Shown piece by piece: positions 1-64,000 of a stretch of DNA of 64,000 bases. Source of the DNA: Myxococcota bacterium (GTDB taxonomy: Bacteria > Myxococcota_A > UBA796 > CAJQPC01); NCBI GenBank assembly GCA_036229005.1, contig JAZAMN010000031.1, positions 96,001-160,000 on the forward strand, read 5' to 3'. Each line of letters begins with the position of its first letter. Position 1 is the first letter of the stretch. The notes beneath the pieces were generated by a model, which made no database searches, was not told where the DNA came from, and saw only the letters and a list, made by a program, of their open reading frames with translations. Made by a program: the position numbers and the translations under genes.

Positions 1-1
1 C

Positions 2-616
2 TGCTGCGAGGGCTCGGTGTATCAGGTGGACCCCAGCACGGGCAGCGTGACCACCTGGTGGACGGGCAGCCCCAGCAGCTCGGGCGCGGATCCCAAGGGC
101 CTGGCCTTCCCCACCGACACCAGCGCGTGGGGCGAATACATCTACGTCTCCGACACCGCCGGCGCCACCAGCTCCCTGCCGCAGATCTGGCGGGGGAACA
201 GCTCCGGCCGCGCCAGCTTCGTGCGCAGCTCCAGCACCTGGAGCACCAGCCACACCCCGCAGAAGATGGGCTTCGCGCCGGACTCCTGGGGCAACGAGCT
301 CTACATCTACAACTCGCACAACCAGTACCTGCAGGTGGTGACGGCCAGCGGCTCGGTGTCGAGCTGGCTGAGCCCCGGCGCGGGCAACGGCATCGTGTGG
401 TCCACGGCGGACACCTGGCACGACGCGGCGGGCGACGAGCAGCTCTACATGGTCGGCGAAGACCTCGTCCAGATCGCGGTGGACGGCACCACGACGGTGT
501 GGGCGACGCCCCCCGACGGCGGCAACGACCTGGCCTTCTCCGCCGACGGCGAGACCCTGTACCTGGAGTGGAACGACGGCATCATCGCCATCGACGCCTG
601 CGAGGTGAGCGAGTGA
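2..616 (+). CDS. Beta-propeller-like protein, 5' truncated by window edge
   Basis: Open frame from the window start; repeats PKGLAF/IYVSD, PQKMGF/LYIY, NDLAFSADGETLY. Confidence 0.55.
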   Translation, partial: CCEGSVYQVDPSTGSVTTWWTGSPSSSGADPKGLAFPTDTSAWGEYIYVSDTAGATSSLPQIWRGNSSGRASFVRSSSTWSTSHTPQKMGFAPDSWGNELYIYNSHNQYLQVVTASGSVSSWLSPGAGNGIVWSTADTWHDAAGDEQLYMVGEDLVQIAVDGTTTVWATPPDGGNDLAFSADGETLYLEWNDGIIAIDACEVSE

Positions 617-1020
617 AGCAGCTCACGCTCCCCTTCCGCACCCCGGGCCGCGGGTTCACCGACATCAGCGACGCCCTGGCCGAGGTCGTCTCGGAGGCCC
701 GGGTCGAGACGGGCCTCTGTCACATCTTCCTGATGCACACCAGCGCGTCGCTGATCGTGCAGGAGAACGCAGATCCCGACGTGCTGCGCGATCTGGAGGA
801 GTGGATGCTGCGACACATTCCCGACGGCGACGCGTATCACCACAGCGCGGAGGGCCCGGACGACATGCCCGCGCACATCCGCGCCGCGCTGACGGCGACC
901 TCGCTGACGCTACCGGTCCAACACGGAAAGCTCGCGCTGGGCACATGGCAGGCGGTGTACCTGTATGAGCACAGGCACCACCCTCACTTGAGACAGGTAT
1001 TGGTGACGGTGATGGGCTGA
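613..1020 (+). CDS. yjbQ: YjbQ/UPF0047 family protein
   Basis: GTG overlaps the upstream TGA; motifs HTSASL-QENADPDV-DL, HSAEGPDDMPAHIR, LGTWQAVYLYEHR. Confidence 0.9.
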   Translation: MKQLTLPFRTPGRGFTDISDALAEVVSEARVETGLCHIFLMHTSASLIVQENADPDVLRDLEEWMLRHIPDGDAYHHSAEGPDDMPAHIRAALTATSLTLPVQHGKLALGTWQAVYLYEHRHHPHLRQVLVTVMG

Positions 1021-1101
1021 GGGAGGCTGGGGGCTGTCACACGCGGGGGTGGGGCGGCGTATTGGCCTGTCACAGGAATGCGGGCAGAGGGAGACGGACA
1101 C

Positions 1102-2409
1102 ATGATGACGAGCATCGGCCTCTGGGCGGCCTTGAGCCCCAGCGCGGCGGCCTTCTGTGGCGCCTACGTGGGCGGGCTGGACGACGGGGAGCTCTCCAAC
1201 CACACAAGTCAGGTGGTGCTGGCGCGGGATGGGCTGCGGACGACCCTGACCCTGGCGAACGATCTGGAGGGGGACGCGACCGACTTCGCGCTGCTGATCC
1301 CGGTCCCGGAGCTGGATCCGGAGGACGTGCGGGTGCTGGATCCCAGCGTGCTTCAGGAGTTGGATGGATACACGGGGCCGCGGCTGGTGGCGTACACCTG
1401 CGAGGACTTCCACTACCCGCCTGCCGACCGAGAGCTCTTCTCCTGGGGCTGCAGGGTCGACTACGAGATGACTCAGAGCAGCGACGGCTGGGGCCCCTCC
1501 GAGGCCAGCACGGTCCAGATCGAGGCCGAGTTCACCGCCGGCGAGTACGAGCTGGTGATCCTCAACGCCGAACAGGCCTCCGACCTCTTGGGCTGGCTGG
1601 ACGACAACGACTACGGCGCCCCCGCGGAGACCCAGGAGCTGCTGCAGGAGTACATCGACCAAGGCACCAGCTTCCTGGCGGCCCGGGTCTCGCTGGACGC
1701 GCAGGCCCAGGGGGTGGAGTGGCTGTCTCCCCTGCAGCTCAGCTACAGCTCCGAGAGCCTGACCCTGCCCATCCTGTTGGGGACGGCGAACTCACCGGGG
1801 GAGCAGGAGCTCATCCTGACGGGCATCCTGCCCCGTGAGCAGGGGGAGCTGGCGATCTCCAACTACCCCCAGCGGACGCTGCCCTACAACGAGTGCATGC
1901 TGCCGGAGGGAGCCGACTATTCCAGCTTCTACGCCGAGACTCTGGATGAGAGCTTCAACCAAGACGACGGGGAGGCCGGCTGGCTGGTCGAGTATTCCTG
2001 GAGCGGCGGCAAGTGCGATCCCTGTCCACCCCAGGGGGAGCTGAGCGAGACCCTGGTGCAAGAGCTGGGATTCTCCGCAGGCACCTCGGAGGCCCACGTC
2101 ACCCGCCTGCGCATGCGCTACAGCCCCGAGCAGGTCCACGCCGATCTGGCGCTCTACGGCAGCGGCTTCGGGAACTTCACCCAGTCCCGATTCATCGAGC
2201 ACAACCCCAACCTGGGCGACCGCTTCGAGGTCTGCGGCCAAGGCCTCATCGAGAGCCTGGGCGACTGCGAGGAGGAGTTCGAGGTGCTGGACGCCCAAGC
2301 CGAGGAGTCGGAGGGCTGCTCAGCCCGGCCCGGGCGCGGGTCGGTGGCGTGGTTGGGGGTCTTGGTGGGGCTGCTGTTGATGCGGCGGCGTTCGCTCCCC
2401 AGGGGCTAG
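1102..2409 (+). CDS. DUF2330-like surface protein with C-terminal MYXO-CTERM-like tail
   Basis: Signal ending AAAFCGAYV; DFALLIPVP; CDPC; TRLRMRY; C-terminus EGCSARPGRG-hydrophobic-RRR. Confidence 0.75.
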   Translation: MMTSIGLWAALSPSAAAFCGAYVGGLDDGELSNHTSQVVLARDGLRTTLTLANDLEGDATDFALLIPVPELDPEDVRVLDPSVLQELDGYTGPRLVAYTCEDFHYPPADRELFSWGCRVDYEMTQSSDGWGPSEASTVQIEAEFTAGEYELVILNAEQASDLLGWLDDNDYGAPAETQELLQEYIDQGTSFLAARVSLDAQAQGVEWLSPLQLSYSSESLTLPILLGTANSPGEQELILTGILPREQGELAISNYPQRTLPYNECMLPEGADYSSFYAETLDESFNQDDGEAGWLVEYSWSGGKCDPCPPQGELSETLVQELGFSAGTSEAHVTRLRMRYSPEQVHADLALYGSGFGNFTQSRFIEHNPNLGDRFEVCGQGLIESLGDCEEEFEVLDAQAEESEGCSARPGRGSVAWLGVLVGLLLMRRRSLPRG

Positions 2410-4016
2410 AACAGACTCCCCTGCCCTGACTCCTGGAGGCTCTGGGGAGTGAGGTGCTCGCCGGCCTGCAAGGCTGCGTGGACCACCTCGAACACCCGCT
2501 GGTCCTCCGCCTGCTTCTCTGCGCTGCGCCTCCCAAGCGAGGACACCACGATGTTCATGCGGTGGTTCTCCGAGAACACCTCCCGGTGTCGGGCCAAGAA
2601 GGCCCAGTACATGGGGGTCAGCGGGCAGGTCTTCTTGGGGTGGAAGGCGCACTGCGCGCAGGCGTCGCCCATCTTGTGGATGTAGTTGGCGCCGGAGACG
2701 TAGGGCTTGGTGGTCATCAGTTCGCCGACGCCGAAGCTGCCCATACCGACCACGTTGGGCTCCACGACCCAGTCGAAGGCGTCGATGAAGCCCACCCAGA
2801 ACCAGTCGGAGAGGGCCCAGGGGTCCACGTCCAGCAGGGTGGCGATGTTGGCGAGCACCATCAGGCGGGGGATGTGGTGGGTCCAGCCGGTCTCCCAGAC
2901 GGCGGCGACCTCTCGGTCCAGGCACTCGAGGCCGGTGGGCGCGCCCTCCCAGTAGCCGGGGGGCAAGGGGGCGCTGCGGGAGAGGGGGTCGCTGAGCGCC
3001 TGGCCCTGGAAGCGGCGCATGCCGTCGGTGACGCGGTGGATGTGTCGCACAAACTCGCGCCAACCCAGGAGCTGGCGTACGAAGCCCTCTTTGGAGTTGA
3101 GCGGGACGTCCAGCGCCAGGGCGTCCGAGAGCACCTGCGCAGGCAGCAGGCGGTGCAGGTTGAGCAGCGGCGAGATGCGCGTGTGGAAGAGGCCCCGGGA
3201 GCGCGTGGACATGGCGTCCTCGAAGGGGCCAAAGTGCGTCATGCAGGCGCGCTGCGCCCACGCCCACAGGGACCTCGCTTGGGCCAGGGTGCCTGGGATC
3301 TGGGAGCCATCCAGCCGGCCGGGGTGGTGGGCAAAGTGCTCCGAGACGAGCGCCAGCACCTCCTCCTTGATGGGGTCGCTGGGGAAGCTGGGGGGCTCGG
3401 GGGCGGGCGGGTCACCCTTCCAGGGCTCGCGGTTGTCGCCGTCGAAGGAGAAGCGGCCCCCCACCGGCTTGCCGTCCTGCATCAGGATGCCGGTGCGCTT
3501 GCGGAGGTTGCGGTAGAAGGCGTCCATGCGGAAGGGGCCCTTGCCGGCCTTGGCGAAGTCGGCCTCGCGGCTCAGCCAGCCTTCGTGGGGGATGCGCTCG
3601 AGCAGGCCCTGGTCAAAGAGGGGCTGGAGCTCGGTCCGCAGCTCGCGCTCGGCGGGGTCCATGCACTGGAGGGGCCCCAGCTCGGCGGCCTGCTGTCGCA
3701 AGAACTCGGCGTAGGGGGCGTCCCCGTGCAGGTAGCGCACGGCCACCCCGCGGCGGGCCTGCTCCAGGACAAAGTGGCGCATGTTGGTGAGCAGCAGGGC
3801 CAGCTTCTGCTTGTGGTAGGGCCGCCGGGCGGGCTTGTGGCGGGTCTCGATGAGCACGATGCCCAGGGACTCCGGCGGCAGGCGGGAGAGCGGGCCGATG
3901 CCGTCGCTGAGCTGGTCGTAGGGGACGTAGAGCCAGCGGCGGGCGCTGGGGTCGCCCCCGTGCGGGGCGGACTGGGCGGACAGGGCGGCGGCGAGCTGCT
4001 GGCGGAAGACGGACAC
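2406..4016 (-). CDS. FeS-BCP cryptochrome / bacterial (6-4) photolyase (PhrB/CryB-like)
   Basis: YDQL, YHKQKL-MRHF, MDAFYR-R, GGRFSFDGDNR, FEDAM, HHIPRLMV, DAFDWVVEPNV, TKPYVSGANYI; Fe-S cysteines LEC and CAQC-CP. Confidence 0.9.
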   Translation of the reverse strand: MSVFRQQLAAALSAQSAPHGGDPSARRWLYVPYDQLSDGIGPLSRLPPESLGIVLIETRHKPARRPYHKQKLALLLTNMRHFVLEQARRGVAVRYLHGDAPYAEFLRQQAAELGPLQCMDPAERELRTELQPLFDQGLLERIPHEGWLSREADFAKAGKGPFRMDAFYRNLRKRTGILMQDGKPVGGRFSFDGDNREPWKGDPPAPEPPSFPSDPIKEEVLALVSEHFAHHPGRLDGSQIPGTLAQARSLWAWAQRACMTHFGPFEDAMSTRSRGLFHTRISPLLNLHRLLPAQVLSDALALDVPLNSKEGFVRQLLGWREFVRHIHRVTDGMRRFQGQALSDPLSRSAPLPPGYWEGAPTGLECLDREVAAVWETGWTHHIPRLMVLANIATLLDVDPWALSDWFWVGFIDAFDWVVEPNVVGMGSFGVGELMTTKPYVSGANYIHKMGDACAQCAFHPKKTCPLTPMYWAFLARHREVFSENHRMNIVVSSLGRRSAEKQAEDQRVFEVVHAALQAGEHLTPQSLQESGQGSLF

Positions 4017-4088
4017 GGTGACCTCGGCTGCGGTGGGGAGTCAGCGAGGGGTTCTTGCAACTCTGAGCCCCAAGGGGTGAACCCAGGC

Positions 4089-6443
4089 ATGTCCCAGCTC
4101 TCCCTGCGTCCTCCCTTCCTCCCTCCCCTGCTGGCCGAGCGGCTGCTGTCGAACCCGGCGCCTCGGGCCGGTGAGTTCGTGCTCTATTGGCCTCGGGTCT
4201 CGGTGCGGGCGCAGGAGAACCCGGCGCTGGATGTCGCGCGCTTTCTGGCCGCCGAGCTGGATCTTCCGCTGCTGACCTACCACGGACTCTCGGAGCGCTA
4301 CCCCCACGCGAGCGACCGGCACCACGCCTTCATCCTGCAGGGGGCGCGGGACATGCAGCGGGCTCTGCGGGAGCGAGGAGAGCGGCTGGTGTCCCACGTT
4401 CAGCGGCGGGGTCACCGTCAGGACACCCTCAAGGCTCTGGCTCAGCGGGCGGCCGTGGTGGTCGTCGAGGCCATGCCGATGCCCTTTTTGCAGCGCTGGA
4501 CGCAGGTCGTGGCGGAGCTCGCGCCGCTGTGGGAGGTGGACGCGAGCTGCCTTGTGCCCCTGGGCAGCCTGGACAAGCAGCCGCAGCGGGCCTTTGCCCT
4601 CCGCAAGAAGACCACGCCCCTGAGACAGGATCCCTACGCGGCGGGGGACTGGGATCCGCCGACCGTGCGGGCCTTTGGCGGCGATGTGGGCTTTGCGTCC
4701 CTGGACCTGACACAGATCGATCTCGCGGAGCTGATCGGGCAGTGCGACGTGGACCACACGGTCTGCCCGGTCGCGCACACGCAGGGTGGCAGCGTGGCCG
4801 CGACCGAACGCTGGGAGGCCTTCCTGGACGGCCCCATCCAGCGCTACGCCCGCGACCGGAACAACGCGGCCCGGCCCCTGGCGGTCTCGCGCCTGAGCCC
4901 CTGGCTGCACTACGGGCACATCTCGCCCTTTCGGGTGGCCCGGCAGGCAATGGCGGTGGGCGCGGACAAGTTCCTGGACGAGCTGCTGGTCTGGCGGGAG
5001 CTGGCCTGGCACCACTGTCACCACGCCCAGGTACACCCCCAGACCTGGGAGGCCCTGCCCCAATGGGCCCGCGACACCCTGCTGGAGCACGAGGACCACA
5101 GCAGCGCCCAGCCCCCCTGGAACCTGGACGAGGGGCGCACTGGCATCGAGCTCTTCGACCTCTGCGCCCGCAGCCTGCGCACCCACGGCGAGCTGCACAA
5201 CAACCTGCGCATGACCTGGGGCAAGGCGCTGCTGGGGCTGAGTCACGGCCCCAAGGAGGCGCTGGCCTGGCTCTTTGGGATCAACAACCGCTACGCCCTG
5301 GACGGCCGCGACCCCAACTCGGTGGCGGGGCTGAGCTGGTGCCTGGGCAACCTGGACCGCCCCTTCGCCCCCGCGCGGCCGGTCTTTGGGCGGGTGCGCT
5401 CGCGCTCGGTGGCCCAGCACGCAAAGCGCCTGGACATCCCCCAGTATCGGCGCTGGGTGGAGCGCCCCATCGGGCAGCGACTGCCCCGGGTGCTGGTGGT
5501 CGGCGCGGGGCTGGCGGGGGCGGCGGCGGCCTGGACCCTGCGGCAGGCCGGGGTGCCGCACCGCGTGGTGGACAAGGGGCGCGGGGTGGGCGGGCGCATG
5601 TCCTCTCGGCGCTCGGAGGCCGGCCGCTTCGACCACGGGGCCCAGTGCTTCACGGTGCGCGATGACCGCTTCTTCCGCACCCTGGACCTGCTCGCCCAGA
5701 GCGGCCACGCGGCCCAGTGGCACGCCCGCTTGGGACGCTTCGACGGGACCTGGTCCCCCCTGGAGCTGGAGCTGGAGCACGGCCGCTGGGTGGGCGCGCC
5801 CACCATGAACGCCATCCCCAAGGCGCTGCTGGAGGGGAGCGAGGTGGACCTGGGTGTCCGGGTCACCGGGGTACACCGCGAAGGGGACGGGTGGCGCGTG
5901 GTCAGCGCCGACGGGGAGCTGGGTCTCTTCGACGAGGTCATCCTGACGCTGCCCGCCCCCCAAGCGGTGGCGCTGCTGGGGCCCGAGAATCCGCTGTCGC
6001 AAGAGCTGGCGCGGGTGCAGATCGCGCCTTGCTGGGCGGGCCTGGCGGTGGGCGAAGCGGGCCTGGAGTGGGAGGCCGCCGAGGTGGTGGGCAGCCCGCT
6101 GCGCTGGGTCGCGCGGCAGGATGTCCTCGCTGGCAGGCAGGGGGTCGAGCGGTGGGTGCTGCACGCGAGCCCACAGTGGTCTGCCGCAAATCTGGAGTGC
6201 ACCAAAGAGCAGGCGGCCCAGGCTCTGGGGCAGGCCTTCACGGAGCTGACCGGCCGAGCTTGGCCGGAGCTGCAGGCGCACCGCTGGCGCTACAGCCTGG
6301 TGACCCAGGCGCTGGGCGTGGACTTCCTCAGCCATCAGGGGCTGCGCCACGCGGGGGACGGGTGCCTGGGCGGGCGCGTGGAGGCGGCGTACTTGAGCGG
6401 GGTGGCAGCGGCGGGGGCCGTGGTGCGGGAGGCGGTGCTGTGA
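4089..6443 (+). CDS. Class II-type CPD photolyase fused to renalase-like FAD oxidoreductase (784 aa)
   Basis: N-half: VLYW-RAQENPAL, SRLSPWLHYG, HNNLRMTWGK, NRYALDGRDPNS. C-half: VVGAGLAG, DKGRGVGGRMSSRR, FDHGAQ, HRWRYS, AGD-GGRVEAAYLSG. Confidence 0.85.
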   Translation: MSQLSLRPPFLPPLLAERLLSNPAPRAGEFVLYWPRVSVRAQENPALDVARFLAAELDLPLLTYHGLSERYPHASDRHHAFILQGARDMQRALRERGERLVSHVQRRGHRQDTLKALAQRAAVVVVEAMPMPFLQRWTQVVAELAPLWEVDASCLVPLGSLDKQPQRAFALRKKTTPLRQDPYAAGDWDPPTVRAFGGDVGFASLDLTQIDLAELIGQCDVDHTVCPVAHTQGGSVAATERWEAFLDGPIQRYARDRNNAARPLAVSRLSPWLHYGHISPFRVARQAMAVGADKFLDELLVWRELAWHHCHHAQVHPQTWEALPQWARDTLLEHEDHSSAQPPWNLDEGRTGIELFDLCARSLRTHGELHNNLRMTWGKALLGLSHGPKEALAWLFGINNRYALDGRDPNSVAGLSWCLGNLDRPFAPARPVFGRVRSRSVAQHAKRLDIPQYRRWVERPIGQRLPRVLVVGAGLAGAAAAWTLRQAGVPHRVVDKGRGVGGRMSSRRSEAGRFDHGAQCFTVRDDRFFRTLDLLAQSGHAAQWHARLGRFDGTWSPLELELEHGRWVGAPTMNAIPKALLEGSEVDLGVRVTGVHREGDGWRVVSADGELGLFDEVILTLPAPQAVALLGPENPLSQELARVQIAPCWAGLAVGEAGLEWEAAEVVGSPLRWVARQDVLAGRQGVERWVLHASPQWSAANLECTKEQAAQALGQAFTELTGRAWPELQAHRWRYSLVTQALGVDFLSHQGLRHAGDGCLGGRVEAAYLSGVAAAGAVVREAVL

Positions 6444-6450
6444 GATCGAT

Positions 6451-6733
6451 GGCTACGGGGGCTGAGTGAGCGAGACCCTGTGGCTACGGGGGCTGAGTGA
6501 GCGACTTTCTGCGGCTACGGCATCTCAGTGAGCGGATCGGCGACCGATCGAGGCCTTGGAGGTGCCTAAGAGGCCCTTTGGACTCCCCAAATGCCGCTTC
6601 CGCCCCTCTGCGCGGCCAGATCGGTGGGCCAAGCGCTCACCGGTGGGGCGTAGCCTCGGAAGAGCGCTCACTCAGGGGGCGTAGCTTCGGGGTGCCGCTC
6701 AATCAGGGGGCGTAGCCTCGGGGTGCCGCTCAG
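6451..6733. repeat. Intergenic element, copy 1: three direct and three inverted 22-bp boxes at 31-bp period
   Basis: GGCTACG-N8-GTGAGCG at 6451, 6482, 6513; inverted CGCTCAC-N8-CGTAGCC-like at 6634, 6665, 6696 (partial at 6727). Confidence 0.9.
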
Positions 6734-6760
6734 TCGCGGTGCTGGCCGTCCCGGTCGTAC

Positions 6761-7708
6761 CTACTCGAAGCACGCCGCATCCGGGCTGTCCCCACAGCAG
6801 CCCTCCAAGGTGTCCGCCGCCAGCCCGTACGCCGCCTCCCAGTCGGCCTCGGTGGGGTAGGCGGCCAGCAGGGCCTCCTGCTCAAGGTGGGGCATCCAGC
6901 GACTCTGGGGGTAGCCGGCCGCGGTCGCGCTCCCACGCAGCCCGGTCCTTCGACCGGTCGCTTCCAGCGCGAGCGTGCAGCTACGGCCCGCGGAGATGGC
7001 GTGACACTGGGTGCAGGCCTGCGCGTCCGGGTGGGTGACCGGCTGGGGGAGGACCCACTCGTCGGGGTTGAGCGCGACCAGAGCGTCCTGGGCGATGACC
7101 TCGAAGCGGTTGTGGTCCAGCTCTGGGAGCAGCCCCGGCTGGGCGATCCAGGGGTTGACCAGGATGGGGCCGTTGTCGTGGCAGACCACGCAGCTGGCGC
7201 GGCCCAGGTTCTCCAGGGTGTACCAGTGCGGCCGGTCGGGGAACCAGGCCAGGTCTTCGTCGCTGCCGGGCCGCGGCAGGTCCTGGCCCAGGCCGAACTC
7301 GTTGTCGCGGTGGTTGGTGGACAGGAAGCAGGTCTCGCCGGTCTCGGGGTGGACGGCGATGGCGTTGAGCTGGTCGAAGGCAGGATCGTCGTCGTAGTTC
7401 CGGCAGGTGAACACCCAGGGGGTGCCCTGCTCGTTGACAGCGACGCCGAGTCGGGAGCCCCAGCCGCAGCCGGCGACCGAAGGCTTGTCACAGCGCCCGC
7501 CCGACTCCAGCTGCTCGGAGTGGGCCACGGCGACGCCGTCCACGGTGATGGGGATCTCGGTGGCCGCCTGGCAGTCGATCACAGGCATCGGGCCCAGGAC
7601 CTGCTCGCAGCGGGCCAGGTAGGTGGCGGTGTCGACGACCTCGATGGGGGTGGGCTCGGAGTCCCCTGAGACCTCGTCCTTCGCGCAGGCGAGCAGCCAG
7701 ATCCACAT
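6761..7708 (-). CDS. Di-heme c-type cytochrome lipoprotein
   Basis: MWIWLLAC lipobox; CVVCH and CTQCH; additional cysteines. Confidence 0.65.
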
Positions 7709-7775
7709 CGTCGTCTCCCGGACCACCAGTATGCCCCAGGCCCGCTGGGTTAGTCGGCCCGCCAAGGAGTCCCCC

Positions 7776-8324
7776 ATGTCCCTGACCGACCGCGCCGGCG
7801 GCGTCTGCGAGCTCTGCTCAAACGCCGAGCAGATCGCCCCCTTCTCCGTCGCTCCCCACCAGGACGACAACCCCGACCACCAGATCCTGGCCTGCTCTGT
7901 CTGCCTGGAGGCCATGGAGACGCCGAACGAGCACGCCGACCACTGGCGCTGCCTGCAGGGCTCTGCCTGGTCCGCCGAGCCCCCCGTTCAGGTGGTAGCC
8001 TGGCGCCTGCTGCACCGGCTGGAGCCCGCCTGGGCCCGCGAGCTCGCTGAGCAGATCTACCTGGACGAGGACACCGTGGCCTGGGCCCGCCAGGGCCAGC
8101 CCGACCCCGACGCCGAGGCCACCGTGGACAGCAACGGCACCGCCCTGTCCGACGGCGACACCGTCACCCTGATCAAGGACCTGAACGTCAAGGGCGGCGG
8201 CTTCACCGCCAAGCGCGGCACCACGGTCAAGAACATCCGCCTGAGCGGCGACCCCAAGTACGTCGAGGGCCGCATCAACAAGCAGACCATCGTGCTGGTG
8301 GCTGCCTACCTCAAGAAGGCCTGA
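7776..8324 (+). CDS. PhnA/YjdM-domain zinc-ribbon protein
   Basis: SD AAGGAG; CELC and CSVC; DSNG-L-DGD-V-LIKDL-VKG-KRGT-VKNIRL. Confidence 0.85.
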
Positions 8325-8327
8325 GTC

Positions 8328-9632
8328 ATGAGCAGCCTGTCCTCGCTGGCGCCGAAGGGTGCACTGACGTTGAGGGGCCGACTGGTCCAGTGGGTGGGGA
8401 ATCCATTTCAGGATGGCCCAGAGTCCCTCCTCCACCACCAGGACGGGCTGCTGCACGCGGTAGACGGCAAGATCGTGCACGCCGGGGACGCTCAGCGGAT
8501 CCTGGCCGAGCACCCGGAGCTGGAGCCGGAGCCCGTGCACGGCATCCTGGCCCCCGGCTTCATCGACGCGCACCTGCACCTGCCGCAGATGCGCATCCTG
8601 GGCGCCCACGGCGAGCAGCTGCTGGACTGGCTGGAGCGCTACACCTTCCCCGCCGAGCGCAGCTTCGAGGACCCCCAGGTCTGTGCGGACTCCGCGCGCC
8701 TGTTCGTGGACGCCTGCCTGCAGCGCGGCGTGACCACGGCGGCCGCCTTCTGCACGGTGCACGCTGGCTCGGTGGACGCGCTCTTTGAGGCCGCCAGCGC
8801 CCGGAACATGCGGATGATCGCCGGCAAGGTGCTCATGGACCGCAACGCCCCGGAGTTCCTGCGGGACAGCGCCCAGTCGGGCTTTGACGACTCGGCCGCG
8901 CTCATGGATCGCTGGCACGGGGTGGGCCGGAACGCCTACGCCGTGACGCCTCGCTTCGCGCCGACCTCGACCCCCGAGCAGCTCGAGGCCTCCGGCGCGC
9001 TCTTTCAGCGAAAGCCCGGTGTCTACCTGCAGTCCCACGTGGCCGAGAACCAGGCCGAGTGCGCCTGGGTCAAGGAGCTCTTCCCCGACTCCGAGAGCTA
9101 CCTGGAGGTCTACGAGCGCTTCGGTCTGCTGGGCCGCCGCGCGCTCTACGGCCACGGCATCTACCTGCAGGACCGCGATCTGCAGCGCCTGAGCGAGAGC
9201 GGCGCGGCCATCGTGCACTGCCCCAGCTCGAACCTCTTCCTGGGCAGCGGCCTGCTGAACGTCGAGCGCCTGGTCGGCCACGGGCACCTGGCGCTGGGCT
9301 CGGACATCGGCGCCGGGACGCACCTCTCGCCCATGACCACCCTCTCCGACGCCTACAAGGTCTCGAGCATGGCCGGGGCCCCCCTGGACGCCTTCAAGCT
9401 GTGGTGGCTGGCGACCGCGGGCGGCGCGGAGGCCCTGGAGCTGGCCGGCGTCGTGGGCAACCTTGTCCCCGGCGCGGACGCCGACATCGTCCTGCTGGAC
9501 GGCGAGATCTCCGAGCTGCACGCCCACCGCCTACACCACGCCCGATCCCTGGAGGAGGAGCTCTTCTTCCTGGCCGCCTGCGGCGAGGCCGACATGGTCG
9601 CGCGCACCTGGGTCGCCGGTCAGGAGGTCTGA
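8328..9632 (+). CDS. guaD: Guanine deaminase
   Basis: PGFIDAHLHLPQ, GEQLLDWL-YTFPAE, GKVLMDRNAP, YAVTPRFAPTS, QSHVAEN, HCPSSNLFLGSG, GSDIGAG. Confidence 0.92.
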   Translation: MSSLSSLAPKGALTLRGRLVQWVGNPFQDGPESLLHHQDGLLHAVDGKIVHAGDAQRILAEHPELEPEPVHGILAPGFIDAHLHLPQMRILGAHGEQLLDWLERYTFPAERSFEDPQVCADSARLFVDACLQRGVTTAAAFCTVHAGSVDALFEAASARNMRMIAGKVLMDRNAPEFLRDSAQSGFDDSAALMDRWHGVGRNAYAVTPRFAPTSTPEQLEASGALFQRKPGVYLQSHVAENQAECAWVKELFPDSESYLEVYERFGLLGRRALYGHGIYLQDRDLQRLSESGAAIVHCPSSNLFLGSGLLNVERLVGHGHLALGSDIGAGTHLSPMTTLSDAYKVSSMAGAPLDAFKLWWLATAGGAEALELAGVVGNLVPGADADIVLLDGEISELHAHRLHHARSLEEELFFLAACGEADMVARTWVAGQEV

Positions 9633-10501
9633 GCGGGGTCCTGCGCCTTGAGGAACTCCACGTGGAAGCGACAGGCCCCCACCGGCTCCACGTGGTGCCA
9701 CTGCTGCGGCTGGACGACGCCCACCACGCCCGGCTCCAGCATCCAGCTCGGGCCGCCCTCGACCACGTAGCGCAGGCGCCCTGCCTCCACGACGATGCGC
9801 CCCCACACCCCCGCGCGGGTGTTGTGCCGGCCCAGAAGCCCCTTGGGCACGCTGCGCTCGTCAAAGTCCGGGGTGCGCTTGTAGGGGTGTAGATCCTGGG
9901 GCAGCGCGAACATGGGCTCACCCTCTGGAGCCGGTGGGCACAGCAGCATCTGCAGCAGCTCCCTCAGCGCCAGCGAGGACAGGCTGGGCCCGCCCATGCT
10001 GGTCCACGTGAACTCACCGATCAGCGCCCGGTACATGAGCTGGGCGCGCGCTTGGGCGACCTCATTGGGCAGGCCTGCCGCCACCAGCAGCTCCCGGACA
10101 TAGGCCAGCCGGCGCTGGTCCACCTTGCCCAGGACCTCGGCGACCTTGGGGTCCGTGCCGGCCCAGGCGCGCAGCGCGGCCTCGATGCGGTCGTGCTCGG
10201 GGTTGGGGGCGAACACCAGCCAGCTCAGGCGCTCCAGGCGCGCTCGGGGGTCGGCGCTGCGGGCGTCGGTCTGCCGAATCACCGCGTCCGTGGCCCGCTC
10301 CGCGAAGCGCAGCAGCATCGCATCCCGGAGCTGCGCCTTACCCTTGAAGTGGTGGTAGAAGCTCCCCTTTGAGACCCCCACCCGGCGCGCGAGGGGCTCG
10401 ATGGCGAGGGCCCGGGGGCCGCCATCCGCGAGGGCTTCCAGGGCGGCATCCGCCCAGTCTTCGGGGGTCAGCGACACGAGCACTCCGGATCGGGGGGACA
10501 C
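9620..10501 (-). CDS. TetR family regulator fused to DUF1971 (YeaR/TehB N-terminal-like) cupin
   Basis: HTH LARRVGVSKGSFYHHF; C-terminus YKRTPDF-P-GLL-HNT-GVWG-GRL-P-WHHVE; start uncertain. Confidence 0.75.
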   Translation of the reverse strand: MSPRSGVLVSLTPEDWADAALEALADGGPRALAIEPLARRVGVSKGSFYHHFKGKAQLRDAMLLRFAERATDAVIRQTDARSADPRARLERLSWLVFAPNPEHDRIEAALRAWAGTDPKVAEVLGKVDQRRLAYVRELLVAAGLPNEVAQARAQLMYRALIGEFTWTSMGGPSLSSLALRELLQMLLCPPAPEGEPMFALPQDLHPYKRTPDFDERSVPKGLLGRHNTRAGVWGRIVVEAGRLRYVVEGGPSWMLEPGVVGVVQPQQWHHVEPVGACRFHVEFLKAQDPAQTS

Positions 10502-10524
10502 CTCAGCGTGGCCTGCCCCGCAAC

Positions 10525-10563
10525 CATACGCTATCGTATGCTTCCAACATACGGAAGCGTATG
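10525..10563. promoter_or_regulatory. Tandem palindromic operators, probably TetR sites
   Basis: CATACG-N4-CGTATG at 10525-10540 and 10548-10563, between divergent tetR and a membrane gene. Confidence 0.8.
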
Positions 10564-10579
10564 CTCCCCGGAGGCCCCC

Positions 10580-11377
10580 ATGGAATCACTCGTGGAAACA
10601 CTGCTCGCCCCCGCTCTGGTCAGCGCCCCCCGCGTGGTCGCAGCCGCCAGCCTTGCCCTGCTCGCCGGGGCCCACTCCGTGCTGGGGGAGAAGGAGATCC
10701 TGCGCCCCCTCTTCGCCGCCCAGTGGAGCCAGCCGGCCCCCCGCTGGGCGCACGAGCGCATCCTCCGCTTTGCCTGGCACCTGAGCTCCGTGGCCTGGCT
10801 CGCCCTGGCCGCCCTGGCCCTGAACCTCCCCCTGGGCGCCAGCCTCGCGGGCGTGGGGCTGCTCAGCGCGGGAATCATCTTCTTCACCCTGCGCGGTCAC
10901 CTGGCCTGGCCGCTGTTCACGGCGGTCGGCGTGGCGGGCCTGCAGCTCCAGGGCTGGCTGAGCGCTCCGCTCCTGAGCCTGACGGTCGGGGCCGCGGTGC
11001 TCGCGCTGCTGGGGGCCTCCGCGCTGCATCTGTATTGGGTGGCGGGAGGGCGCTTTGGCCTGGACGCGGCCATCCCGAGCAGGGACGGTGAGCCGGCCTT
11101 CCAGCCTCCTGCCTGGCTCACCGCCGCTGTCGCCTTCGCCCTGCTGTCCCTGGCCGGCCTGCTCATGTGGGTCTGGGGCGGTCAAGCGCCGCGCTGGGCG
11201 TCCTGGGCCGTCGGGCTCGCCGGCTGCGTGATGCTGCTGCGGGCCATCGGCGATGGCAAGCAGGTGGGCCTGTCCAAGGCGGAGCACGAGAGCCTGTTCG
11301 CCCGCTGGGACGACCGGGTGTTCACGCCGGTGGTGCTGCTGTTGGCGGGGGGTTGTGGGGCGGCGCTGCTGGAGTGA
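10580..11377 (+). CDS. Multi-pass membrane protein, C-terminal DUF3995-like domain
   Basis: SD GGAGG; about 7-8 hydrophobic segments; LHLYWVAGG, RAIGD, FARWD-FTP. Confidence 0.65.
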   Translation: MESLVETLLAPALVSAPRVVAAASLALLAGAHSVLGEKEILRPLFAAQWSQPAPRWAHERILRFAWHLSSVAWLALAALALNLPLGASLAGVGLLSAGIIFFTLRGHLAWPLFTAVGVAGLQLQGWLSAPLLSLTVGAAVLALLGASALHLYWVAGGRFGLDAAIPSRDGEPAFQPPAWLTAAVAFALLSLAGLLMWVWGGQAPRWASWAVGLAGCVMLLRAIGDGKQVGLSKAEHESLFARWDDRVFTPVVLLLAGGCGAALLE

Positions 11378-11972
11378 GTACGGCCTGGGCGACCAGACCG
11401 AGCCCCAGGGCCGCGAGGAGGTGCCAGAGGAAGTGGGTGCCCACCGGGATGAAGGCACAACTCCAGGCATCCAAGGCCCTGAGCCCCCATGCCACCCCCA
11501 GCACCAGCGAGGACAGGCTGAGGCGGTCGGCGCCAGGGTGACCTCGCTGGTGGAAGGATCTGGCAAAGAGCGCGAGCAGCAGGATGGCGGGGAGGTAGGC
11601 CACCCCCATGGCGGCGGGGTCGGCCACCGCTGGCCACAGGAGCAGAGCGGGGAGCGCACTCAGAGCGCCCAGCCCCGCCACCCGACCCCAGCTGAGCTGC
11701 AGGTGGACGCGCGCCGTTCGGTGCAGGGCGATGGCCACGAACACGGCGATGGGGATCACGTCGGCGGCCATGCTCCAGGTCCTCGCAAGGGTGTGGAAGA
11801 GGGCGCTGCCCAGGCCGATGCTGACCAGCAGCCAGGCCCCCAGCGGGCTGCGAGGGCGCACCCAGAGCGCGGCCAGCAGGAAGGCCAGGTTGGTGGTGGC
11901 GTTGAGCGGCTCCGCCCAGAGGTCCGAGCTGAGCCTCTCGCAATACAGGTCCTGGTGCTGCCATAGAGACAT
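11322..11972 (-). CDS. Alkaline ceramidase-like (CREST) membrane hydrolase
   Basis: YCER-WAEPLNATTN, GSALFH, DVIPI, GTHFLWH. Confidence 0.75.
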   Translation of the reverse strand: MSLWQHQDLYCERLSSDLWAEPLNATTNLAFLLAALWVRPRSPLGAWLLVSIGLGSALFHTLARTWSMAADVIPIAVFVAIALHRTARVHLQLSWGRVAGLGALSALPALLLWPAVADPAAMGVAYLPAILLLALFARSFHQRGHPGADRLSLSSLVLGVAWGLRALDAWSCAFIPVGTHFLWHLLAALGLGLVAQAVLTPAAPPHNPPPTAAPPA

Positions 11973-12104
11973 GCGTCCCTGTATCCGCTATGCCTCCCCC
12001 GGAAGGGGCGGGGCTCTCGGCATTCCTGACAGGTCATTGTCCCGTAATGGGCTGCGCCGCGCCCCCCGCGTACTTGGACGCCGAAACACCCGGAGGAGAA
12101 GCCC

Positions 12105-12911
12105 ATGCTTCCCATGATGCTGATGATGACCGCCGCCTTCGCGCAGGAGGTCGCGTTCGAAGAGACCAACAAGGCCATCGAGGAGGCCGAGGCCCCCGAA
12201 GCGGACCTCTCCGCCGAGCTCGGCGGCGCGATGACCACCGGAAACACAGACTTCTGGACGGTCAAGGGCACCGTGACCGGCTCCTACCGCTGGCAGATGA
12301 ACAAGCTGGGCATGTCCGCCATGGGCCTGACCGGCCGCAACCGCCCCGACGTAGACGGCGACGGCATCCTGAACAACGGCGAGCGCGACCTGGACCGGGT
12401 CAAGAACGCACAGAAGTTCGACGGCGGCCTGCGCTACGACCGCTTCCTGGGCGAGAGCTCCTCTCTGTACGCGATGTCTTCGGCGATGCACGACTACTTC
12501 GCGGGTGTGCAGCTCCGTACCAACGAGCAGGTCGGCTACAGCCGCAACCTCCTCAAGGCGGAGAACACCTCCCTGCTGGTCGAGCTCGGCGCTGGCGTGC
12601 AGCAGGAGTGGCAGATCCTGGAGGACCCCGCGGCCGAGGACTTCTCGAACGTGTTCCAGGCCCGCGCGCTGATCGCCTTCTCCCACACCTTCAACGACGC
12701 CGTGAAGTTCACCGAGTCCGTCGAAGCCTACGAGAACGTGCTCGACCCTGCCGACTTCCGCGCGGTCAACCGCGCTGCGTTGACCATGCAGCTCTCGGAG
12801 AACCTGGCCCTCAAGCTCTCCAACGACCTGTACTGGGACAACACCCCGGTCGACGGCTTCCAGAAGCTCGACCAGACCACGATGCTGTCCGTGGTCGCCA
12901 CCATCCTCTGA
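12105..12911 (+). CDS. DUF481/YdiY-like outer-membrane beta-barrel
   Basis: Signal -AFAQ; TTGNTD; amphipathic strands; YWDNTP-GF-KLDQTT. Confidence 0.7.
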   Translation: MLPMMLMMTAAFAQEVAFEETNKAIEEAEAPEADLSAELGGAMTTGNTDFWTVKGTVTGSYRWQMNKLGMSAMGLTGRNRPDVDGDGILNNGERDLDRVKNAQKFDGGLRYDRFLGESSSLYAMSSAMHDYFAGVQLRTNEQVGYSRNLLKAENTSLLVELGAGVQQEWQILEDPAAEDFSNVFQARALIAFSHTFNDAVKFTESVEAYENVLDPADFRAVNRAALTMQLSENLALKLSNDLYWDNTPVDGFQKLDQTTMLSVVATIL

Positions 12912-12971
12912 GGCCGGCGGCCGCTCCCCCGCGGCCCGGCCACCCCATCCCCCCATCTCCAAAGAGACTCC

Positions 12972-13850
12972 ATGAACAAGCTCCTCCTCCTGCTGGCCTC
13001 CCAGGCCTACGCCCAGGACAACGCGGCCGGCCCGGCCGTCCCCAACCCCGATCAGATGCAGGTCTACATCGACAAGGGCATCGAGATCGGCGGCAACGTG
13101 CTGATCGCCCTGGTCACCCTGATCATCGGCTGGATGGTCGCCGGCAAGCTCCAGAAGGTGCTCATCAACCAGATGACCGAGCGCAAGATCGACGTGGCGG
13201 TCAGCCGCTTTGTCGGCAACATCGTGCGCTACATGGTGGTCGCCGCCACCATCATCGCCGCCCTGGGCCGCCTGGGCGTTGAGACCACCTCCGTCATCGC
13301 CATCCTGGGCTCCGCCGGCCTGGCCGTCGGTCTGGCCCTGCAGGGCTCCCTGGCCAACTTCGCCAGCGGCGTGCTGATCCTCTTCTTCCGCCCCTTCGAG
13401 CTGGGTCACGTCGTCACCGCGGCTGGGCACACCGGCAAGGTCGAGGACATCGGTCTGTTCGCCACCACCCTGGGCACCCCGGACCACGAGACCATCATCA
13501 TCCCGAACTCCGCCATCACCGGCGGCAGCATCGTCAACCTGGCCCGCAAGGGCATCCGCCGCGTGGGCATCGACGTGGGCGTGGCCTACGGCACCGACGT
13601 GGCCAAGGTCACCAAGGTGCTGGAGCAGGTCGCCTTCGAGGCGCCCCTGGTCCTGGATGACCCCGCCCCCGCCGTCGTGTTCGTGAGCATGGGCGCGAGC
13701 TCCATCAACTTCAAGGTCTTCGTGCACGTCAAGTGGCAGGACTTCGTGGCCGTCCAGGGCGACGTCCGCACCCGCTGCTACAACGCGCTGGCCGAGAACG
13801 ACATCGAGATCCCCTTCGACACCATCACCGTGCTGCGCGGCGACGGCTGA
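12972..13850 (+). CDS. mscS: Small-conductance mechanosensitive channel
   Basis: GSAGLAVGLALQGSLANFASG, RPF-G, IIPNS, GVAYGTD, EIPF. Confidence 0.92.
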   Translation: MNKLLLLLASQAYAQDNAAGPAVPNPDQMQVYIDKGIEIGGNVLIALVTLIIGWMVAGKLQKVLINQMTERKIDVAVSRFVGNIVRYMVVAATIIAALGRLGVETTSVIAILGSAGLAVGLALQGSLANFASGVLILFFRPFELGHVVTAAGHTGKVEDIGLFATTLGTPDHETIIIPNSAITGGSIVNLARKGIRRVGIDVGVAYGTDVAKVTKVLEQVAFEAPLVLDDPAPAVVFVSMGASSINFKVFVHVKWQDFVAVQGDVRTRCYNALAENDIEIPFDTITVLRGDG

Positions 13851-13891
13851 GCTGGATCAGCGGCCCCTCTGCTGGGCCGCGTGCAAGCCTG

Positions 13892-13919
13892 ACGCCCCGC
13901 CTCTCTGGCGGGGCGTTTT
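13892..13919 (+). terminator. Rho-independent terminator after mscS
   Basis: Hairpin ACGCCCCGCC-TCTCT-GGCGGGGCGT followed by TTT. Confidence 0.75.
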
Positions 13920-13935
13920 CTGTTAGTGTCCCAAG

Positions 13936-14910
13936 GTGAGCGCACAAATCGAAATCCGCCTCTTCGAAGGCGAAGCCCCCTCCCGGACCTCGCGCGTCAG
14001 CGGCCGCCCCATGACCCTGGGTCGCGCCCCCACGAACGAGGTCTGCATCCCCGACGACCACATCTCCTGGCACCACGCCATGGTCTGGTTCGAGGCCGGC
14101 AGCCTCTGGATCAAGGACCTGGGCAGCCGCAACGGGACCTTCGTCAACGGACACCGCATCTCTGCGCCTACCGCTCTGGCGGCGACGGACGCCGTGCGGC
14201 TGGGCCCCGAGCTCAAGATCGAGCTGGGGATCGCCGGGGAGCCCTCCGTGGATCTCCCTATGGCCTTCGCCCTGGAGGAGGTCTCCTCCAGCGTCCGCTA
14301 CCCCATCATGGAGGACCGCTTCTCCATCGGCAGCGACCCGGGCTCCGATCTGCGCCTGGACGACGGCCCAGAAGAGGCCGGCGTGCTCCTGGTCGTCGGC
14401 CACGGAGAGGTCTGGCTGGGCATCGACGACGAGGACCACCTGCTGGAGCTCGACACCCCCTTCGAGCTCGCCGGCCGCCAGTTCGTCCTGCGGGCCGCCG
14501 ACCAGGTCCACGCCCCCACGGCCGCCCCTGAAGGCGACCGCTACAACTACCGCCTCGAGGCCACCCTGGACGGCGCGACCGGTCCCCAGGCCGTGCTCCG
14601 CGACCTGTCCACCGGCAACAGCCACGTGGTCTCCGCCGAGAACCGCGCCGTGCTGCTCTACCTGCTGGGGACCCAGCTCGTGCAAGACCGCAAGGAAGGC
14701 CTCAGCGCCACCGAGTGCGGGTGGGTCCAGGATCGCCAGGTCGCCACCGGGATCTGGGGCCGCGGCTCCAAGGGCAAGGACACCAACAGCCTGCACGTGC
14801 TCGTCTACCGCCTGCGCAAGGAGCTCAAGAAAGAGGGCTTCGACGCTTGGTTCATCGAGAAGCGCAAGCGCTACATCCGCGCCCGGCTGGCCGAGGTCCA
14901 GATCGCTTGA
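13936..14910 (+). CDS. FHA-domain protein with C-terminal OmpR-type winged helix
   Basis: FHA LGR-ISWHHA-DLGSRNGTFVNG; degenerate second FHA (FSIGS-DL-L); IWG-NSLHVLVYRLRKEL. Confidence 0.75.
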   Translation: MSAQIEIRLFEGEAPSRTSRVSGRPMTLGRAPTNEVCIPDDHISWHHAMVWFEAGSLWIKDLGSRNGTFVNGHRISAPTALAATDAVRLGPELKIELGIAGEPSVDLPMAFALEEVSSSVRYPIMEDRFSIGSDPGSDLRLDDGPEEAGVLLVVGHGEVWLGIDDEDHLLELDTPFELAGRQFVLRAADQVHAPTAAPEGDRYNYRLEATLDGATGPQAVLRDLSTGNSHVVSAENRAVLLYLLGTQLVQDRKEGLSATECGWVQDRQVATGIWGRGSKGKDTNSLHVLVYRLRKELKKEGFDAWFIEKRKRYIRARLAEVQIA

Positions 14911-14985
14911 AGCCTGCGGAGGCGCAGGGCCGCGCGTGAGTACGGGGTAAGCCCGATCAGGCACAGAACGCCGTAGAACTACTGT

Positions 14986-16869
14986 GTGAACGCGATGTCG
15001 CCCGTCTCCTCCCAACTGACCCCATCAACCCGCCTCGCAGGCAGGTTCACGCTCCTGCGCGAGCTGGGGACCGGGGGCACAGCCACCGTCTGGGAGGTCG
15101 AAGACGACCAGCTCGGTGTGCGCCGGGCCATCAAGATCCTCACCGCCAGCCGCCCCTCCCGGCGAGAGGCCCTGCGGCGGCGGCTGCGGGCAGAGGCCCG
15201 GGCGATGGCGCAGCTCGCCCACCCCAACGTGCTGGCCATCCACGACGTCGGCTCCCACGAACAGCTCGACTTCGTGGTCATGGACCTGGCCGAAGGCGGC
15301 AGCCTGGCTGAGTGGGTGGAGCGCACGGGCCCCATGGACCCGCACATGGCCCTGTCCTTCACGGTGCAGGTCCTCGCAGCGCTGGCCGCCGCGCACGCCG
15401 CCGGCATCGTCCACCGCGACGTCAAGCCCCAGAACGTCCTGCTCAACGCCCGCGGGACCGCCCTGCTGGCCGACTTCGGCATCGCCCTGTTGACCGAAGA
15501 CCAGCACCGCACCACCCGCACCGGCGTCGCGATGGGCTCGCTGAGCTTCATGGCCCCCGAGCAGCGCCTGGACGCCCGCTCCGTGGGCGCCTCCGCCGAC
15601 ATCTACGCCACCGGCGCGATGCTCTACAACCTGCTCACCGGGGCCAACCCGGTGGACCTGTTCACCGTGGAGATCGGCTCCCCCCGCCTCCGCGGCATCC
15701 CCGCGCCCCTGCAAGCCATCCTGGTCAAGGCCACCCGCCACGCCCCCTCCCAGCGCTACGAGAGCGCCCAGGCCATGGCCCGGGAGATCGTCGGCTTCCT
15801 GCCCCAGGCCGGCGACGACCCCTACCGCTCCAGCAACCCCGAGAACTTCCCGGCCCCCAGCCTGTCCATCCAGCACAGCACCTCGGGCCGCACGCCGACC
15901 ATCGGAGCCGACGGCGAGCCCCAGCCCAGCGGTGGGCAAAGCGGTGAACCCGGCAACGAGCTCGGCCACAACCCCACCCTGCTGCCCTTCAACGAAGAGG
16001 CCACCCGCGCGGCCATCACCTTCCTGGGCGACGACTTCGAGCTCTACGCGGCCTCCGTGCCCCAGCTCGCCGAGCCCAGCCCCCGCGGCGAGGGCCTCAC
16101 CCTGCTCCCCGAGCCCAACCTGCCGGAGAGCGGCCTCCTCACCGACGACCCGGTCCCCCCCGCCCCGGTCAGCGAGCCCGAGCCCGAGCCCGAGCGCTCC
16201 CCTCTCCCCTGGGTCCTGGCCGCCGGTCTGCTCCTGCTCCTGGGCGGCGGCGCCTGGTTCTGGGCCCAGTCCAGCCAGGTCCAGCAGGAGGAGGGGCTGT
16301 CGTCCGCAGCGGACATGGATCGGTCCACCTCGCTGGGGTCAGAGGTCGCACCCCAGCCCGAGACCACATCGGTCCCCGGCGAGGTGACCCGAGGCAGCTC
16401 GGACACCCCCATCCCCACCTCCTCCCCCCAGCCTGAGCCCCCGGAGCAGACCTCCAAGCCAGAGCCCGAACCCGCCGCGCCGGACAAGCCCGCCGCCAAG
16501 GCCAAGGCCCCCGCTGTCACCGCCGTGGCGCCACAGACCCCTCCGCCCCAGGGCACCGCCCCGCCCTTTGGCAAGTGGGTCCCCAGCGGCGGCGCGGGGT
16601 CGCTGGGCTACGTCGAGCTCGAGGTACGGGGTCACCCCGACAAGGTGCGCGCCACCTGGACCGCATTCGTTGGCGCGAACCAGGCAAAGACCCCCTTGAC
16701 CGGCGTCTTCGACCCGGACTCTGGCCGCCTGAGCCTGTCCAGCGCCGATGGGCGCACCCTCAAGCTGACCCTCTACCTGGACGCCAAGGGGCTCCAGGGC
16801 GAGTACAAGCGCGCGACGCCCACCGGTGACGACGGCGGGCACATCGACTTTTCCCCGGCGAGTTCATGA
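14986..16869 (+). CDS. Membrane Hanks-type Ser/Thr kinase
   Basis: GTGGTATV, AIK, HRDVKPQN, DFG, APE; one TM helix; Pro-rich linker and small extracytoplasmic domain. Confidence 0.92.
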   Translation: MNAMSPVSSQLTPSTRLAGRFTLLRELGTGGTATVWEVEDDQLGVRRAIKILTASRPSRREALRRRLRAEARAMAQLAHPNVLAIHDVGSHEQLDFVVMDLAEGGSLAEWVERTGPMDPHMALSFTVQVLAALAAAHAAGIVHRDVKPQNVLLNARGTALLADFGIALLTEDQHRTTRTGVAMGSLSFMAPEQRLDARSVGASADIYATGAMLYNLLTGANPVDLFTVEIGSPRLRGIPAPLQAILVKATRHAPSQRYESAQAMAREIVGFLPQAGDDPYRSSNPENFPAPSLSIQHSTSGRTPTIGADGEPQPSGGQSGEPGNELGHNPTLLPFNEEATRAAITFLGDDFELYAASVPQLAEPSPRGEGLTLLPEPNLPESGLLTDDPVPPAPVSEPEPEPERSPLPWVLAAGLLLLLGGGAWFWAQSSQVQQEEGLSSAADMDRSTSLGSEVAPQPETTSVPGEVTRGSSDTPIPTSSPQPEPPEQTSKPEPEPAAPDKPAAKAKAPAVTAVAPQTPPPQGTAPPFGKWVPSGGAGSLGYVELEVRGHPDKVRATWTAFVGANQAKTPLTGVFDPDSGRLSLSSADGRTLKLTLYLDAKGLQGEYKRATPTGDDGGHIDFSPASS

Positions 16870-18083
16870 TCCTCTTGCTCCTGTCCACCGTCCACGCCGC
16901 GGAGCCCACCTGGGAGCTCCACCTGCAGGGCGCGAGCGGCCACCTGGATGGCGTCCAGCCCTACAACCTGGGCCTGGGTGTCGCCGGCGGCTTGCACATC
17001 AAGCCCCGCCTGAGCGCGCAGCTCCTGGCCCAGGGCGGCTTCAACCAGCCCCGCCTGGATCTGCGCCCCGAGCTGCTGCTGAACCTCAGCGCCCCGGACA
17101 GCGACTGGGGCCGGGTCTTCCTGAGCGCCGGCTACGGCGTGTCCTTCGTCGGCGGGGTGGCCCCCCACGGCGCGGTGGGCCTGGGCTTGGACCTGCTGGA
17201 CGTGCACCCCACGTTGGGCCTGCGCATCCAGACGCGCACGCTGGTGAGCGGCGCGACCCCTGAAGCCTGGCAGCTCTCCGTCGGCCTCTTCCGCAAGCGC
17301 CCGAGCGCGCTGTATCCCGAGCCGCCCGAGCTCCCGGAGCCCCCGGCCGAGGAGCCCACCGAGACCGAACCCGACACGCCCGAGCCCGTCGCGCTGGGCA
17401 TGGGACCGGAGTGGATCCCCTATCCCCAGTGCGAGTGGGTCCCCGCCGACCAGGCCGAAGCCGCCCGTCAGGCGCTCGGAGAGGCCTTCGCTGGTGGGCC
17501 GGCCCCAGGCTCCGGAGCGGTCGTGGTCCTGGACCCCACCTCCCCCTCCCAGGGCAGCGTGGTGGTCGTGAGTCGCCCCGGCGACACCGTCGAGGTCAAG
17601 GGCGAGACCCTGCCGGTGGGCCCCGAAGGCCTGCTGGTGCTCGCGGCGCCCCCCGGCCGCCTGGACCTGGAGATCCGCGGCGCCGGCCAGTCCCTGCCCT
17701 TTGTGGTGGGCGTGACCGCGGACCACGTGGTCTGGCTGCGCGGCGACACCATGCCCCTCCCGGAGCCCCTGCGTGTCCACTACCCGGGCGGCTCCCGCAC
17801 CATGTCCGCCGAAGAGCGCGCGGCGCTGGAGGACTTCGTCACCCGCCTGGGCGACTGGAACGTCACCGTCCAGGGCTTCTACTCGCCAGAGGGCCGCCGG
17901 GACGCCAACCTGGCGCTGGCCGACTCCCGCGCACAGGCCGCCCGTCAGGCGCTGATCGACGCCGGGGTCCCCGCCGACCACATCACCATCCTCCCGCCCC
18001 CCGAAGCCCCGCCCACCGAGCTGTCGACCACCGACCAGCGCGCGGCCCTCATCTCCCCCGTGATCCCCGGAGACGCAGAATGA
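16866..18083 (+). CDS. Exported protein: beta-barrel-like N-terminus plus OmpA-like C-terminal domain
   Basis: ATGA coupling; signal -VHAA; VQGFYSPEG-N-LA-RA-L-GV. Confidence 0.7.
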   Translation: MILLLLSTVHAAEPTWELHLQGASGHLDGVQPYNLGLGVAGGLHIKPRLSAQLLAQGGFNQPRLDLRPELLLNLSAPDSDWGRVFLSAGYGVSFVGGVAPHGAVGLGLDLLDVHPTLGLRIQTRTLVSGATPEAWQLSVGLFRKRPSALYPEPPELPEPPAEEPTETEPDTPEPVALGMGPEWIPYPQCEWVPADQAEAARQALGEAFAGGPAPGSGAVVVLDPTSPSQGSVVVVSRPGDTVEVKGETLPVGPEGLLVLAAPPGRLDLEIRGAGQSLPFVVGVTADHVVWLRGDTMPLPEPLRVHYPGGSRTMSAEERAALEDFVTRLGDWNVTVQGFYSPEGRRDANLALADSRAQAARQALIDAGVPADHITILPPPEAPPTELSTTDQRAALISPVIPGDAE

Positions 18084-19090
18084 CCGCCAGCCTCCTGTTG
18101 CTGCTCCTGCTCGGCGCCGAGGGGCACCGCGTCGTCGGCGAAGGCGACACCGTCGAGTCCATCGCCCTGGAGCTGGGCGACCCCGCCCTTGCCCAGACCC
18201 TGCGCCGCATCAACGGCCTGGAGGACGACCAGCAGCCCGCGGTCGGCACCATCCTTGGCCTGCCCAAGAGCGACACACCGGCCGACCAGGCCGCCGTGGT
18301 CCAGTCCCTGCGCGGCCAGGCCACCGTGGACCGCGGCGCTGGTCCCGTCCCCCTCCCCGCGGGCACCCTGCTCGCTCCCGGGAGCCGGGTGTGCACCGGC
18401 GAGGCCAGCTTCATGACCCTGCGGCTGGCCGTGGGCTGCGAGGGCGAAGCCGGCGACGAGGTCAGCCTGCTCCCCGAGACCTGCCTGACCCTGGAGAACA
18501 CCTACGAAGCCGACGGCGACCGCTCCAGCGTGATCACCATGGACCAGGGCTCGCTCACGGTACAGGAGAGCAGCGCCGGGGCCGGACTGGTCACCGTCCA
18601 GACGCGCTCCGGTCTCGCCACCGGTCGGGGTGGTGGCTTCCGCGTCCACATCGAAGACTCCGCCACCCGCACCGAAGCCCTGGCCTCCCCCGTCGCGGTG
18701 ATCGGCGCCGGCAGCGAGGTCGGACTGAACGCCGGCCAGGGCGTGCGCGTCAAGCGGGGTGAAGCCCCCGGCCCCGTCGTGGAGCTGGCCAAGCCCGGCG
18801 ACCCCACCCTCCCCGAAGACCAATCCTTGCTGCGGATCCCGGACTTTGAGTGGCGGGTCGAGCCCGACGCCTTGGGCTACCGCCTGGAGTTCAGCGCGGA
18901 CGCCAACTTCACCGACGTCAGCTTCTACCGGGACGTGACCGCGCCCCCCTGGATCCCCGAGACCTTCGCCCTGCCCACCCAGCCCGATCAGGGCGTGTAC
19001 TGGCGGGTGACCACCATCGACTCCCTGGGCTTCATGGGGCTGCCCTCCGAGCCCCACTTCGCCCGCTTCCCCGCGGGGGTGCGCCCATGA
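18080..19090 (+). CDS. LysM + FecR-like + Ig/FN3-like exported protein
   Basis: ATGA coupling; GDTVESIA-RINGL-G-L-LP (LysM); G-V-TG, VQT-G-A-RG-FRV, L-AGQG (FecR); YRLEFS-F, VYWRV-GF-G-PS. Confidence 0.7.
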   Translation: MTASLLLLLLLGAEGHRVVGEGDTVESIALELGDPALAQTLRRINGLEDDQQPAVGTILGLPKSDTPADQAAVVQSLRGQATVDRGAGPVPLPAGTLLAPGSRVCTGEASFMTLRLAVGCEGEAGDEVSLLPETCLTLENTYEADGDRSSVITMDQGSLTVQESSAGAGLVTVQTRSGLATGRGGGFRVHIEDSATRTEALASPVAVIGAGSEVGLNAGQGVRVKRGEAPGPVVELAKPGDPTLPEDQSLLRIPDFEWRVEPDALGYRLEFSADANFTDVSFYRDVTAPPWIPETFALPTQPDQGVYWRVTTIDSLGFMGLPSEPHFARFPAGVRP

Positions 19091-19923
19091 TCCTCACCCT
19101 GTTGACCTCGCTCGCGGCCGCCCAGTCCATCCCCGGCACCGACGGCTACCAGGCCCCGGAGTTTGGGGTGGATCTGTACAGGCCCAGCGTCGACTCCCTG
19201 AACACCCTGCAGGTCGAAGACACCCACAAGCCCGAGGCCTTCACCGCCGGTCTGAGCACCTGGTGGGTGCAGGATCCCCTGGTCTGGTACGACGGCGAGG
19301 GCGACCCCACGCCCATCGTAGGCGACGCCATGGGCATCGCGGCCACCGCCTCCCTGGGCTTCGGTCCCGTTCGCGTGGGCATGGTGACCCCCGCCTGGCT
19401 GCACTCCACCGGCGTGGATGGCGCGCGCGGCGGCACTCTGGGCGACCCCTCCCTGGATCTCCGCGTGGCCCGGTCGAGGGAGGGCTTCGGGGTGGGCGCA
19501 GGCGCTCGGCTCACCGCTCCCCTGGGGGCCTCCCAGATGCAGCTCGGTCAGGCAGGATGGTCCTACGAGGTGCTCGGGATCGCGGACTACACCGGCGATC
19601 GTTTCTGGGTGGGCGCCAACCTCGGAGCGCGCGGCCTGCCCGAGGTCGAGCTGGTGGATGCGGCCATGAACGACCAGCTCCTCTACCGGGCCGGCGCGGC
19701 CTGGACGCCCCTGGGTCCCTGGTCCGTCGCGGCGGAGCTTCAGGGCATGGCGACCTGGTCCACCCTCCAGAGCGGCGCCGTCGGGAACCCGCGTGAGATC
19801 CTGATCTCCGGCCGCCGGACCGGCGCGCACTACCAGAGCAGCCTGGGCGTCGGTGCGGGCCAGGGAGCCGGGATCGGAGCGCCCCGCTGGCGGGTCGTGT
19901 TCTCCATGCGGGCGGTCGACTGA
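19087..19923 (+). CDS. Outer-membrane beta-barrel protein (TraB-type barrel without OmpA domain)
   Basis: ATGA coupling; signal -AAAQ; LGDP-LDLR, ANLGAR, GIGAPRWRVVF. Confidence 0.55.
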   Translation: MILTLLTSLAAAQSIPGTDGYQAPEFGVDLYRPSVDSLNTLQVEDTHKPEAFTAGLSTWWVQDPLVWYDGEGDPTPIVGDAMGIAATASLGFGPVRVGMVTPAWLHSTGVDGARGGTLGDPSLDLRVARSREGFGVGAGARLTAPLGASQMQLGQAGWSYEVLGIADYTGDRFWVGANLGARGLPEVELVDAAMNDQLLYRAGAAWTPLGPWSVAAELQGMATWSTLQSGAVGNPREILISGRRTGAHYQSSLGVGAGQGAGIGAPRWRVVFSMRAVD

Positions 19924-20030
19924 TCGCTCCCCTGCAGACCCGCACTTGAGCGGGCAGACTGGCGGCGCGAAGCCGTCACTTGATCCCGGAGGCCCCGCCC
20001 GCTATCGGGCGCGCGGCCCGGAGGCCCGAC

Positions 20031-20816
20031 ATGTCCCTTTCTCTGCTCCTCACCCTCGCCTGCATCGAGACGGGCGTGAACGATGACAACGACAACCAGG
20101 GTTCCCTGAACAAGGACACGGCTGTCGAGGACACCGGCGACACCGGCGAGGTCGTCATCCCGGGCACCAAGGCCAGCGCCAAGGTGTACGCCAACACCTC
20201 CACGGGGCTCTACGAGATCGACCCCGAGACCGCCCAGCCCACCTACGTGGGCGACTTCCACACCGCAGCCGGCGAGCCCATCGACGGCATGGTGGACATC
20301 GCCATCGACCTCAAGGGGCGCATCTACGGCGGCACCTACGACGGGCTGTTCACCATCAACTCCGAGACCGCCGAGGTCGAGCTGGTGTGCGCGACCTCCA
20401 CCGCGATGTTCGCCCTGGCCTTCTCCTCGGACGGCCGGCTCTTCGCGGGTGGCCGCGAGGGCATCAACCTGCTGGACATCGAGACCTGCCGCACCGAGTG
20501 GCTGATCGGCGACGAGCAGTACACCACCTCTGGCGACATCGTGGGCCTGCCCGACGGCAACCTGTACTGGACCGTGTTCGGCGACGACGGCGACGACCTG
20601 GTGCTCCTGGACCCGGACTCCGGCGCCACCAAGTGGCTGGGCTCCACCGGCGTCGAGAAGCTCTTTGGCGTGGGCTACGACAACGACACCCTGTACGGCT
20701 TCTCCAGCGACGGGGAGATCGTCCGCATCAACCCCAAGACCGGCGCTGGGCAGATCCGCGATCGCAGCGACTCCCTGCAGTGGTGGGGCGCGACCACCAA
20801 CCCCGTCCGCTGGTAG
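20031..20816 (+). CDS. Beta-propeller lipoprotein
   Basis: MSLSLLLTLAC lipobox; DIA-G-IYG, LAF-DG-LF, GDIV-DG-LYW repeats. Confidence 0.65.
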   Translation: MSLSLLLTLACIETGVNDDNDNQGSLNKDTAVEDTGDTGEVVIPGTKASAKVYANTSTGLYEIDPETAQPTYVGDFHTAAGEPIDGMVDIAIDLKGRIYGGTYDGLFTINSETAEVELVCATSTAMFALAFSSDGRLFAGGREGINLLDIETCRTEWLIGDEQYTTSGDIVGLPDGNLYWTVFGDDGDDLVLLDPDSGATKWLGSTGVEKLFGVGYDNDTLYGFSSDGEIVRINPKTGAGQIRDRSDSLQWWGATTNPVRW

Positions 20817-20849
20817 GCGAGCGCCACCGGCTGGCCGCCCACTCGGGGG

Positions 20850-22373
20850 CTACTCGTCCCCGAAGGTGACCCGGCCGTCCCGGCTGACCACGCCGGGCAG
20901 CTCCAGGCCCTCGCTCATGGCCTCGACGAGGTCACAGAGGCGCCGGCGCTCCTTGCGCAGGCGTTGGATCGTCGCCCGCCGCTGACGCCGGGTCAGGCGC
21001 ACCCGCAGCGCCCGCCAGGTCTCCATGGCCAGGCGCTGGTAGCGCAGCAGCGTGGCCCCACCGACCAGCCCCATCGCCGCGAACACAAAGCCCACCAGCA
21101 CCGGGATGTCCGGCAAGCTGGGGAACAGCTCCACCATCTGGCGGTGGAACGCGGCCGCGGCCACGCCCCAGGCTGCCCAGGTCGCGGGGAAGGCCACCAG
21201 ACCGCCCAGCAGCTTGATGGTGGCCTCGTCTTTGGCCCGCTTGGCGAAGAGCTTGGAGGCCCCCCACACGAGCCCGGCGGTGGGCCCATTGATCAGCCCA
21301 CCGAGCACCAGCACCGGCGGCAACAGCAGATAGACAAAGAGCACCTGCAGCAGCAAAAGCACCACCAAGGTCAGGCTGAAGAGCTTGGGCGCCCGGTCCA
21401 GCTCGTGGTCGTCCAGGCCCAGCGCGCGCAGGTCCGCGTCGTACTCCCGGGTGCGCTCCAGCACCTCGTCGACCAGCCGCGGGTGCTGCTCCTTGAGGGC
21501 GTAGTAGCCGGACCAGATCCGGGCGAAGCCCAGGGTGCGCTCCTTCATGTTGGGGGCGCTCAGGTCCACCCCCGCCCGGTGCGCCCGCTCCGCCCGGACC
21601 AGCTTGCGGCCGCGGTGCATCAGGTGGTGCAGCTCCCAGTCCTCGGTGGCGTGGACCACCTCGCGCAGGGTGCGCTCGATCTCCGCGGTCAGCGCCCGCG
21701 CCCGCTCCTTGGAGTGCTCCACCGGCTCGTCCTCCGCCGGGGTCAGATCCAGCTCCGGCGGGATCTCGATGGGCGGATGAAAGGCCACCAGCACCTTGGA
21801 GCGGAAGGCGTGCTTGGAGTCGTAGTGCAGGCCCACCGGGACGATCACCGGGGGCTGCCCGCCGGCCAGGGAGCGCGCCCGGTAGTAGAAGCGCGCGGCG
21901 CCCGTCTTGAGTTCGGTCACGTAGCTGGCGTCGTGGCTGTCCCCTTCTGGGAACAGGCAGGAGTAGTTGCCCTGGACCACCTGCTCGGCGAGCGCATCGA
22001 GCGCCCCCAGGTTCTTGGCGCTGCGCTCCTGGGCCGGCAGATCGCGCAGGTCCATCGCCCGGTAGATGGGCACCGAGCCCACCGCGCTCATGAGCGAGCC
22101 CAGCACCGGCACCTTGAAGAGCCCATGGCGGGCCCCGAAGACCACCACCCGCGGGAAGTGGGTGAGGATCAGCCCAGGATCCACCATGCCGTTGGGGTGC
22201 CAGGAGACCAGGATGCCGCCCCGGTCCACCGGCACATGCTCCAGCCCGACCACCTCGATGCGCTTGAAGTAAGCGCGCACCACGGCGCGGAAGAAGCCAA
22301 CGATCAGCGAGTAGCTGCGGGTCAGTAGACCACTCCCAGGTTCTGCGGGAAGCCCTTGAGGATGACGCCCCAC
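20850..22373 (-). CDS. Glycerolipid acyltransferase (PlsC/GPAT-like) with C-terminal TM helices; start uncertain
   Basis: HPNGMVD (HX4D-like), PIYR, FPEG-SH, LKTGAAR, VPVGLHY. Confidence 0.8.
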   Translation of the reverse strand: MGRHPQGLPAEPGSGLLTRSYSLIVGFFRAVVRAYFKRIEVVGLEHVPVDRGGILVSWHPNGMVDPGLILTHFPRVVVFGARHGLFKVPVLGSLMSAVGSVPIYRAMDLRDLPAQERSAKNLGALDALAEQVVQGNYSCLFPEGDSHDASYVTELKTGAARFYYRARSLAGGQPPVIVPVGLHYDSKHAFRSKVLVAFHPPIEIPPELDLTPAEDEPVEHSKERARALTAEIERTLREVVHATEDWELHHLMHRGRKLVRAERAHRAGVDLSAPNMKERTLGFARIWSGYYALKEQHPRLVDEVLERTREYDADLRALGLDDHELDRAPKLFSLTLVVLLLLQVLFVYLLLPPVLVLGGLINGPTAGLVWGASKLFAKRAKDEATIKLLGGLVAFPATWAAWGVAAAAFHRQMVELFPSLPDIPVLVGFVFAAMGLVGGATLLRYQRLAMETWRALRVRLTRRQRRATIQRLRKERRRLCDLVEAMSEGLELPGVVSRDGRVTFGDE

Positions 22374-23275
22374 TCTACGCCATGCACGCCCTCACGCTCT
22401 AGCGTCCACTCCGGGGCCGGCAGCGCGCAGCCCCCGCTGTCCGGGGAGACCACGAACCAGACGCGCTCCACGGGCATGTGGGGGAGGATCACCAGATCCG
22501 CCATCCCGTCCACGGCCCGCAGGGGCTCCAGGCGGTAGCCAGGGGCGGCGGGCAGATCCAGCTCCCAGGCCTCGACGAAGTCCGCGACCTCCCGGGGCGA
22601 AAAGCCCAGCTCCGCCAGGTGCTCACCCATCTGCTTGGCGGGGTCGGCGCCCTGCACGCACCAGCCCGTCTCCTCGCCAGCAAGATCCCGGCTCTGCCAG
22701 GGGGCCAGGCTCACCTCGTAGAAGAGGAAGTCGTGACGCTGGCCGTCCACCGTGAACCTACCGTCCGGGTGCGCTGTCCCCGACCACCCCGCAGCACCGT
22801 GTGGCGGCGTCGAGGCCACGATGTCCTGCTTGGGCCCCAGCTCCACCTTCACCTGCATGTGCAGGTCGGACTCCGGGTACAGGTACAGGTTGGGCTTGTC
22901 GGCGGTGGCGCACTCCTCGAACTGGATGTCGACGGTCTTGGCATCGCAGTCCACCAGCGTGACCGCGTAGTCGTCGCTGTAGCACTCGGTGTAGCCGGAG
23001 TCCCCCGCCCCCGAGCTGTACTCGTGGGAGGCGTCGATGATCCAGCTCCCGGCGCTCAGCTCGAAGGTGTAGACGCCGCTGGCGTCGGTGACCGCCTCCA
23101 GCGGGGTGCTGTCAGCGGACTCCCAGGCGCGGACCGTTCCGCCGGACACGACAGCCCCCGCGTCATCGGTCAGAACGCCGGTGACCGTCGCCAGGTCCCC
23201 GCAGCCCTCGGTGGGGCTGTCACTGTCCTGGGGCTCTTCCTTGGTGCACGCCAGCGCGGCGAACAGAAGCAACAT
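22322..23275 (-). CDS. Lipoprotein with carboxypeptidase-regulatory-like domain and KPxxYLYP domain
   Basis: MLLFAALAC; VTG-LTD-G-V-G-V, TD-G-Y-L-G; KPNLYLYP, LFYE, VEWG. Confidence 0.65.
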   Translation of the reverse strand: MLLLFAALACTKEEPQDSDSPTEGCGDLATVTGVLTDDAGAVVSGGTVRAWESADSTPLEAVTDASGVYTFELSAGSWIIDASHEYSSGAGDSGYTECYSDDYAVTLVDCDAKTVDIQFEECATADKPNLYLYPESDLHMQVKVELGPKQDIVASTPPHGAAGWSGTAHPDGRFTVDGQRHDFLFYEVSLAPWQSRDLAGEETGWCVQGADPAKQMGEHLAELGFSPREVADFVEAWELDLPAAPGYRLEPLRAVDGMADLVILPHMPVERVWFVVSPDSGGCALPAPEWTLEREGVHGVEWGVILKGFPQNLGVVY

Positions 23276-23344
23276 GGTCTCTCTCCCTTTCCCTGCGCCT
23301 CCACCCTACTCGACGACCGGCCCGTTCGGGGGTACCGGGGGCGC

Positions 23345-24583
23345 ATGTTCCTGTTCTTGCTCAGCTCCCCCGCAGCGGCCCAGCACTGCACGGCGCTCTC
23401 CTCCGAGCTCGCCCGCTCCCTGGAGGACGCCGAGGCCGCGTTCGAGGCCCGCGACAAGGCGCAGGTGCTGGCCTCCCGGGACCAGGCCGTGCTCACCGTG
23501 AACTGCATGGTGGAGCCCATCACCCGCAGCTCGGCGGCGCGCCTGCACCGGGTCATGGGGCTCGCGGCCTTCTTGGAGAAGGACCAGGAGGCCGCGCAGC
23601 GATCCTTCGCAGCGGCCCGTCGCCTGGAGCCCGCCTACACATTCCCGACCTCGATGGTGCCCGAAGGTCACCCGGTGCGCGAGGACTACAGAGCCCTGGC
23701 GGTGGAGACGCTGAGCGCGCACACCCTGGTCCCTCCCCTCTCCGGCCACCTGACCCTGGACGGCCACGAGGGGCTGGATCGGCCCGACGGGATCCCCACG
23801 GTCTACCAGCGCTTCAACGACGCGGGGGCGGTCGTCGACACCCGGCTGCTGCGCGCCACGGACCCAGACCCCGACGACTACGCGATCGGCGCCCTCCCCG
23901 GCCTGGACCAGGTCAACCGCGACAGCCACTGGGTGCTGCGAGCGGGTTTTGGACTGGGGGTCGGGCCACACCTGCGCACCGTCGACCAGGCCATACAAGT
24001 GGACGCCAACGGCACGCCGGTCGCGGGCGCGCAGTGGGATGGCCTCCAGAGCACCCAGGCGGGCGCGCTGGAGGGGAGCGTCGGGCTGCGCAGCATGGAC
24101 ATCCTGGAGATCAGCCTGAGCGCGGCGGTGTTCAACGCCCAGCAGGAGCAGATCCTGCGCTACGAGATCCTGGACGAGGACGGCGGGAGCCTGGCCGACT
24201 ACGGCCGCCTGGACCCCGATCCCAGGCTGACTCTGCAGGCTCAGCTTGAGCCGCGGGCCAGCGTCTACCTGCCCCTGGAGGGCGGCGCGTACTACGGCTT
24301 CGCGGGGGCGGCGCTGCTCTACACCCCCGGCATCACGGTGGACGACACCCACCCCTGGCAGGACCGCAGCGCCCACACCACCTGGGGCGTGCAGGCCGGT
24401 TTCGGGGCCCTGTGGACCCTCAACGAGCGCGTCGGGGTCTGGACCACCGTCCCCTTCACCCTCTGGCTCGGGGGCACGACGATCAAGGAACGATTCTCGT
24501 CCGAGATCGTGTACGGGCCCACTTCGGGGAGCCCGGCGCAGAGCAGCTATCGGGTGGCAGGGGGCCTTGAGATCCGCCTCTGA
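23345..24583 (+). CDS. Exported protein: TPR-like N-terminus plus beta-barrel-like C-terminus
   Basis: Signal -AAAQ; helical LHRVMGLAAF-F-AAR-P; terminal strand YRVAGGLEIRL. Confidence 0.5.
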   Translation: MFLFLLSSPAAAQHCTALSSELARSLEDAEAAFEARDKAQVLASRDQAVLTVNCMVEPITRSSAARLHRVMGLAAFLEKDQEAAQRSFAAARRLEPAYTFPTSMVPEGHPVREDYRALAVETLSAHTLVPPLSGHLTLDGHEGLDRPDGIPTVYQRFNDAGAVVDTRLLRATDPDPDDYAIGALPGLDQVNRDSHWVLRAGFGLGVGPHLRTVDQAIQVDANGTPVAGAQWDGLQSTQAGALEGSVGLRSMDILEISLSAAVFNAQQEQILRYEILDEDGGSLADYGRLDPDPRLTLQAQLEPRASVYLPLEGGAYYGFAGAALLYTPGITVDDTHPWQDRSAHTTWGVQAGFGALWTLNERVGVWTTVPFTLWLGGTTIKERFSSEIVYGPTSGSPAQSSYRVAGGLEIRL

Positions 24584-24672
24584 GGGGCCCGCCTTTGCTC
24601 CCCTCAATCCCCACCTTCCCCCGACCGGGGCGCGATTCGCCGTGCTACGCTGCGCGCCCAAGGAGGCGGTCG

Positions 24673-27453
24673 ATGCACCACGCCCGCTGGCTCATTCTCC
24701 TGCCGCTGCTGGCAGGCGGTTGCGAGCTCTTCGATCCCGAGCCCCAAGGCCTCAACGATGTGGTCTTCGAGGACGACAGCCCCGTCGCGGGGACCGACCT
24801 CGTGGCCTACACCGTGGGCAACCCCCGCGTCGATCCCGACCAGCAGGTGGGCTACCGCTGGATCTGGGAGCAGGACGGCATCGAGTTCAAGTGCCAGGAC
24901 GACTTCGACTGGACCTGCCCGGATCTGTCGCGCACCTGCACCAAGGGTGCCAGCGACGCCTACGACGAGGCCCTCTCGGACGAGGAGAAGTCCGAGCTCG
25001 CCAACGTCATCTCGGGCGCGAACACCAGCAAGGGGCAGGCCTGGCGCATCACCGTCCGGCCCATCGACGACACCTGCGATGTCGGCCCGGGCATCTCCCG
25101 CTCCATCAGCGTGAAGAACACGCCCCCCACCGCCACCGTCAGCATCCAGCCCGACAGCCCCGCCTCCCACGACGACCTCCTGGCCATCGCGGAGGGCAGC
25201 GACGCTGACGGCGACAACGTCCGCTTTGACTACATCTGGATCAAGAAGGGCAGCTCCAGCGTCGAGTTCGAGGGCGCGACCCTGGACGCCTCGGAGACCC
25301 GCTCCGGCGAAGTCTGGCTGGTGCAAGCCACCCCCTACGACACCGAAGACGGCAGCCCGGCCACGGCCGAGGTCACCATCGGGAACGCCAAGCCCGAGGT
25401 CGACACCATCGCCATCGAGCAGGCGGCCCCCACCACCACGGACGACATCTCCGTGGTCGCCACCTTCTCCGACGAAGAGGACGACCCCATGTCCGTCACC
25501 GTCGTCTGGAACCTGGTCGAGGGAGAGGGCGAGAGCGAGCTGCGCACCGAGCTCAAGCGTGAGATCCTGGACGCGGACGACATCGACATCGGGGACTCCG
25601 GCATGTCCGGCGACGGCCAGTGGCGCGCCTGGCTGGAGCACGACCTGTACATCAAGGACCAGGTCATCGAGGTCACCCTGACCGCGAACGACGGCCAGGA
25701 CAGCGATCCCCGGAGCGTCAGCGTCACCACGGTGAACAGCCCGCCCACGCTCACCGAGGGCTCCGTGACCATCGAGCCCACCGACGACACCAAGGACATC
25801 TCCAAGAACAACCTCCCCACCTGTAGCTGGGACGAGAGCGCCTACTACGACGCCGACAACGCCGACTTCCCCCCGGAAGACGAGGTCGACATCGCCGTCC
25901 CCAGTGCCTTCGTGGTGACCTGGGAGATCAGCTCTGGCTCCAACGCCGGCGACTACGACGACTCGGTGTTCAGCGCGGACACCTACCAGTACGGCAACAA
26001 CCTGCGCTGCTCCATCCAGCCCAGCGACGGCTTCGATCTGGGCGAGGCCGTCTTCTCCGGCTCCGAGCGCGTCGGGAACGCCGAGCCCAGGATCACCCTG
26101 GGCATCGAGGGCTACGACACCAGCACGCTGACCGGCACCGGCCTCGCGCCCATGTCCAAGGAGGACGCCTTCGCGGGCGCGGTGATCGAAGACCCGGACG
26201 GGAACTCCATCTCCGAGACCTCCTACTACTGGGCGGTCAACGGCAGCACCGTCTCCGGCAGCACCACCCTGGACAACACGAACTTCGAGCGCGGCGACAC
26301 CATCGAGCTGACGGTCATCGCCAAGGACACCGCGGGCGCCCAGGCCAGCGAGACCACCAGCGTCGTGGTCCAGAACAGCCCGCCCAGCCTGAACAACGTA
26401 CTCATCTCCCCCACTACGCTCTACGCAGACTCCACCGTCCTGGGCATCCCTGCGGCCTCGGACGCGGACGGCGACAGCTACGTGGCCACCTACACCTGGA
26501 CCACGAGCACGGCCTCGACGGTGACCACCAGCTCCGCGCTGCCCCTGGGGATCTCCCGTGGCCAGACGGTGACCCTGTCGGTGACCCTGGACGACAACTA
26601 CACGGTCTCGAGCCTGACCTCGGTGCACGGAACCCGGTCCACAACGCTCAGCCATGGACCGGTGACCGTACAGAACAGTCCCCCGCAGCTCCCCGAGGTC
26701 ACCCTCAGCCCGATCTCCCCGATCGAGGGCAAGCACAACGCGGTCTGCGCCTTCACCAGCGGCTCCCCGACGGACGCCGACGGCGACGGCGTCTCCGTCG
26801 CCTGGACCCTGGCCCACACCCAGAGCGGCACCGTCAACACCTACACCAGCACCTCGAGCGCCACCCCCACGCTGGGCGCCGCCAACCTGGTGGCCGGCGA
26901 CATCATCACCTGCACCGCGGTCGCCACGGACACCCTGAGTGCGACCACGACGGGCACCGTCACGGACACTGTCCTCTCGGACACGATGACCTACATCCTG
27001 CTGCCCGCGGACCTGGACGTGATCGGCACGGACCAGTGCGCATCCTCCGGCGAGGTCTTCCTGACCAGCTCGGACATCGAGCTGACCTGGACCGACACCT
27101 ACCCGGACGACGGCTTCCACGACCCTGCAGGCCTGACGGTGGATCTGAACTGGCTGGCGACCTGCAGCAGCAGCGACCTGGAGCGCGACGTGAGCTTCTC
27201 CAGCGACACCGTCACGGCCTCGTTCACGGGCAGCTACAGCATCGCGAACGTCTACACCGCGAGCTGCAATGACTGCTCCACGGGCTCGCCGCTGACCTCG
27301 TCCTGGGACCTCAGCTCCGCCATCAGCTACTACAGCGCCGGCTCGGACAACACCCTGACGGTGTCCCTGGTCAACGACACCCTCGCCACCACCACCCTGT
27401 TCACCGACGATCTCGGCGACGAGGGCCTGGGGCTGGTGACCGTCACCTACTGA
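24673..27453 (+). CDS. Large acidic Ser/Thr-rich lipoprotein with tandem Ig-like repeats
   Basis: SD AAGGAGG; LAGGC lipobox; repeats N(T/S)PP-V-I-P...SDADGD-Y-W. Confidence 0.7.
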   Translation: MHHARWLILLPLLAGGCELFDPEPQGLNDVVFEDDSPVAGTDLVAYTVGNPRVDPDQQVGYRWIWEQDGIEFKCQDDFDWTCPDLSRTCTKGASDAYDEALSDEEKSELANVISGANTSKGQAWRITVRPIDDTCDVGPGISRSISVKNTPPTATVSIQPDSPASHDDLLAIAEGSDADGDNVRFDYIWIKKGSSSVEFEGATLDASETRSGEVWLVQATPYDTEDGSPATAEVTIGNAKPEVDTIAIEQAAPTTTDDISVVATFSDEEDDPMSVTVVWNLVEGEGESELRTELKREILDADDIDIGDSGMSGDGQWRAWLEHDLYIKDQVIEVTLTANDGQDSDPRSVSVTTVNSPPTLTEGSVTIEPTDDTKDISKNNLPTCSWDESAYYDADNADFPPEDEVDIAVPSAFVVTWEISSGSNAGDYDDSVFSADTYQYGNNLRCSIQPSDGFDLGEAVFSGSERVGNAEPRITLGIEGYDTSTLTGTGLAPMSKEDAFAGAVIEDPDGNSISETSYYWAVNGSTVSGSTTLDNTNFERGDTIELTVIAKDTAGAQASETTSVVVQNSPPSLNNVLISPTTLYADSTVLGIPAASDADGDSYVATYTWTTSTASTVTTSSALPLGISRGQTVTLSVTLDDNYTVSSLTSVHGTRSTTLSHGPVTVQNSPPQLPEVTLSPISPIEGKHNAVCAFTSGSPTDADGDGVSVAWTLAHTQSGTVNTYTSTSSATPTLGAANLVAGDIITCTAVATDTLSATTTGTVTDTVLSDTMTYILLPADLDVIGTDQCASSGEVFLTSSDIELTWTDTYPDDGFHDPAGLTVDLNWLATCSSSDLERDVSFSSDTVTASFTGSYSIANVYTASCNDCSTGSPLTSSWDLSSAISYYSAGSDNTLTVSLVNDTLATTTLFTDDLGDEGLGLVTVTY

Positions 27454-27459
27454 GCGCGC

Positions 27460-28161
27460 ATGTCGACCTGGGTGGTGACCCCCACCTACAACGAGGCCCA
27501 GAACATCGAGCCTCTGCTCGCCGCCCTGCGGGCGCTCCCGGAGCCTCCGCAGGTGTTGGTGGTGGACGACAGCTCCCCCGACGGCACCGCCGAGCGGGTG
27601 GAGGCCTTCGCGGAGCGGGATCCTGGCGTCCACCTGCTGTCCCGTCCAGGCCCTGGTGGCCTCGCCGGCGCCTACCTGGCCGGGTTCGCCCACGCGCTGC
27701 ACCAAGGGGCAGCCAGAGTGGTGCAGATGGATGCGGACGGCTCCCACGATCCCCTCTCCCTCCCGGAGATGCTGGCCCACTCCGCCGATCTGGTCCTGGG
27801 GAGCCGCTACGTGTCCGGCGGTGGCACCCTGAACTGGCCCCTGCACCGCCGCGTCCTGTCCCGAGGGGGCAGCCTCTACGCCCGGAGCTGGCTGCGGCTG
27901 CCCTACCGGGACCTGACCGGCGGCTTCAAGGTCTGGGCCGCGCCCACCCTCAAGTCCGTGCTGGAGCGCCCTGTGCGCTCGGAGGGCTACAGCTTCCAGG
28001 TGGAGATGACGCTGCGGGCCCACCGGGGGGGCGCCGAGGTCGTGGAGCACCCCATCCAGTTCGTGGAGCGCACCCAAGGTGCGAGCAAGCTCAGCGGTGG
28101 AATCGTGTTGGAGGCGGTGTGGGTCGTGCCGGCTCTGGGCCTGGGACTTTGGCGGAGCTGA
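27460..28161 (+). CDS. Polyprenol-phosphate mannose synthase-like GT2
   Basis: PTYNE-NI, VVDDSSPDGT, GL-AY-GF, QMDADGSH, GSRY-GG, DLTGGF, GYSFQVEM, G-SK. Confidence 0.88.
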   Translation: MSTWVVTPTYNEAQNIEPLLAALRALPEPPQVLVVDDSSPDGTAERVEAFAERDPGVHLLSRPGPGGLAGAYLAGFAHALHQGAARVVQMDADGSHDPLSLPEMLAHSADLVLGSRYVSGGGTLNWPLHRRVLSRGGSLYARSWLRLPYRDLTGGFKVWAAPTLKSVLERPVRSEGYSFQVEMTLRAHRGGAEVVEHPIQFVERTQGASKLSGGIVLEAVWVVPALGLGLWRS

Positions 28162-28228
28162 GCTTTGCGCGGTTGCCAGCGGGCAACAACCGGCTAAGAA
28201 CCCCTATCCACCGTTTGCAGGAGCAGAA

Positions 28229-28936
28229 GTGCGCCGCTTCGAGCTGATCGAGAAGAATGCTGCCAAGTTCTGGGCCATCGCGCGCGAGCGCGAGGTGCTC
28301 GTCACCCATTGGGGCAAGATTGGCCGCCAGGGCAAGCAGAAGAAGAAGATCTGCAAGGACTTCATGGTCGCCGAGCAGGAGTACGACCGGCTCATCCGCC
28401 AGAAGCTGCGGGCTGGATACACCGAGGTCCAGGAGGCCACCGAAGAGGTGGCCCCCATCCCCAGCCGCACGCTGGAGCTGGTCACCCTGGACGAGGAGAG
28501 CAGCTTCCTGGTGCGCCCCAAGGCCTACTACTACCTGGTCAAGCGCATGGTGGAGATCGGCCTGATCGACCGCTTCGTCGAGGGCAAGGACCTCTCCCGC
28601 TGGGACTGGCGCGCTGCCCGTCGCGCGGGCCTGGACGAGGTCCCTGATCCCGATCACGAGCAGTACGAGGAGTGGGAGACCAACTGGCTGCGCATGTCCG
28701 AGAAGGACCGCAGCGACTGGCCCGGGGGCCTGCAGGCCGCTGGCTGGAAGTTCCTCACCGGCAGCCACTGGCTGGTCCTCCCCGAGGAGTGCCAGCTCAT
28801 CGCGCAGCAGGTGGACAACATCGCCCCCAAGCGCCACAAGGCCACCGAGCTCCAGACCAAGTGGGTCAACGAGTGGGTCGCCTGGCACAAGAAGGCCGCC
28901 AAGCTGGGCGGCTACATCATCTACGCGGAAGACTGA
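28229..28936 (+). CDS. WGR-domain protein
   Basis: KFW-I-HWGKIG-G, LI-KL-GY-E. Confidence 0.7.
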   Translation: MRRFELIEKNAAKFWAIAREREVLVTHWGKIGRQGKQKKKICKDFMVAEQEYDRLIRQKLRAGYTEVQEATEEVAPIPSRTLELVTLDEESSFLVRPKAYYYLVKRMVEIGLIDRFVEGKDLSRWDWRAARRAGLDEVPDPDHEQYEEWETNWLRMSEKDRSDWPGGLQAAGWKFLTGSHWLVLPEECQLIAQQVDNIAPKRHKATELQTKWVNEWVAWHKKAAKLGGYIIYAED

Positions 28937-29006
28937 TCCCCACCCGGGGGCGTGCCCTTGACGCCCCCACGGAGCTGCTTACCTGCCAAACACGCAGGAG
29001 GTCTTG

Positions 29007-29525
29007 ATGCTGACTGTGCTGGCACATGTTGTAGCGATGGCCGTTGCCCTCGTGTACGCGACCGCCGTGGAGTGGAGCATCCACCGATACGTGTTCCACG
29101 GGGCTGGCAAGAAGCGGGGCTCCCCCTTCTCCTTCCACTACTTCGAGCACCACAAGGCCTGCCGCCGCAACGGCAACTCCGACCCCGACTACCTGGAGGG
29201 AGGCCTCCGCTGGAGCCCCAGGACCCGAGAGATCGGCGGCATCCTGGGTGGCCTGGTGCTTCACCTGCCCATCGCGCTCCTGTCCTGGCCCGCCTACCTG
29301 ATGCTGGTCTTCCACGGAGCGCGCTACATCTACATGCATCACCGAAGCCACGTCGACGTTGAATGGTGCAAGCAGAACATGCCCTGGCACTACGATCACC
29401 ACATGGCCCCCAACCAGGACGCGAACTGGTGCGTCACCGGGGAGTGGTTCGACAAGCTCATGGGAACCCGGGTCCCCTACCTGACCGCCGAAGGACTCGA
29501 TCCCAAGCGGGACATGGCGGCATGA
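29007..29525 (+). CDS. Fatty-acid hydroxylase / sterol desaturase family membrane protein
   Basis: SD GGAGG; His boxes EW-IHRYVFH, HYFEHH, HHRSH, HYDHH; NWCVT-DKLMGT. Confidence 0.75.
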   Translation: MLTVLAHVVAMAVALVYATAVEWSIHRYVFHGAGKKRGSPFSFHYFEHHKACRRNGNSDPDYLEGGLRWSPRTREIGGILGGLVLHLPIALLSWPAYLMLVFHGARYIYMHHRSHVDVEWCKQNMPWHYDHHMAPNQDANWCVTGEWFDKLMGTRVPYLTAEGLDPKRDMAA

Positions 29526-30433
29526 GCGATCCCCTGAACGCAAGCACAGCCCTCGTCTCCACCGCGCCGCTCCTCCCTGTACGCCAGGGGGGTGGCGATG
29601 CGTGGAGCAGCTACCTCAAGCGCATCCAGGCCGCGCCGCTGCTGACAGAGGAGGAGGAGCACGAGCTCGCCACCAAGTGGTACGAGAACCACGACCCCGC
29701 CGCCCGCGATGTGCTGCTGGGCTCGCACCTGCGCCTAGTGGTCTCTGTCGCCTCCAAGTACCAGCGCCAGTGGAGCCACCTGCCCGATCTGGTGCAGGAG
29801 GGCAGCATCGGCCTGCTGGAGGCGCTGCGGCGCTACGACCCCTACCGCGAGGTCCGCTTCTCCACCTACGCCCGCTACTGGATCCGGGCGATGATCCTGC
29901 GCTTTCTGCTGGACAACTGGTCGCTCGTGCGCGTCGGTGGGTCCCGCGCGGGCCGGCAGCTCTTCTTCCAGCTCCACAAGGAACGCCAGCACCTGGAGTC
30001 CCAGGGCGTGGACGCCTCCACCGCCCGCATCGCGGAGCGCACCGGCATCCCCCAGGAAGAGGTCGCGCGCATCGCCGGCCACCTGGACCGGCCGATCATG
30101 AACCTGGACGCCCCCGTGGGCGAAGAGGGGCGCAGCCTGGGCGAGACCGTCGCCGAGCCGCACCGCCCCAGCCCCGAGCACCAGGCCGCCCGCAGCGAGA
30201 TCGGCGAGCTCCTGCGCGTCCACCTGGAGCGCTTCGGCGCGGGCCTGGAGGGCCGCGAGCTGGAGATCTGGCAGCGCCGCCTGATGACCGACGACCCCGA
30301 GCCCCTCTCCCGCCTGGGGGACGACTTCGGGGTGTCCAAGCAGCGCGTCGGCCAGATGGAGAAGGGCATCAAGGAGCGGCTGCGCGGCAGCCTGGTCCGG
30401 GCCTTCGGCGATGACCTGGTGGTCGATCTCTGA
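29522..30433 (+). CDS. RpoH (sigma-32)-like sigma factor
   Basis: ATGA coupling; HLRLVV, DLVQEG-IGL, RFSTYA-WIRA, RpoH-box-like RQLFFQL, GVSKQRV-Q-E. Confidence 0.85.
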   Translation: MSDPLNASTALVSTAPLLPVRQGGGDAWSSYLKRIQAAPLLTEEEEHELATKWYENHDPAARDVLLGSHLRLVVSVASKYQRQWSHLPDLVQEGSIGLLEALRRYDPYREVRFSTYARYWIRAMILRFLLDNWSLVRVGGSRAGRQLFFQLHKERQHLESQGVDASTARIAERTGIPQEEVARIAGHLDRPIMNLDAPVGEEGRSLGETVAEPHRPSPEHQAARSEIGELLRVHLERFGAGLEGRELEIWQRRLMTDDPEPLSRLGDDFGVSKQRVGQMEKGIKERLRGSLVRAFGDDLVVDL

Positions 30434-30475
30434 GGACGGGCTCAAGCCGCATGGGTGGGGTCCGATTCCCCGGCC

Positions 30476-33400
30476 ATGCTCCTCCTCTTCGCCATCCCTG
30501 CGTACGCAGCCACCCTGACGGTCGGCAGCGGCGGTACCTACAGCACGATCTCCCAGGCCGTCGCGGCGGCCTCGGATGGTGACGTCATCGAGGTGTCCGC
30601 GGGCACGTTCGCCGAGTCCGTGGATCTGGCCGGCAAGGACGTGGACATCCAGGGCTCCGGCAGCACGACCATCATCACCCCCACCGGGGACTACGCCTTC
30701 CGCTGGGACGACGGCGAGTCCGGCTCCCTCTCCGAGCTGAGCATCGACGCCGGCAGCGCCCGCGCCTTCTACATCGAGGGCAGCTCCCCCAGCATCAGCG
30801 GCGTCGAGGTCGAGAACCTGGACGTCGGGTCCAAGCGCGGCGGCGTCGCCTACATCGACGGCGGCTCGCCCAGCTTCGAGGACATCGAGGCCACCGAGCC
30901 CAAGGCCCTGTGGGGCGCCGGCTTCTACATCATCGGGGGCGCCTCGGTGACCCTCACCAGCGTGGTCCTGGACGCCCCCGTCGCGGGCGGACAGGGTGGC
31001 GGCCTGTACATCGACGGCAGCACCGTCAGCATCGACGGCCTGGAGATCCTGGACCCCGAGGCCCTGCGCCGAGGAGCCGGGCTCTACATCACCGGCGCGA
31101 CCGTGGATGCCGTGGACCTGGAGCTCATCGGCGGCCGCAACGACAGCTACGGCGCCGGCCTCTACATCGAAGACTACGCCCAGGTCAGCCTCCAGGGCGG
31201 CGAGATCAGCGACTGCTTCGACAGCGTGACCCCTCGGGCGGACGGCGGCGGCATCTACGCCGACAGCGGAAGCCAGCTCACCCTGGATTCCGTGCTCTTC
31301 TCGGCGAACAAGGGCGCCAGCGGCGGGCACATCTTCCTGGACGCGGCCACCCTCACCCTGAGCGCCGTGGAGTTCGAGGACGGCGAGGCCACCAAGAGCG
31401 GCGGCGCGCTCTACCTGGAGGGCGCAGCCACGGCGAGCTGTACCGGGTGCACCTACAGCGGGAACGTCGCGGGTACAGACGGCGGGGCCATCCACCTGGC
31501 CAGCGGAACCGACTACAGCGACGAGGGCAGCGGCTTCGACGGCAACGAAGCCAGCGACGGCGGCGGCGCCATCTTCACCACCGACGGCATCAGCCTGGTG
31601 GACAGCCAGTTCATCAACCAGCTCTCCGGCGGCGCGGGCGGCGCGATCTACGTGGACGGCGGCTCGGGCACCCTGGAGCTCACCGGGGTGAGCCTCGACT
31701 CAAACACCGCTGGCACCGATGGCGGCGGCCTCTATCTCTCGGGAGGTGTGGATCTGAGCGTCAGCGACTCTGGGTTCACCTCCAACAGCGCGGGCGGAGA
31801 TGGCGCAGGCCTCTGTGTGGATCGCTCCGCCAGCGAGGTCACCGTCAGCGACACCAACTTCAAGAAGAACGCGGCCTCCGACCAGGGCGGCGGGCTCTAC
31901 ATCGCGGGCGCGGACACCGTCAGCCTCTGGGCCCTTGACCTGCGCAAGAACAGCGCGAAGGACGGCGGCGGCGCCTACATCGACGGCGTGACCGAGCTCA
32001 GCGTGGTCCGCAGCCTCTTCTTCGGCAACACCGCCACCGACGACGGCGGCGCCGCCGTCGACCTGGACAACCAGGACGCCCAGTGGACCAACACCGTGTT
32101 CGCCGAGAACGAGGCGGGACAGGGCGGCGGACTCCTGCTCAGCGGCGCGGTGGACGCTGTGCTCGCCAACAACAACTTCCTGGCCAACAAGGGCAAGGCC
32201 TCCGCCGGCGGACACCTGCGCCTGGAGAGCAGCACCGCCGAGGTGGTCAACAACATCTTCCTCCAGGCCTCCCGCGGCGGCGCCATCTACGAAGACGGCA
32301 GCGGCGGCAGCACCGTCTCCTACAACAGCTTCAAGGACAACGTCAGCGCCGACGACGCCAACACCTGGGGATTGGACACCAGCAGCGCCGGGAACATCGC
32401 TGGCACCGACCCCGGGCTGGTCGCGTGGACCGCGGACGGCAACTACAGCAACGACGACCTGCACCTGAGCACCACCTCGCCGCTGGTGGACACCGGGGAC
32501 CCCACCCGCTTCGACCCGGACGGCAGCCGCTCGGACATCGGGGTCTACGGCGGCACGGACGCCGAGGTCTACGACGACGACGGCGACGGCTACTTCGACA
32601 CCCAGGACTGCGACGACGCCGACGCGAGCATCAACCCGGGCGCCAGCGAGGTCCCCTACGACGGGATCGACCAGGACTGCGACGGGGCCGACCTGACCGA
32701 CGTGGACGGCGACGGCTTCGACGGGGACGACGACGACTGCGACGATGAGGACGCCGAGGTCAACCCGGACGCCACCGAGATCTGGTACGACGACACCGAC
32801 CAGGACTGCGACGGCTCCAGCGACTACGACGCCGACCTGGACCTCTTCGACGACCAGCGCTACGGCGGCACCGACTGTGACGACAGCGACCCGGCCGTCA
32901 ACCCCAGCGCCATCGAGATCTGGTACGACGGCGTGGACCAGGACTGCCTTGCGGACTCCGACTTCGACGCCGACAAGGACAGCTTCGAGTCGGACGCCTG
33001 GGGCGGGCTGGACTGCTTCGACCAGGACCCCAACATCTACCCCGGCGCGCCCGAGGTCCCCTACGACGGCCGCGACCAGGACTGCGACAACACCGACCTG
33101 ACGGACGTGGACCAGGACGGCTGGGACGCCCGCGAGGCCGGCGGCCTGGACTGCGACGACAGCGACCCCGGCATCAACCCCAGCGCGCCGGACGTGCCCT
33201 ACGACGGCATCGACCACGACTGCGATTCGGCCCCCGAGTACGACGCGGATCTGGACGGCTTCGAGGCGGACTTCGCTGGCGGCACCGACTGCGACGACGA
33301 CGACCCCAGCGTCAACCCTCTGGCCCCCGAGACCTGGTACGACGGCGTGGATCAGGACTGCGCGGGCGACGACGACTTCGACGCCGACAAGGACTCCTGG

Positions 33401-35650
33401 CAGTCCGACCAGCACGGCGGCCAGGACTGCGACGACAACGACCCCACCGCATTCCCCGGGAGCTGGGAGACCTGGTACGACGGGCGCGACCAGGACTGCG
33501 CGGGCGACGACGACTACGACCGGGACGGCGACGGCTTCCAGTCCGACGCCTGGGGCGGGACCGACTGCGACGACAACCGGGCCGAGGCCTACCCCGGCGC
33601 GACCGAGCTGCGGAACTACCTGGACGACGACTGCGACGGCTACACAGAAGACGCCGACCGCGACAAGGACCAGGCCATCGACTGGGCCGAGTGGCAGGTG
33701 GGCAGCGACCCCCTGGACCCGGACTCCGACGACGACGGCATGTCCGACGGGTGGGAGATCGGCCCCGCCTGGCTGGAGCCCTTCGACTCCGACATGGACG
33801 GCGTGCTGGACGTCTTCGACACCGACGACGACAACGACGGCATCCCCAGCCTGGAGGAGAACACCCAGGACATCAACGACGACGGGGTGCGGGACTTTGA
33901 CGTGGACGCAGATGGGATCCCCAACTCCCGGGATCGGGACTCCGACAACGACGGCTACCCGGATGCAGACGAGGGCACCGAGGACCGCGACTACGACGAC
34001 ATCCCCGACTTTGTGGACTACACCGGCGACCTGGCCGGCGGCGGCTGCGCCGGCGGGGGCGTGAACTGGATGGTCCTGCTGGGCGTCCCCCTGCTCTTCC
34101 GCAGGCGTAGGCAGCGCACAGAGCGCGGTCCCCTCCCCTGGACCGCCCTGGCCGCGCTGGCTGCTGTTGTCCTCGCTGGGGGGGCAGAGGCTCAAGCGGG
34201 TGTGGATGCCCACGGATACCAGGTGATGGGGACGACTGGTGACTTGCGGGCCTCCAGCCGCTTGCTGACCCCCTCCCGCTCCCTCCAGGGCGACTACGAC
34301 GTGGCGATCATCGCCGACAACGCCGTGCGCCCCCTGGTCGAGGTCTTCCCCGAGGGCCGCGCGCCCGTGCTCTCCAACCTGGCCACCTCCAACCTGGTCG
34401 TGAGCGGCGCGCCCATGCGCTACCTGCGCCTGGAGGCCGTCCTGCCCGTGCACATGTACGGCGTCGGGCCCGCCCAGGGTGCCTTCGTCGCGCTCGGAGA
34501 CGCCCGCCTGGGCGCTGTGATCCCCGTGCTCCCCGCCGCCGGCATCCGCCCTGGTGTGGCCCTGGGTCCCTCCGTGTGGCTGCCCACCGGCAACGAGGAC
34601 CGCATGGTCGGCAACCCCGGCATCTCCGCGGGCGGCGTGCTGGCCGTCAACCAGGAGCTGGGCCGCTTTGGCTGGAACGCCAACCTGGGCGCCCGGGTGG
34701 GTCGATTCGAGCCCGAGCGCAACCTCCAGGCCGGCGCGGGTCCCCTGGTGGGCGTGGGCGGACACGTCCTGCTCAACCCCGACGTAGCCGTGGGCGTGGA
34801 GCTCGTCAGCCAGGGCGCCACCGGCTTTCGGAACTGGCCCCTGGAGGCCATGGCGACCTCCCGCGTGAACCTGGACGGGGGCCTCTGGGCAACCGCCGGG
34901 CTGGCCGTGGGCCTCAATGACGCCCCCGGCGCCTCCACCGCGCGCGTGGTCCTGGGCGTGGGCTGGCAGCAGCGCCCGCAACCCGCCCAGACCGTGCTGG
35001 TCCACCGCATCGAGCCCGAGATCGACCCCAACGCCGACCGGGACGGCGACGGCATCGTGGACATCGAGGACCTCTGCCCCGACCAGGCCGAGACCTTCGA
35101 CGGCTTCGACGACGAGGACGGCTGCCCCGAGCTGGACGGCGACCAGGACGGCGTGCCCTTCGAGCGCGACGCCTGCCCCAGCGAGCCCATCTACCCCGAG
35201 CAGGACCCCCGCCACTCCGACGGCTGTCCCCACCTGGCCGAGCTCGCCGGCGACAAGATCGTCCTCACCCAGTCCATCTTCTTCCGGGAGGGCAGCGCCA
35301 AGATCATGCGCAAGTCCTACCCCGTGCTGGACGAGGTCGCGGAGATCATGCTCAGCGACGCGGCCGGTGACACCGTGCTCATCGAGGGTCACACCAACAA
35401 CAACGGCTCGGCCGAGTACAACTACCGCCTCTCGGAGGACCGGGCGCGGGCGGTCATGCGCTACCTCATCGACGCGGGCGTGCCTCGAGAGCAGCTCGCC
35501 GCGCAGGGCTACGGCTTCGACGTGCCCCTGGTGCCCCACGACGACCCCATGGCCCAGGCCATCAACCGCCGGGTGGAGTTCACGCTGGTCGAGCGCAGCG
35601 AGGAGGACGAGCCCCCCAGGCTCCCCACGGAGGAGGAGCTGCCGGAGTGA
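30476..35650 (+). CDS. Giant surface protein: beta-helix + Cys/Asp repeats + internal sorting signal + beta-barrel/TSP3/OmpA
   Basis: GG(A/G)(I/L)Y beta-helix repeats; about 8 DCDD-D-NP-A-E-YDG-DQDC repeats; GGC-TM-RRRR; second signal -AEAQA; DxDGDG-D-CP; IEGHT-N-LS-RA-NRRVEF. Confidence 0.8.
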   Translation: MLLLFAIPAYAATLTVGSGGTYSTISQAVAAASDGDVIEVSAGTFAESVDLAGKDVDIQGSGSTTIITPTGDYAFRWDDGESGSLSELSIDAGSARAFYIEGSSPSISGVEVENLDVGSKRGGVAYIDGGSPSFEDIEATEPKALWGAGFYIIGGASVTLTSVVLDAPVAGGQGGGLYIDGSTVSIDGLEILDPEALRRGAGLYITGATVDAVDLELIGGRNDSYGAGLYIEDYAQVSLQGGEISDCFDSVTPRADGGGIYADSGSQLTLDSVLFSANKGASGGHIFLDAATLTLSAVEFEDGEATKSGGALYLEGAATASCTGCTYSGNVAGTDGGAIHLASGTDYSDEGSGFDGNEASDGGGAIFTTDGISLVDSQFINQLSGGAGGAIYVDGGSGTLELTGVSLDSNTAGTDGGGLYLSGGVDLSVSDSGFTSNSAGGDGAGLCVDRSASEVTVSDTNFKKNAASDQGGGLYIAGADTVSLWALDLRKNSAKDGGGAYIDGVTELSVVRSLFFGNTATDDGGAAVDLDNQDAQWTNTVFAENEAGQGGGLLLSGAVDAVLANNNFLANKGKASAGGHLRLESSTAEVVNNIFLQASRGGAIYEDGSGGSTVSYNSFKDNVSADDANTWGLDTSSAGNIAGTDPGLVAWTADGNYSNDDLHLSTTSPLVDTGDPTRFDPDGSRSDIGVYGGTDAEVYDDDGDGYFDTQDCDDADASINPGASEVPYDGIDQDCDGADLTDVDGDGFDGDDDDCDDEDAEVNPDATEIWYDDTDQDCDGSSDYDADLDLFDDQRYGGTDCDDSDPAVNPSAIEIWYDGVDQDCLADSDFDADKDSFESDAWGGLDCFDQDPNIYPGAPEVPYDGRDQDCDNTDLTDVDQDGWDAREAGGLDCDDSDPGINPSAPDVPYDGIDHDCDSAPEYDADLDGFEADFAGGTDCDDDDPSVNPLAPETWYDGVDQDCAGDDDFDADKDSWQSDQHGGQDCDDNDPTAFPGSWETWYDGRDQDCAGDDDYDRDGDGFQSDAWGGTDCDDNRAEAYPGATELRNYLDDDCDGYTEDADRDKDQAIDWAEWQVGSDPLDPDSDDDGMSDGWEIGPAWLEPFDSDMDGVLDVFDTDDDNDGIPSLEENTQDINDDGVRDFDVDADGIPNSRDRDSDNDGYPDADEGTEDRDYDDIPDFVDYTGDLAGGGCAGGGVNWMVLLGVPLLFRRRRQRTERGPLPWTALAALAAVVLAGGAEAQAGVDAHGYQVMGTTGDLRASSRLLTPSRSLQGDYDVAIIADNAVRPLVEVFPEGRAPVLSNLATSNLVVSGAPMRYLRLEAVLPVHMYGVGPAQGAFVALGDARLGAVIPVLPAAGIRPGVALGPSVWLPTGNEDRMVGNPGISAGGVLAVNQELGRFGWNANLGARVGRFEPERNLQAGAGPLVGVGGHVLLNPDVAVGVELVSQGATGFRNWPLEAMATSRVNLDGGLWATAGLAVGLNDAPGASTARVVLGVGWQQRPQPAQTVLVHRIEPEIDPNADRDGDGIVDIEDLCPDQAETFDGFDDEDGCPELDGDQDGVPFERDACPSEPIYPEQDPRHSDGCPHLAELAGDKIVLTQSIFFREGSAKIMRKSYPVLDEVAEIMLSDAAGDTVLIEGHTNNNGSAEYNYRLSEDRARAVMRYLIDAGVPREQLAAQGYGFDVPLVPHDDPMAQAINRRVEFTLVERSEEDEPPRLPTEEELPE

Positions 35651-35712
35651 AGGCCCTGTGTGGGCCACCTCAGGACCCCGCAGGTCCCTCGCCAGCGTGC
35701 TAGACTGCGTGC

Positions 35713-36315
35713 ATGAGTCGAGGACAACAGACCCGCGAAGAGATCCTGAACGAGGCGCTGGACCAGGCCACCAAGAAGGGCCTGGAGGCGCTGTCCATCG
35801 GGACCCTGGCCAAGGCAGTCGGCATGTCGAAGTCCGGCCTCTTCGGCCACTTTGGCTCCAAGGAGAACCTCCAGACCTCCGTGCTCGAGGTCTGCAGCGT
35901 GCGCTTCATCGACGCCGTGGTGCGCCCCGCCATCAAGCTCCCCCGCGGGATCGCCCGCCTGCGCTCCATGCTGGACCTCTGGCTAGCCTGGGCCGGTCGG
36001 GATGACGGCGGCTGCCTGTTCGTGTCCACCGCGGCCGAGTTCGACGACCGCCCCGGCCCCGTCCAGGACGAGGTCGCCCGCCAGGTCCGCGACTGGCTCA
36101 CCACCTTGGAGCGCGCGACCGCCATCTCCATCGCCGCCGGGGACCTGCGAGAAGACACCGACCCCGAGCAGTTCGCCTTCGAGCTCCACGGCCTGATGCT
36201 CAGCTACCACCTGCGCGCCCGCCTGCTGGGCTCCGATGTGGCCGAGCAGCGCGCCCGCGTGGGCCTGGAGCGGCTGATCCGCGACTACAGCGTGAGCCCC
36301 GAGATCGCCGCCTGA
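35713..36315 (+). CDS. TetR family regulator
   Basis: LAKAVGMSKSGLFGHFGSKE; GGCLF-EFDDRPGPV. Confidence 0.88.
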   Translation: MSRGQQTREEILNEALDQATKKGLEALSIGTLAKAVGMSKSGLFGHFGSKENLQTSVLEVCSVRFIDAVVRPAIKLPRGIARLRSMLDLWLAWAGRDDGGCLFVSTAAEFDDRPGPVQDEVARQVRDWLTTLERATAISIAAGDLREDTDPEQFAFELHGLMLSYHLRARLLGSDVAEQRARVGLERLIRDYSVSPEIAA

Positions 36316-36319
36316 GCGC

Positions 36320-37000
36320 TCAGACCTTCTGCTTGCAGCTCGCGCAGATGGTGGCCAGCCGCAGCATGTCCTCGCCGCAGTGCGGGCAGTGCTTCCAGGG
36401 CTCGGAGGCGTACTCGGCCGCGGTCATGACGAAGGGCTCCTGCTCCACGAGCGCCTCCTCGCAGACCTCGCACATGTCGTCCTCTTCGTCCACCTCGGAA
36501 AGGCAGTAGGGGCAGAGGACGAGCTCGCTCTCCCGCTTGATGCCGGGCCCATCCTCTGACCCCTTGTCGGCCCCTGAACCTCTGCGCTCCCGCATGGTGT
36601 CGGCGAGGTCCAAGAGGGTGTTCCCCAGAAGGGACAGGCCCTTCTCCACCTGGGGCGTGGCCAGCACACCGCCCAGCCGGTCGGCCAGAGAACGCACCGC
36701 GCCCCCGCCCGGCATCTCGCGATCTTCCGCCATGCGGGCGGCGTCGTCCAGCACACGCTCGAAGGCCCGCCGGGCCCCCCCAGCGGCGCCACCCAGGCGC
36801 TCTCCGATGATCTCCCGGGCTTGCTCCTGGTCGATCGCGAAGGGCTCGATGCCGGCGCGGGCGACCTCGCGGGAGATGGGCCAGCGGCGCTCGGGGCCGG
36901 GCACCTGGATGACGAAGTAGACCCCGTCGTCCAGAGGGGCGTCCGCGGGCACCAGGTAGAACTGCTGCCGGGCGGGGTTCAGGTAGAGGGTGCCTTCCAT
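36320..37000 (-). CDS. Hypothetical protein with C-terminal double zinc ribbon
   Basis: CPYC, CEVC, CPHC, CASC. Confidence 0.6.
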   Translation of the reverse strand: MEGTLYLNPARQQFYLVPADAPLDDGVYFVIQVPGPERRWPISREVARAGIEPFAIDQEQAREIIGERLGGAAGGARRAFERVLDDAARMAEDREMPGGGAVRSLADRLGGVLATPQVEKGLSLLGNTLLDLADTMRERRGSGADKGSEDGPGIKRESELVLCPYCLSEVDEEDDMCEVCEEALVEQEPFVMTAAEYASEPWKHCPHCGEDMLRLATICASCKQKV

Positions 37001-37021
37001 GTCCCCCCAGCTAACCCGGCA

Positions 37022-38329
37022 TCAGAAGAGGTTGTAGATGTCGATGTAGACGGAGGGGCTGTAGTCCTCGAGGGGGGAGACGCCCACGTCGGCCCGGATG
37101 ATGAAGTTCTTGTTGAAGGCCAGCCGCAGGCCGCCGCCGGTGCCCCAGACGAAGGCCTCGTTCTGGCCGGTGCCCAGATCGGACCACTCGCTGGCCCAGT
37201 AGCCGGAGTCCAGGAAGACCACCGGGGTCACGTCGATCTGCGCGGGGCCCACCTGCGGGGACCACACGGTGGCGCGGATCTCGGTCTGGTTCATGAAGCG
37301 GGCCTTGCCGATGACCCGGCGCAGGCGCACACCACGGCCGGCCCGCTGGCCGCCGTAGAACTCGTAGATGGTGGCGCCGCCGGCCCGGGACATGCCCATG
37401 GTGGGCGCGTCTCCGATGATGCCGTCGGCGACGAAGCGGTCGGCCAGGATCACGCGCTCGGTGCCCAGGGGGGTGTAGCCGCGCAGGGTGGTGTTGAAGC
37501 CCCAGTAGTCCCAGTCGGACACGCCCGGGATCGAGGTCCGCAGGGAGCCCTCCACCCAGTAGCCGCGCTTGGGGCTGGGCTCGTTGTCGCGGTTGTCCAG
37601 CATCAGGCCGGCCTGCACCATCGTGTCCAGGCCCTGCTCGCCGCCCGGGAAGTCCATGCCGTAGAGCGAGTAGTCCCAGGGGGAGTCCTCCTGGAAGTCG
37701 CCGGGCAGGATGTATTGGGCGAACACCGTACCGAAAGCCTCCAGCCGCGGCGGCCCCTTCTTGAGCCCGTAGCGCGCGTTGAAGAAGAACAGCGGGGTCT
37801 TGAAGCGGGTCTTGTAGAAGCGCCGCTCGGCGTCCTCCAGCTCGGTGCCGCTCAGGTTGTACTGCTCCAGCAAGGTGTCCCGCTGTTCGATGGAGCAGTC
37901 GCCGGGCACCGAGGTGCCGCAGTAGTTGCCCGAGCGGGTCAGGGAGAACTCCGCGCGCGTGGTGATGCGCAGGGGCAACCCGCCGACCTCCAGCATGTCA
38001 AGCTGCACCCGGTGGGTGTGGACCTGCTTGGTGGTGACGTAGAACAGGAAGTAGATCTCGGCCTTGTACGGCGCGGTGATCCCGTCGTAGCGGTAGATGT
38101 TGCCCACCACGCCGCCGCCCAGGCCGTCGTCCGAGTTGTAGGCGACGGCGGGCAGCCCGCCGAAACCCCAGCCCTGCTTCTGCCAGGGTTCCGCGGCGGG
38201 GGCCGTGGCGGGATCGCCCGGCTCAGCGTCCTCCTGGGGGGCCTCCGCGGCGCTCTGGGCGGCTGCGGGGGCCTCGGCGTCCTGGGCGTGCGCGGACCCC
38301 AGGGTCAGCAGCAGAGCGATCGGCAGCAT
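37022..38329 (-). CDS. Omp85/BamA-TamA family barrel without evident POTRA domains
   Basis: Signal -AHAQ; P-YNSDDG-G-G; DNRD-P-G; RG-R; FLDSG; GGGLR; terminal F. Confidence 0.7.
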   Translation of the reverse strand: MLPIALLLTLGSAHAQDAEAPAAAQSAAEAPQEDAEPGDPATAPAAEPWQKQGWGFGGLPAVAYNSDDGLGGGVVGNIYRYDGITAPYKAEIYFLFYVTTKQVHTHRVQLDMLEVGGLPLRITTRAEFSLTRSGNYCGTSVPGDCSIEQRDTLLEQYNLSGTELEDAERRFYKTRFKTPLFFFNARYGLKKGPPRLEAFGTVFAQYILPGDFQEDSPWDYSLYGMDFPGGEQGLDTMVQAGLMLDNRDNEPSPKRGYWVEGSLRTSIPGVSDWDYWGFNTTLRGYTPLGTERVILADRFVADGIIGDAPTMGMSRAGGATIYEFYGGQRAGRGVRLRRVIGKARFMNQTEIRATVWSPQVGPAQIDVTPVVFLDSGYWASEWSDLGTGQNEAFVWGTGGGLRLAFNKNFIIRADVGVSPLEDYSPSVYIDIYNLF

Positions 38330-38405
38330 GGTCACCTCGACTGAGCCCGGATGCTACCTGAGGTGGCTGCCTGGCACTCCGGTCCAAGAGGTGGGCCGCG
38401 ATCGC

Positions 38406-39146
38406 TCAGCGGAAGCTGATCAGCTCCACATCAAAGACCAACGTGCCCTGGGGAGCGCCAGAGACGCCCTTGTAGGCCAGGGTGTCGGGGATCCAGAAGC
38501 GGGTCTTCTCGCCGGCGACCATGAGCTGCAGGCCCTCGGTCCAGCCGGGGATCACGCGGTTCAGGGGGAAGGAGATGGTCTCTCCGCGCATGATGGAGGA
38601 GTCGAAGAGCTGCCCGTCGGTGGTCCACCCGGAGTAGTGCACGGTCACGGTGCTCGTGGGGCCGGGGCGCGCGGCGCCGGTGCCGGCCTGGAGGACGCGG
38701 TAGGCCAGCCCGCTGTTGGTGCGGTTGGCGCTTGCGGGGGCGGCGGCGACGTCCTCGGGGACGGCGGGGGGCTTGGGGGCGGCCTGGACGGAGAAGAGCT
38801 CCACGTCGAACACCAGCATGCCGTAGGGGCGGCCGGGCTGACCGCGGTAGGCCAGCTCCATGGGGATCCACAGGCGGGCCTTCTGGCCGGGAGCCATGAG
38901 CTGCAGGCCCTCGGTCCAGCCGGGGATGACCTGGTTGAGGCCGAAGGTGATCTTCTCGCCGCGCATGACGGAGGAGTCGAACATCTTCCCGTCGGTGGTC
39001 CAGCCGGTGTAGTGCACGGTCACGCGGTCCTGGGGGCCGGGCTGCTCGCCCTGGGCTGCGCCCTCGAGGATCTTGAAGGCCAGGCCCGAGGCGGTGGTCT
39101 GGGCGTCTGCGGGGGGGGCGGCGACATCTGCGGGAGCGGGGATCAC
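38406..39146 (-). CDS. FKBP-type PPIase with two tandem FKBP domains
   Basis: GTG with SD AGGAG; twice VTVHY-GWTTDG-FDSS-RG-F-L-VIPGWTEGLQLM-IP-LAY-LVFDVEL. Confidence 0.92.
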   Translation of the reverse strand: MIPAPADVAAPPADAQTTASGLAFKILEGAAQGEQPGPQDRVTVHYTGWTTDGKMFDSSVMRGEKITFGLNQVIPGWTEGLQLMAPGQKARLWIPMELAYRGQPGRPYGMLVFDVELFSVQAAPKPPAVPEDVAAAPASANRTNSGLAYRVLQAGTGAARPGPTSTVTVHYSGWTTDGQLFDSSIMRGETISFPLNRVIPGWTEGLQLMVAGEKTRFWIPDTLAYKGVSGAPQGTLVFDVELISFR

Positions 39147-39236
39147 GGGGACTCCTGGTGTGGGATTCTGGCGACCCCCGTAACCGCGGGAGCACCCCCG
39201 GCATACCCGAGCCCGAACCACCCCCTGGAGTCCCCC

Positions 39237-40028
39237 ATGCTCATGCTCGCCCTGATCGCCTGCGGCCCCGACGGCTACGACATCGACACTTGGAACAGCC
39301 CCCTGGCCCAACAGGCCGCCGAGCCCGGTGACGCCGCCCGCGGAGAGGAGATCTACTTCAACGAGCACTGGGAGGACGCGTCCTACGGGCTGACCTGCGT
39401 GAGCTGCCACAGCGCGGACCCCGGCGACAGCCTGGCCGACGACGCCGACGACTACACCCGCCCCGCCCACACCACCTGGAACGCCGCCTACCGCGAGACC
39501 TGGAAGGCCAGCCACCCCTGGGACCGCGAGGACAGCGACGTCAACGGCGCCTACGGGGGGCAGGTCTGCGTGCGGGCCTACTTCCCCGCGGGCTCGGCCA
39601 TGACCGCCCAGCAGGCCGCCGACCTGGAGGCGTGGATGCGGGACAACCGGGACGCCGACAACAGCGCGGAGACAGCGAGCGAGCTGGACTATGGCTTCAC
39701 ATCCTGGGACACCCAGGAGGACTTCATCGCCAGCCTGGACGACGGAGCGGGCGGGGTGCTCGCCGGCGAGGACATCGGGGATCCCAGCGCCGGCGAGGCC
39801 AAGACCCTGCAGTACTGCGGGAGCTGCCACAGCCAGGACGGCGCCACGGTCACCCTCTACAGCGTGGGCAACCTGGACGCCGTCGCGCTGACCCAGCGCA
39901 TCCGAAAGGTCGAGATCGATGGCGTCGAGGCGCCCAACGACCGTATGCCCCGGGTGCCGGAGGACCGCCTCTCCGATGAGGACCTGGCGGACATCCTTGC
40001 CTTCCTCACCACCCCGGACCAGACGTGA
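39237..40028 (+). CDS. Di-heme c-type cytochrome lipoprotein
   Basis: SD GGAG; MLMLALIAC; RGE-CVSCH; GE-CGSCH; MP-LSDEDL-I-AFL. Confidence 0.75.
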   Translation: MLMLALIACGPDGYDIDTWNSPLAQQAAEPGDAARGEEIYFNEHWEDASYGLTCVSCHSADPGDSLADDADDYTRPAHTTWNAAYRETWKASHPWDREDSDVNGAYGGQVCVRAYFPAGSAMTAQQAADLEAWMRDNRDADNSAETASELDYGFTSWDTQEDFIASLDDGAGGVLAGEDIGDPSAGEAKTLQYCGSCHSQDGATVTLYSVGNLDAVALTQRIRKVEIDGVEAPNDRMPRVPEDRLSDEDLADILAFLTTPDQT

Positions 40029-41443
40029 ACACCCTCTCCACCGACGTCGCCATCCTCGGAGCCGGCACCGCCGGCCTCAACGCCCGCCGCGGCGCCGAAG
40101 CCCGCGGGGCCCGCGCCGTGATGGTGGATCCCGGCCCCTTCGGGACCACCTGCGCCCGGGTGGGCTGCATGCCCTCCAAGCTGCTGATCGCCGCCGCCGA
40201 GCGCGCCCACTCCGCCCAGGAGGCCGCGCCCTTCGGCGTCCAGATCCCCCAGGTGCGCGTGGACGGCCCCGCCGTGATGCGCCGGGTGCAGGCCGAGCGG
40301 GACCGCTTCGTGGGCTTTGTGCTGGAGGCCATCGACGAGCACCTGGAGGCCGGCCGGCTGATCAAGGGCCGCGCCCGCTTTGTGGGGCCCAACACCCTGC
40401 AGGTGGACGAACACACCCAGCTCACCTTCCGCTCCGCCGTCATCGCCACGGGCACCACCCCTTTCGTGCCGCCGCCCTTTCGCGGCCTGGGCGACGCGCT
40501 GATCGACAACAGCGGCATCTTCGAGCTCCCCGACCTCCCCGAGTCCGTGCTCGTGGTGGGCGCCGGCGTCATCGGCCTGGAGCTGGGGCAGGCGCTGCAC
40601 CGCCTGGGGGTGCGCGTGACCATCGTGGGCCTGGGCGGCCAGATCGGCCCCCTCAGCGACCCCAAGGTGCTGCAGGTCGCCCGCGAGGTCTTCTCCCAGG
40701 AGCTGGACCTGCGCCCCGACTATCAGCTCGAGTCCATCACTCGGCTGCCCGACGGCCAGGTCGAGATGCGCGCCGACGGCCGCGTGGACCGCTACCAGCG
40801 CGTGCTCATCGCCTCCGGTCGCCTCCCCAACCTGGGCAACCTGGGCCTGGAGGAGGTGTTCGGCTGGGACCCCAAGGCCCTGCCCCCCGTGGACCCGCGC
40901 ATGGGGCAGATCGGCGACAGCCACATCTTCCTGGGCGGCGACGTCAGCAGCTTCCGCCCCCTGCTCCACGAGGCCGCCGACGAGGGCCGCATCGCCGGTG
41001 AGAACGCCGGGCGCTACCCCGCCATCGAGGCCCGCCCCCGCCGCACCGCCCTGGGCGTGGTGTTCACCGACCCCCAGATCGCCGTGGTCGGCAAGCCCTA
41101 CAGCCAGACCGGGGCCTGCGGCTGCTGCGCCGGCGAGGTCGACTACAGCCGCCAGGGCCGCGCCCGGGTCATGGGCCGGAACAAGGGCTGGGTGCGCATC
41201 TACGCCGAGTGCGACCAGGGCGTGCTCCAGGGCGCCGAGATGTTCGGCCCCGACGTCGAGCACACCGCCCACCTGCTGGCCTGGGCCATCCAGCGCCGCC
41301 TGAGCGTCCACGAGGCCCTGGAGCTGCCCTTCTACCACCCCGTCGTCGAAGAGGGCATCCGCACCGCGCTGCAGGACCTCCGCAAGAACCTGCACTTCCG
41401 CGCCCGCACCCCCGGCTGCGCGGACACCAGGGGGCTTCTGTAG
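40025..41443 (+). CDS. lpd: Dihydrolipoamide dehydrogenase-like flavoprotein disulfide reductase
   Basis: GAGTAG, GTTCARVGCMPSK, GAGVIGLE, FTDPQ, YHPVVEE. Confidence 0.85.
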   Translation: MNTLSTDVAILGAGTAGLNARRGAEARGARAVMVDPGPFGTTCARVGCMPSKLLIAAAERAHSAQEAAPFGVQIPQVRVDGPAVMRRVQAERDRFVGFVLEAIDEHLEAGRLIKGRARFVGPNTLQVDEHTQLTFRSAVIATGTTPFVPPPFRGLGDALIDNSGIFELPDLPESVLVVGAGVIGLELGQALHRLGVRVTIVGLGGQIGPLSDPKVLQVAREVFSQELDLRPDYQLESITRLPDGQVEMRADGRVDRYQRVLIASGRLPNLGNLGLEEVFGWDPKALPPVDPRMGQIGDSHIFLGGDVSSFRPLLHEAADEGRIAGENAGRYPAIEARPRRTALGVVFTDPQIAVVGKPYSQTGACGCCAGEVDYSRQGRARVMGRNKGWVRIYAECDQGVLQGAEMFGPDVEHTAHLLAWAIQRRLSVHEALELPFYHPVVEEGIRTALQDLRKNLHFRARTPGCADTRGLL

Positions 41444-41470
41444 CGCGCCTGCGGGTGTTAGACAGAGGGG

Positions 41471-43327
41471 GTGAACTCCCGTCAGCTCCCCCTCCGTCTG
41501 CTCGCAGCCCTCCCCCTGGTCCTGCTCCCCATCGGCCTCGCCGCCAAGGCCGCCCCCAGCGGCGTCTGGACCCGCATCCCCGGCGCCCCCGACCACATGG
41601 CCACCTGGTCCATGGTCTACCTGGACGCGCTGGGCCAGGGCAGCCCACAGCTCTACAGCGTCACCCACGCCGGCCCGGCCTATGGCTGGACCTGGGAAGA
41701 GGGCGCCTTCCGCGCGCTGGAGCAGACCCCCTGGGGCGAGATCAAGGGCGACCGCCACGCCGTGACCCCCTGCGACATCGACCGGGACGGTGACCTGGAC
41801 CTGATCCAGGCCTGGGGCGGCGGAAAGGGCGGCGGCGGAGAGGGCGCGCGGGTCCTGCTCCGGGAGGGAGAGGGCTATGAGCGCGTGTTCATCCCGGGGA
41901 CCACCGCTCTGAGGATGCGGGGCGCCTCCTGCCTGGACGTGGACTTTGATGGCACCGTCGAGGTCTATCTGCCCGGTCACGGCACCTCTGCCGCCGACCA
42001 GCTCTACAGCGTGGCCTTCTCGGCCCAAGGCGGCCTGGACTTCGTGGAGCGGAGCCAGCAGTTTGGCCTCGCTCGGGGGGAGAGCACCTACGGGGGTCTG
42101 TTCGGGGACCTGGACTCGGACGGTGATCTCGACCTGTTGAGGCTCCAGGAGGGCGCCGCTGTCCTCCTCCTGCAGCAGGACGGGCGCTTCTCCGAGGCCC
42201 CCTGGCAGCCCGACCAGAAGCGCGTGCGGGACATCGCGCTGGACGACGTCAACGGCGACGGGCACCTGGACATCCTGCTGGGACGGGCCGGCTACTTTGG
42301 CGACGCGGCCGGGGACGGTGGGGCCTTCCTGCGCCTGGACTCCGGAGACAGCGACAGCCTGGTCTGGCGGGTCCCCGAGCAGTGCACAATGGTGCGGGCC
42401 GAGGCCAACGGCACCTTCGCGGGCAAGCCGGCCCTGATCACCCTGCCCGACGGGAGCCGGGACAAGCGGGTCTACCTGCGCATGGACCAGAGCGCCCTGG
42501 AGACCCAGCCCGAGCAGAACCAGGGGCTGCTGCTGTGGACCACCCCCGAGCTCGGCCTGCTGCACCTGAGCGCACAGGGCGTGAAGGGCCGGGTGCAGCT
42601 CGGCGTGGACTGCCCCAAGGAGGGCGGCCTGCGCCCCGAGCTGGTGCACGCCGACATCGACACCCGCAAGCCCATGGAGGTCGCCGACCGGCTCTACCTG
42701 GGGGACGGCCAGGGGGGCTTCACCGAGCACCCGCTGCCCCCTGAGATCGCCGCGCTGGAGACCCAGGACCTGCTGCTCCTGGACGTGGATCTGGACGGCG
42801 ACCTGGACCTGTTCATCGTCAGCGAGAACGCCCCGGGCACCTACGACAACCAGCCGGACATGCTGCTGCTCAATGACGGCGCGGGCGGCTTCTCTCCGGC
42901 CCCGGGCTTCCCCACCGAGGGCCCGCAGGAGGACCTGTACGGCCACACCGTGCTCCCCCTGGACCTGAGCGGCGACCGCTACCCTGAGCTGCTGGTCTCC
43001 AACGGCGAGTACCTGGGCCCTCTGGCCGGCACCCCCGCGCTCTGGCTCAACCCCGGTGGCACCAACCACTGGCTGCAGGTGGACGCCCGGGACGCGGACG
43101 GACACCCCGCCCTGCACGCCCGGGTCACCGTCATCGCCGGGGGCCGCAGACAGACCCGCAGCAGCAACCCCTTCCCAGACTTCCGCAACCACAGCGCGGG
43201 CGTGGCGACCACCTTTGGGCTGGGAGACGCCAGCCGCGCCAAGGTCATCGTGGAGTGGCCAGACGGCAGCCGCCGGGTGAAGCGCTTCGTGACCGCCGAC
43301 CAGGTCCTCACCGTGGAGCACCCGTGA
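41471..43327 (+). CDS. FG-GAP/VCBS repeat protein with ASPIC/UnbV-like C-terminus
   Basis: Repeats D-D-DGD-D; NHWLQV-ARVTV-FGLG-V-WPDG. Confidence 0.75.
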   Translation: MNSRQLPLRLLAALPLVLLPIGLAAKAAPSGVWTRIPGAPDHMATWSMVYLDALGQGSPQLYSVTHAGPAYGWTWEEGAFRALEQTPWGEIKGDRHAVTPCDIDRDGDLDLIQAWGGGKGGGGEGARVLLREGEGYERVFIPGTTALRMRGASCLDVDFDGTVEVYLPGHGTSAADQLYSVAFSAQGGLDFVERSQQFGLARGESTYGGLFGDLDSDGDLDLLRLQEGAAVLLLQQDGRFSEAPWQPDQKRVRDIALDDVNGDGHLDILLGRAGYFGDAAGDGGAFLRLDSGDSDSLVWRVPEQCTMVRAEANGTFAGKPALITLPDGSRDKRVYLRMDQSALETQPEQNQGLLLWTTPELGLLHLSAQGVKGRVQLGVDCPKEGGLRPELVHADIDTRKPMEVADRLYLGDGQGGFTEHPLPPEIAALETQDLLLLDVDLDGDLDLFIVSENAPGTYDNQPDMLLLNDGAGGFSPAPGFPTEGPQEDLYGHTVLPLDLSGDRYPELLVSNGEYLGPLAGTPALWLNPGGTNHWLQVDARDADGHPALHARVTVIAGGRRQTRSSNPFPDFRNHSAGVATTFGLGDASRAKVIVEWPDGSRRVKRFVTADQVLTVEHP

Positions 43328-43635
43328 ACCTGAGCCCCACCCACCAGGCCCGCTTTGACGCCCTGCTGGTGGCCCCCCTGGAGTCCAACCGCAAGGTCAA
43401 GCGCGGGCTGGAGGCCTTCGTGAAGGGCCTGCCCGACAGCGAGCAGCGCCGCGTCGCCCAGGGCGCACTGGACCTGGTCGACTGCCTGGAGCGCAAGACC
43501 TCGCCGCTCTACGTGCGCCTGACCCACGCCTGCGCCGCCTTCGTCCAGGAGGTCGCCGACCCCGCCCCCTGCCTGGAGGTCGTCAACAGCGTGGCCCGTC
43601 AGTGCAAGCGCTTCGAGCGGGTGCTCCCCGAGTGA
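43324..43635 (+). CDS. Small hypothetical protein
   Basis: GTGA overlaps at both ends; typical codon usage. Confidence 0.55.
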   Translation: MNLSPTHQARFDALLVAPLESNRKVKRGLEAFVKGLPDSEQRRVAQGALDLVDCLERKTSPLYVRLTHACAAFVQEVADPAPCLEVVNSVARQCKRFERVLPE

Positions 43636-45263
43636 CCGGTCCCGGCCGCACCCAGCTCCTGGCCCTTGCGGCGGTGCTCCTGCTCCTGCCGATGCTGCTG
43701 GCGTGGCCCCTGCCCCAGGTCTTCGCGACCGAGGTCCTCACCCACCCCGAGCGCGAGGCCGCCGCGCACATCTGGGGCTTGTGGGCAGGCGGGCACCTGG
43801 GCCAGCCCCTGCTCGTCCAGACCTCCGCGACCGGCTACCCCGACGGCTTCTCCCTGGTGCTCGTCGACCCCGGGCAGCTCCCCCTCTACTGGCTCTTTGG
43901 CTGGATCTCCCCCGCCGCCGGCTACAACGGCCTGATCTGGGGCAACCTGGTCCTGGCGGGGGTCTCCGGCGCGCTCCTGGCCCACCGCCAGCGGGCCTCA
44001 TTGCCCCTGGGCGCCGCCCTCGCGATGGCCTGCCCCACCCTGCTGGCCTCCACCGCCGAGGGCACCACCGAAGACTTCGCCGCCCCCTGGGTCCTGCTCC
44101 AGCTCGTCCTGCTCCTGCGGCTGGTCGACAAGCCCTCCACCGGGCGCTTGCTGTCCTTCGCCCTGGCCTTCGCGTGGACCTCCTGGTGCGGGCCCTACAA
44201 CGCCGTGTGGTCCGCGTTCGTGGACGGCGCCATCGGGGTTGGGCTCCTGCTCCAGAGGCGCTGGCGGCCCGCCGGATTCGCGGTCGCGGGCGCTGGACTC
44301 GGTGGCCTGCTCATCCTCCCCCAGCTCTGGTCCCTGGGGCAGCGCAGCCCTGGACTCCCGGGCACTTCGGAGCGGGCAGGTCTCCCGGAGGTGTTCGAAT
44401 CGGCCTCCTTTCGCGGGGGACTGCACCACGGCGCCGACTTGATGGACCCCCTCGTGCCGGGGCTTCTGACCACCGGCGAGGGCATCGTCTCGCACACCGC
44501 CTACCTGGGGCTCGCGGCCGTCCTGCTGGCGGGCTGGGCCGTCGCCCAGGACCGCCGCCTCTGGCCCTGGCTGGTGGGCGCGCTGCTGATGTCCTCGCTG
44601 TCGCTGGGGCCCTACCTGTACTTCAAGGGCCAGGTTGTCGAGGCGTTGGGCCACATCGCCTTGGGGCCCGCTGGATTCCTCATGCAGGCCCTCCCTCCCC
44701 TGGCGCGCCTGACCCGCTGGTACCGGGCAGGGGCCGTGGCGAGCTTCCTGCTGATCGTCCCCCTGCTGGAGCTGGCCAAGGGAGCCCGCTGGCGCGCCCC
44801 GGTGATCGCGGCGTTGATCCTGGCGGATCTCCTCTTCTCCGCGCCGCTGCAGTGGCCCCTGCACCACCACCCTCTGCCCACCGCCCTGCCCCCGGGGGGG
44901 CCCCTGCTGGAGTTCCCGGCCTTCACCACCATGACCCCGCCTCCGGGGAGCTGGCGGGACCACAGCGCCCTGTCCCAGACCCAGCACGGCCGGCCCATCC
45001 CGGGGACCTTCATGGAGGCGCCCGGGAGAGAGGCCTCCGCGGCCATCCGCCACACCCAGGAGCTCGCGCTGCGCGGCAGCCTCCCCGCGTCCGCCATCCG
45101 CAAGCTGCGCGCCCAGGGCTGGGAGGCGCTGGTGGTGCACCCCGACCTGCTGCCCCCGCACTCGGGCTGGGAGCGCACTCTGAGCTGTCTGGGAGAGCCC
45201 ACCCTGCGCGCGGACGACGCGGTGCTCTACTCGCTGGAGGCGCTGGAGTCCTGCACCCGATAA
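43632..45263 (+). CDS. Polytopic membrane protein, possibly GT-C/YfhO-like
   Basis: More than 10 hydrophobic segments; GYPDG, YN, AYLG, SLGP, Q-HGRP. Confidence 0.55.
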   Translation: MTGPGRTQLLALAAVLLLLPMLLAWPLPQVFATEVLTHPEREAAAHIWGLWAGGHLGQPLLVQTSATGYPDGFSLVLVDPGQLPLYWLFGWISPAAGYNGLIWGNLVLAGVSGALLAHRQRASLPLGAALAMACPTLLASTAEGTTEDFAAPWVLLQLVLLLRLVDKPSTGRLLSFALAFAWTSWCGPYNAVWSAFVDGAIGVGLLLQRRWRPAGFAVAGAGLGGLLILPQLWSLGQRSPGLPGTSERAGLPEVFESASFRGGLHHGADLMDPLVPGLLTTGEGIVSHTAYLGLAAVLLAGWAVAQDRRLWPWLVGALLMSSLSLGPYLYFKGQVVEALGHIALGPAGFLMQALPPLARLTRWYRAGAVASFLLIVPLLELAKGARWRAPVIAALILADLLFSAPLQWPLHHHPLPTALPPGGPLLEFPAFTTMTPPPGSWRDHSALSQTQHGRPIPGTFMEAPGREASAAIRHTQELALRGSLPASAIRKLRAQGWEALVVHPDLLPPHSGWERTLSCLGEPTLRADDAVLYSLEALESCTR

Positions 45264-45287
45264 GCCCACCCCAAATGGAGCTTTGCC

Positions 45288-45716
45288 ATGTTTGCCTTGT
45301 TTGTCTTGTCCATCGCCTGCGGCGCCCCTGACGCCCCGGCTGCCAGCAGCAGCGCCCCGAGCAGCGAGCCGGCCGCGGCGCAATCGGTCGAGAGCCTGAT
45401 CCCTGGCGGCCAGCGGATCGACGACAAGCTGGTCGTCGGCGGTCAGCCCAGCCAGGACGCCCTCCAGGCCTACAAGGACGCCGGGTTCACCACCATCATC
45501 AACCTGCGCACCCCCGGCGAGATGCGCTTTGACGAGGCCGGCGTGGTCCAAGGGCTCGGCATGACCTACGTGAACATCCCCGTGGGCGGCGCCTCGGACA
45601 TCAACCCGGAGAACGCCGCCAAGGTGCAGGAGCTGATCGCCAGCTCCCAGGGCCAGGTCCTCCTGCACTGCGCCAGCGGCAACCGGGTGGGCCAGCTCCG
45701 CGCGGTCATGAACTGA
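45288..45716 (+). CDS. Lipoprotein with DUF442/BLH (sulfurtransferase/PTP-like) domain
   Basis: LSIAC; GGQP, GF-TIINLR-E, G-Y-IPV, HCASGNR. Confidence 0.8.
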   Translation: MFALFVLSIACGAPDAPAASSSAPSSEPAAAQSVESLIPGGQRIDDKLVVGGQPSQDALQAYKDAGFTTIINLRTPGEMRFDEAGVVQGLGMTYVNIPVGGASDINPENAAKVQELIASSQGQVLLHCASGNRVGQLRAVMN

Positions 45717-45723
45717 GGCTGCG

Positions 45724-46302
45724 ATGACCCTGCTCCCCCTGCTGCTCGCGTGCTCGGACCCGGTGACCTCGCCTGGGTCCGATGGCGTGGACAGCGGCGG
45801 GGGCCAGGATTCGGTGGGGTGGGCCACGCTGCACGGCGAGCCCATCAGCCCCGCCATCCCCCTGCCGGACTTTGACGGCGTCCGGGACTCCAGCGGTGCG
45901 GTCGTCGGCCCCGAGGACCTGAAGGGACACGCCACGGTGATGTGGTTCTACCCGGCAGCGGGGACCTACGGCTGAACGGCCGAAGGTTGCGGGTACCGCG
46001 ACCTCTACGCAGACTTTCAGGCCCTGGGCGTCGAGATCATCGGCGTGAGCTTCGACACGCCCCAGGACAACGCCGGCTTCATCCAGGCGGAGGGCTTCCA
46101 GTACGCGCTGTGGAGCGACCTGGAGCGGGAGCTGGCGCTGGTCTACGGCGCGGCCGACAGCGCGGATCAGGCCAGAGCGGACCGCCGAACGGTGCTCCTG
46201 GATGCCCAAGGCGCCGCGATCCTGCGCTACAGCCCCGGTCTCAGCGTCGGCGCACACCCCCAGGAAGTGCTGGAGGACTGCCAAGCGCTGTTTGGGGACT
46301 GA
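45724..46302 (+). CDS. Selenocysteine-containing BCP/PrxQ peroxiredoxin lipoprotein (in-frame TGA 45973-45975 = U84)
   Basis: WFYPAAGTYG-TGA-TAEGC-YRD-GVEIIGVSFD-RRTVLLD is one frame; TGA sits at the PxxxTxxC Cys position. Confidence 0.85.
45984..46004 (+). promoter_or_regulatory. Bacterial SECIS-like hairpin
   Basis: AGGTTGCGG-GTA-CCGCGACCT, 9-bp stem with one GU pair, starting 9 nt after TGA; loop G at +18. Confidence 0.7.
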
Positions 46303-46409
46303 GCGCCCAGCCGACCGAGCGGACCTGTCCCCCCAGCGTTTCAGAGCTGTCACAGCCGGGCCCGACTTTGGTGAGCAGACTCTCCGCTCACCCAAGCCTG
46401 GAGCTCCCC

Positions 46410-46508
46410 ATGTACGACCCGATGGTCCTTGTCGACTGCATGCTGCGCCCTGGCTTTGCTGAGATCGAGCTGGTCTCCAATCCGACCCTGACCGGACGGA
46501 CCGCCTAG
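46410..46508 (+). CDS. 32-aa small ORF / possible leader peptide
   Basis: GGAGCTCCCC-ATG start context matches other genes in the window; MYDPMVLVDCMLRPGFAEIELVSNPTLTGRTA. Confidence 0.4.
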   Translation: MYDPMVLVDCMLRPGFAEIELVSNPTLTGRTA

Positions 46509-46601
46509 CCAGGCCGCACAGCCCCGCGGTCCCCGACCGCCCGCCGCCGGAGCCGAGCGCGCTCCGCCTGCCCCAGCTCCATCGAACACTGGAGGTGTGC
46601 C

Positions 46602-47990
46602 GTGTCGGCACGCCATGGCAGCAGCCTGCTGCCCGTACATCGCGAAATTTCCGTCTCCGACGTCTTCATCCTCGCCTGGCCGATCATGGTCAGCATGCTC
46701 TCCCGCACCGCCATGACCACGGCGGACTCCCTGTTCGTGGGCCAGCTCGGCACCACGCCCATGGCCGCCGTGGGCCTGGGCGGCGTGGCCACCTGGTTCG
46801 GCCTCTCCTTCGGGATGGGCCTGCTGTCCTCGGTACAGGTCTCCGTCGCAAAGCGTGTGGGTGCCGCCCGCTTCGAGGTGGTGCGCCGCCTGCTGTGGCA
46901 GGGCCTCTGGCTCGCTCTGGCTGTCGGCGTCCCCGTGGCGCTCGCCGGCTACAGCGGTCCCCTGCTCTTCCCCCTGATGGGCGCGGGCCCCGAGGCCACG
47001 GAGCTGGCCAGCAGCTACTTCTCGATCACTATGCTGGGCGCGCCCCTGACCTTCGTGAACGTGGCCCTGATGGGCTGGTTCCAGGGCCGCGGGGACACGC
47101 GCACGCCCATGGTCGCCACGGTGGGCGCCAACCTGCTGAACATCGCCCTGGACCCCCTGTTCATCTTTGGGTGGGGGCCCGTCCCGGCCGGTGGGATGCC
47201 CGGCGCGGCCATCGCGACGGTGCTCTCGGTGGGCGTGTCCGTGGCCTTCCTGGCCTGGCGGGCCTGGCCCATGGCCGGCGCCCTGGTGCGTCCCATCCCC
47301 GCCCTGCTGCGCTCCATGTGGCGGGTCGGGTTCCCGGTGGGCGTGCAGTGGACCCTGGATGTCGCCAGCTTCCTGGCCTTCGTGTCCGTGCTCGCGCACG
47401 CCGGAGAGGCCCACCTCGCCGCCCACGTGATCGCCATCCGCATCGTCTCGATCAGCTTCCTGCCGGGCCACGCCGCGGGGGAGGCCGCCGGGGTGATGGT
47501 GGGGCAGGCCCTGGGCTCCAAGCGTCCCGAGAAGGCGCGCGAGGCCTGGCGGGCCGGGACCCGACTGGCGGTGCTGGTCATGGCCAGCGCGTCCCTGTTC
47601 TTTGTCATCTCCCCCACCACCCTGGTGTCCCTGTTCGGCGCCGAAGAGCAGGTGCTCTACATCGGCGGCAGCCTCGTGCTCGTGGCCGCGGGCTTCCAGA
47701 TCTTCGACGGCGTCGCGATGGTGGCGCTCTCCGCACTGCGCGGGGCCGGGGACACGCGCTGGCCCATGGTCGTGTGCGCCCTCAGCTCCTGGCTGATCAA
47801 GATCCCCGCGGGGGTCCTGTTGGCCCTGCCCCTGGGTCTGGGCGCGGCCGGCGCCTGGATGGGGCTGACGGTGGAGATCGCGGTGCTCGCGGCCCTCGCG
47901 GTCTGGCGGATCCAGGGCACGCGCTGGCTGACGGTGTCCTCGCCGGCGCCCAGAAAGCGCACCCGAGTGAAGGCGGTAGCCGCCGCGTGA
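46602..47990 (+). CDS. MATE family efflux transporter
   Basis: SD GGAGGT; LAWP, D-FVGQLG-AAVG, G-GDTRTP, NIALDPLFIFG, FQIFDG, LRGAGDT. Confidence 0.9.
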   Translation: MSARHGSSLLPVHREISVSDVFILAWPIMVSMLSRTAMTTADSLFVGQLGTTPMAAVGLGGVATWFGLSFGMGLLSSVQVSVAKRVGAARFEVVRRLLWQGLWLALAVGVPVALAGYSGPLLFPLMGAGPEATELASSYFSITMLGAPLTFVNVALMGWFQGRGDTRTPMVATVGANLLNIALDPLFIFGWGPVPAGGMPGAAIATVLSVGVSVAFLAWRAWPMAGALVRPIPALLRSMWRVGFPVGVQWTLDVASFLAFVSVLAHAGEAHLAAHVIAIRIVSISFLPGHAAGEAAGVMVGQALGSKRPEKAREAWRAGTRLAVLVMASASLFFVISPTTLVSLFGAEEQVLYIGGSLVLVAAGFQIFDGVAMVALSALRGAGDTRWPMVVCALSSWLIKIPAGVLLALPLGLGAAGAWMGLTVEIAVLAALAVWRIQGTRWLTVSSPAPRKRTRVKAVAAA

Positions 47991-48025
47991 AACAAAGGCT
48001 TGTAGGAGGGGGTTAGCTTGGGTGC

Positions 48026-49381
48026 ATGCTCAAGCTCCTCCTCCTCACCCTCTCCCCCGCTCTGCCCCTCTTCACGGCCAAGACCCCGCCCGCAAGCGAG
48101 GACACCACGGCCGCTGAGAAGGGCCCGCCCGCCCTGGTCTACGTGACCACCAAGGACGGCGCGCAGGTCAGCCCGGGCAAGGTGAACATCGTCCTGGAGT
48201 TCGATCGCCCCATGGACGCCCGGAGCATGTCCTGGGTCCCCCTGGACGACGTGGCCTTCCCCCCGCACGAGCAGGCGCCCCACTGGGTGCACGGGCGAGT
48301 GTGCAGCTTCGTGGCCGAACTTGAGCCCGGCGTGGAGTACGGGTTCGGGCTGAACACCGGCGGACAGACAGGCTTTGTGGATCTGGACGGCACCCCCCTG
48401 CCGGCCATCGAGATCCGCTTCACCGCAGCCACCGAGGCCTTGGGCCCCGAGAACCTGGCCGTGCAGGAGGCCGCCGCGGCGGTGCTCATGCAGTACATGC
48501 GGGATGACTACGCCTTTCGCGCGCAGCGGGACGTGGACTGGGCGGCGTGGGAGCAGGAGACCCGACAGGCGCTCGCAGCCACCCGCGACGTGGCCCCCTT
48601 CATCGAGGTCGCCAAGCAGCAGCTCGCCCAGCTCCAGGACCTGCACATCCGCGTGGGCCGGCAGGACAAGCTGCAGCCCACCTACATCCCCAAGGCCTCG
48701 CTCAACCGGCACCCCACGCGGCTGCTGGCCCAGCTCGAGGCCCCGACCACCCACAGCCGGGACGTGATGACCGCGCGCGCAGGGGAACTCGGCTACCTGT
48801 ACGTGGGCGCGCTGTTCAACGGCGACGAGGGCGAGGACGAGAAGGGCAACCCCAAGCCCGATCTGGAGCGGGAGGCGCTGGAGGCGGCCCTCAAGGCGCT
48901 CAAGGGCAGCGCGGGCGTCGTGGTGGACCTGCGCGCGGCGATGGGGGGGGACATGGCCCTGGCCGAGCTGATCGGCAGCCACTTCGTCTCCGAGCCCGTG
49001 ACCTGGGGGATGCTCCTGCCCACCGGGGGCGAGGCCAGCCCGTTGGTGCTCGAGCCCGCACGGCCCACCATCGACGGTCCCGTGGCCGTCCTCCAGTCGG
49101 GCCGGAACATGGACGAGAGCGAGCGCCTGCTGATGATGTTGAGGCAGGCCCCCGTGACCCGCAGCTTTGGCGAGACCAGCTTCGGCAGCATCGCCGAGCC
49201 GGAGCTGCTGGACCTGAGCAACAACGTGCACGTGGCGCTGCCCACCCGGGCGACCCTGACCCCCGAGATGGGCGTGGTCGAGGGCGTGGGCCTGGTCCCC
49301 GACGAGCCCGTGGCCTGGACCCAGAGCGGCCCGGACCCTGTGCTGGCGGCGGCGCTGGAGTGGCTCAAGAGCCAGGGCTGA
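48026..49381 (+). CDS. Ig-like domain plus S41 peptidase-like domain with degenerate active site
   Basis: V-P-I-FDRPM; L-DLH, GYL, VVDLR-GG, GPVAVLQS, GETS-G, EGVG-PD. Confidence 0.7.
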   Translation: MLKLLLLTLSPALPLFTAKTPPASEDTTAAEKGPPALVYVTTKDGAQVSPGKVNIVLEFDRPMDARSMSWVPLDDVAFPPHEQAPHWVHGRVCSFVAELEPGVEYGFGLNTGGQTGFVDLDGTPLPAIEIRFTAATEALGPENLAVQEAAAAVLMQYMRDDYAFRAQRDVDWAAWEQETRQALAATRDVAPFIEVAKQQLAQLQDLHIRVGRQDKLQPTYIPKASLNRHPTRLLAQLEAPTTHSRDVMTARAGELGYLYVGALFNGDEGEDEKGNPKPDLEREALEAALKALKGSAGVVVDLRAAMGGDMALAELIGSHFVSEPVTWGMLLPTGGEASPLVLEPARPTIDGPVAVLQSGRNMDESERLLMMLRQAPVTRSFGETSFGSIAEPELLDLSNNVHVALPTRATLTPEMGVVEGVGLVPDEPVAWTQSGPDPVLAAALEWLKSQG

Positions 49382-49467
49382 GGGGCGGGATCGGCCTTTG
49401 GCTAGGAAGCCGCGGGGATTCCGGGGAGGCGATTCGCGGGCACCTTGGGGCTCCAACTGGAGACCCC

Positions 49468-50694
49468 ATGCTGCTGCTTCTCGCAATGTTCGCCTGCACC
49501 GACGACCCCACCGGAGACAGCGGACCTCTGTCCACTGACGACACCGCCAGCGAGGACACCGGTCCCCAGGACACCGGTCCCCAGGACACGGGACCCCAGG
49601 ACACGGGTGACGGCCCGGTCGACGCCGACGGGGACGGCTACACCGAGGGCGAGGACTGCGACGACAGCGACCCCGCGGTACACCCCGGCGCGACCGAGGT
49701 CTGCGACGGGCGGGACAACGACTGCGACGCCAGCACCACCGAGAGCGGCGTGTACCTGGAGCTCGCCAGCGGCGGCATCGACTACAGCGCCGAGTTCTCC
49801 GCCGCGAGCCCGGCCAACATCGCGCTCTTGGAGTCGGCCACCCTGCATGTGTGCCCCGGGCGCTGGACGGGCCGCCTGCTCACCGCCAGCGACCTGAGCG
49901 TGGTCGGCCACGGCGGCACCCCCGAGGAGATCGTGCTGGACGCCGTGGCCGCCGGGACCCTCCTGAGCCTGCGGGGCGCGGGGAGCACGGTGCAGCTCAG
50001 CGGGCTGACCCTGGAGAACGGGGCCACCTCTCCCCAGGACAGCCAGGAGTTCGGCGGGGGCGCCTACCGGGGCGCGGGGGGCATCGGCTGCCTGTCCAAT
50101 GGGGCGCGGCACAGCCTGACCCTGGACAACGTGCGCCTGGACGACAACCTGGGGGAGGCCGGCGGCGCGATCACCCTGGAGTCCTGCGACCTGAGCGCCA
50201 CCGGCGTGGAGATCAACGGCTCGCAGGCCACCGTGGGCGGCGCCATCTTCGCCTTGGACTCGAACGTGGAGCTGACGGACAGCAGCCTGCAGGAGAACAG
50301 CGCCAACACCACCGGCGGCGCGATCCACATGGAGGCCGGCGGCAGCGCCGACACCCTGATCTTGACGGGGGTGACGATGGCCTTGAACACCGCCGTCGGC
50401 CAGGGCGGCGCCGTGCGCATCGCCGGCGGGGTCAACCTGGACTGCAGCGACAGCAGCTTCACGTACAACCTGAGCAGGACCAGCCTGGCGTCCACGGTCA
50501 TCAGCAACCAAGGCGGAGGCATCCTCTCGGCCGGCTGCAGCCTGGGACAGGCCGGGGCGCTGGGGGACAACGGCGTGGTGGAGGTCCACCTGGAGGACTC
50601 GGGCAAGCTCTACCAGGGCGGCGACAACGTCGACTTTGCCTGCGACGCGGACGCGTGCACCGGGGACCTGAGCGAGGTGCGGGTCAAGGGCTGA
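49468..50694 (+). CDS. Lipoprotein with Cys/Asp metal-binding motif and beta-helix (paralog 1)
   Basis: FAC lipobox; DTGPQ repeats; DCDDSD-HPGATEVCDGRDNDC; TLHVCPG; GGAI repeats. Confidence 0.75.
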   Translation: MLLLLAMFACTDDPTGDSGPLSTDDTASEDTGPQDTGPQDTGPQDTGDGPVDADGDGYTEGEDCDDSDPAVHPGATEVCDGRDNDCDASTTESGVYLELASGGIDYSAEFSAASPANIALLESATLHVCPGRWTGRLLTASDLSVVGHGGTPEEIVLDAVAAGTLLSLRGAGSTVQLSGLTLENGATSPQDSQEFGGGAYRGAGGIGCLSNGARHSLTLDNVRLDDNLGEAGGAITLESCDLSATGVEINGSQATVGGAIFALDSNVELTDSSLQENSANTTGGAIHMEAGGSADTLILTGVTMALNTAVGQGGAVRIAGGVNLDCSDSSFTYNLSRTSLASTVISNQGGGILSAGCSLGQAGALGDNGVVEVHLEDSGKLYQGGDNVDFACDADACTGDLSEVRVKG

Positions 50695-51151
50695 GCGGGC
50701 GCTCCAGGCGGACCATGCCCTTGTCGGGCACCCGCAGGACGATCTGGAATCCGCGGGCCTCGAAGAGGCGGATCAGAGGGGTGTTGTCCTGGTCGGTGTT
50801 CGTGGCCAGGACGCCGGCCCCCTGTGCGCTCAGCCAGTCCTCGCCGGCGTCGAGCAGTGCAGAGGCTGTGCCGCGCCGACGGGCGAGGGGGTGGACCCAG
50901 GTGGTGGCATAGAGCCCCACCTCCTCCTCCTCCATCCGGAGCTGGGTGTAGCCGAGCAGCTTGTCGCCTTCGAGGGCCAGCAGCACGCGCCCGTGCTCGA
51001 TGTGCCAGCGCACCCGGTCCTGGAGCCAGGCGGGGGTGTACATGTCAGCGCCGCGCTCGCCCAGCACCTCGAGCAGGGTGTCGGCCATGCGCTCGGCGAT
51101 GGTGGGGACATGGGGGGAGCCCGGGTCGACAAGCGACGTGATTTCAAGCAC
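50684..51151 (-). CDS. GNAT acetyltransferase; start uncertain
   Basis: WVHP-RRRG-A-LL, N-LF-GF. Confidence 0.8.
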   Translation of the reverse strand: MLEITSLVDPGSPHVPTIAERMADTLLEVLGERGADMYTPAWLQDRVRWHIEHGRVLLALEGDKLLGYTQLRMEEEEVGLYATTWVHPLARRRGTASALLDAGEDWLSAQGAGVLATNTDQDNTPLIRLFEARGFQIVLRVPDKGMVRLERPLSP

Positions 51152-51231
51152 TTGATTTCCATGTGGGACGGGCGAAGGGTGCGCGGAGGGCGGCCATCGG
51201 GTCAGATGGAGGCATCAACCGAGGTCGACAA

Positions 51232-52473
51232 ATGCTCCTTCTCCTCTCCCTTATCGCGTGCACCAAGGACTCCGGCGACACCGCCGACACCGGCTGCGAG
51301 GCCCCCCTGACCCTGTTCACCGACGCGGACGGCGACGGCTTCGGCGACGACGCGACCCAGGTGGAGGCCTGCGAGGCGGCCGCGGATCAGGTCGAGCAGG
51401 GCGGCGACTGCGATGACGGCGACGGGGCCGTGAACCCCGATGCCACCGAGTTCTGCGACGGGATCGACAACGACTGCGACGGCGCCCCCGAGGCCGGCGC
51501 CGCCTGGGAGGCCGCCGACGGCACCTGGACCGACTGGAGCGACACCCTGGCCGCCGGCACCGAGGCCAGCCCCGCAGCCATCACCTTGAGCGAGGCGGGC
51601 ACCCTGCACGTCTGCCCCGGCACCCACTACGTGAACCTGAGCTCCGGCGTCTCCACCGGCGTGGTCGGCCACGGCGCCAGCGCATCGGACGTCGTCCTCA
51701 ATGGCGGCGGCGTGGGTCGGGTCCTGGACTTGGAGGGCAGTGGCTTGACCCACAGCGTCCAGGGCGTGCAGCTCACCAACGGTACCAACCCAGACGAGTT
51801 TGACGACGAGAAGCCCAGCGCGGGCGGCATCAGCTGCAACGCCGACGACCTGGACACAACCCTGACGCTGGCCCAGGTCGAGCTGACCGACAACCAGGGC
51901 TACCTGGGCGGCAACCTGGCCCTCATGGGCTGCGACACCACGGTCGACGACAGCACTCTGAGCGGTGGTGAGGCCGAGATCGGCGGCGGTGTCGCGCTGC
52001 TCGCCGGAGACCTGACCCTGAACAACAGCAGCATCACCGGCAACAGCGGCGCTGAGGGCGGCGGCGGGATCCTCGCCCTCCCCTACACCTCGGAGGCCCC
52101 CGTCGTGACGCTGAACGACAGCCTGGTGGCGGACAACACCACCGAAGAGGTGGGCGGCGGCGCCATGCTGCTCAGCGCCGAGCTGGTCTGCACCAGCAGC
52201 GATGGGGGAGAGCACGGCCTCCTGCGGAACAGCGCGGGGACCGGCTCCGCCATCTTCGGTGCCGCGGGGTTCGTCGGGAACGAGGACGGGCCGGTCTATG
52301 CCGCTGTGGACAGCCAGGGCTGCGACTTCGGCGTCGACAGCAGCGACAACACCCAGAGCTTCGACATCTGGTTCGAGGGGCTGCAGTACACGGCCGAGGA
52401 CAACGCCGACTTCAGCTGCGCCGAGACCAACTGCTCCGGCGACGTCGAGATCGTCAAGGAGGTCAAGAAGTAG
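51232..52473 (+). CDS. Lipoprotein with Cys/Asp metal-binding motif and beta-helix (paralog 2)
   Basis: IAC lipobox; DADGDGFGD, DCDD-VNP-E-CDGIDNDC, TLHVCPG, GEHG-LRN, CDFG. Confidence 0.75.
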   Translation: MLLLLSLIACTKDSGDTADTGCEAPLTLFTDADGDGFGDDATQVEACEAAADQVEQGGDCDDGDGAVNPDATEFCDGIDNDCDGAPEAGAAWEAADGTWTDWSDTLAAGTEASPAAITLSEAGTLHVCPGTHYVNLSSGVSTGVVGHGASASDVVLNGGGVGRVLDLEGSGLTHSVQGVQLTNGTNPDEFDDEKPSAGGISCNADDLDTTLTLAQVELTDNQGYLGGNLALMGCDTTVDDSTLSGGEAEIGGGVALLAGDLTLNNSSITGNSGAEGGGGILALPYTSEAPVVTLNDSLVADNTTEEVGGGAMLLSAELVCTSSDGGEHGLLRNSAGTGSAIFGAAGFVGNEDGPVYAAVDSQGCDFGVDSSDNTQSFDIWFEGLQYTAEDNADFSCAETNCSGDVEIVKEVKK

Positions 52474-52501
52474 CGGGGGCGCAGAACCCGCATCGCAACG
52501 C

Positions 52502-52527
52502 GCTGGGGAAGCCCCCCTTTCCCCAGC
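52502..52527 (+). terminator. Hairpin after paralog 2, no U-tract
   Basis: GCTGGGGAA-N8-TTCCCCAGC. Confidence 0.35.
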
Positions 52528-52608
52528 ACAACCCCACGGTGAGAGATGGCCGTAGGGTGCGACGTGGGCAGGCGGCGGCAATTGGTGGGGTCAAAGGAGA
52601 CCCCAACC

Positions 52609-53837
<1,229 letters not shown>

Positions 53838-53841
<4 letters not shown>

Positions 53842-53888
53842 GCCCCGAGACCGAGCCCAAGGCTGAGCCCCAAGGCTGAGCCCCAAGG
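53838..53888 (+). repeat. Four tandem ~13-bp repeats (CTGAGCCCCAAGG consensus)
   Basis: Units at 53838, 53851, 53863, 53876; last two identical. Confidence 0.8.
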
Positions 53889-53923
53889 CTCGGTGGAACG
53901 CAGAGGGGGCGCGGTCGAGATAG

Positions 53924-53951
53924 GGAACCGCACTCCCCCTTGGACCGTGTA
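53924..53951 (+). promoter_or_regulatory. Putative ECF promoter upstream of the sigma gene
   Basis: GGAACC-N16-CGTGTA, ending 9 nt before ATG 53961. Confidence 0.7.
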
Positions 53952-53960
53952 CCCCTCTGC

Positions 53961-54482
53961 ATGTCCGCATCCCCCGCCCTACTGCTGGCCCAACAGGGCA
54001 ACCAGGCCGCCCGCGCCCAGCTCCTGCGCGAGCACGGCCCCGCCGTCTGGGGCCTCTGCCGCCGCCTGAGCGCCGAGCCCGAAGACGACTACCAGGCCAT
54101 CTGGCTCCACGCCCTGGCCCAACTGGACCGCTTCGACCCCGCCGGCCGCGCCAGCTTCCGCACCTGGCTGCTCACCCTGGCGCACCGCAAGCTCATCGAC
54201 GCCCACCGCAGCGCCGTCGTCCGCGGCCCCACCCTGGAGCCCGTCGAGCCCGCCCACGCGCCTGACCCCGAGCAGGATCTGGACCGCGCCCGCCAGCGCG
54301 CCCGCCTGGAGGCCGCCATCGCACAGCTCCCACCAGACCAGGCCCGCGTCGTCCTGCTGCACCACCTGCACGGCCAGCCCCTCTCCGCCATCGCCAAGGA
54401 GGAGGAGGTGGCTGTGGGCACCCTCAAGTCCCGACTGCACCGCGCCCGCGCCCGCCTGCTCACCCTCCTGGAGGACGCATGA
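53961..54482 (+). CDS. ECF sigma factor
   Basis: L-RFD-SFRTWL-A-ID-R; LP-Q-V-L-IA-GTLKSRLHRAR. Confidence 0.88.
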   Translation: MSASPALLLAQQGNQAARAQLLREHGPAVWGLCRRLSAEPEDDYQAIWLHALAQLDRFDPAGRASFRTWLLTLAHRKLIDAHRSAVVRGPTLEPVEPAHAPDPEQDLDRARQRARLEAAIAQLPPDQARVVLLHHLHGQPLSAIAKEEEVAVGTLKSRLHRARARLLTLLEDA

Positions 54483-55687
54483 CCCCAAGCGAGGACACCC
54501 TGGCCCAGCTCTCTGCGCTCCTGGACGGCGAGCTGCCCATGGATCAAGCGGAGGCCCTGCGCGCCCGCATCCAGGCGGAGCCCGAGCTCGCGGCTGCCTG
54601 GAACGCGCTGATGGATCTGGACGCCGGCCTGGCCGACCTGGAGCAGGCACCCCCGCCTCTGGAGCTGGACGCCCGGGTGCTGGAGCAGGCCAAGGGCCTG
54701 GAGCCCAAGCCGCTCAAGACCGGTCCCCTGCTGGACGTGCCCGCCGCGAAGGGCGCCCCCAAGTGGGCCTGGGGACTGCTCGCGGCCGGGCTGCTGCTGG
54801 CCGCCACGCCCCTGCTGGCCCTCACCGACTGGGCCCAGCCCGCCCCCCCCACCCTGCACCAGGCCAGCGGCCAGCAGGTGGTCCACGGCCCCGCGCTGGT
54901 GCTGCTCCCGGACGGGCGCGAGCTGGCGGTCTCGGGGCGCGTCTCGATCTCGGTGGAACCGCCGGCCCCCCTGCCCCGTGTAGAGGGTCAGGAGGTCGAG
55001 ATGAACCCGAAGATGTTGCTCGCTGCGGCCGCTGGAGCCGCGATCACCGTCGCTGTGTACGAAGGCAGCGCCACCCTGTCCGGACCCGAGGGCACCCAGG
55101 TGCTGGAGGCTGGAGACAGCAGCCGCGTGGGCCCGGATCGGGCCAGGGTGACCTCGCCTGTGCCACGGGGTGCAGAGCTTGCGGAGGGGACCCCGCAGGC
55201 GGAGCCGGAGGGCGCACCGGAGAGCACCGAGGCGCTCAAGGGTGAGCTGGAGCGTCTGCAGCTCCAGAATGACTTCCTCCAGGGACAGCTCACGGCGATG
55301 GGGGCCACCCCGAACCCCTGGCCCGAGGCGCTGGACGCCGCGTTCACGCCGGAGGCCTTCGAGGACACGGTCAGCGGGGCGCTGGCGGACTTCCCGGACG
55401 TGGAGCTGTTGGACGTGGACTGCAGCGAGTACCCCTGCGTGGCCATCTTCGAGGACCAGGGCGTGGAGAAGGGGCGCGAGAGCATGGAGGCCTTCCGGAC
55501 GGCGACCACCGACGCGCTGGGCGGCGACCTGAACTCCAGCGCGTGGGGCGCGCAGATCGAGACGGACCAGGGCTCCCGCTACGTCGAGGTCTGGGCGCTG
55601 ACGCCGGACACGGACATGAACAGCGGCAACGCGCGGCTGGACCTGCGGGCCAAGGACCTGCTGCAGGAGGAGCTGGACCGGGAGTAG
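54479..55687 (+). CDS. Anti-sigma factor (N-terminal ASD, TM helix, FecR-like periplasmic part)
   Basis: ATGA coupling; LSALLDGEL; TM WAWGLLAAGLLLAA; VAVYEG-VL-AG; DCSEYPC. Confidence 0.75.
   Translation: MTPSEDTLAQLSALLDGELPMDQAEALRARIQAEPELAAAWNALMDLDAGLADLEQAPPPLELDARVLEQAKGLEPKPLKTGPLLDVPAAKGAPKWAWGLLAAGLLLAATPLLALTDWAQPAPPTLHQASGQQVVHGPALVLLPDGRELAVSGRVSISVEPPAPLPRVEGQEVEMNPKMLLAAAAGAAITVAVYEGSATLSGPEGTQVLEAGDSSRVGPDRARVTSPVPRGAELAEGTPQAEPEGAPESTEALKGELERLQLQNDFLQGQLTAMGATPNPWPEALDAAFTPEAFEDTVSGALADFPDVELLDVDCSEYPCVAIFEDQGVEKGRESMEAFRTATTDALGGDLNSSAWGAQIETDQGSRYVEVWALTPDTDMNSGNARLDLRAKDLLQEELDRE
54955..54996 (+). promoter_or_regulatory. Intragenic copy of the ECF promoter plus SD inside the anti-sigma gene
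   Basis: GGAACC-N16-CGTGTA at 54955-54982; AGGAGGT at 54990-54996; in-frame ATG at 55001. Confidence 0.65.
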
Positions 55688-55697
55688 ACTCCCCGCC

Positions 55698-57770
55698 ATG
55701 AGCACCATCTCCCCCCCCGCGGTTCACGTCGCCGTCGCCTCCCTCAACCAGACCGTCGGCGACTGGGCCGGCAACCGGGACCGCATCCTGCGCGTGCTGG
55801 AGAAGGCCCGCGCGCGCGGCGTGCGGCTGATCGGCTTCCCCGAGATGTGCGTGTCGGGCTACTCGCTGGGGGACCGGCTGATGCGGCGCGGCACCCTGGA
55901 CCGGAGCTGGCGCGTGCTGGAGGAGGTCGCCCCCCACACCCGCGGCATGGTGGCCTGCCTGGGCCTGCCCGTGCGGCACCGGGGGGTGGTCTACAACGCG
56001 ACGGCGGTGATCGCGGACACCCGCATCGTGGGCCTGGTCTGCAAGGAGCACCTGGCCACCGGCGACGTCCAGTACGAGAACCGCTGGTACCACCCCTGGC
56101 CCCACGGCCAGGTCGACGAGTTCATCACCCACGACAACCAGCGGATCCCCATCGGGACGCTGTTCTTCCAGGCCCGCGGGCTGGGGCGCTTCGCCCTGGA
56201 GATCTGCGAGGACGGCTGGAAGGGCATCCGCCCGGGCTCCATCTACGCCCTGGCCGGCGCCGAGGTCATCCTGAACCCCTCGGCGAGCTGGTTCGTCATC
56301 GGCAAGCACCGCACCCGGCGCGCCCTGGTCGAGCAGCTCTCCCGCGAGGACCACTGCGCCTACCTCTACACCTCGCTGCTGGGCTGCGACAGCACCCGGC
56401 TGGTGTTCGACGGCAGCGTGTTCATCGGCCTGGACGGGCGCATCGACCAGGAAGGTCGGCGCATGCTGTTCACGGAAGACCACGAGCTCATCGACCAGAT
56501 CGTGGACCTGGACCAGCTCCGGCTGGTGCGCATGGAGGAGGGCTCCTGGCGCGAGCAGGTGCAGAGCTACACCAACGGGAACTACGGCCCCAAGCCGACG
56601 CTGATCGAGATCCCCGGGGACTTCACCTGCGCTGGCCACCCGCCCCCGGTGGGCCCCTACTGGGAGGCGGCGGCGCCCTCGCACATCGACCCCTCGCTGC
56701 AGTGGCTGGAGGACGCCGGCCTGGTCCCCACCATCACGCCGGCCGACCTGCCCCACCTGGAGCTGGAGCTGGCCCTGGCCCTGGGCATGCGCGACTACGT
56801 GGAGAAGTCCCACATCCGCGCACTGGCCCTGGCGCTCTCCGGCGGGCGCGACTCCGCGATGGTGGCCGTGCTGGTGCACCGCATGTTCCGCTACCACAAG
56901 CCCGAGCTCTCGGAGTCGGAGCTGCGGGACTACGTCCGCGCCCGCTTCGTGACCGCGTACCTGGCCACCGAGAACTCCGGGCCGGTCACGGAGAACGCCG
57001 CGCAGGTCCTCGCCGAGGCCACGGGAGCCAAGCACCATGTCTCGCGCATGCAGGACGCGGTCGATGTACACGTCCGGCTGGCGGGAGAGATGATCGGCTC
57101 CCCCCTCTCCTGGGACGACCCCGCGCACGACATCCCCCTGCAGAACGTGCAGGCACGGCTCCGGGGCAGCCTGATCTGGATGCTCGCGAACCTCCACGGC
57201 GCGCTGCTGCTGACCACCTCCAACAAGTCGGAGGCGGCGGTGGGCTACACGACCATGGACGGCGACACCAGCGGCGGCATCTCCCCCATCGCGGACGTGC
57301 CCAAGTCCCTGGTCTCCCTGTGGCTGACCTGGGCGCGGCGCTTTCATGGGCTCACCGCTCTGGACCCTGTGCTGGTCCAGCAACCCACCGCAGAGCTCCG
57401 TCCCCCCGGCGAGGAACAGACGGACGAGGGCGACCTGATGCCCTTCGGCATCCTGGACCGGCTGATGTACCAGTTCGTCCAGGCCGGGCAGGACCCCGTG
57501 GAGATCTTCCAGTCCCTGTGGCCCGCCCTGCAGGTGCACTACGGCCCCGAGCACCCCGAGCGCCTGGCCGCGGACATCCGGCGCTTCGTCACCCTGTTCT
57601 GCCGGGCCCAGTGGAAGCGCGAGCGCTTCGCCATCTCCTTCCGCGTCACCGCCTTTGACCTGGACCCCAAGACCGGCTTCCGCTTCCCGCCGGTCCAGGC
57701 CCCCTTCACCGAAGAGCTCGCCGAGCTGGACGCCCACGTCGCCCGCCTCGCCACCCAGGAGCAGTCATGA
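55698..57770 (+). CDS. nadE: Glutamine-dependent NAD+ synthetase
   Basis: Nitrilase-like triad FPE/K/EICED; SGGRDS; NVQAR-R; NKSE-GY-T-GD; PTAEL-Q-DE; QWKR. Confidence 0.9.
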   Translation: MSTISPPAVHVAVASLNQTVGDWAGNRDRILRVLEKARARGVRLIGFPEMCVSGYSLGDRLMRRGTLDRSWRVLEEVAPHTRGMVACLGLPVRHRGVVYNATAVIADTRIVGLVCKEHLATGDVQYENRWYHPWPHGQVDEFITHDNQRIPIGTLFFQARGLGRFALEICEDGWKGIRPGSIYALAGAEVILNPSASWFVIGKHRTRRALVEQLSREDHCAYLYTSLLGCDSTRLVFDGSVFIGLDGRIDQEGRRMLFTEDHELIDQIVDLDQLRLVRMEEGSWREQVQSYTNGNYGPKPTLIEIPGDFTCAGHPPPVGPYWEAAAPSHIDPSLQWLEDAGLVPTITPADLPHLELELALALGMRDYVEKSHIRALALALSGGRDSAMVAVLVHRMFRYHKPELSESELRDYVRARFVTAYLATENSGPVTENAAQVLAEATGAKHHVSRMQDAVDVHVRLAGEMIGSPLSWDDPAHDIPLQNVQARLRGSLIWMLANLHGALLLTTSNKSEAAVGYTTMDGDTSGGISPIADVPKSLVSLWLTWARRFHGLTALDPVLVQQPTAELRPPGEEQTDEGDLMPFGILDRLMYQFVQAGQDPVEIFQSLWPALQVHYGPEHPERLAADIRRFVTLFCRAQWKRERFAISFRVTAFDLDPKTGFRFPPVQAPFTEELAELDAHVARLATQEQS

Positions 57771-58147
57771 ATCGCCTGAGAGTCGCCCTGCTGCTGGGCG
57801 CCGCCTTCACCGCCGGCCTCCTGGTCCGCGGCCCCGTCGCCGCCCACGCCCAGTCCATGTTCGACGCCCCCAAGCAGGCCGCCGCTGACGGCAAGATCCC
57901 CGACCGTTCCGGCAGCATCGTGCGCTACGAGCTCCCCCCCGGGGCGGCCGGCGCCTCGCGCTTTGCCTGGGTCGATCTGAGCAAGGTCGCCGCCGTCGAG
58001 GGCGGCAGCGGCAGCATGAACACCTGGCGCACCGTGCTCTACCTGCCCGGCGGCCCGCTCGAGGTCACCGCGCGACACCAGGACGTGATGCGGGAGCTGC
58101 TGGCGCTGCAGGAGAGCGAGGAGCCGGCGGTTGAGGCGGCGGAGTAG
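57767..58147 (+). CDS. Small exported hypothetical protein
   Basis: ATGA coupling; signal -AHAQ. Confidence 0.55.
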   Translation: MNRLRVALLLGAAFTAGLLVRGPVAAHAQSMFDAPKQAAADGKIPDRSGSIVRYELPPGAAGASRFAWVDLSKVAAVEGGSGSMNTWRTVLYLPGGPLEVTARHQDVMRELLALQESEEPAVEAAE

Positions 58148-58169
58148 CGGGTTGTCGGGGCGCCGTGCG

Positions 58170-58456
58170 GGCTACGCCACCTGAATGAGCGAAGGGGTGA
58201 GGCTACCCACTCCGAACGAGCGCTTCGCCGAGGCTACGGCAACTCAGTGAGCGCTTTCCCCACCGAATCGCCCCAATCCGGCTCCAAAACACCCGAAAAT
58301 CGCTCAGATCCCGCCCTCAGCGCCCAGATCGGTGGCCAGATCGCTCACCGGTGGGCGGTAGCCTCAGACAAGCGCTCATTGGCGGGCCGTAGCCACAGGC
58401 GGGCGCTCACCCAAGCCCCGTAGCCACGCCATCCCTTGCATTCACCCCCCGTAGCC
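58170..58456. repeat. Intergenic element, copy 2: three direct and three to four inverted 22-bp boxes at 31-bp period
   Basis: Boxes at 58170, 58201, 58232; inverted at 58342, 58373, 58404 (degenerate at 58435). Confidence 0.9.
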
Positions 58457-58529
58457 ACCCAGACTGCGGCCCCAGCCCAGCCCGTGGCCACTCCCGGCCC
58501 CAGAGCCTGGGCGGAAACGGGAGTCAGGG

Positions 58530-58787
58530 ATGCAGAGGACCCTTCTGGTCGGTGTGGGCGTGTTGTTGGGGGCGGTCGGCCTCATGCTCGGAACGGAGCT
58601 GCAGGCCCAGGCCCAGGACGCGGAGGTGCAGGAGCCCGTCAAGCCCAACTGCAAGCGCTGGAAGCTCATCACCGGAGCGGACGCGCAGACCATCGAGGGC
58701 TGGATGGTCGCCCAGCAGGCCAAGGGCCGCACCCAGTTCGTCGTCCCCGTCGCCGACCCCGGCTACTCCATCATGTGCGCCTACTGA
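58530..58787 (+). CDS. Small exported hypothetical protein
   Basis: Hydrophobic N-terminus ending -AQAQ; two Cys. Confidence 0.55.
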   Translation: MQRTLLVGVGVLLGAVGLMLGTELQAQAQDAEVQEPVKPNCKRWKLITGADAQTIEGWMVAQQAKGRTQFVVPVADPGYSIMCAY

Positions 58788-58884
58788 GCACACGGAGGCC
58801 CCCTCAACGTGGAGGTCAACGGCGACTCCAGAAGGCCCGCTTCACCCCCGGGTGTAGACTCCCGAAAACCCCGGGAGTCCCCCC

Positions 58885-60033
58885 ATGAAGTTCGTCGCAA
58901 TCGGCCTGGGCGTGGTCGGACTGGCAGCCGCCGGCACCGTCATCGGCGCGATGGCCAGCGAGTACAACCCCGCCCCCATCGAGCCCGCCGAGCAGACCTG
59001 CGAGAGCCCCAAGCGCAGCATCCAGAAGGATGTCCCCTTTGAGATCCTGAGCTGGAACCTGCAGTACGGCGCCTCCCGAAAGTACCAGTTCTTCTACGAC
59101 GGCGGCGACGCCGTGCACGTCGCCCCAGAGGACGTGCAGTGGACCCTGGACGCCGCCTCCAAGGTCATGGAGGAGATCGACCCCGAGCTCTACCTGCTCC
59201 AGGAGGTCGACCGCGGCTCCAAGCGCACCGGCAAGGTCGACCAGCTCCAGGACTACTTGGCCGCCGCCGACACCGACTGCTGGGCCGCCGCGCCCTACCA
59301 CAAGAGCCCCTACGTGCCCGTCCCCAGCGGCGACGCCCTGGGCAAGGTCGACATGGAGCTCGCCCTGCTCTCCCACGCCCCCATGTCCCACGGGGAGCGC
59401 ATCCAGCTCGCCATGCTGGACGAGGCCCGCGTGCGCCGCATGTTCAACCTCAAGCGCGCCCTCCTCTGGGCCGAGGTCCAGGTCGAAGGCCTCGATCAGC
59501 CCCTGGCCATCGCCAGCACGCACCTGAGCGCCTTCTCCTACGGCGACGGCACCCTGGAGAAGCAGGTCCAGCAGCTCAACGACTGGATGGCCGCTCGGCC
59601 CCCCGGCCAACCCTGGATCCTCGCCGGCGACATGAACCTGCTGCCCCCCGGCGACGACAAGGACCGCCTCACCCAGGAGGCCGACCTCTACGCCGACGAG
59701 AGCAACCCCATCGAGCCCCTCTTCCAGGCCGGCTGGCAGGAGGTCTTCGGCGACGCCCAGCTCGACCCCGAGAACCGCACCTACGTGTCCTTCGGCCAGG
59801 CCGAGCCCGACCGCAAGATCGACTACATCTTCTACGGCGGCCCCATCCATGTCCTGGAGGCCGAGGTGGTTCGGGGGGAGGCCCTGGAGATCTCGGACCA
59901 CCTCCCCATCCGCGCCCAGTTCGTCATCGGGGACAAGCCCCAGCCCGCCAGCGAGGACACCCTGGCGCCGACCGAGCCCCCCGCCGATCCCGTGGAGCTC
60001 CCCGTCGACCCCGAAGCCCCCCTCAGCGAGTAA
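58885..60033 (+). CDS. Endonuclease/exonuclease/phosphatase family protein, N-terminally anchored
   Basis: SWNLQY, LQEVD, THLSA, AGDMN, IDYIF, SDHLP. Confidence 0.88.
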   Translation: MKFVAIGLGVVGLAAAGTVIGAMASEYNPAPIEPAEQTCESPKRSIQKDVPFEILSWNLQYGASRKYQFFYDGGDAVHVAPEDVQWTLDAASKVMEEIDPELYLLQEVDRGSKRTGKVDQLQDYLAAADTDCWAAAPYHKSPYVPVPSGDALGKVDMELALLSHAPMSHGERIQLAMLDEARVRRMFNLKRALLWAEVQVEGLDQPLAIASTHLSAFSYGDGTLEKQVQQLNDWMAARPPGQPWILAGDMNLLPPGDDKDRLTQEADLYADESNPIEPLFQAGWQEVFGDAQLDPENRTYVSFGQAEPDRKIDYIFYGGPIHVLEAEVVRGEALEISDHLPIRAQFVIGDKPQPASEDTLAPTEPPADPVELPVDPEAPLSE

Positions 60034-60037
60034 GCAC

Positions 60038-61066
60038 GTGGACCTGCCCGAAGACTGGTGGCTGGAGCTGGACTGGACCGAGTCCGGCGACCTGGAGCCC
60101 CTGCTGGTGGCCCTCTACGCCGACCAGCCCGTCGAAGACGATGACGTCCGCGTCACCCTGGACCGCGCGCAGGCCTACGCCTGGCTGGACGCCTGCGTGG
60201 ACGCCGAGGCCCAGGACAAGGAGCACCCCGACCCCCTCAACGTCCTGCTCCCCGAGCAGCGCCGGGCCCTGCTGGCTCTCCACGAGCACGGCGAGGCCAT
60301 CGTCGCCGAGGCCACCCGCCAGTCCGCCGCGCTGTGGCGCGCCAAGGGCCAGAGCTCCCGCCCCGAGCACCTCACCCTGATGAGCGCCCAGGTCACCGAC
60401 CGGTGCGCGGACGGCCTGGCCTACGTCCTGCTCCAGTTCAGCTCCGTGCTGCACGTCGAGCACGGGCTCCAGGCCCTCTTGCTGGGCGACCAGGTCCAGC
60501 GCGTCGCCCATGAGATCCCGGAGCACAACCTCCCCGGCACGCCCCCCGCGCCCGTCCCCGCGCGGAAGGCCGAGACCCTGCCCGACTACATGCGGATCAG
60601 CGGCGGCGCCCCCGAGATGGGCGGCCTGCTGGACGACCTGCTCGCGATGGGCCTGCGCCCCAAGGCCACCGCTGCCGCCGCTGACGACTCCCCCCGGGCC
60701 TCCGATGACGACCCCCTCAAGGCCCTGCTGCGCGCCATGGCCGGCACCATGCCGCCTCCCGCCAAGCGTCCTCCGGCCCCTGAGCCCATCGGCGAGCCCA
60801 TCAGCGAGCCCATCCACGACCCCGAGCCCGTCGGCGAACCCGAGCCCGAGGGCCTGCTCCCCGAGGGGCTGCTCACCATCTGGGAGGAGCGCGAGTGGAT
60901 CGAGCTCACCCCAGACGCCGATCGCGCCAAGGTCCGGGCGGCGCTGGAGGCCCTGGTCGAAGAGCTGCCCGCGTCCAAGGTCGCCGACGCCGTGTGCGAG
61001 CTGGAGGGCGTCGAGGAGCTCTACGCCAGCGACGACGAGCTCGAGGAGTTCCTGGAGCTCTGGTAG
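60038..61066 (+). CDS. Acidic hypothetical protein
   Basis: Long ORF with GC3-rich codon usage; ends EELYASDDEL. Confidence 0.55.
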   Translation: MDLPEDWWLELDWTESGDLEPLLVALYADQPVEDDDVRVTLDRAQAYAWLDACVDAEAQDKEHPDPLNVLLPEQRRALLALHEHGEAIVAEATRQSAALWRAKGQSSRPEHLTLMSAQVTDRCADGLAYVLLQFSSVLHVEHGLQALLLGDQVQRVAHEIPEHNLPGTPPAPVPARKAETLPDYMRISGGAPEMGGLLDDLLAMGLRPKATAAAADDSPRASDDDPLKALLRAMAGTMPPPAKRPPAPEPIGEPISEPIHDPEPVGEPEPEGLLPEGLLTIWEEREWIELTPDADRAKVRAALEALVEELPASKVADAVCELEGVEELYASDDELEEFLELW

Positions 61067-61109
61067 CGCCTGGCACGCCCCCTGCAACCAGCCCCCGCAG
61101 GAGGTCCCC

Positions 61110-61634
61110 ATGTTTCTCACCCTGCTGATGTCCACCGCCCACGCCACCGTCGGCGCCGACATTGAGCTCCGCGTGCTCGGCTACGAGCCCGTCGACCAGA
61201 AGGTCTACCTGCTGGAGTCCGGCGGGGAGCGCGAGCGCCTGCTCTTCCGCAGCCCCGAGAGCCCCGACTGGGTCTGGGCCCAGAGCTGGAGCGGCCTGGA
61301 CGACGCGGTCTTCTACGAGCGCTTGGTGTCGCTCCAGGCCCGCTTGGAGCCCCTGGCCGAGGCGGACCTCAGTGGCCTCGCTGTCACCGAGATCCACACT
61401 GCGCAGGTCCCCTGCCCCCAGGTGCCCGAGGGGTGGGGCTGCCAGGCCTGGAGCATGCAGGTCCACCTCTCCCTGGGCTCCCGTCAGACCCAGTGGACGC
61501 AGGTCAGCAAGGGCCGCTCCGGGGTGGTCGGCGGCTGGTCGCTGCCCACCGGCGAGCTGCTGGTGATGTACCGGCATCTCGGTTTGATGTACGAGGGCGG
61601 CTACTTTGTGGATCGGGCCGCGCTGCTCAAGTGA
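61110..61634 (+). CDS. Exported hypothetical protein
   Basis: SD GGAGG; signal -AHA. Confidence 0.6.
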   Translation: MFLTLLMSTAHATVGADIELRVLGYEPVDQKVYLLESGGERERLLFRSPESPDWVWAQSWSGLDDAVFYERLVSLQARLEPLAEADLSGLAVTEIHTAQVPCPQVPEGWGCQAWSMQVHLSLGSRQTQWTQVSKGRSGVVGGWSLPTGELLVMYRHLGLMYEGGYFVDRAALLK

Positions 61635-61672
61635 CAGGGGCCTTGCCCCCTCACCCCGCTTCAAGCTATTCT

Positions 61673-61698
61673 CTTGACAAGTCAACCCCGCTGTCAAG
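61673..61698. promoter_or_regulatory. Inverted repeat upstream of parA
   Basis: CTTGACA-N12-TGTCAAG, with a nested TTGAC-AA-GTCAA. Confidence 0.5.
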
Positions 61699-61708
61699 GG
61701 ACTCCCCC

Positions 61709-62572
61709 ATGCGCAAGCTCCTCCGCTCCGGTCTGCGCCGCATCGTCGGCGAGGAGACCGCCCCCAAGCGCCCCACCCGGGCCAAGGGCCAGCGCCAGGC
61801 GATGGTCCTGGCTGTGGCCGCCCAGAAGGGTGGCGTCGGCAAGACCACCACCTCCGTCAACCTGGCCGCCGCCATCGCCCGATTCCACGGCAAGCGCGTG
61901 CTGCTGGTCGACCTGGATCCCCAGGGGCACGTCAACACCGCCCTCTCCGACATGGTCCGTGTGGGCGGCGGCTGCCTGAGCGACGCCCTGCTCTCCGAGG
62001 GCGCCATGGAGGTCATGGACGTCGCCACCGCCACCAGCCTCCCCGGCCTGGACGTCACCCCCGTCGACGCCTCCCTGGGCCACACCGAGGACCTGCTGGG
62101 CACCCGCATCGGCAAGGAGTTCGTGCTCCGCGACGCCCTGGCGACCACGCGCACCTGGTACGACCTCATCGTCATCGACTGCCCCCCCAACCTGGGCAAC
62201 CTGACCCTCAACGGGCTGGTCGCCGCCGACCAGGTGCTCATCCCCTGCGACCCCTCGCCCCTGGCCCTGTCCGGCGTGGACAAGCTGGTCGACGCCATCA
62301 CCCAGGTCGCCGCCCGGCTGAACCCCGAGATCGACGTCTCCGGCGTGCTCCTGACCCGCGTCGACGGCCGCAACACCACCCTGAACAACGCGGTCATCGA
62401 GCAGATCCACCAGACCTACGACGACGCGCTGCTGCCCGTGCAGATCGGGATCAACAACGCGCTCGCCAAGGCCCAGCACGCCGGCCAGGACATCTTCTCC
62501 TTCGACCAGAGCTCCCGCGGCGCGCAGCACTACAAGGCCCTGGCCGACCACTTCGTGGATCAGCTCCAGTAG
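61709..62572 (+). CDS. parA: ParA/Soj family ATPase (orphan)
   Basis: QKGGVGKTT, DLDPQG, IDCPP-LG, N-L-AD. Confidence 0.88.
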   Translation: MRKLLRSGLRRIVGEETAPKRPTRAKGQRQAMVLAVAAQKGGVGKTTTSVNLAAAIARFHGKRVLLVDLDPQGHVNTALSDMVRVGGGCLSDALLSEGAMEVMDVATATSLPGLDVTPVDASLGHTEDLLGTRIGKEFVLRDALATTRTWYDLIVIDCPPNLGNLTLNGLVAADQVLIPCDPSPLALSGVDKLVDAITQVAARLNPEIDVSGVLLTRVDGRNTTLNNAVIEQIHQTYDDALLPVQIGINNALAKAQHAGQDIFSFDQSSRGAQHYKALADHFVDQLQ

Positions 62573-62592
62573 CGCCCAGCCTGACCTCGCTG

Positions 62593-63552
62593 GTGGGAGA
62601 CCGTCCCGACAGAGCCCTCCCCAAGCTGGCGTTGGTCAGCGGTGGGGCCGGGTTTGTTGGGCATCAGGTCGTCCTCGCCCTCCACCGAGAAGGCGTCCGC
62701 GTCCGCGTGTTGGATCCGGCGCCAGCACACCCGGACTGGCCCCCCGGCGTCGAGCACGTCCGCGGCGATCTCTTGGACCCAAAGGTCCTCCACGAGGCCG
62801 CCAAGGGGGTCGAGGGGATCTTTCATGTCGCGGGCATCTGGGACCACCGCCCGGGCGGTCATGCCCGCATGCACGCTCTGAACGTGGGCGGCAGCGAGGT
62901 CATGCTGGCGCTGGGCATCCCCACGCTCTGCACCAGCTCCTCCATCACCTGCGGCTTTGGCCCCCTCCACAACCCTGGACACGAAGACCAGCCCAGCGAG
63001 GACCCCGCCAACCCCATCCGCGGCACCGGCAAGGTCTACCGACAGACCAAGCTGGCCATCGAGGCCCTGGCCCGCGACCACGGCGCGCTGCTGGTGAACC
63101 CCGACTACGTGGTGGGCCCCGGGGACCTGCACGGGGTGGTGACCGGCCCGCTGCTCCGGGCCTCCAGGATGCCCCTGATTCCGGCCCCGCGCGGCGGCAA
63201 GTGCTTTGTGTCGGCGCGGGACGTGGGCATCGGGCACGTGCTGGCGTGGCGGCACGGACAGCCCGGCCGCAAGTACCTGCTGGGCAGCGAGAACCTGCCC
63301 TATCTGGATGTCCTCCGCACCCTGGCCGAGCTCCAGGGGCGTCGCCTCCGCACCCTGCGCCTGCCCCGACGCCTGCCCGGCCTGCTCTCCCACCTGCCCG
63401 TCATCGGCGGGACCGCAGGGGCCATCGAGCAGATGAACCTGGCGCGCTACCGCAGCAACCAGCGGGCGCGAGAGGAGCTGGGCTTTGCCCCCGAGCCGGT
63501 GATCGGCGCGCTGCGGGCGATGGTGGCGGAGGACCGGGCGATCCGGCGCTGA
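62593..63552 (+). CDS. NAD-dependent epimerase/dehydratase (DFR/HpnA-like extended SDR)
   Basis: SGGAGFVG, GD, FHVAG, TSS, YRQTK, NP-V-GPGD. Confidence 0.85.
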   Translation: MGDRPDRALPKLALVSGGAGFVGHQVVLALHREGVRVRVLDPAPAHPDWPPGVEHVRGDLLDPKVLHEAAKGVEGIFHVAGIWDHRPGGHARMHALNVGGSEVMLALGIPTLCTSSSITCGFGPLHNPGHEDQPSEDPANPIRGTGKVYRQTKLAIEALARDHGALLVNPDYVVGPGDLHGVVTGPLLRASRMPLIPAPRGGKCFVSARDVGIGHVLAWRHGQPGRKYLLGSENLPYLDVLRTLAELQGRRLRTLRLPRRLPGLLSHLPVIGGTAGAIEQMNLARYRSNQRAREELGFAPEPVIGALRAMVAEDRAIRR

Positions 63553-63666
63553 CCCAGCGGGGACACTGGCGGGGGCCCTACAGATTTTCTCGCTCAGATT
63601 CCGCGCCGCGCAACGGAGCCGCCGGCTGACACGTGGGAGGGGTGCACACAGACTGGAGGTGCACCC

Positions 63667-64000
63667 ATGGCCCGGGCCTTTGACTCCTGGCGCGCGCTCT
63701 CGCTCTCTCTCTACATGGTCCTGACCGGCTACGCGGTCCTGGTCGGAATCCCCGTCGTCAGCGCCGCCTGGGTGGGCAAGCTGGGCTTCACCGAGGCCCA
63801 GGTCGGACAGCTCGCGGCGGCTGATCTGGGCGGCCTGTCCCTGGGGGCCGTGCTCTGCGCCTGGGTGCTGCCCAAGGTCAACCGCCGCCACGTCGTCCTG
63901 GGCGCCGCGGCGCTCGCAGTCGGCGCGAACCTGGCCTGCATGGCCACCCAGGACTTCGGCCCGGTGCTCGCCCTCCGCGCCACCGCCGGCGTCGCGTCCG
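63667..64000 (+). CDS. MFS transporter, 3' truncated by window edge
   Basis: SD GGAGG; MARAFDSW...LGFTEAQVGQLAAADLGG...NRR...LRATAG. Confidence 0.7.
   Translation, partial: MARAFDSWRALSLSLYMVLTGYAVLVGIPVVSAAWVGKLGFTEAQVGQLAAADLGGLSLGAVLCAWVLPKVNRRHVVLGAAALAVGANLACMATQDFGPVLALRATAGVAS

Follow-up and report, generated by a model that had tools for sequence, protein, structure and literature searches.

The anti-sigma factor gene of an ECF sigma/anti-sigma pair in a Myxococcota bacterium (UBA796; CAJQPC01) contains a second copy of the predicted promoter that precedes the sigma gene, and this internal copy is real and strongly selected at synonymous sites. Because the promoter copy is accompanied by a ribosome-binding site and an in-frame start inside the anti-sigma gene, active sigma likely makes a second mRNA. 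Judged from the sequence and its conservation, this second sigma-driven transcript and a short protein translated from it are very probably made. The pair lies in assembly GCA_036229005.1, contig JAZAMN010000031.1, of which positions 96,001–160,000 of the forward strand were analysed (a stretch of 64,000 nt, called the window below; coordinates are those of the window). Its features are as follows.

53924–53951, + strand: upstream predicted autoregulatory ECF promoter, GGAACC-N16-CGTGTA (GGAACC at 53924–53929, CGTGTA at 53946–53951)
53961–54482, + strand: ECF sigma factor, 173 aa from ATG (Pfam Sigma70_r2 and r4_2 above cut-off; TIGR02937)
54479–55687, + strand: full-length membrane anti-sigma factor, 402 aa (two structure models; weak match to NF052375, below cut-off)
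54479–54640, + strand: class I anti-sigma (sigma-binding) helical domain, residues ~1–54 (model alignment; absent from the short form)
54761–54829, + strand: predicted transmembrane helix, residues 95–117 (model helix; hydrophobicity across 161 homologues)
54842–55129, + strand: FecR-like periplasmic beta domain, residues 122–217 (model alignment to PupR; profile match to the sister family)
54955–54982, + strand: internal promoter copy in codons V159-E160-P161...R167-V168 (GGAACC at 54955–54960, 16 nt, CGTGTA at 54977–54982)
54990–54996, + strand: Shine-Dalgarno (SD) sequence AGGAGGT, where the short transcript is predicted to begin (SD pairing energy in 48 loci)
55001–55687, + strand: predicted short in-frame product, 228 aa, from Met175 (conserved Met, SD and spacing)
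55001–55072, + strand: signal-like N-terminus of the short form, ending in G-x-A198 (length, charge and hydrophobicity in homologues)
55220–55681, + strand: long helix (248–273) and ferredoxin-like domain with Cys315 and Cys320 (model; both Cys conserved)
55698–57770, + strand: glutamine-dependent NAD synthetase gene (nadE), a local neighbour (Pfam)

Two copies of one predicted promoter at the locus

The duplicated promoter boxes, the SD and the in-frame ATG at 55001 were all confirmed where the original prediction had placed them. The internal -10 box, CGTGTA, ends 18 nt before the SD-led ATG. The upstream copy ends only 9 nt before the ATG of the sigma gene, so that a near-leaderless sigma mRNA is predicted; the alternative TTG start of the sigma gene at 53940 falls within the promoter. 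By Pfam the sigma factor consists of regions 2 and 4 only, and its stop codon overlaps the anti-sigma start codon as ATGA. Short GCTGAGCCC-type repeats lie between the stop codon of the upstream gene and the sigma promoter (53843–53890), and three tandem similar genes at 49400–53841 encode acidic secreted or lipoprotein-like proteins, the last with a MopE-type metal-binding motif. A transporter gene at 46602–47990, which we take to be MATE-like, was also seen near the pair, as it was at L004, L006, L008 and L025.

The two copies at this locus are the only occurrences of the exact GGAACC-N16-CGTGTA sequence in the 6.4 Mb genome. A looser form of the motif gave four matches in the window against 1.54 expected, a number reached by 6 of 100 shuffles and not significant alone, and a reversed-pattern control matched 0 to 8 times in each of 22 genomes. 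The bare motif count therefore proves little, and the evidence is carried by position and conservation.

The internal promoter is conserved at synonymous sites

Homologues were collected from 22 genomes of the family, the genome collection and metagenomes, yielding 72 loci, which were reduced to 48 by removal of 10 duplicates, 11 loci without the core motif by pattern and 3 fragments (L053, L070 and L072). The 11 loci dropped for the motif comprised L007 and L045, later found to carry the element, and nine partial or stand-alone matches. The carriers are a large group of uncultured myxobacteria, and the median pairwise protein identity among the 48 loci was 33%, with four pairs above 80%. The sigma gene lies upstream of the anti-sigma gene in 44 of the 48 loci, contig ends cutting the remaining four. 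Ahead of the sigma gene, a GGAACC-type box, N15/16 and CGT were found in 42 of the 44 loci with the sigma in view, which bears out the autoregulatory ECF promoter proposed there. Autoregulation of ECF sigmas through -35 AAC/-10 CGT promoters is established, and by this precedent we infer that the sigma recognises both promoter copies.

Conservation at synonymous sites was then the check on the internal copy, and the boxes, the SD and the Met all proved to be conserved. GGAACC-N16-CGT preceded the internal Met in 42 of the 48 loci, compared with 0.24 loci expected when each protein was recoded with synonymous codons. The codon for Val159 was GTG in 44/45 loci (47% background in the same genes), that for Glu160 was GAA in 43/44 (15% background) and that for Arg167 was CGT in 44/44 (8% background). 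In contrast, control columns, likewise conserved, stayed near background, both for Glu (GAA in 7/43 at E317 and 18/43 at E195) and for Arg (CGT in 2/43 at R386 and 1/43 at R390). Among 15 further loci outside the 48, the element was present in 12, had CGA for CGT in one and was absent in two. At the protein level the VEP-x5-R motif was found in 138 of 162 proteins. E160, P161 and R167 are conserved residues, but the idea that V-E-P and R are kept for structure and merely spell a promoter is refuted by the recoding expectation and has a negligible chance of being right, the codon choice being fixed at rare codons in a loop of low model confidence (pLDDT ~60).

Rare box variants were in some cases common to both copies of a locus (TGAACC in L059, CGTAG in L069, CGA in L096). 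The last three -10 bases were equal between copies in 11/38 loci against 5.7 by permutation (kinship uncorrected), and one position alone showed no covariation (p 0.28); the between-copy covariation rests on single events and is uncorrected for kinship or for six tests. Decayed loci were also encountered. L005 has a truncated anti-sigma gene and has lost both promoter copies and the SD, while at L018 the sigma gene is missing and the promoter runs directly into a broken anti-sigma gene; P0007 was counted among the decayed loci with these.

The internal start and the predicted short form

Met occupies the column of the internal Met175 in 151/162 proteins. SD pairing energy at this start had a median of -10.65 kcal/mol in the 48 loci versus -4.95 kcal/mol for 302 other in-frame ATGs, with a slight bias in favour of this result where two Met codons were near each other and the better SD was taken. 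The distance from the -10 box to the ATG was 18 or 21 nt in 39/42 loci, and the predicted leader of the short mRNA is 12–15 nt. The SD, the Met and the signal-like segment that follows persist at loci without the promoter. In one RNA run, a single contig of 241 nt (55194–55434, depth 2.3) fell within the short frame; contigs show neither start nor strand, and this one is therefore no evidence for an internal start.

The short frame lacks the sigma-binding domain and the first membrane helix. From Met175 it runs for 24 residues to A198 in 103 of 151 proteins, the first six residues carry a net charge of 0 or +1 in 146/151, and the hydrophobicity of this N-terminus is close to that of the first membrane helix. 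The homologue hydrophobicity and charge, together with the structure models, bear out the proposal that the short form has a signal-like start and no inhibitory domain. After the hydrophobic stretch, Gly196 is present in 162/162 and Ala198 in 159/162 proteins. By the (-3,-1) rule of signal peptidase sites, a cut of the short form after G-x-A198 is possible; alternatively, the conservation of A198 may reflect packing in the beta domain. In the sister family described below, the position of A198 is mostly Val.

Domain anatomy of the anti-sigma factor

Two structure models of the 402-aa protein were examined (mean pLDDT 80 and 83). The N-terminal domain aligned to RsiW (5wuq, Z 6.7–7.0), MucA (8z6g) and RseA (1or7) at middling Z values of 5–7. 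The beta domain (122–217) aligned to PupR (Z 7.8–8.4; 6ovm at Z 7.8, rmsd 1.8 over 70 residues) and to 4m0h, and the C-terminal ferredoxin-like domain aligned to periplasmic GspL/XcpY (6ghu, Z 8.3–8.7) and to PilO; fold-alignment Z values of 7 to 9 border on what the tool states to be significant. No Foldseek match reached E 0.001, and the Atlas returned unnamed Myxococcota clusters only, under 0.9.

The beta domain has a loop and a helix (161–187) inserted in one hairpin, and the promoter, SD and Met all sit in this low-confidence insertion. The corresponding hairpin stretch is 22–27 residues long in ordinary FecR domains and 37–48 residues long in the GT-bearing sister family. Gly153 is followed by Arg rather than Thr, and G-T is kept in 8 of 162 proteins. 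Pfam FecR gave no match in any of 18 proteins of the family to which this anti-sigma factor belongs (the main family). Between the main family and the GT-bearing FecR sister family there was a 97% profile match over 40 columns.

A linker and then the long helix (248–273) precede the ferredoxin-like domain, whose Cys315 and Cys320 are both present in 161 of 162 proteins, and the conserved Cys pair fits a periplasmic disulfide. Stand-alone genes that combine a hydrophobic N-terminus, a long helix and the same Cys-bearing domain were also seen (L017:1255-1926 on the minus strand, L012, L013, L014 and L019). One stand-alone gene of this C-terminal layout lies in the genome studied here and the others in related genomes; no matching promoter was seen upstream of the stand-alone genes.

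A sister family keeps both the Gly-Thr motif and an internal start

The sister family was found by profile search in 301 genomes of the phylum and sits in other classes. It has the G-T motif in 52/55 loci, and many of its proteins match Pfam FecR (PF04773). The same promoter motif lies upstream of the sigma gene in 45 of the 51 loci with enough flank. An internal Met with basic and hydrophobic segments was found in 54 of 55 readable proteins (of 58). The SD at the first such ATG had a median of -8.0 versus -3.7 for 325 other ATGs, and the internal ATGs had an SD at -6 or lower in 42/48. An internal promoter was present in 8 of 61 sister genes against 0.99 expected. These promoters occupy three positions relative to the Gly codon, in four genera: -55 nt (L107, L110, L143 and L145), -18 nt (L108 and L150) and +27 nt (L149 and L151). 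In L149 and L151 the promoter lies in an insertion of the same hairpin as in the main family, with the -35 box in another codon phase. L116 is a sister gene with a sigma promoter at -112. A weight-matrix scan of the 61 sister genes recovered the eight and found no weaker promoter in the rest (median p 0.50).

The sister family decides the fate of one earlier proposal, namely that the insert is a genetically encoded split taking the place of Gly-Thr self-cleavage. The internal start lies 22 residues past the Gly position and no stop codon frees the N-terminal half. The sister family, moreover, keeps the G-T motif together with the internal start and, in the 8 carriers, with an internal promoter as well; the element is therefore no substitute for self-cleavage, and we rejected this candidate.

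In a quick tree of the sigma factors, from which 8 loci were left out for lack of a sigma match, the eight sister carriers were split over four groups, and those main-family members that lack the promoter branched among carriers. The internal promoter is missing in ~7 of 51 loci in the tree and in 53 of the 61 sister genes, and is thus dispensable. The simplest history, as reconstructed from these sequences, would be an old internal start onto which the promoter was gained several times, to be fixed in this clade and sometimes lost. The eight sister carriers are not independent, so that they are only suggestive of repeated gain. As a separate observation, the G-T-C-F motif of the sister family (L103-L185) is written with TGT for 30 of 60 Cys and TTT for 27 of 61 Phe codons, compared with a 12% background; these rare codons, immediately 5' of the internal start, may serve to keep this region open.

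No conserved extra product beyond the predicted short form was found

No neighbour beyond the sigma/anti-sigma pair was widely conserved in the 1.5–4 kb flanks of the 48 loci, and no conserved TonB-dependent transducer was found in these flanks, though an unlinked one may exist elsewhere. A regulon search with near-exact boxes, which can miss weaker targets, detected no excess of promoter sites in the genome studied here or in 22 genomes. This genome contains 26 looser sites, nearly all inside or opposite open reading frames and none convincing as a second target, and 610 kb of flanks contained 4 extra promoter sites. A palindrome, presumably parS-like, overlaps a loose promoter match near 106430 of G000:C16. 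With no conserved neighbour and no excess of sites, the short form is the sole conserved extra product found.

The downstream gene nadE had been put forward as a possible target of the sigma. Here it starts 10 nt past the anti-sigma stop codon, and read-through from the internal promoter is plausible in this genome. Nevertheless, nadE is next to the pair in only 6 of 48 loci. Of the 38 promoter-bearing loci with sufficient flank, ~20 have a following gene encoded on the opposite strand, 17 have one in the same orientation and 1 is unclear, as judged by a rough codon-score call. We consider nadE incidental because the next gene so often faces the other way. As a general explanation, a role of the internal promoter in expressing nadE or other downstream genes is contradicted and extremely improbable; the upstream promoter would already cover nadE, and the internal one is located 18–21 nt before the internal start.

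Proposed mechanism and alternatives

We propose the following sequence of events. At rest, the full-length anti-sigma factor, translationally coupled to the sigma gene, would hold the sigma at the membrane. An envelope signal sensed via the C-terminal module would lead to proteolysis and free the sigma, which would fire both promoters. The short mRNA, with its brief leader and strong SD, would then give the 228-aa form in excess. The new N-terminus, which in the long form is buried as a helix and a strand, would act as a signal peptide and probably be cut after G-x-A198. The free module would bind what the sensor binds, and would thus be the output of a very small regulon and at the same time its brake, as RsiV is for lysozyme. 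We lean towards this output-and-brake function as our working hypothesis on two grounds, the lack of any other regulon member in our searches and the existence of stand-alone relatives. The whole chain, in which the sigma induces an exported C-terminal module and this module, binding the inducing signal or partner, dampens the loop, appears to us slightly better than an even prospect.

Of the beta domain the short form retains only half, and this could instead be a sign that it pairs with the long form. In the main rival of the output-and-brake reading, the short form in the membrane or periplasm would pair with the long form or its N-terminal remnant, by shared beta strands or the long helix, shield it from proteolysis and reset the switch. 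The half that it carries comprises strands 188–217, and in dimers of GspL/PilO-like domains a long helix precedes each domain; both facts are in keeping with such pairing. Against it, a cut after A198 would remove key strands, the stand-alone relatives lack these strands, and the short form starts 22 residues past the usual cleavage position and so would not be the natural C-terminal fragment. What makes pairing the main rival is that the C-terminal fragment of E. coli FecR blocks cleavage of its N-terminal partner (PMC12036975); we regard it as possible though unlikely.

The short form might also amplify the response, competing for a stabilising partner or displacing the C-terminal part of the long form and thereby causing more activation. 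In the Fox system, the C-domain of the anti-sigma factor binds a receptor domain protecting it from proteolysis, and a free C-domain could remove such a protector (PMC11637429). An amplifier of this kind is improbable here, as no receptor or partner gene is conserved near these loci and the upstream promoter already gives positive feedback. An effect at the DNA or RNA level only, the internal element being a sigma decoy, a transcription roadblock or the source of a non-coding RNA with the second protein irrelevant, would suit the 17/42 loci with a predicted leader of only ~12 nt. It is highly improbable given the fixed spacing at which the SD, the Met and the signal-like segment are conserved, and their persistence at loci lacking the promoter.

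Relation to known systems

The system is an ECF sigma/class I membrane anti-sigma pair, FecR-like in fold but without the Gly-Thr motif in most members and without a linked receptor gene, and its wiring differs from that of all the known cases named here. In E. coli, the ECF sigma-dependent promoter rseAP3 lies inside the sigma gene and yields the whole anti-sigma factor (PMC8595263). The likeness lies in a promoter for the ECF sigma that is embedded in coding sequence of the sigma's own operon and directs an additional sigma-dependent transcript; unlike rseAP3, the promoter described here is in the anti-sigma gene and its predicted product lacks the sigma-binding domain.

FecR, FoxR and PupR share with the main family an anti-sigma domain, one membrane helix and a FecR-like beta domain and, in logic, a separate C-terminal fragment; loss of this fragment in E. 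coli FecR gives constitutive activation (PMC12036975). In those proteins the fragment is made 1:1 by Gly-Thr self-cleavage, whereas the main family mostly lacks G-T. It further differs from them in its inserted start and signal-like helix, its GspL/PilO-like end and the lack of a conserved TonB-dependent receptor nearby. The outer domain of Bacillus RsiV, which is induced by its sigma, both senses and inhibits the inducer lysozyme and is released by signal peptidase (PMC5014341). The free domain of RsiV comes from cleavage of the full protein, unlike the separate short form predicted here, and the likeness is one of logic. The myxobacterial DdvA has different periplasmic domains (PMC11506125).

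Shortened isoforms from internal starts offer another comparison. E. coli ArcB-C is an in-frame internal-start isoform (10.1101/520783) and, like the short form, an N-terminally shortened product of a conserved internal SD and start. For internal-start isoforms such as ArcB-C no dedicated promoter is described in the sources at hand and a signal sequence is mostly lost, whereas here the internal start would create a signal sequence and the promoter belongs to the cognate sigma. Tn5 Inh is an N-terminally shortened internal-start isoform with its own promoter. In the literature searched, mostly outside subscription journals, no report was found of an anti-sigma gene within which the promoter of the cognate ECF sigma drives a shortened, exported form, and the arrangement is apparently undescribed.

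Significance

The picture that we marginally favour is a self-contained ECF circuit whose main output would be a piece of its own anti-sigma factor, with a buried helix and strand becoming an export signal, and whose wiring would have arisen several times in Myxococcota, at different codons, on an older internal start. Protein, promoter and ribosome site are encoded here in a single stretch, an unusually clean example of such overlap, and the promoter has apparently been gained repeatedly; the predictions are exact to a few bases and testable in a laboratory host. If the reading is true, deleting an anti-sigma gene or tagging its C-terminus in such systems would report on two proteins rather than one. 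It would also be a new ECF wiring, in which one gene gives both an inhibitor and a sigma-controlled exported form unable to inhibit, and it offers an answer to the question of what ECF pairs without a visible regulon induce.
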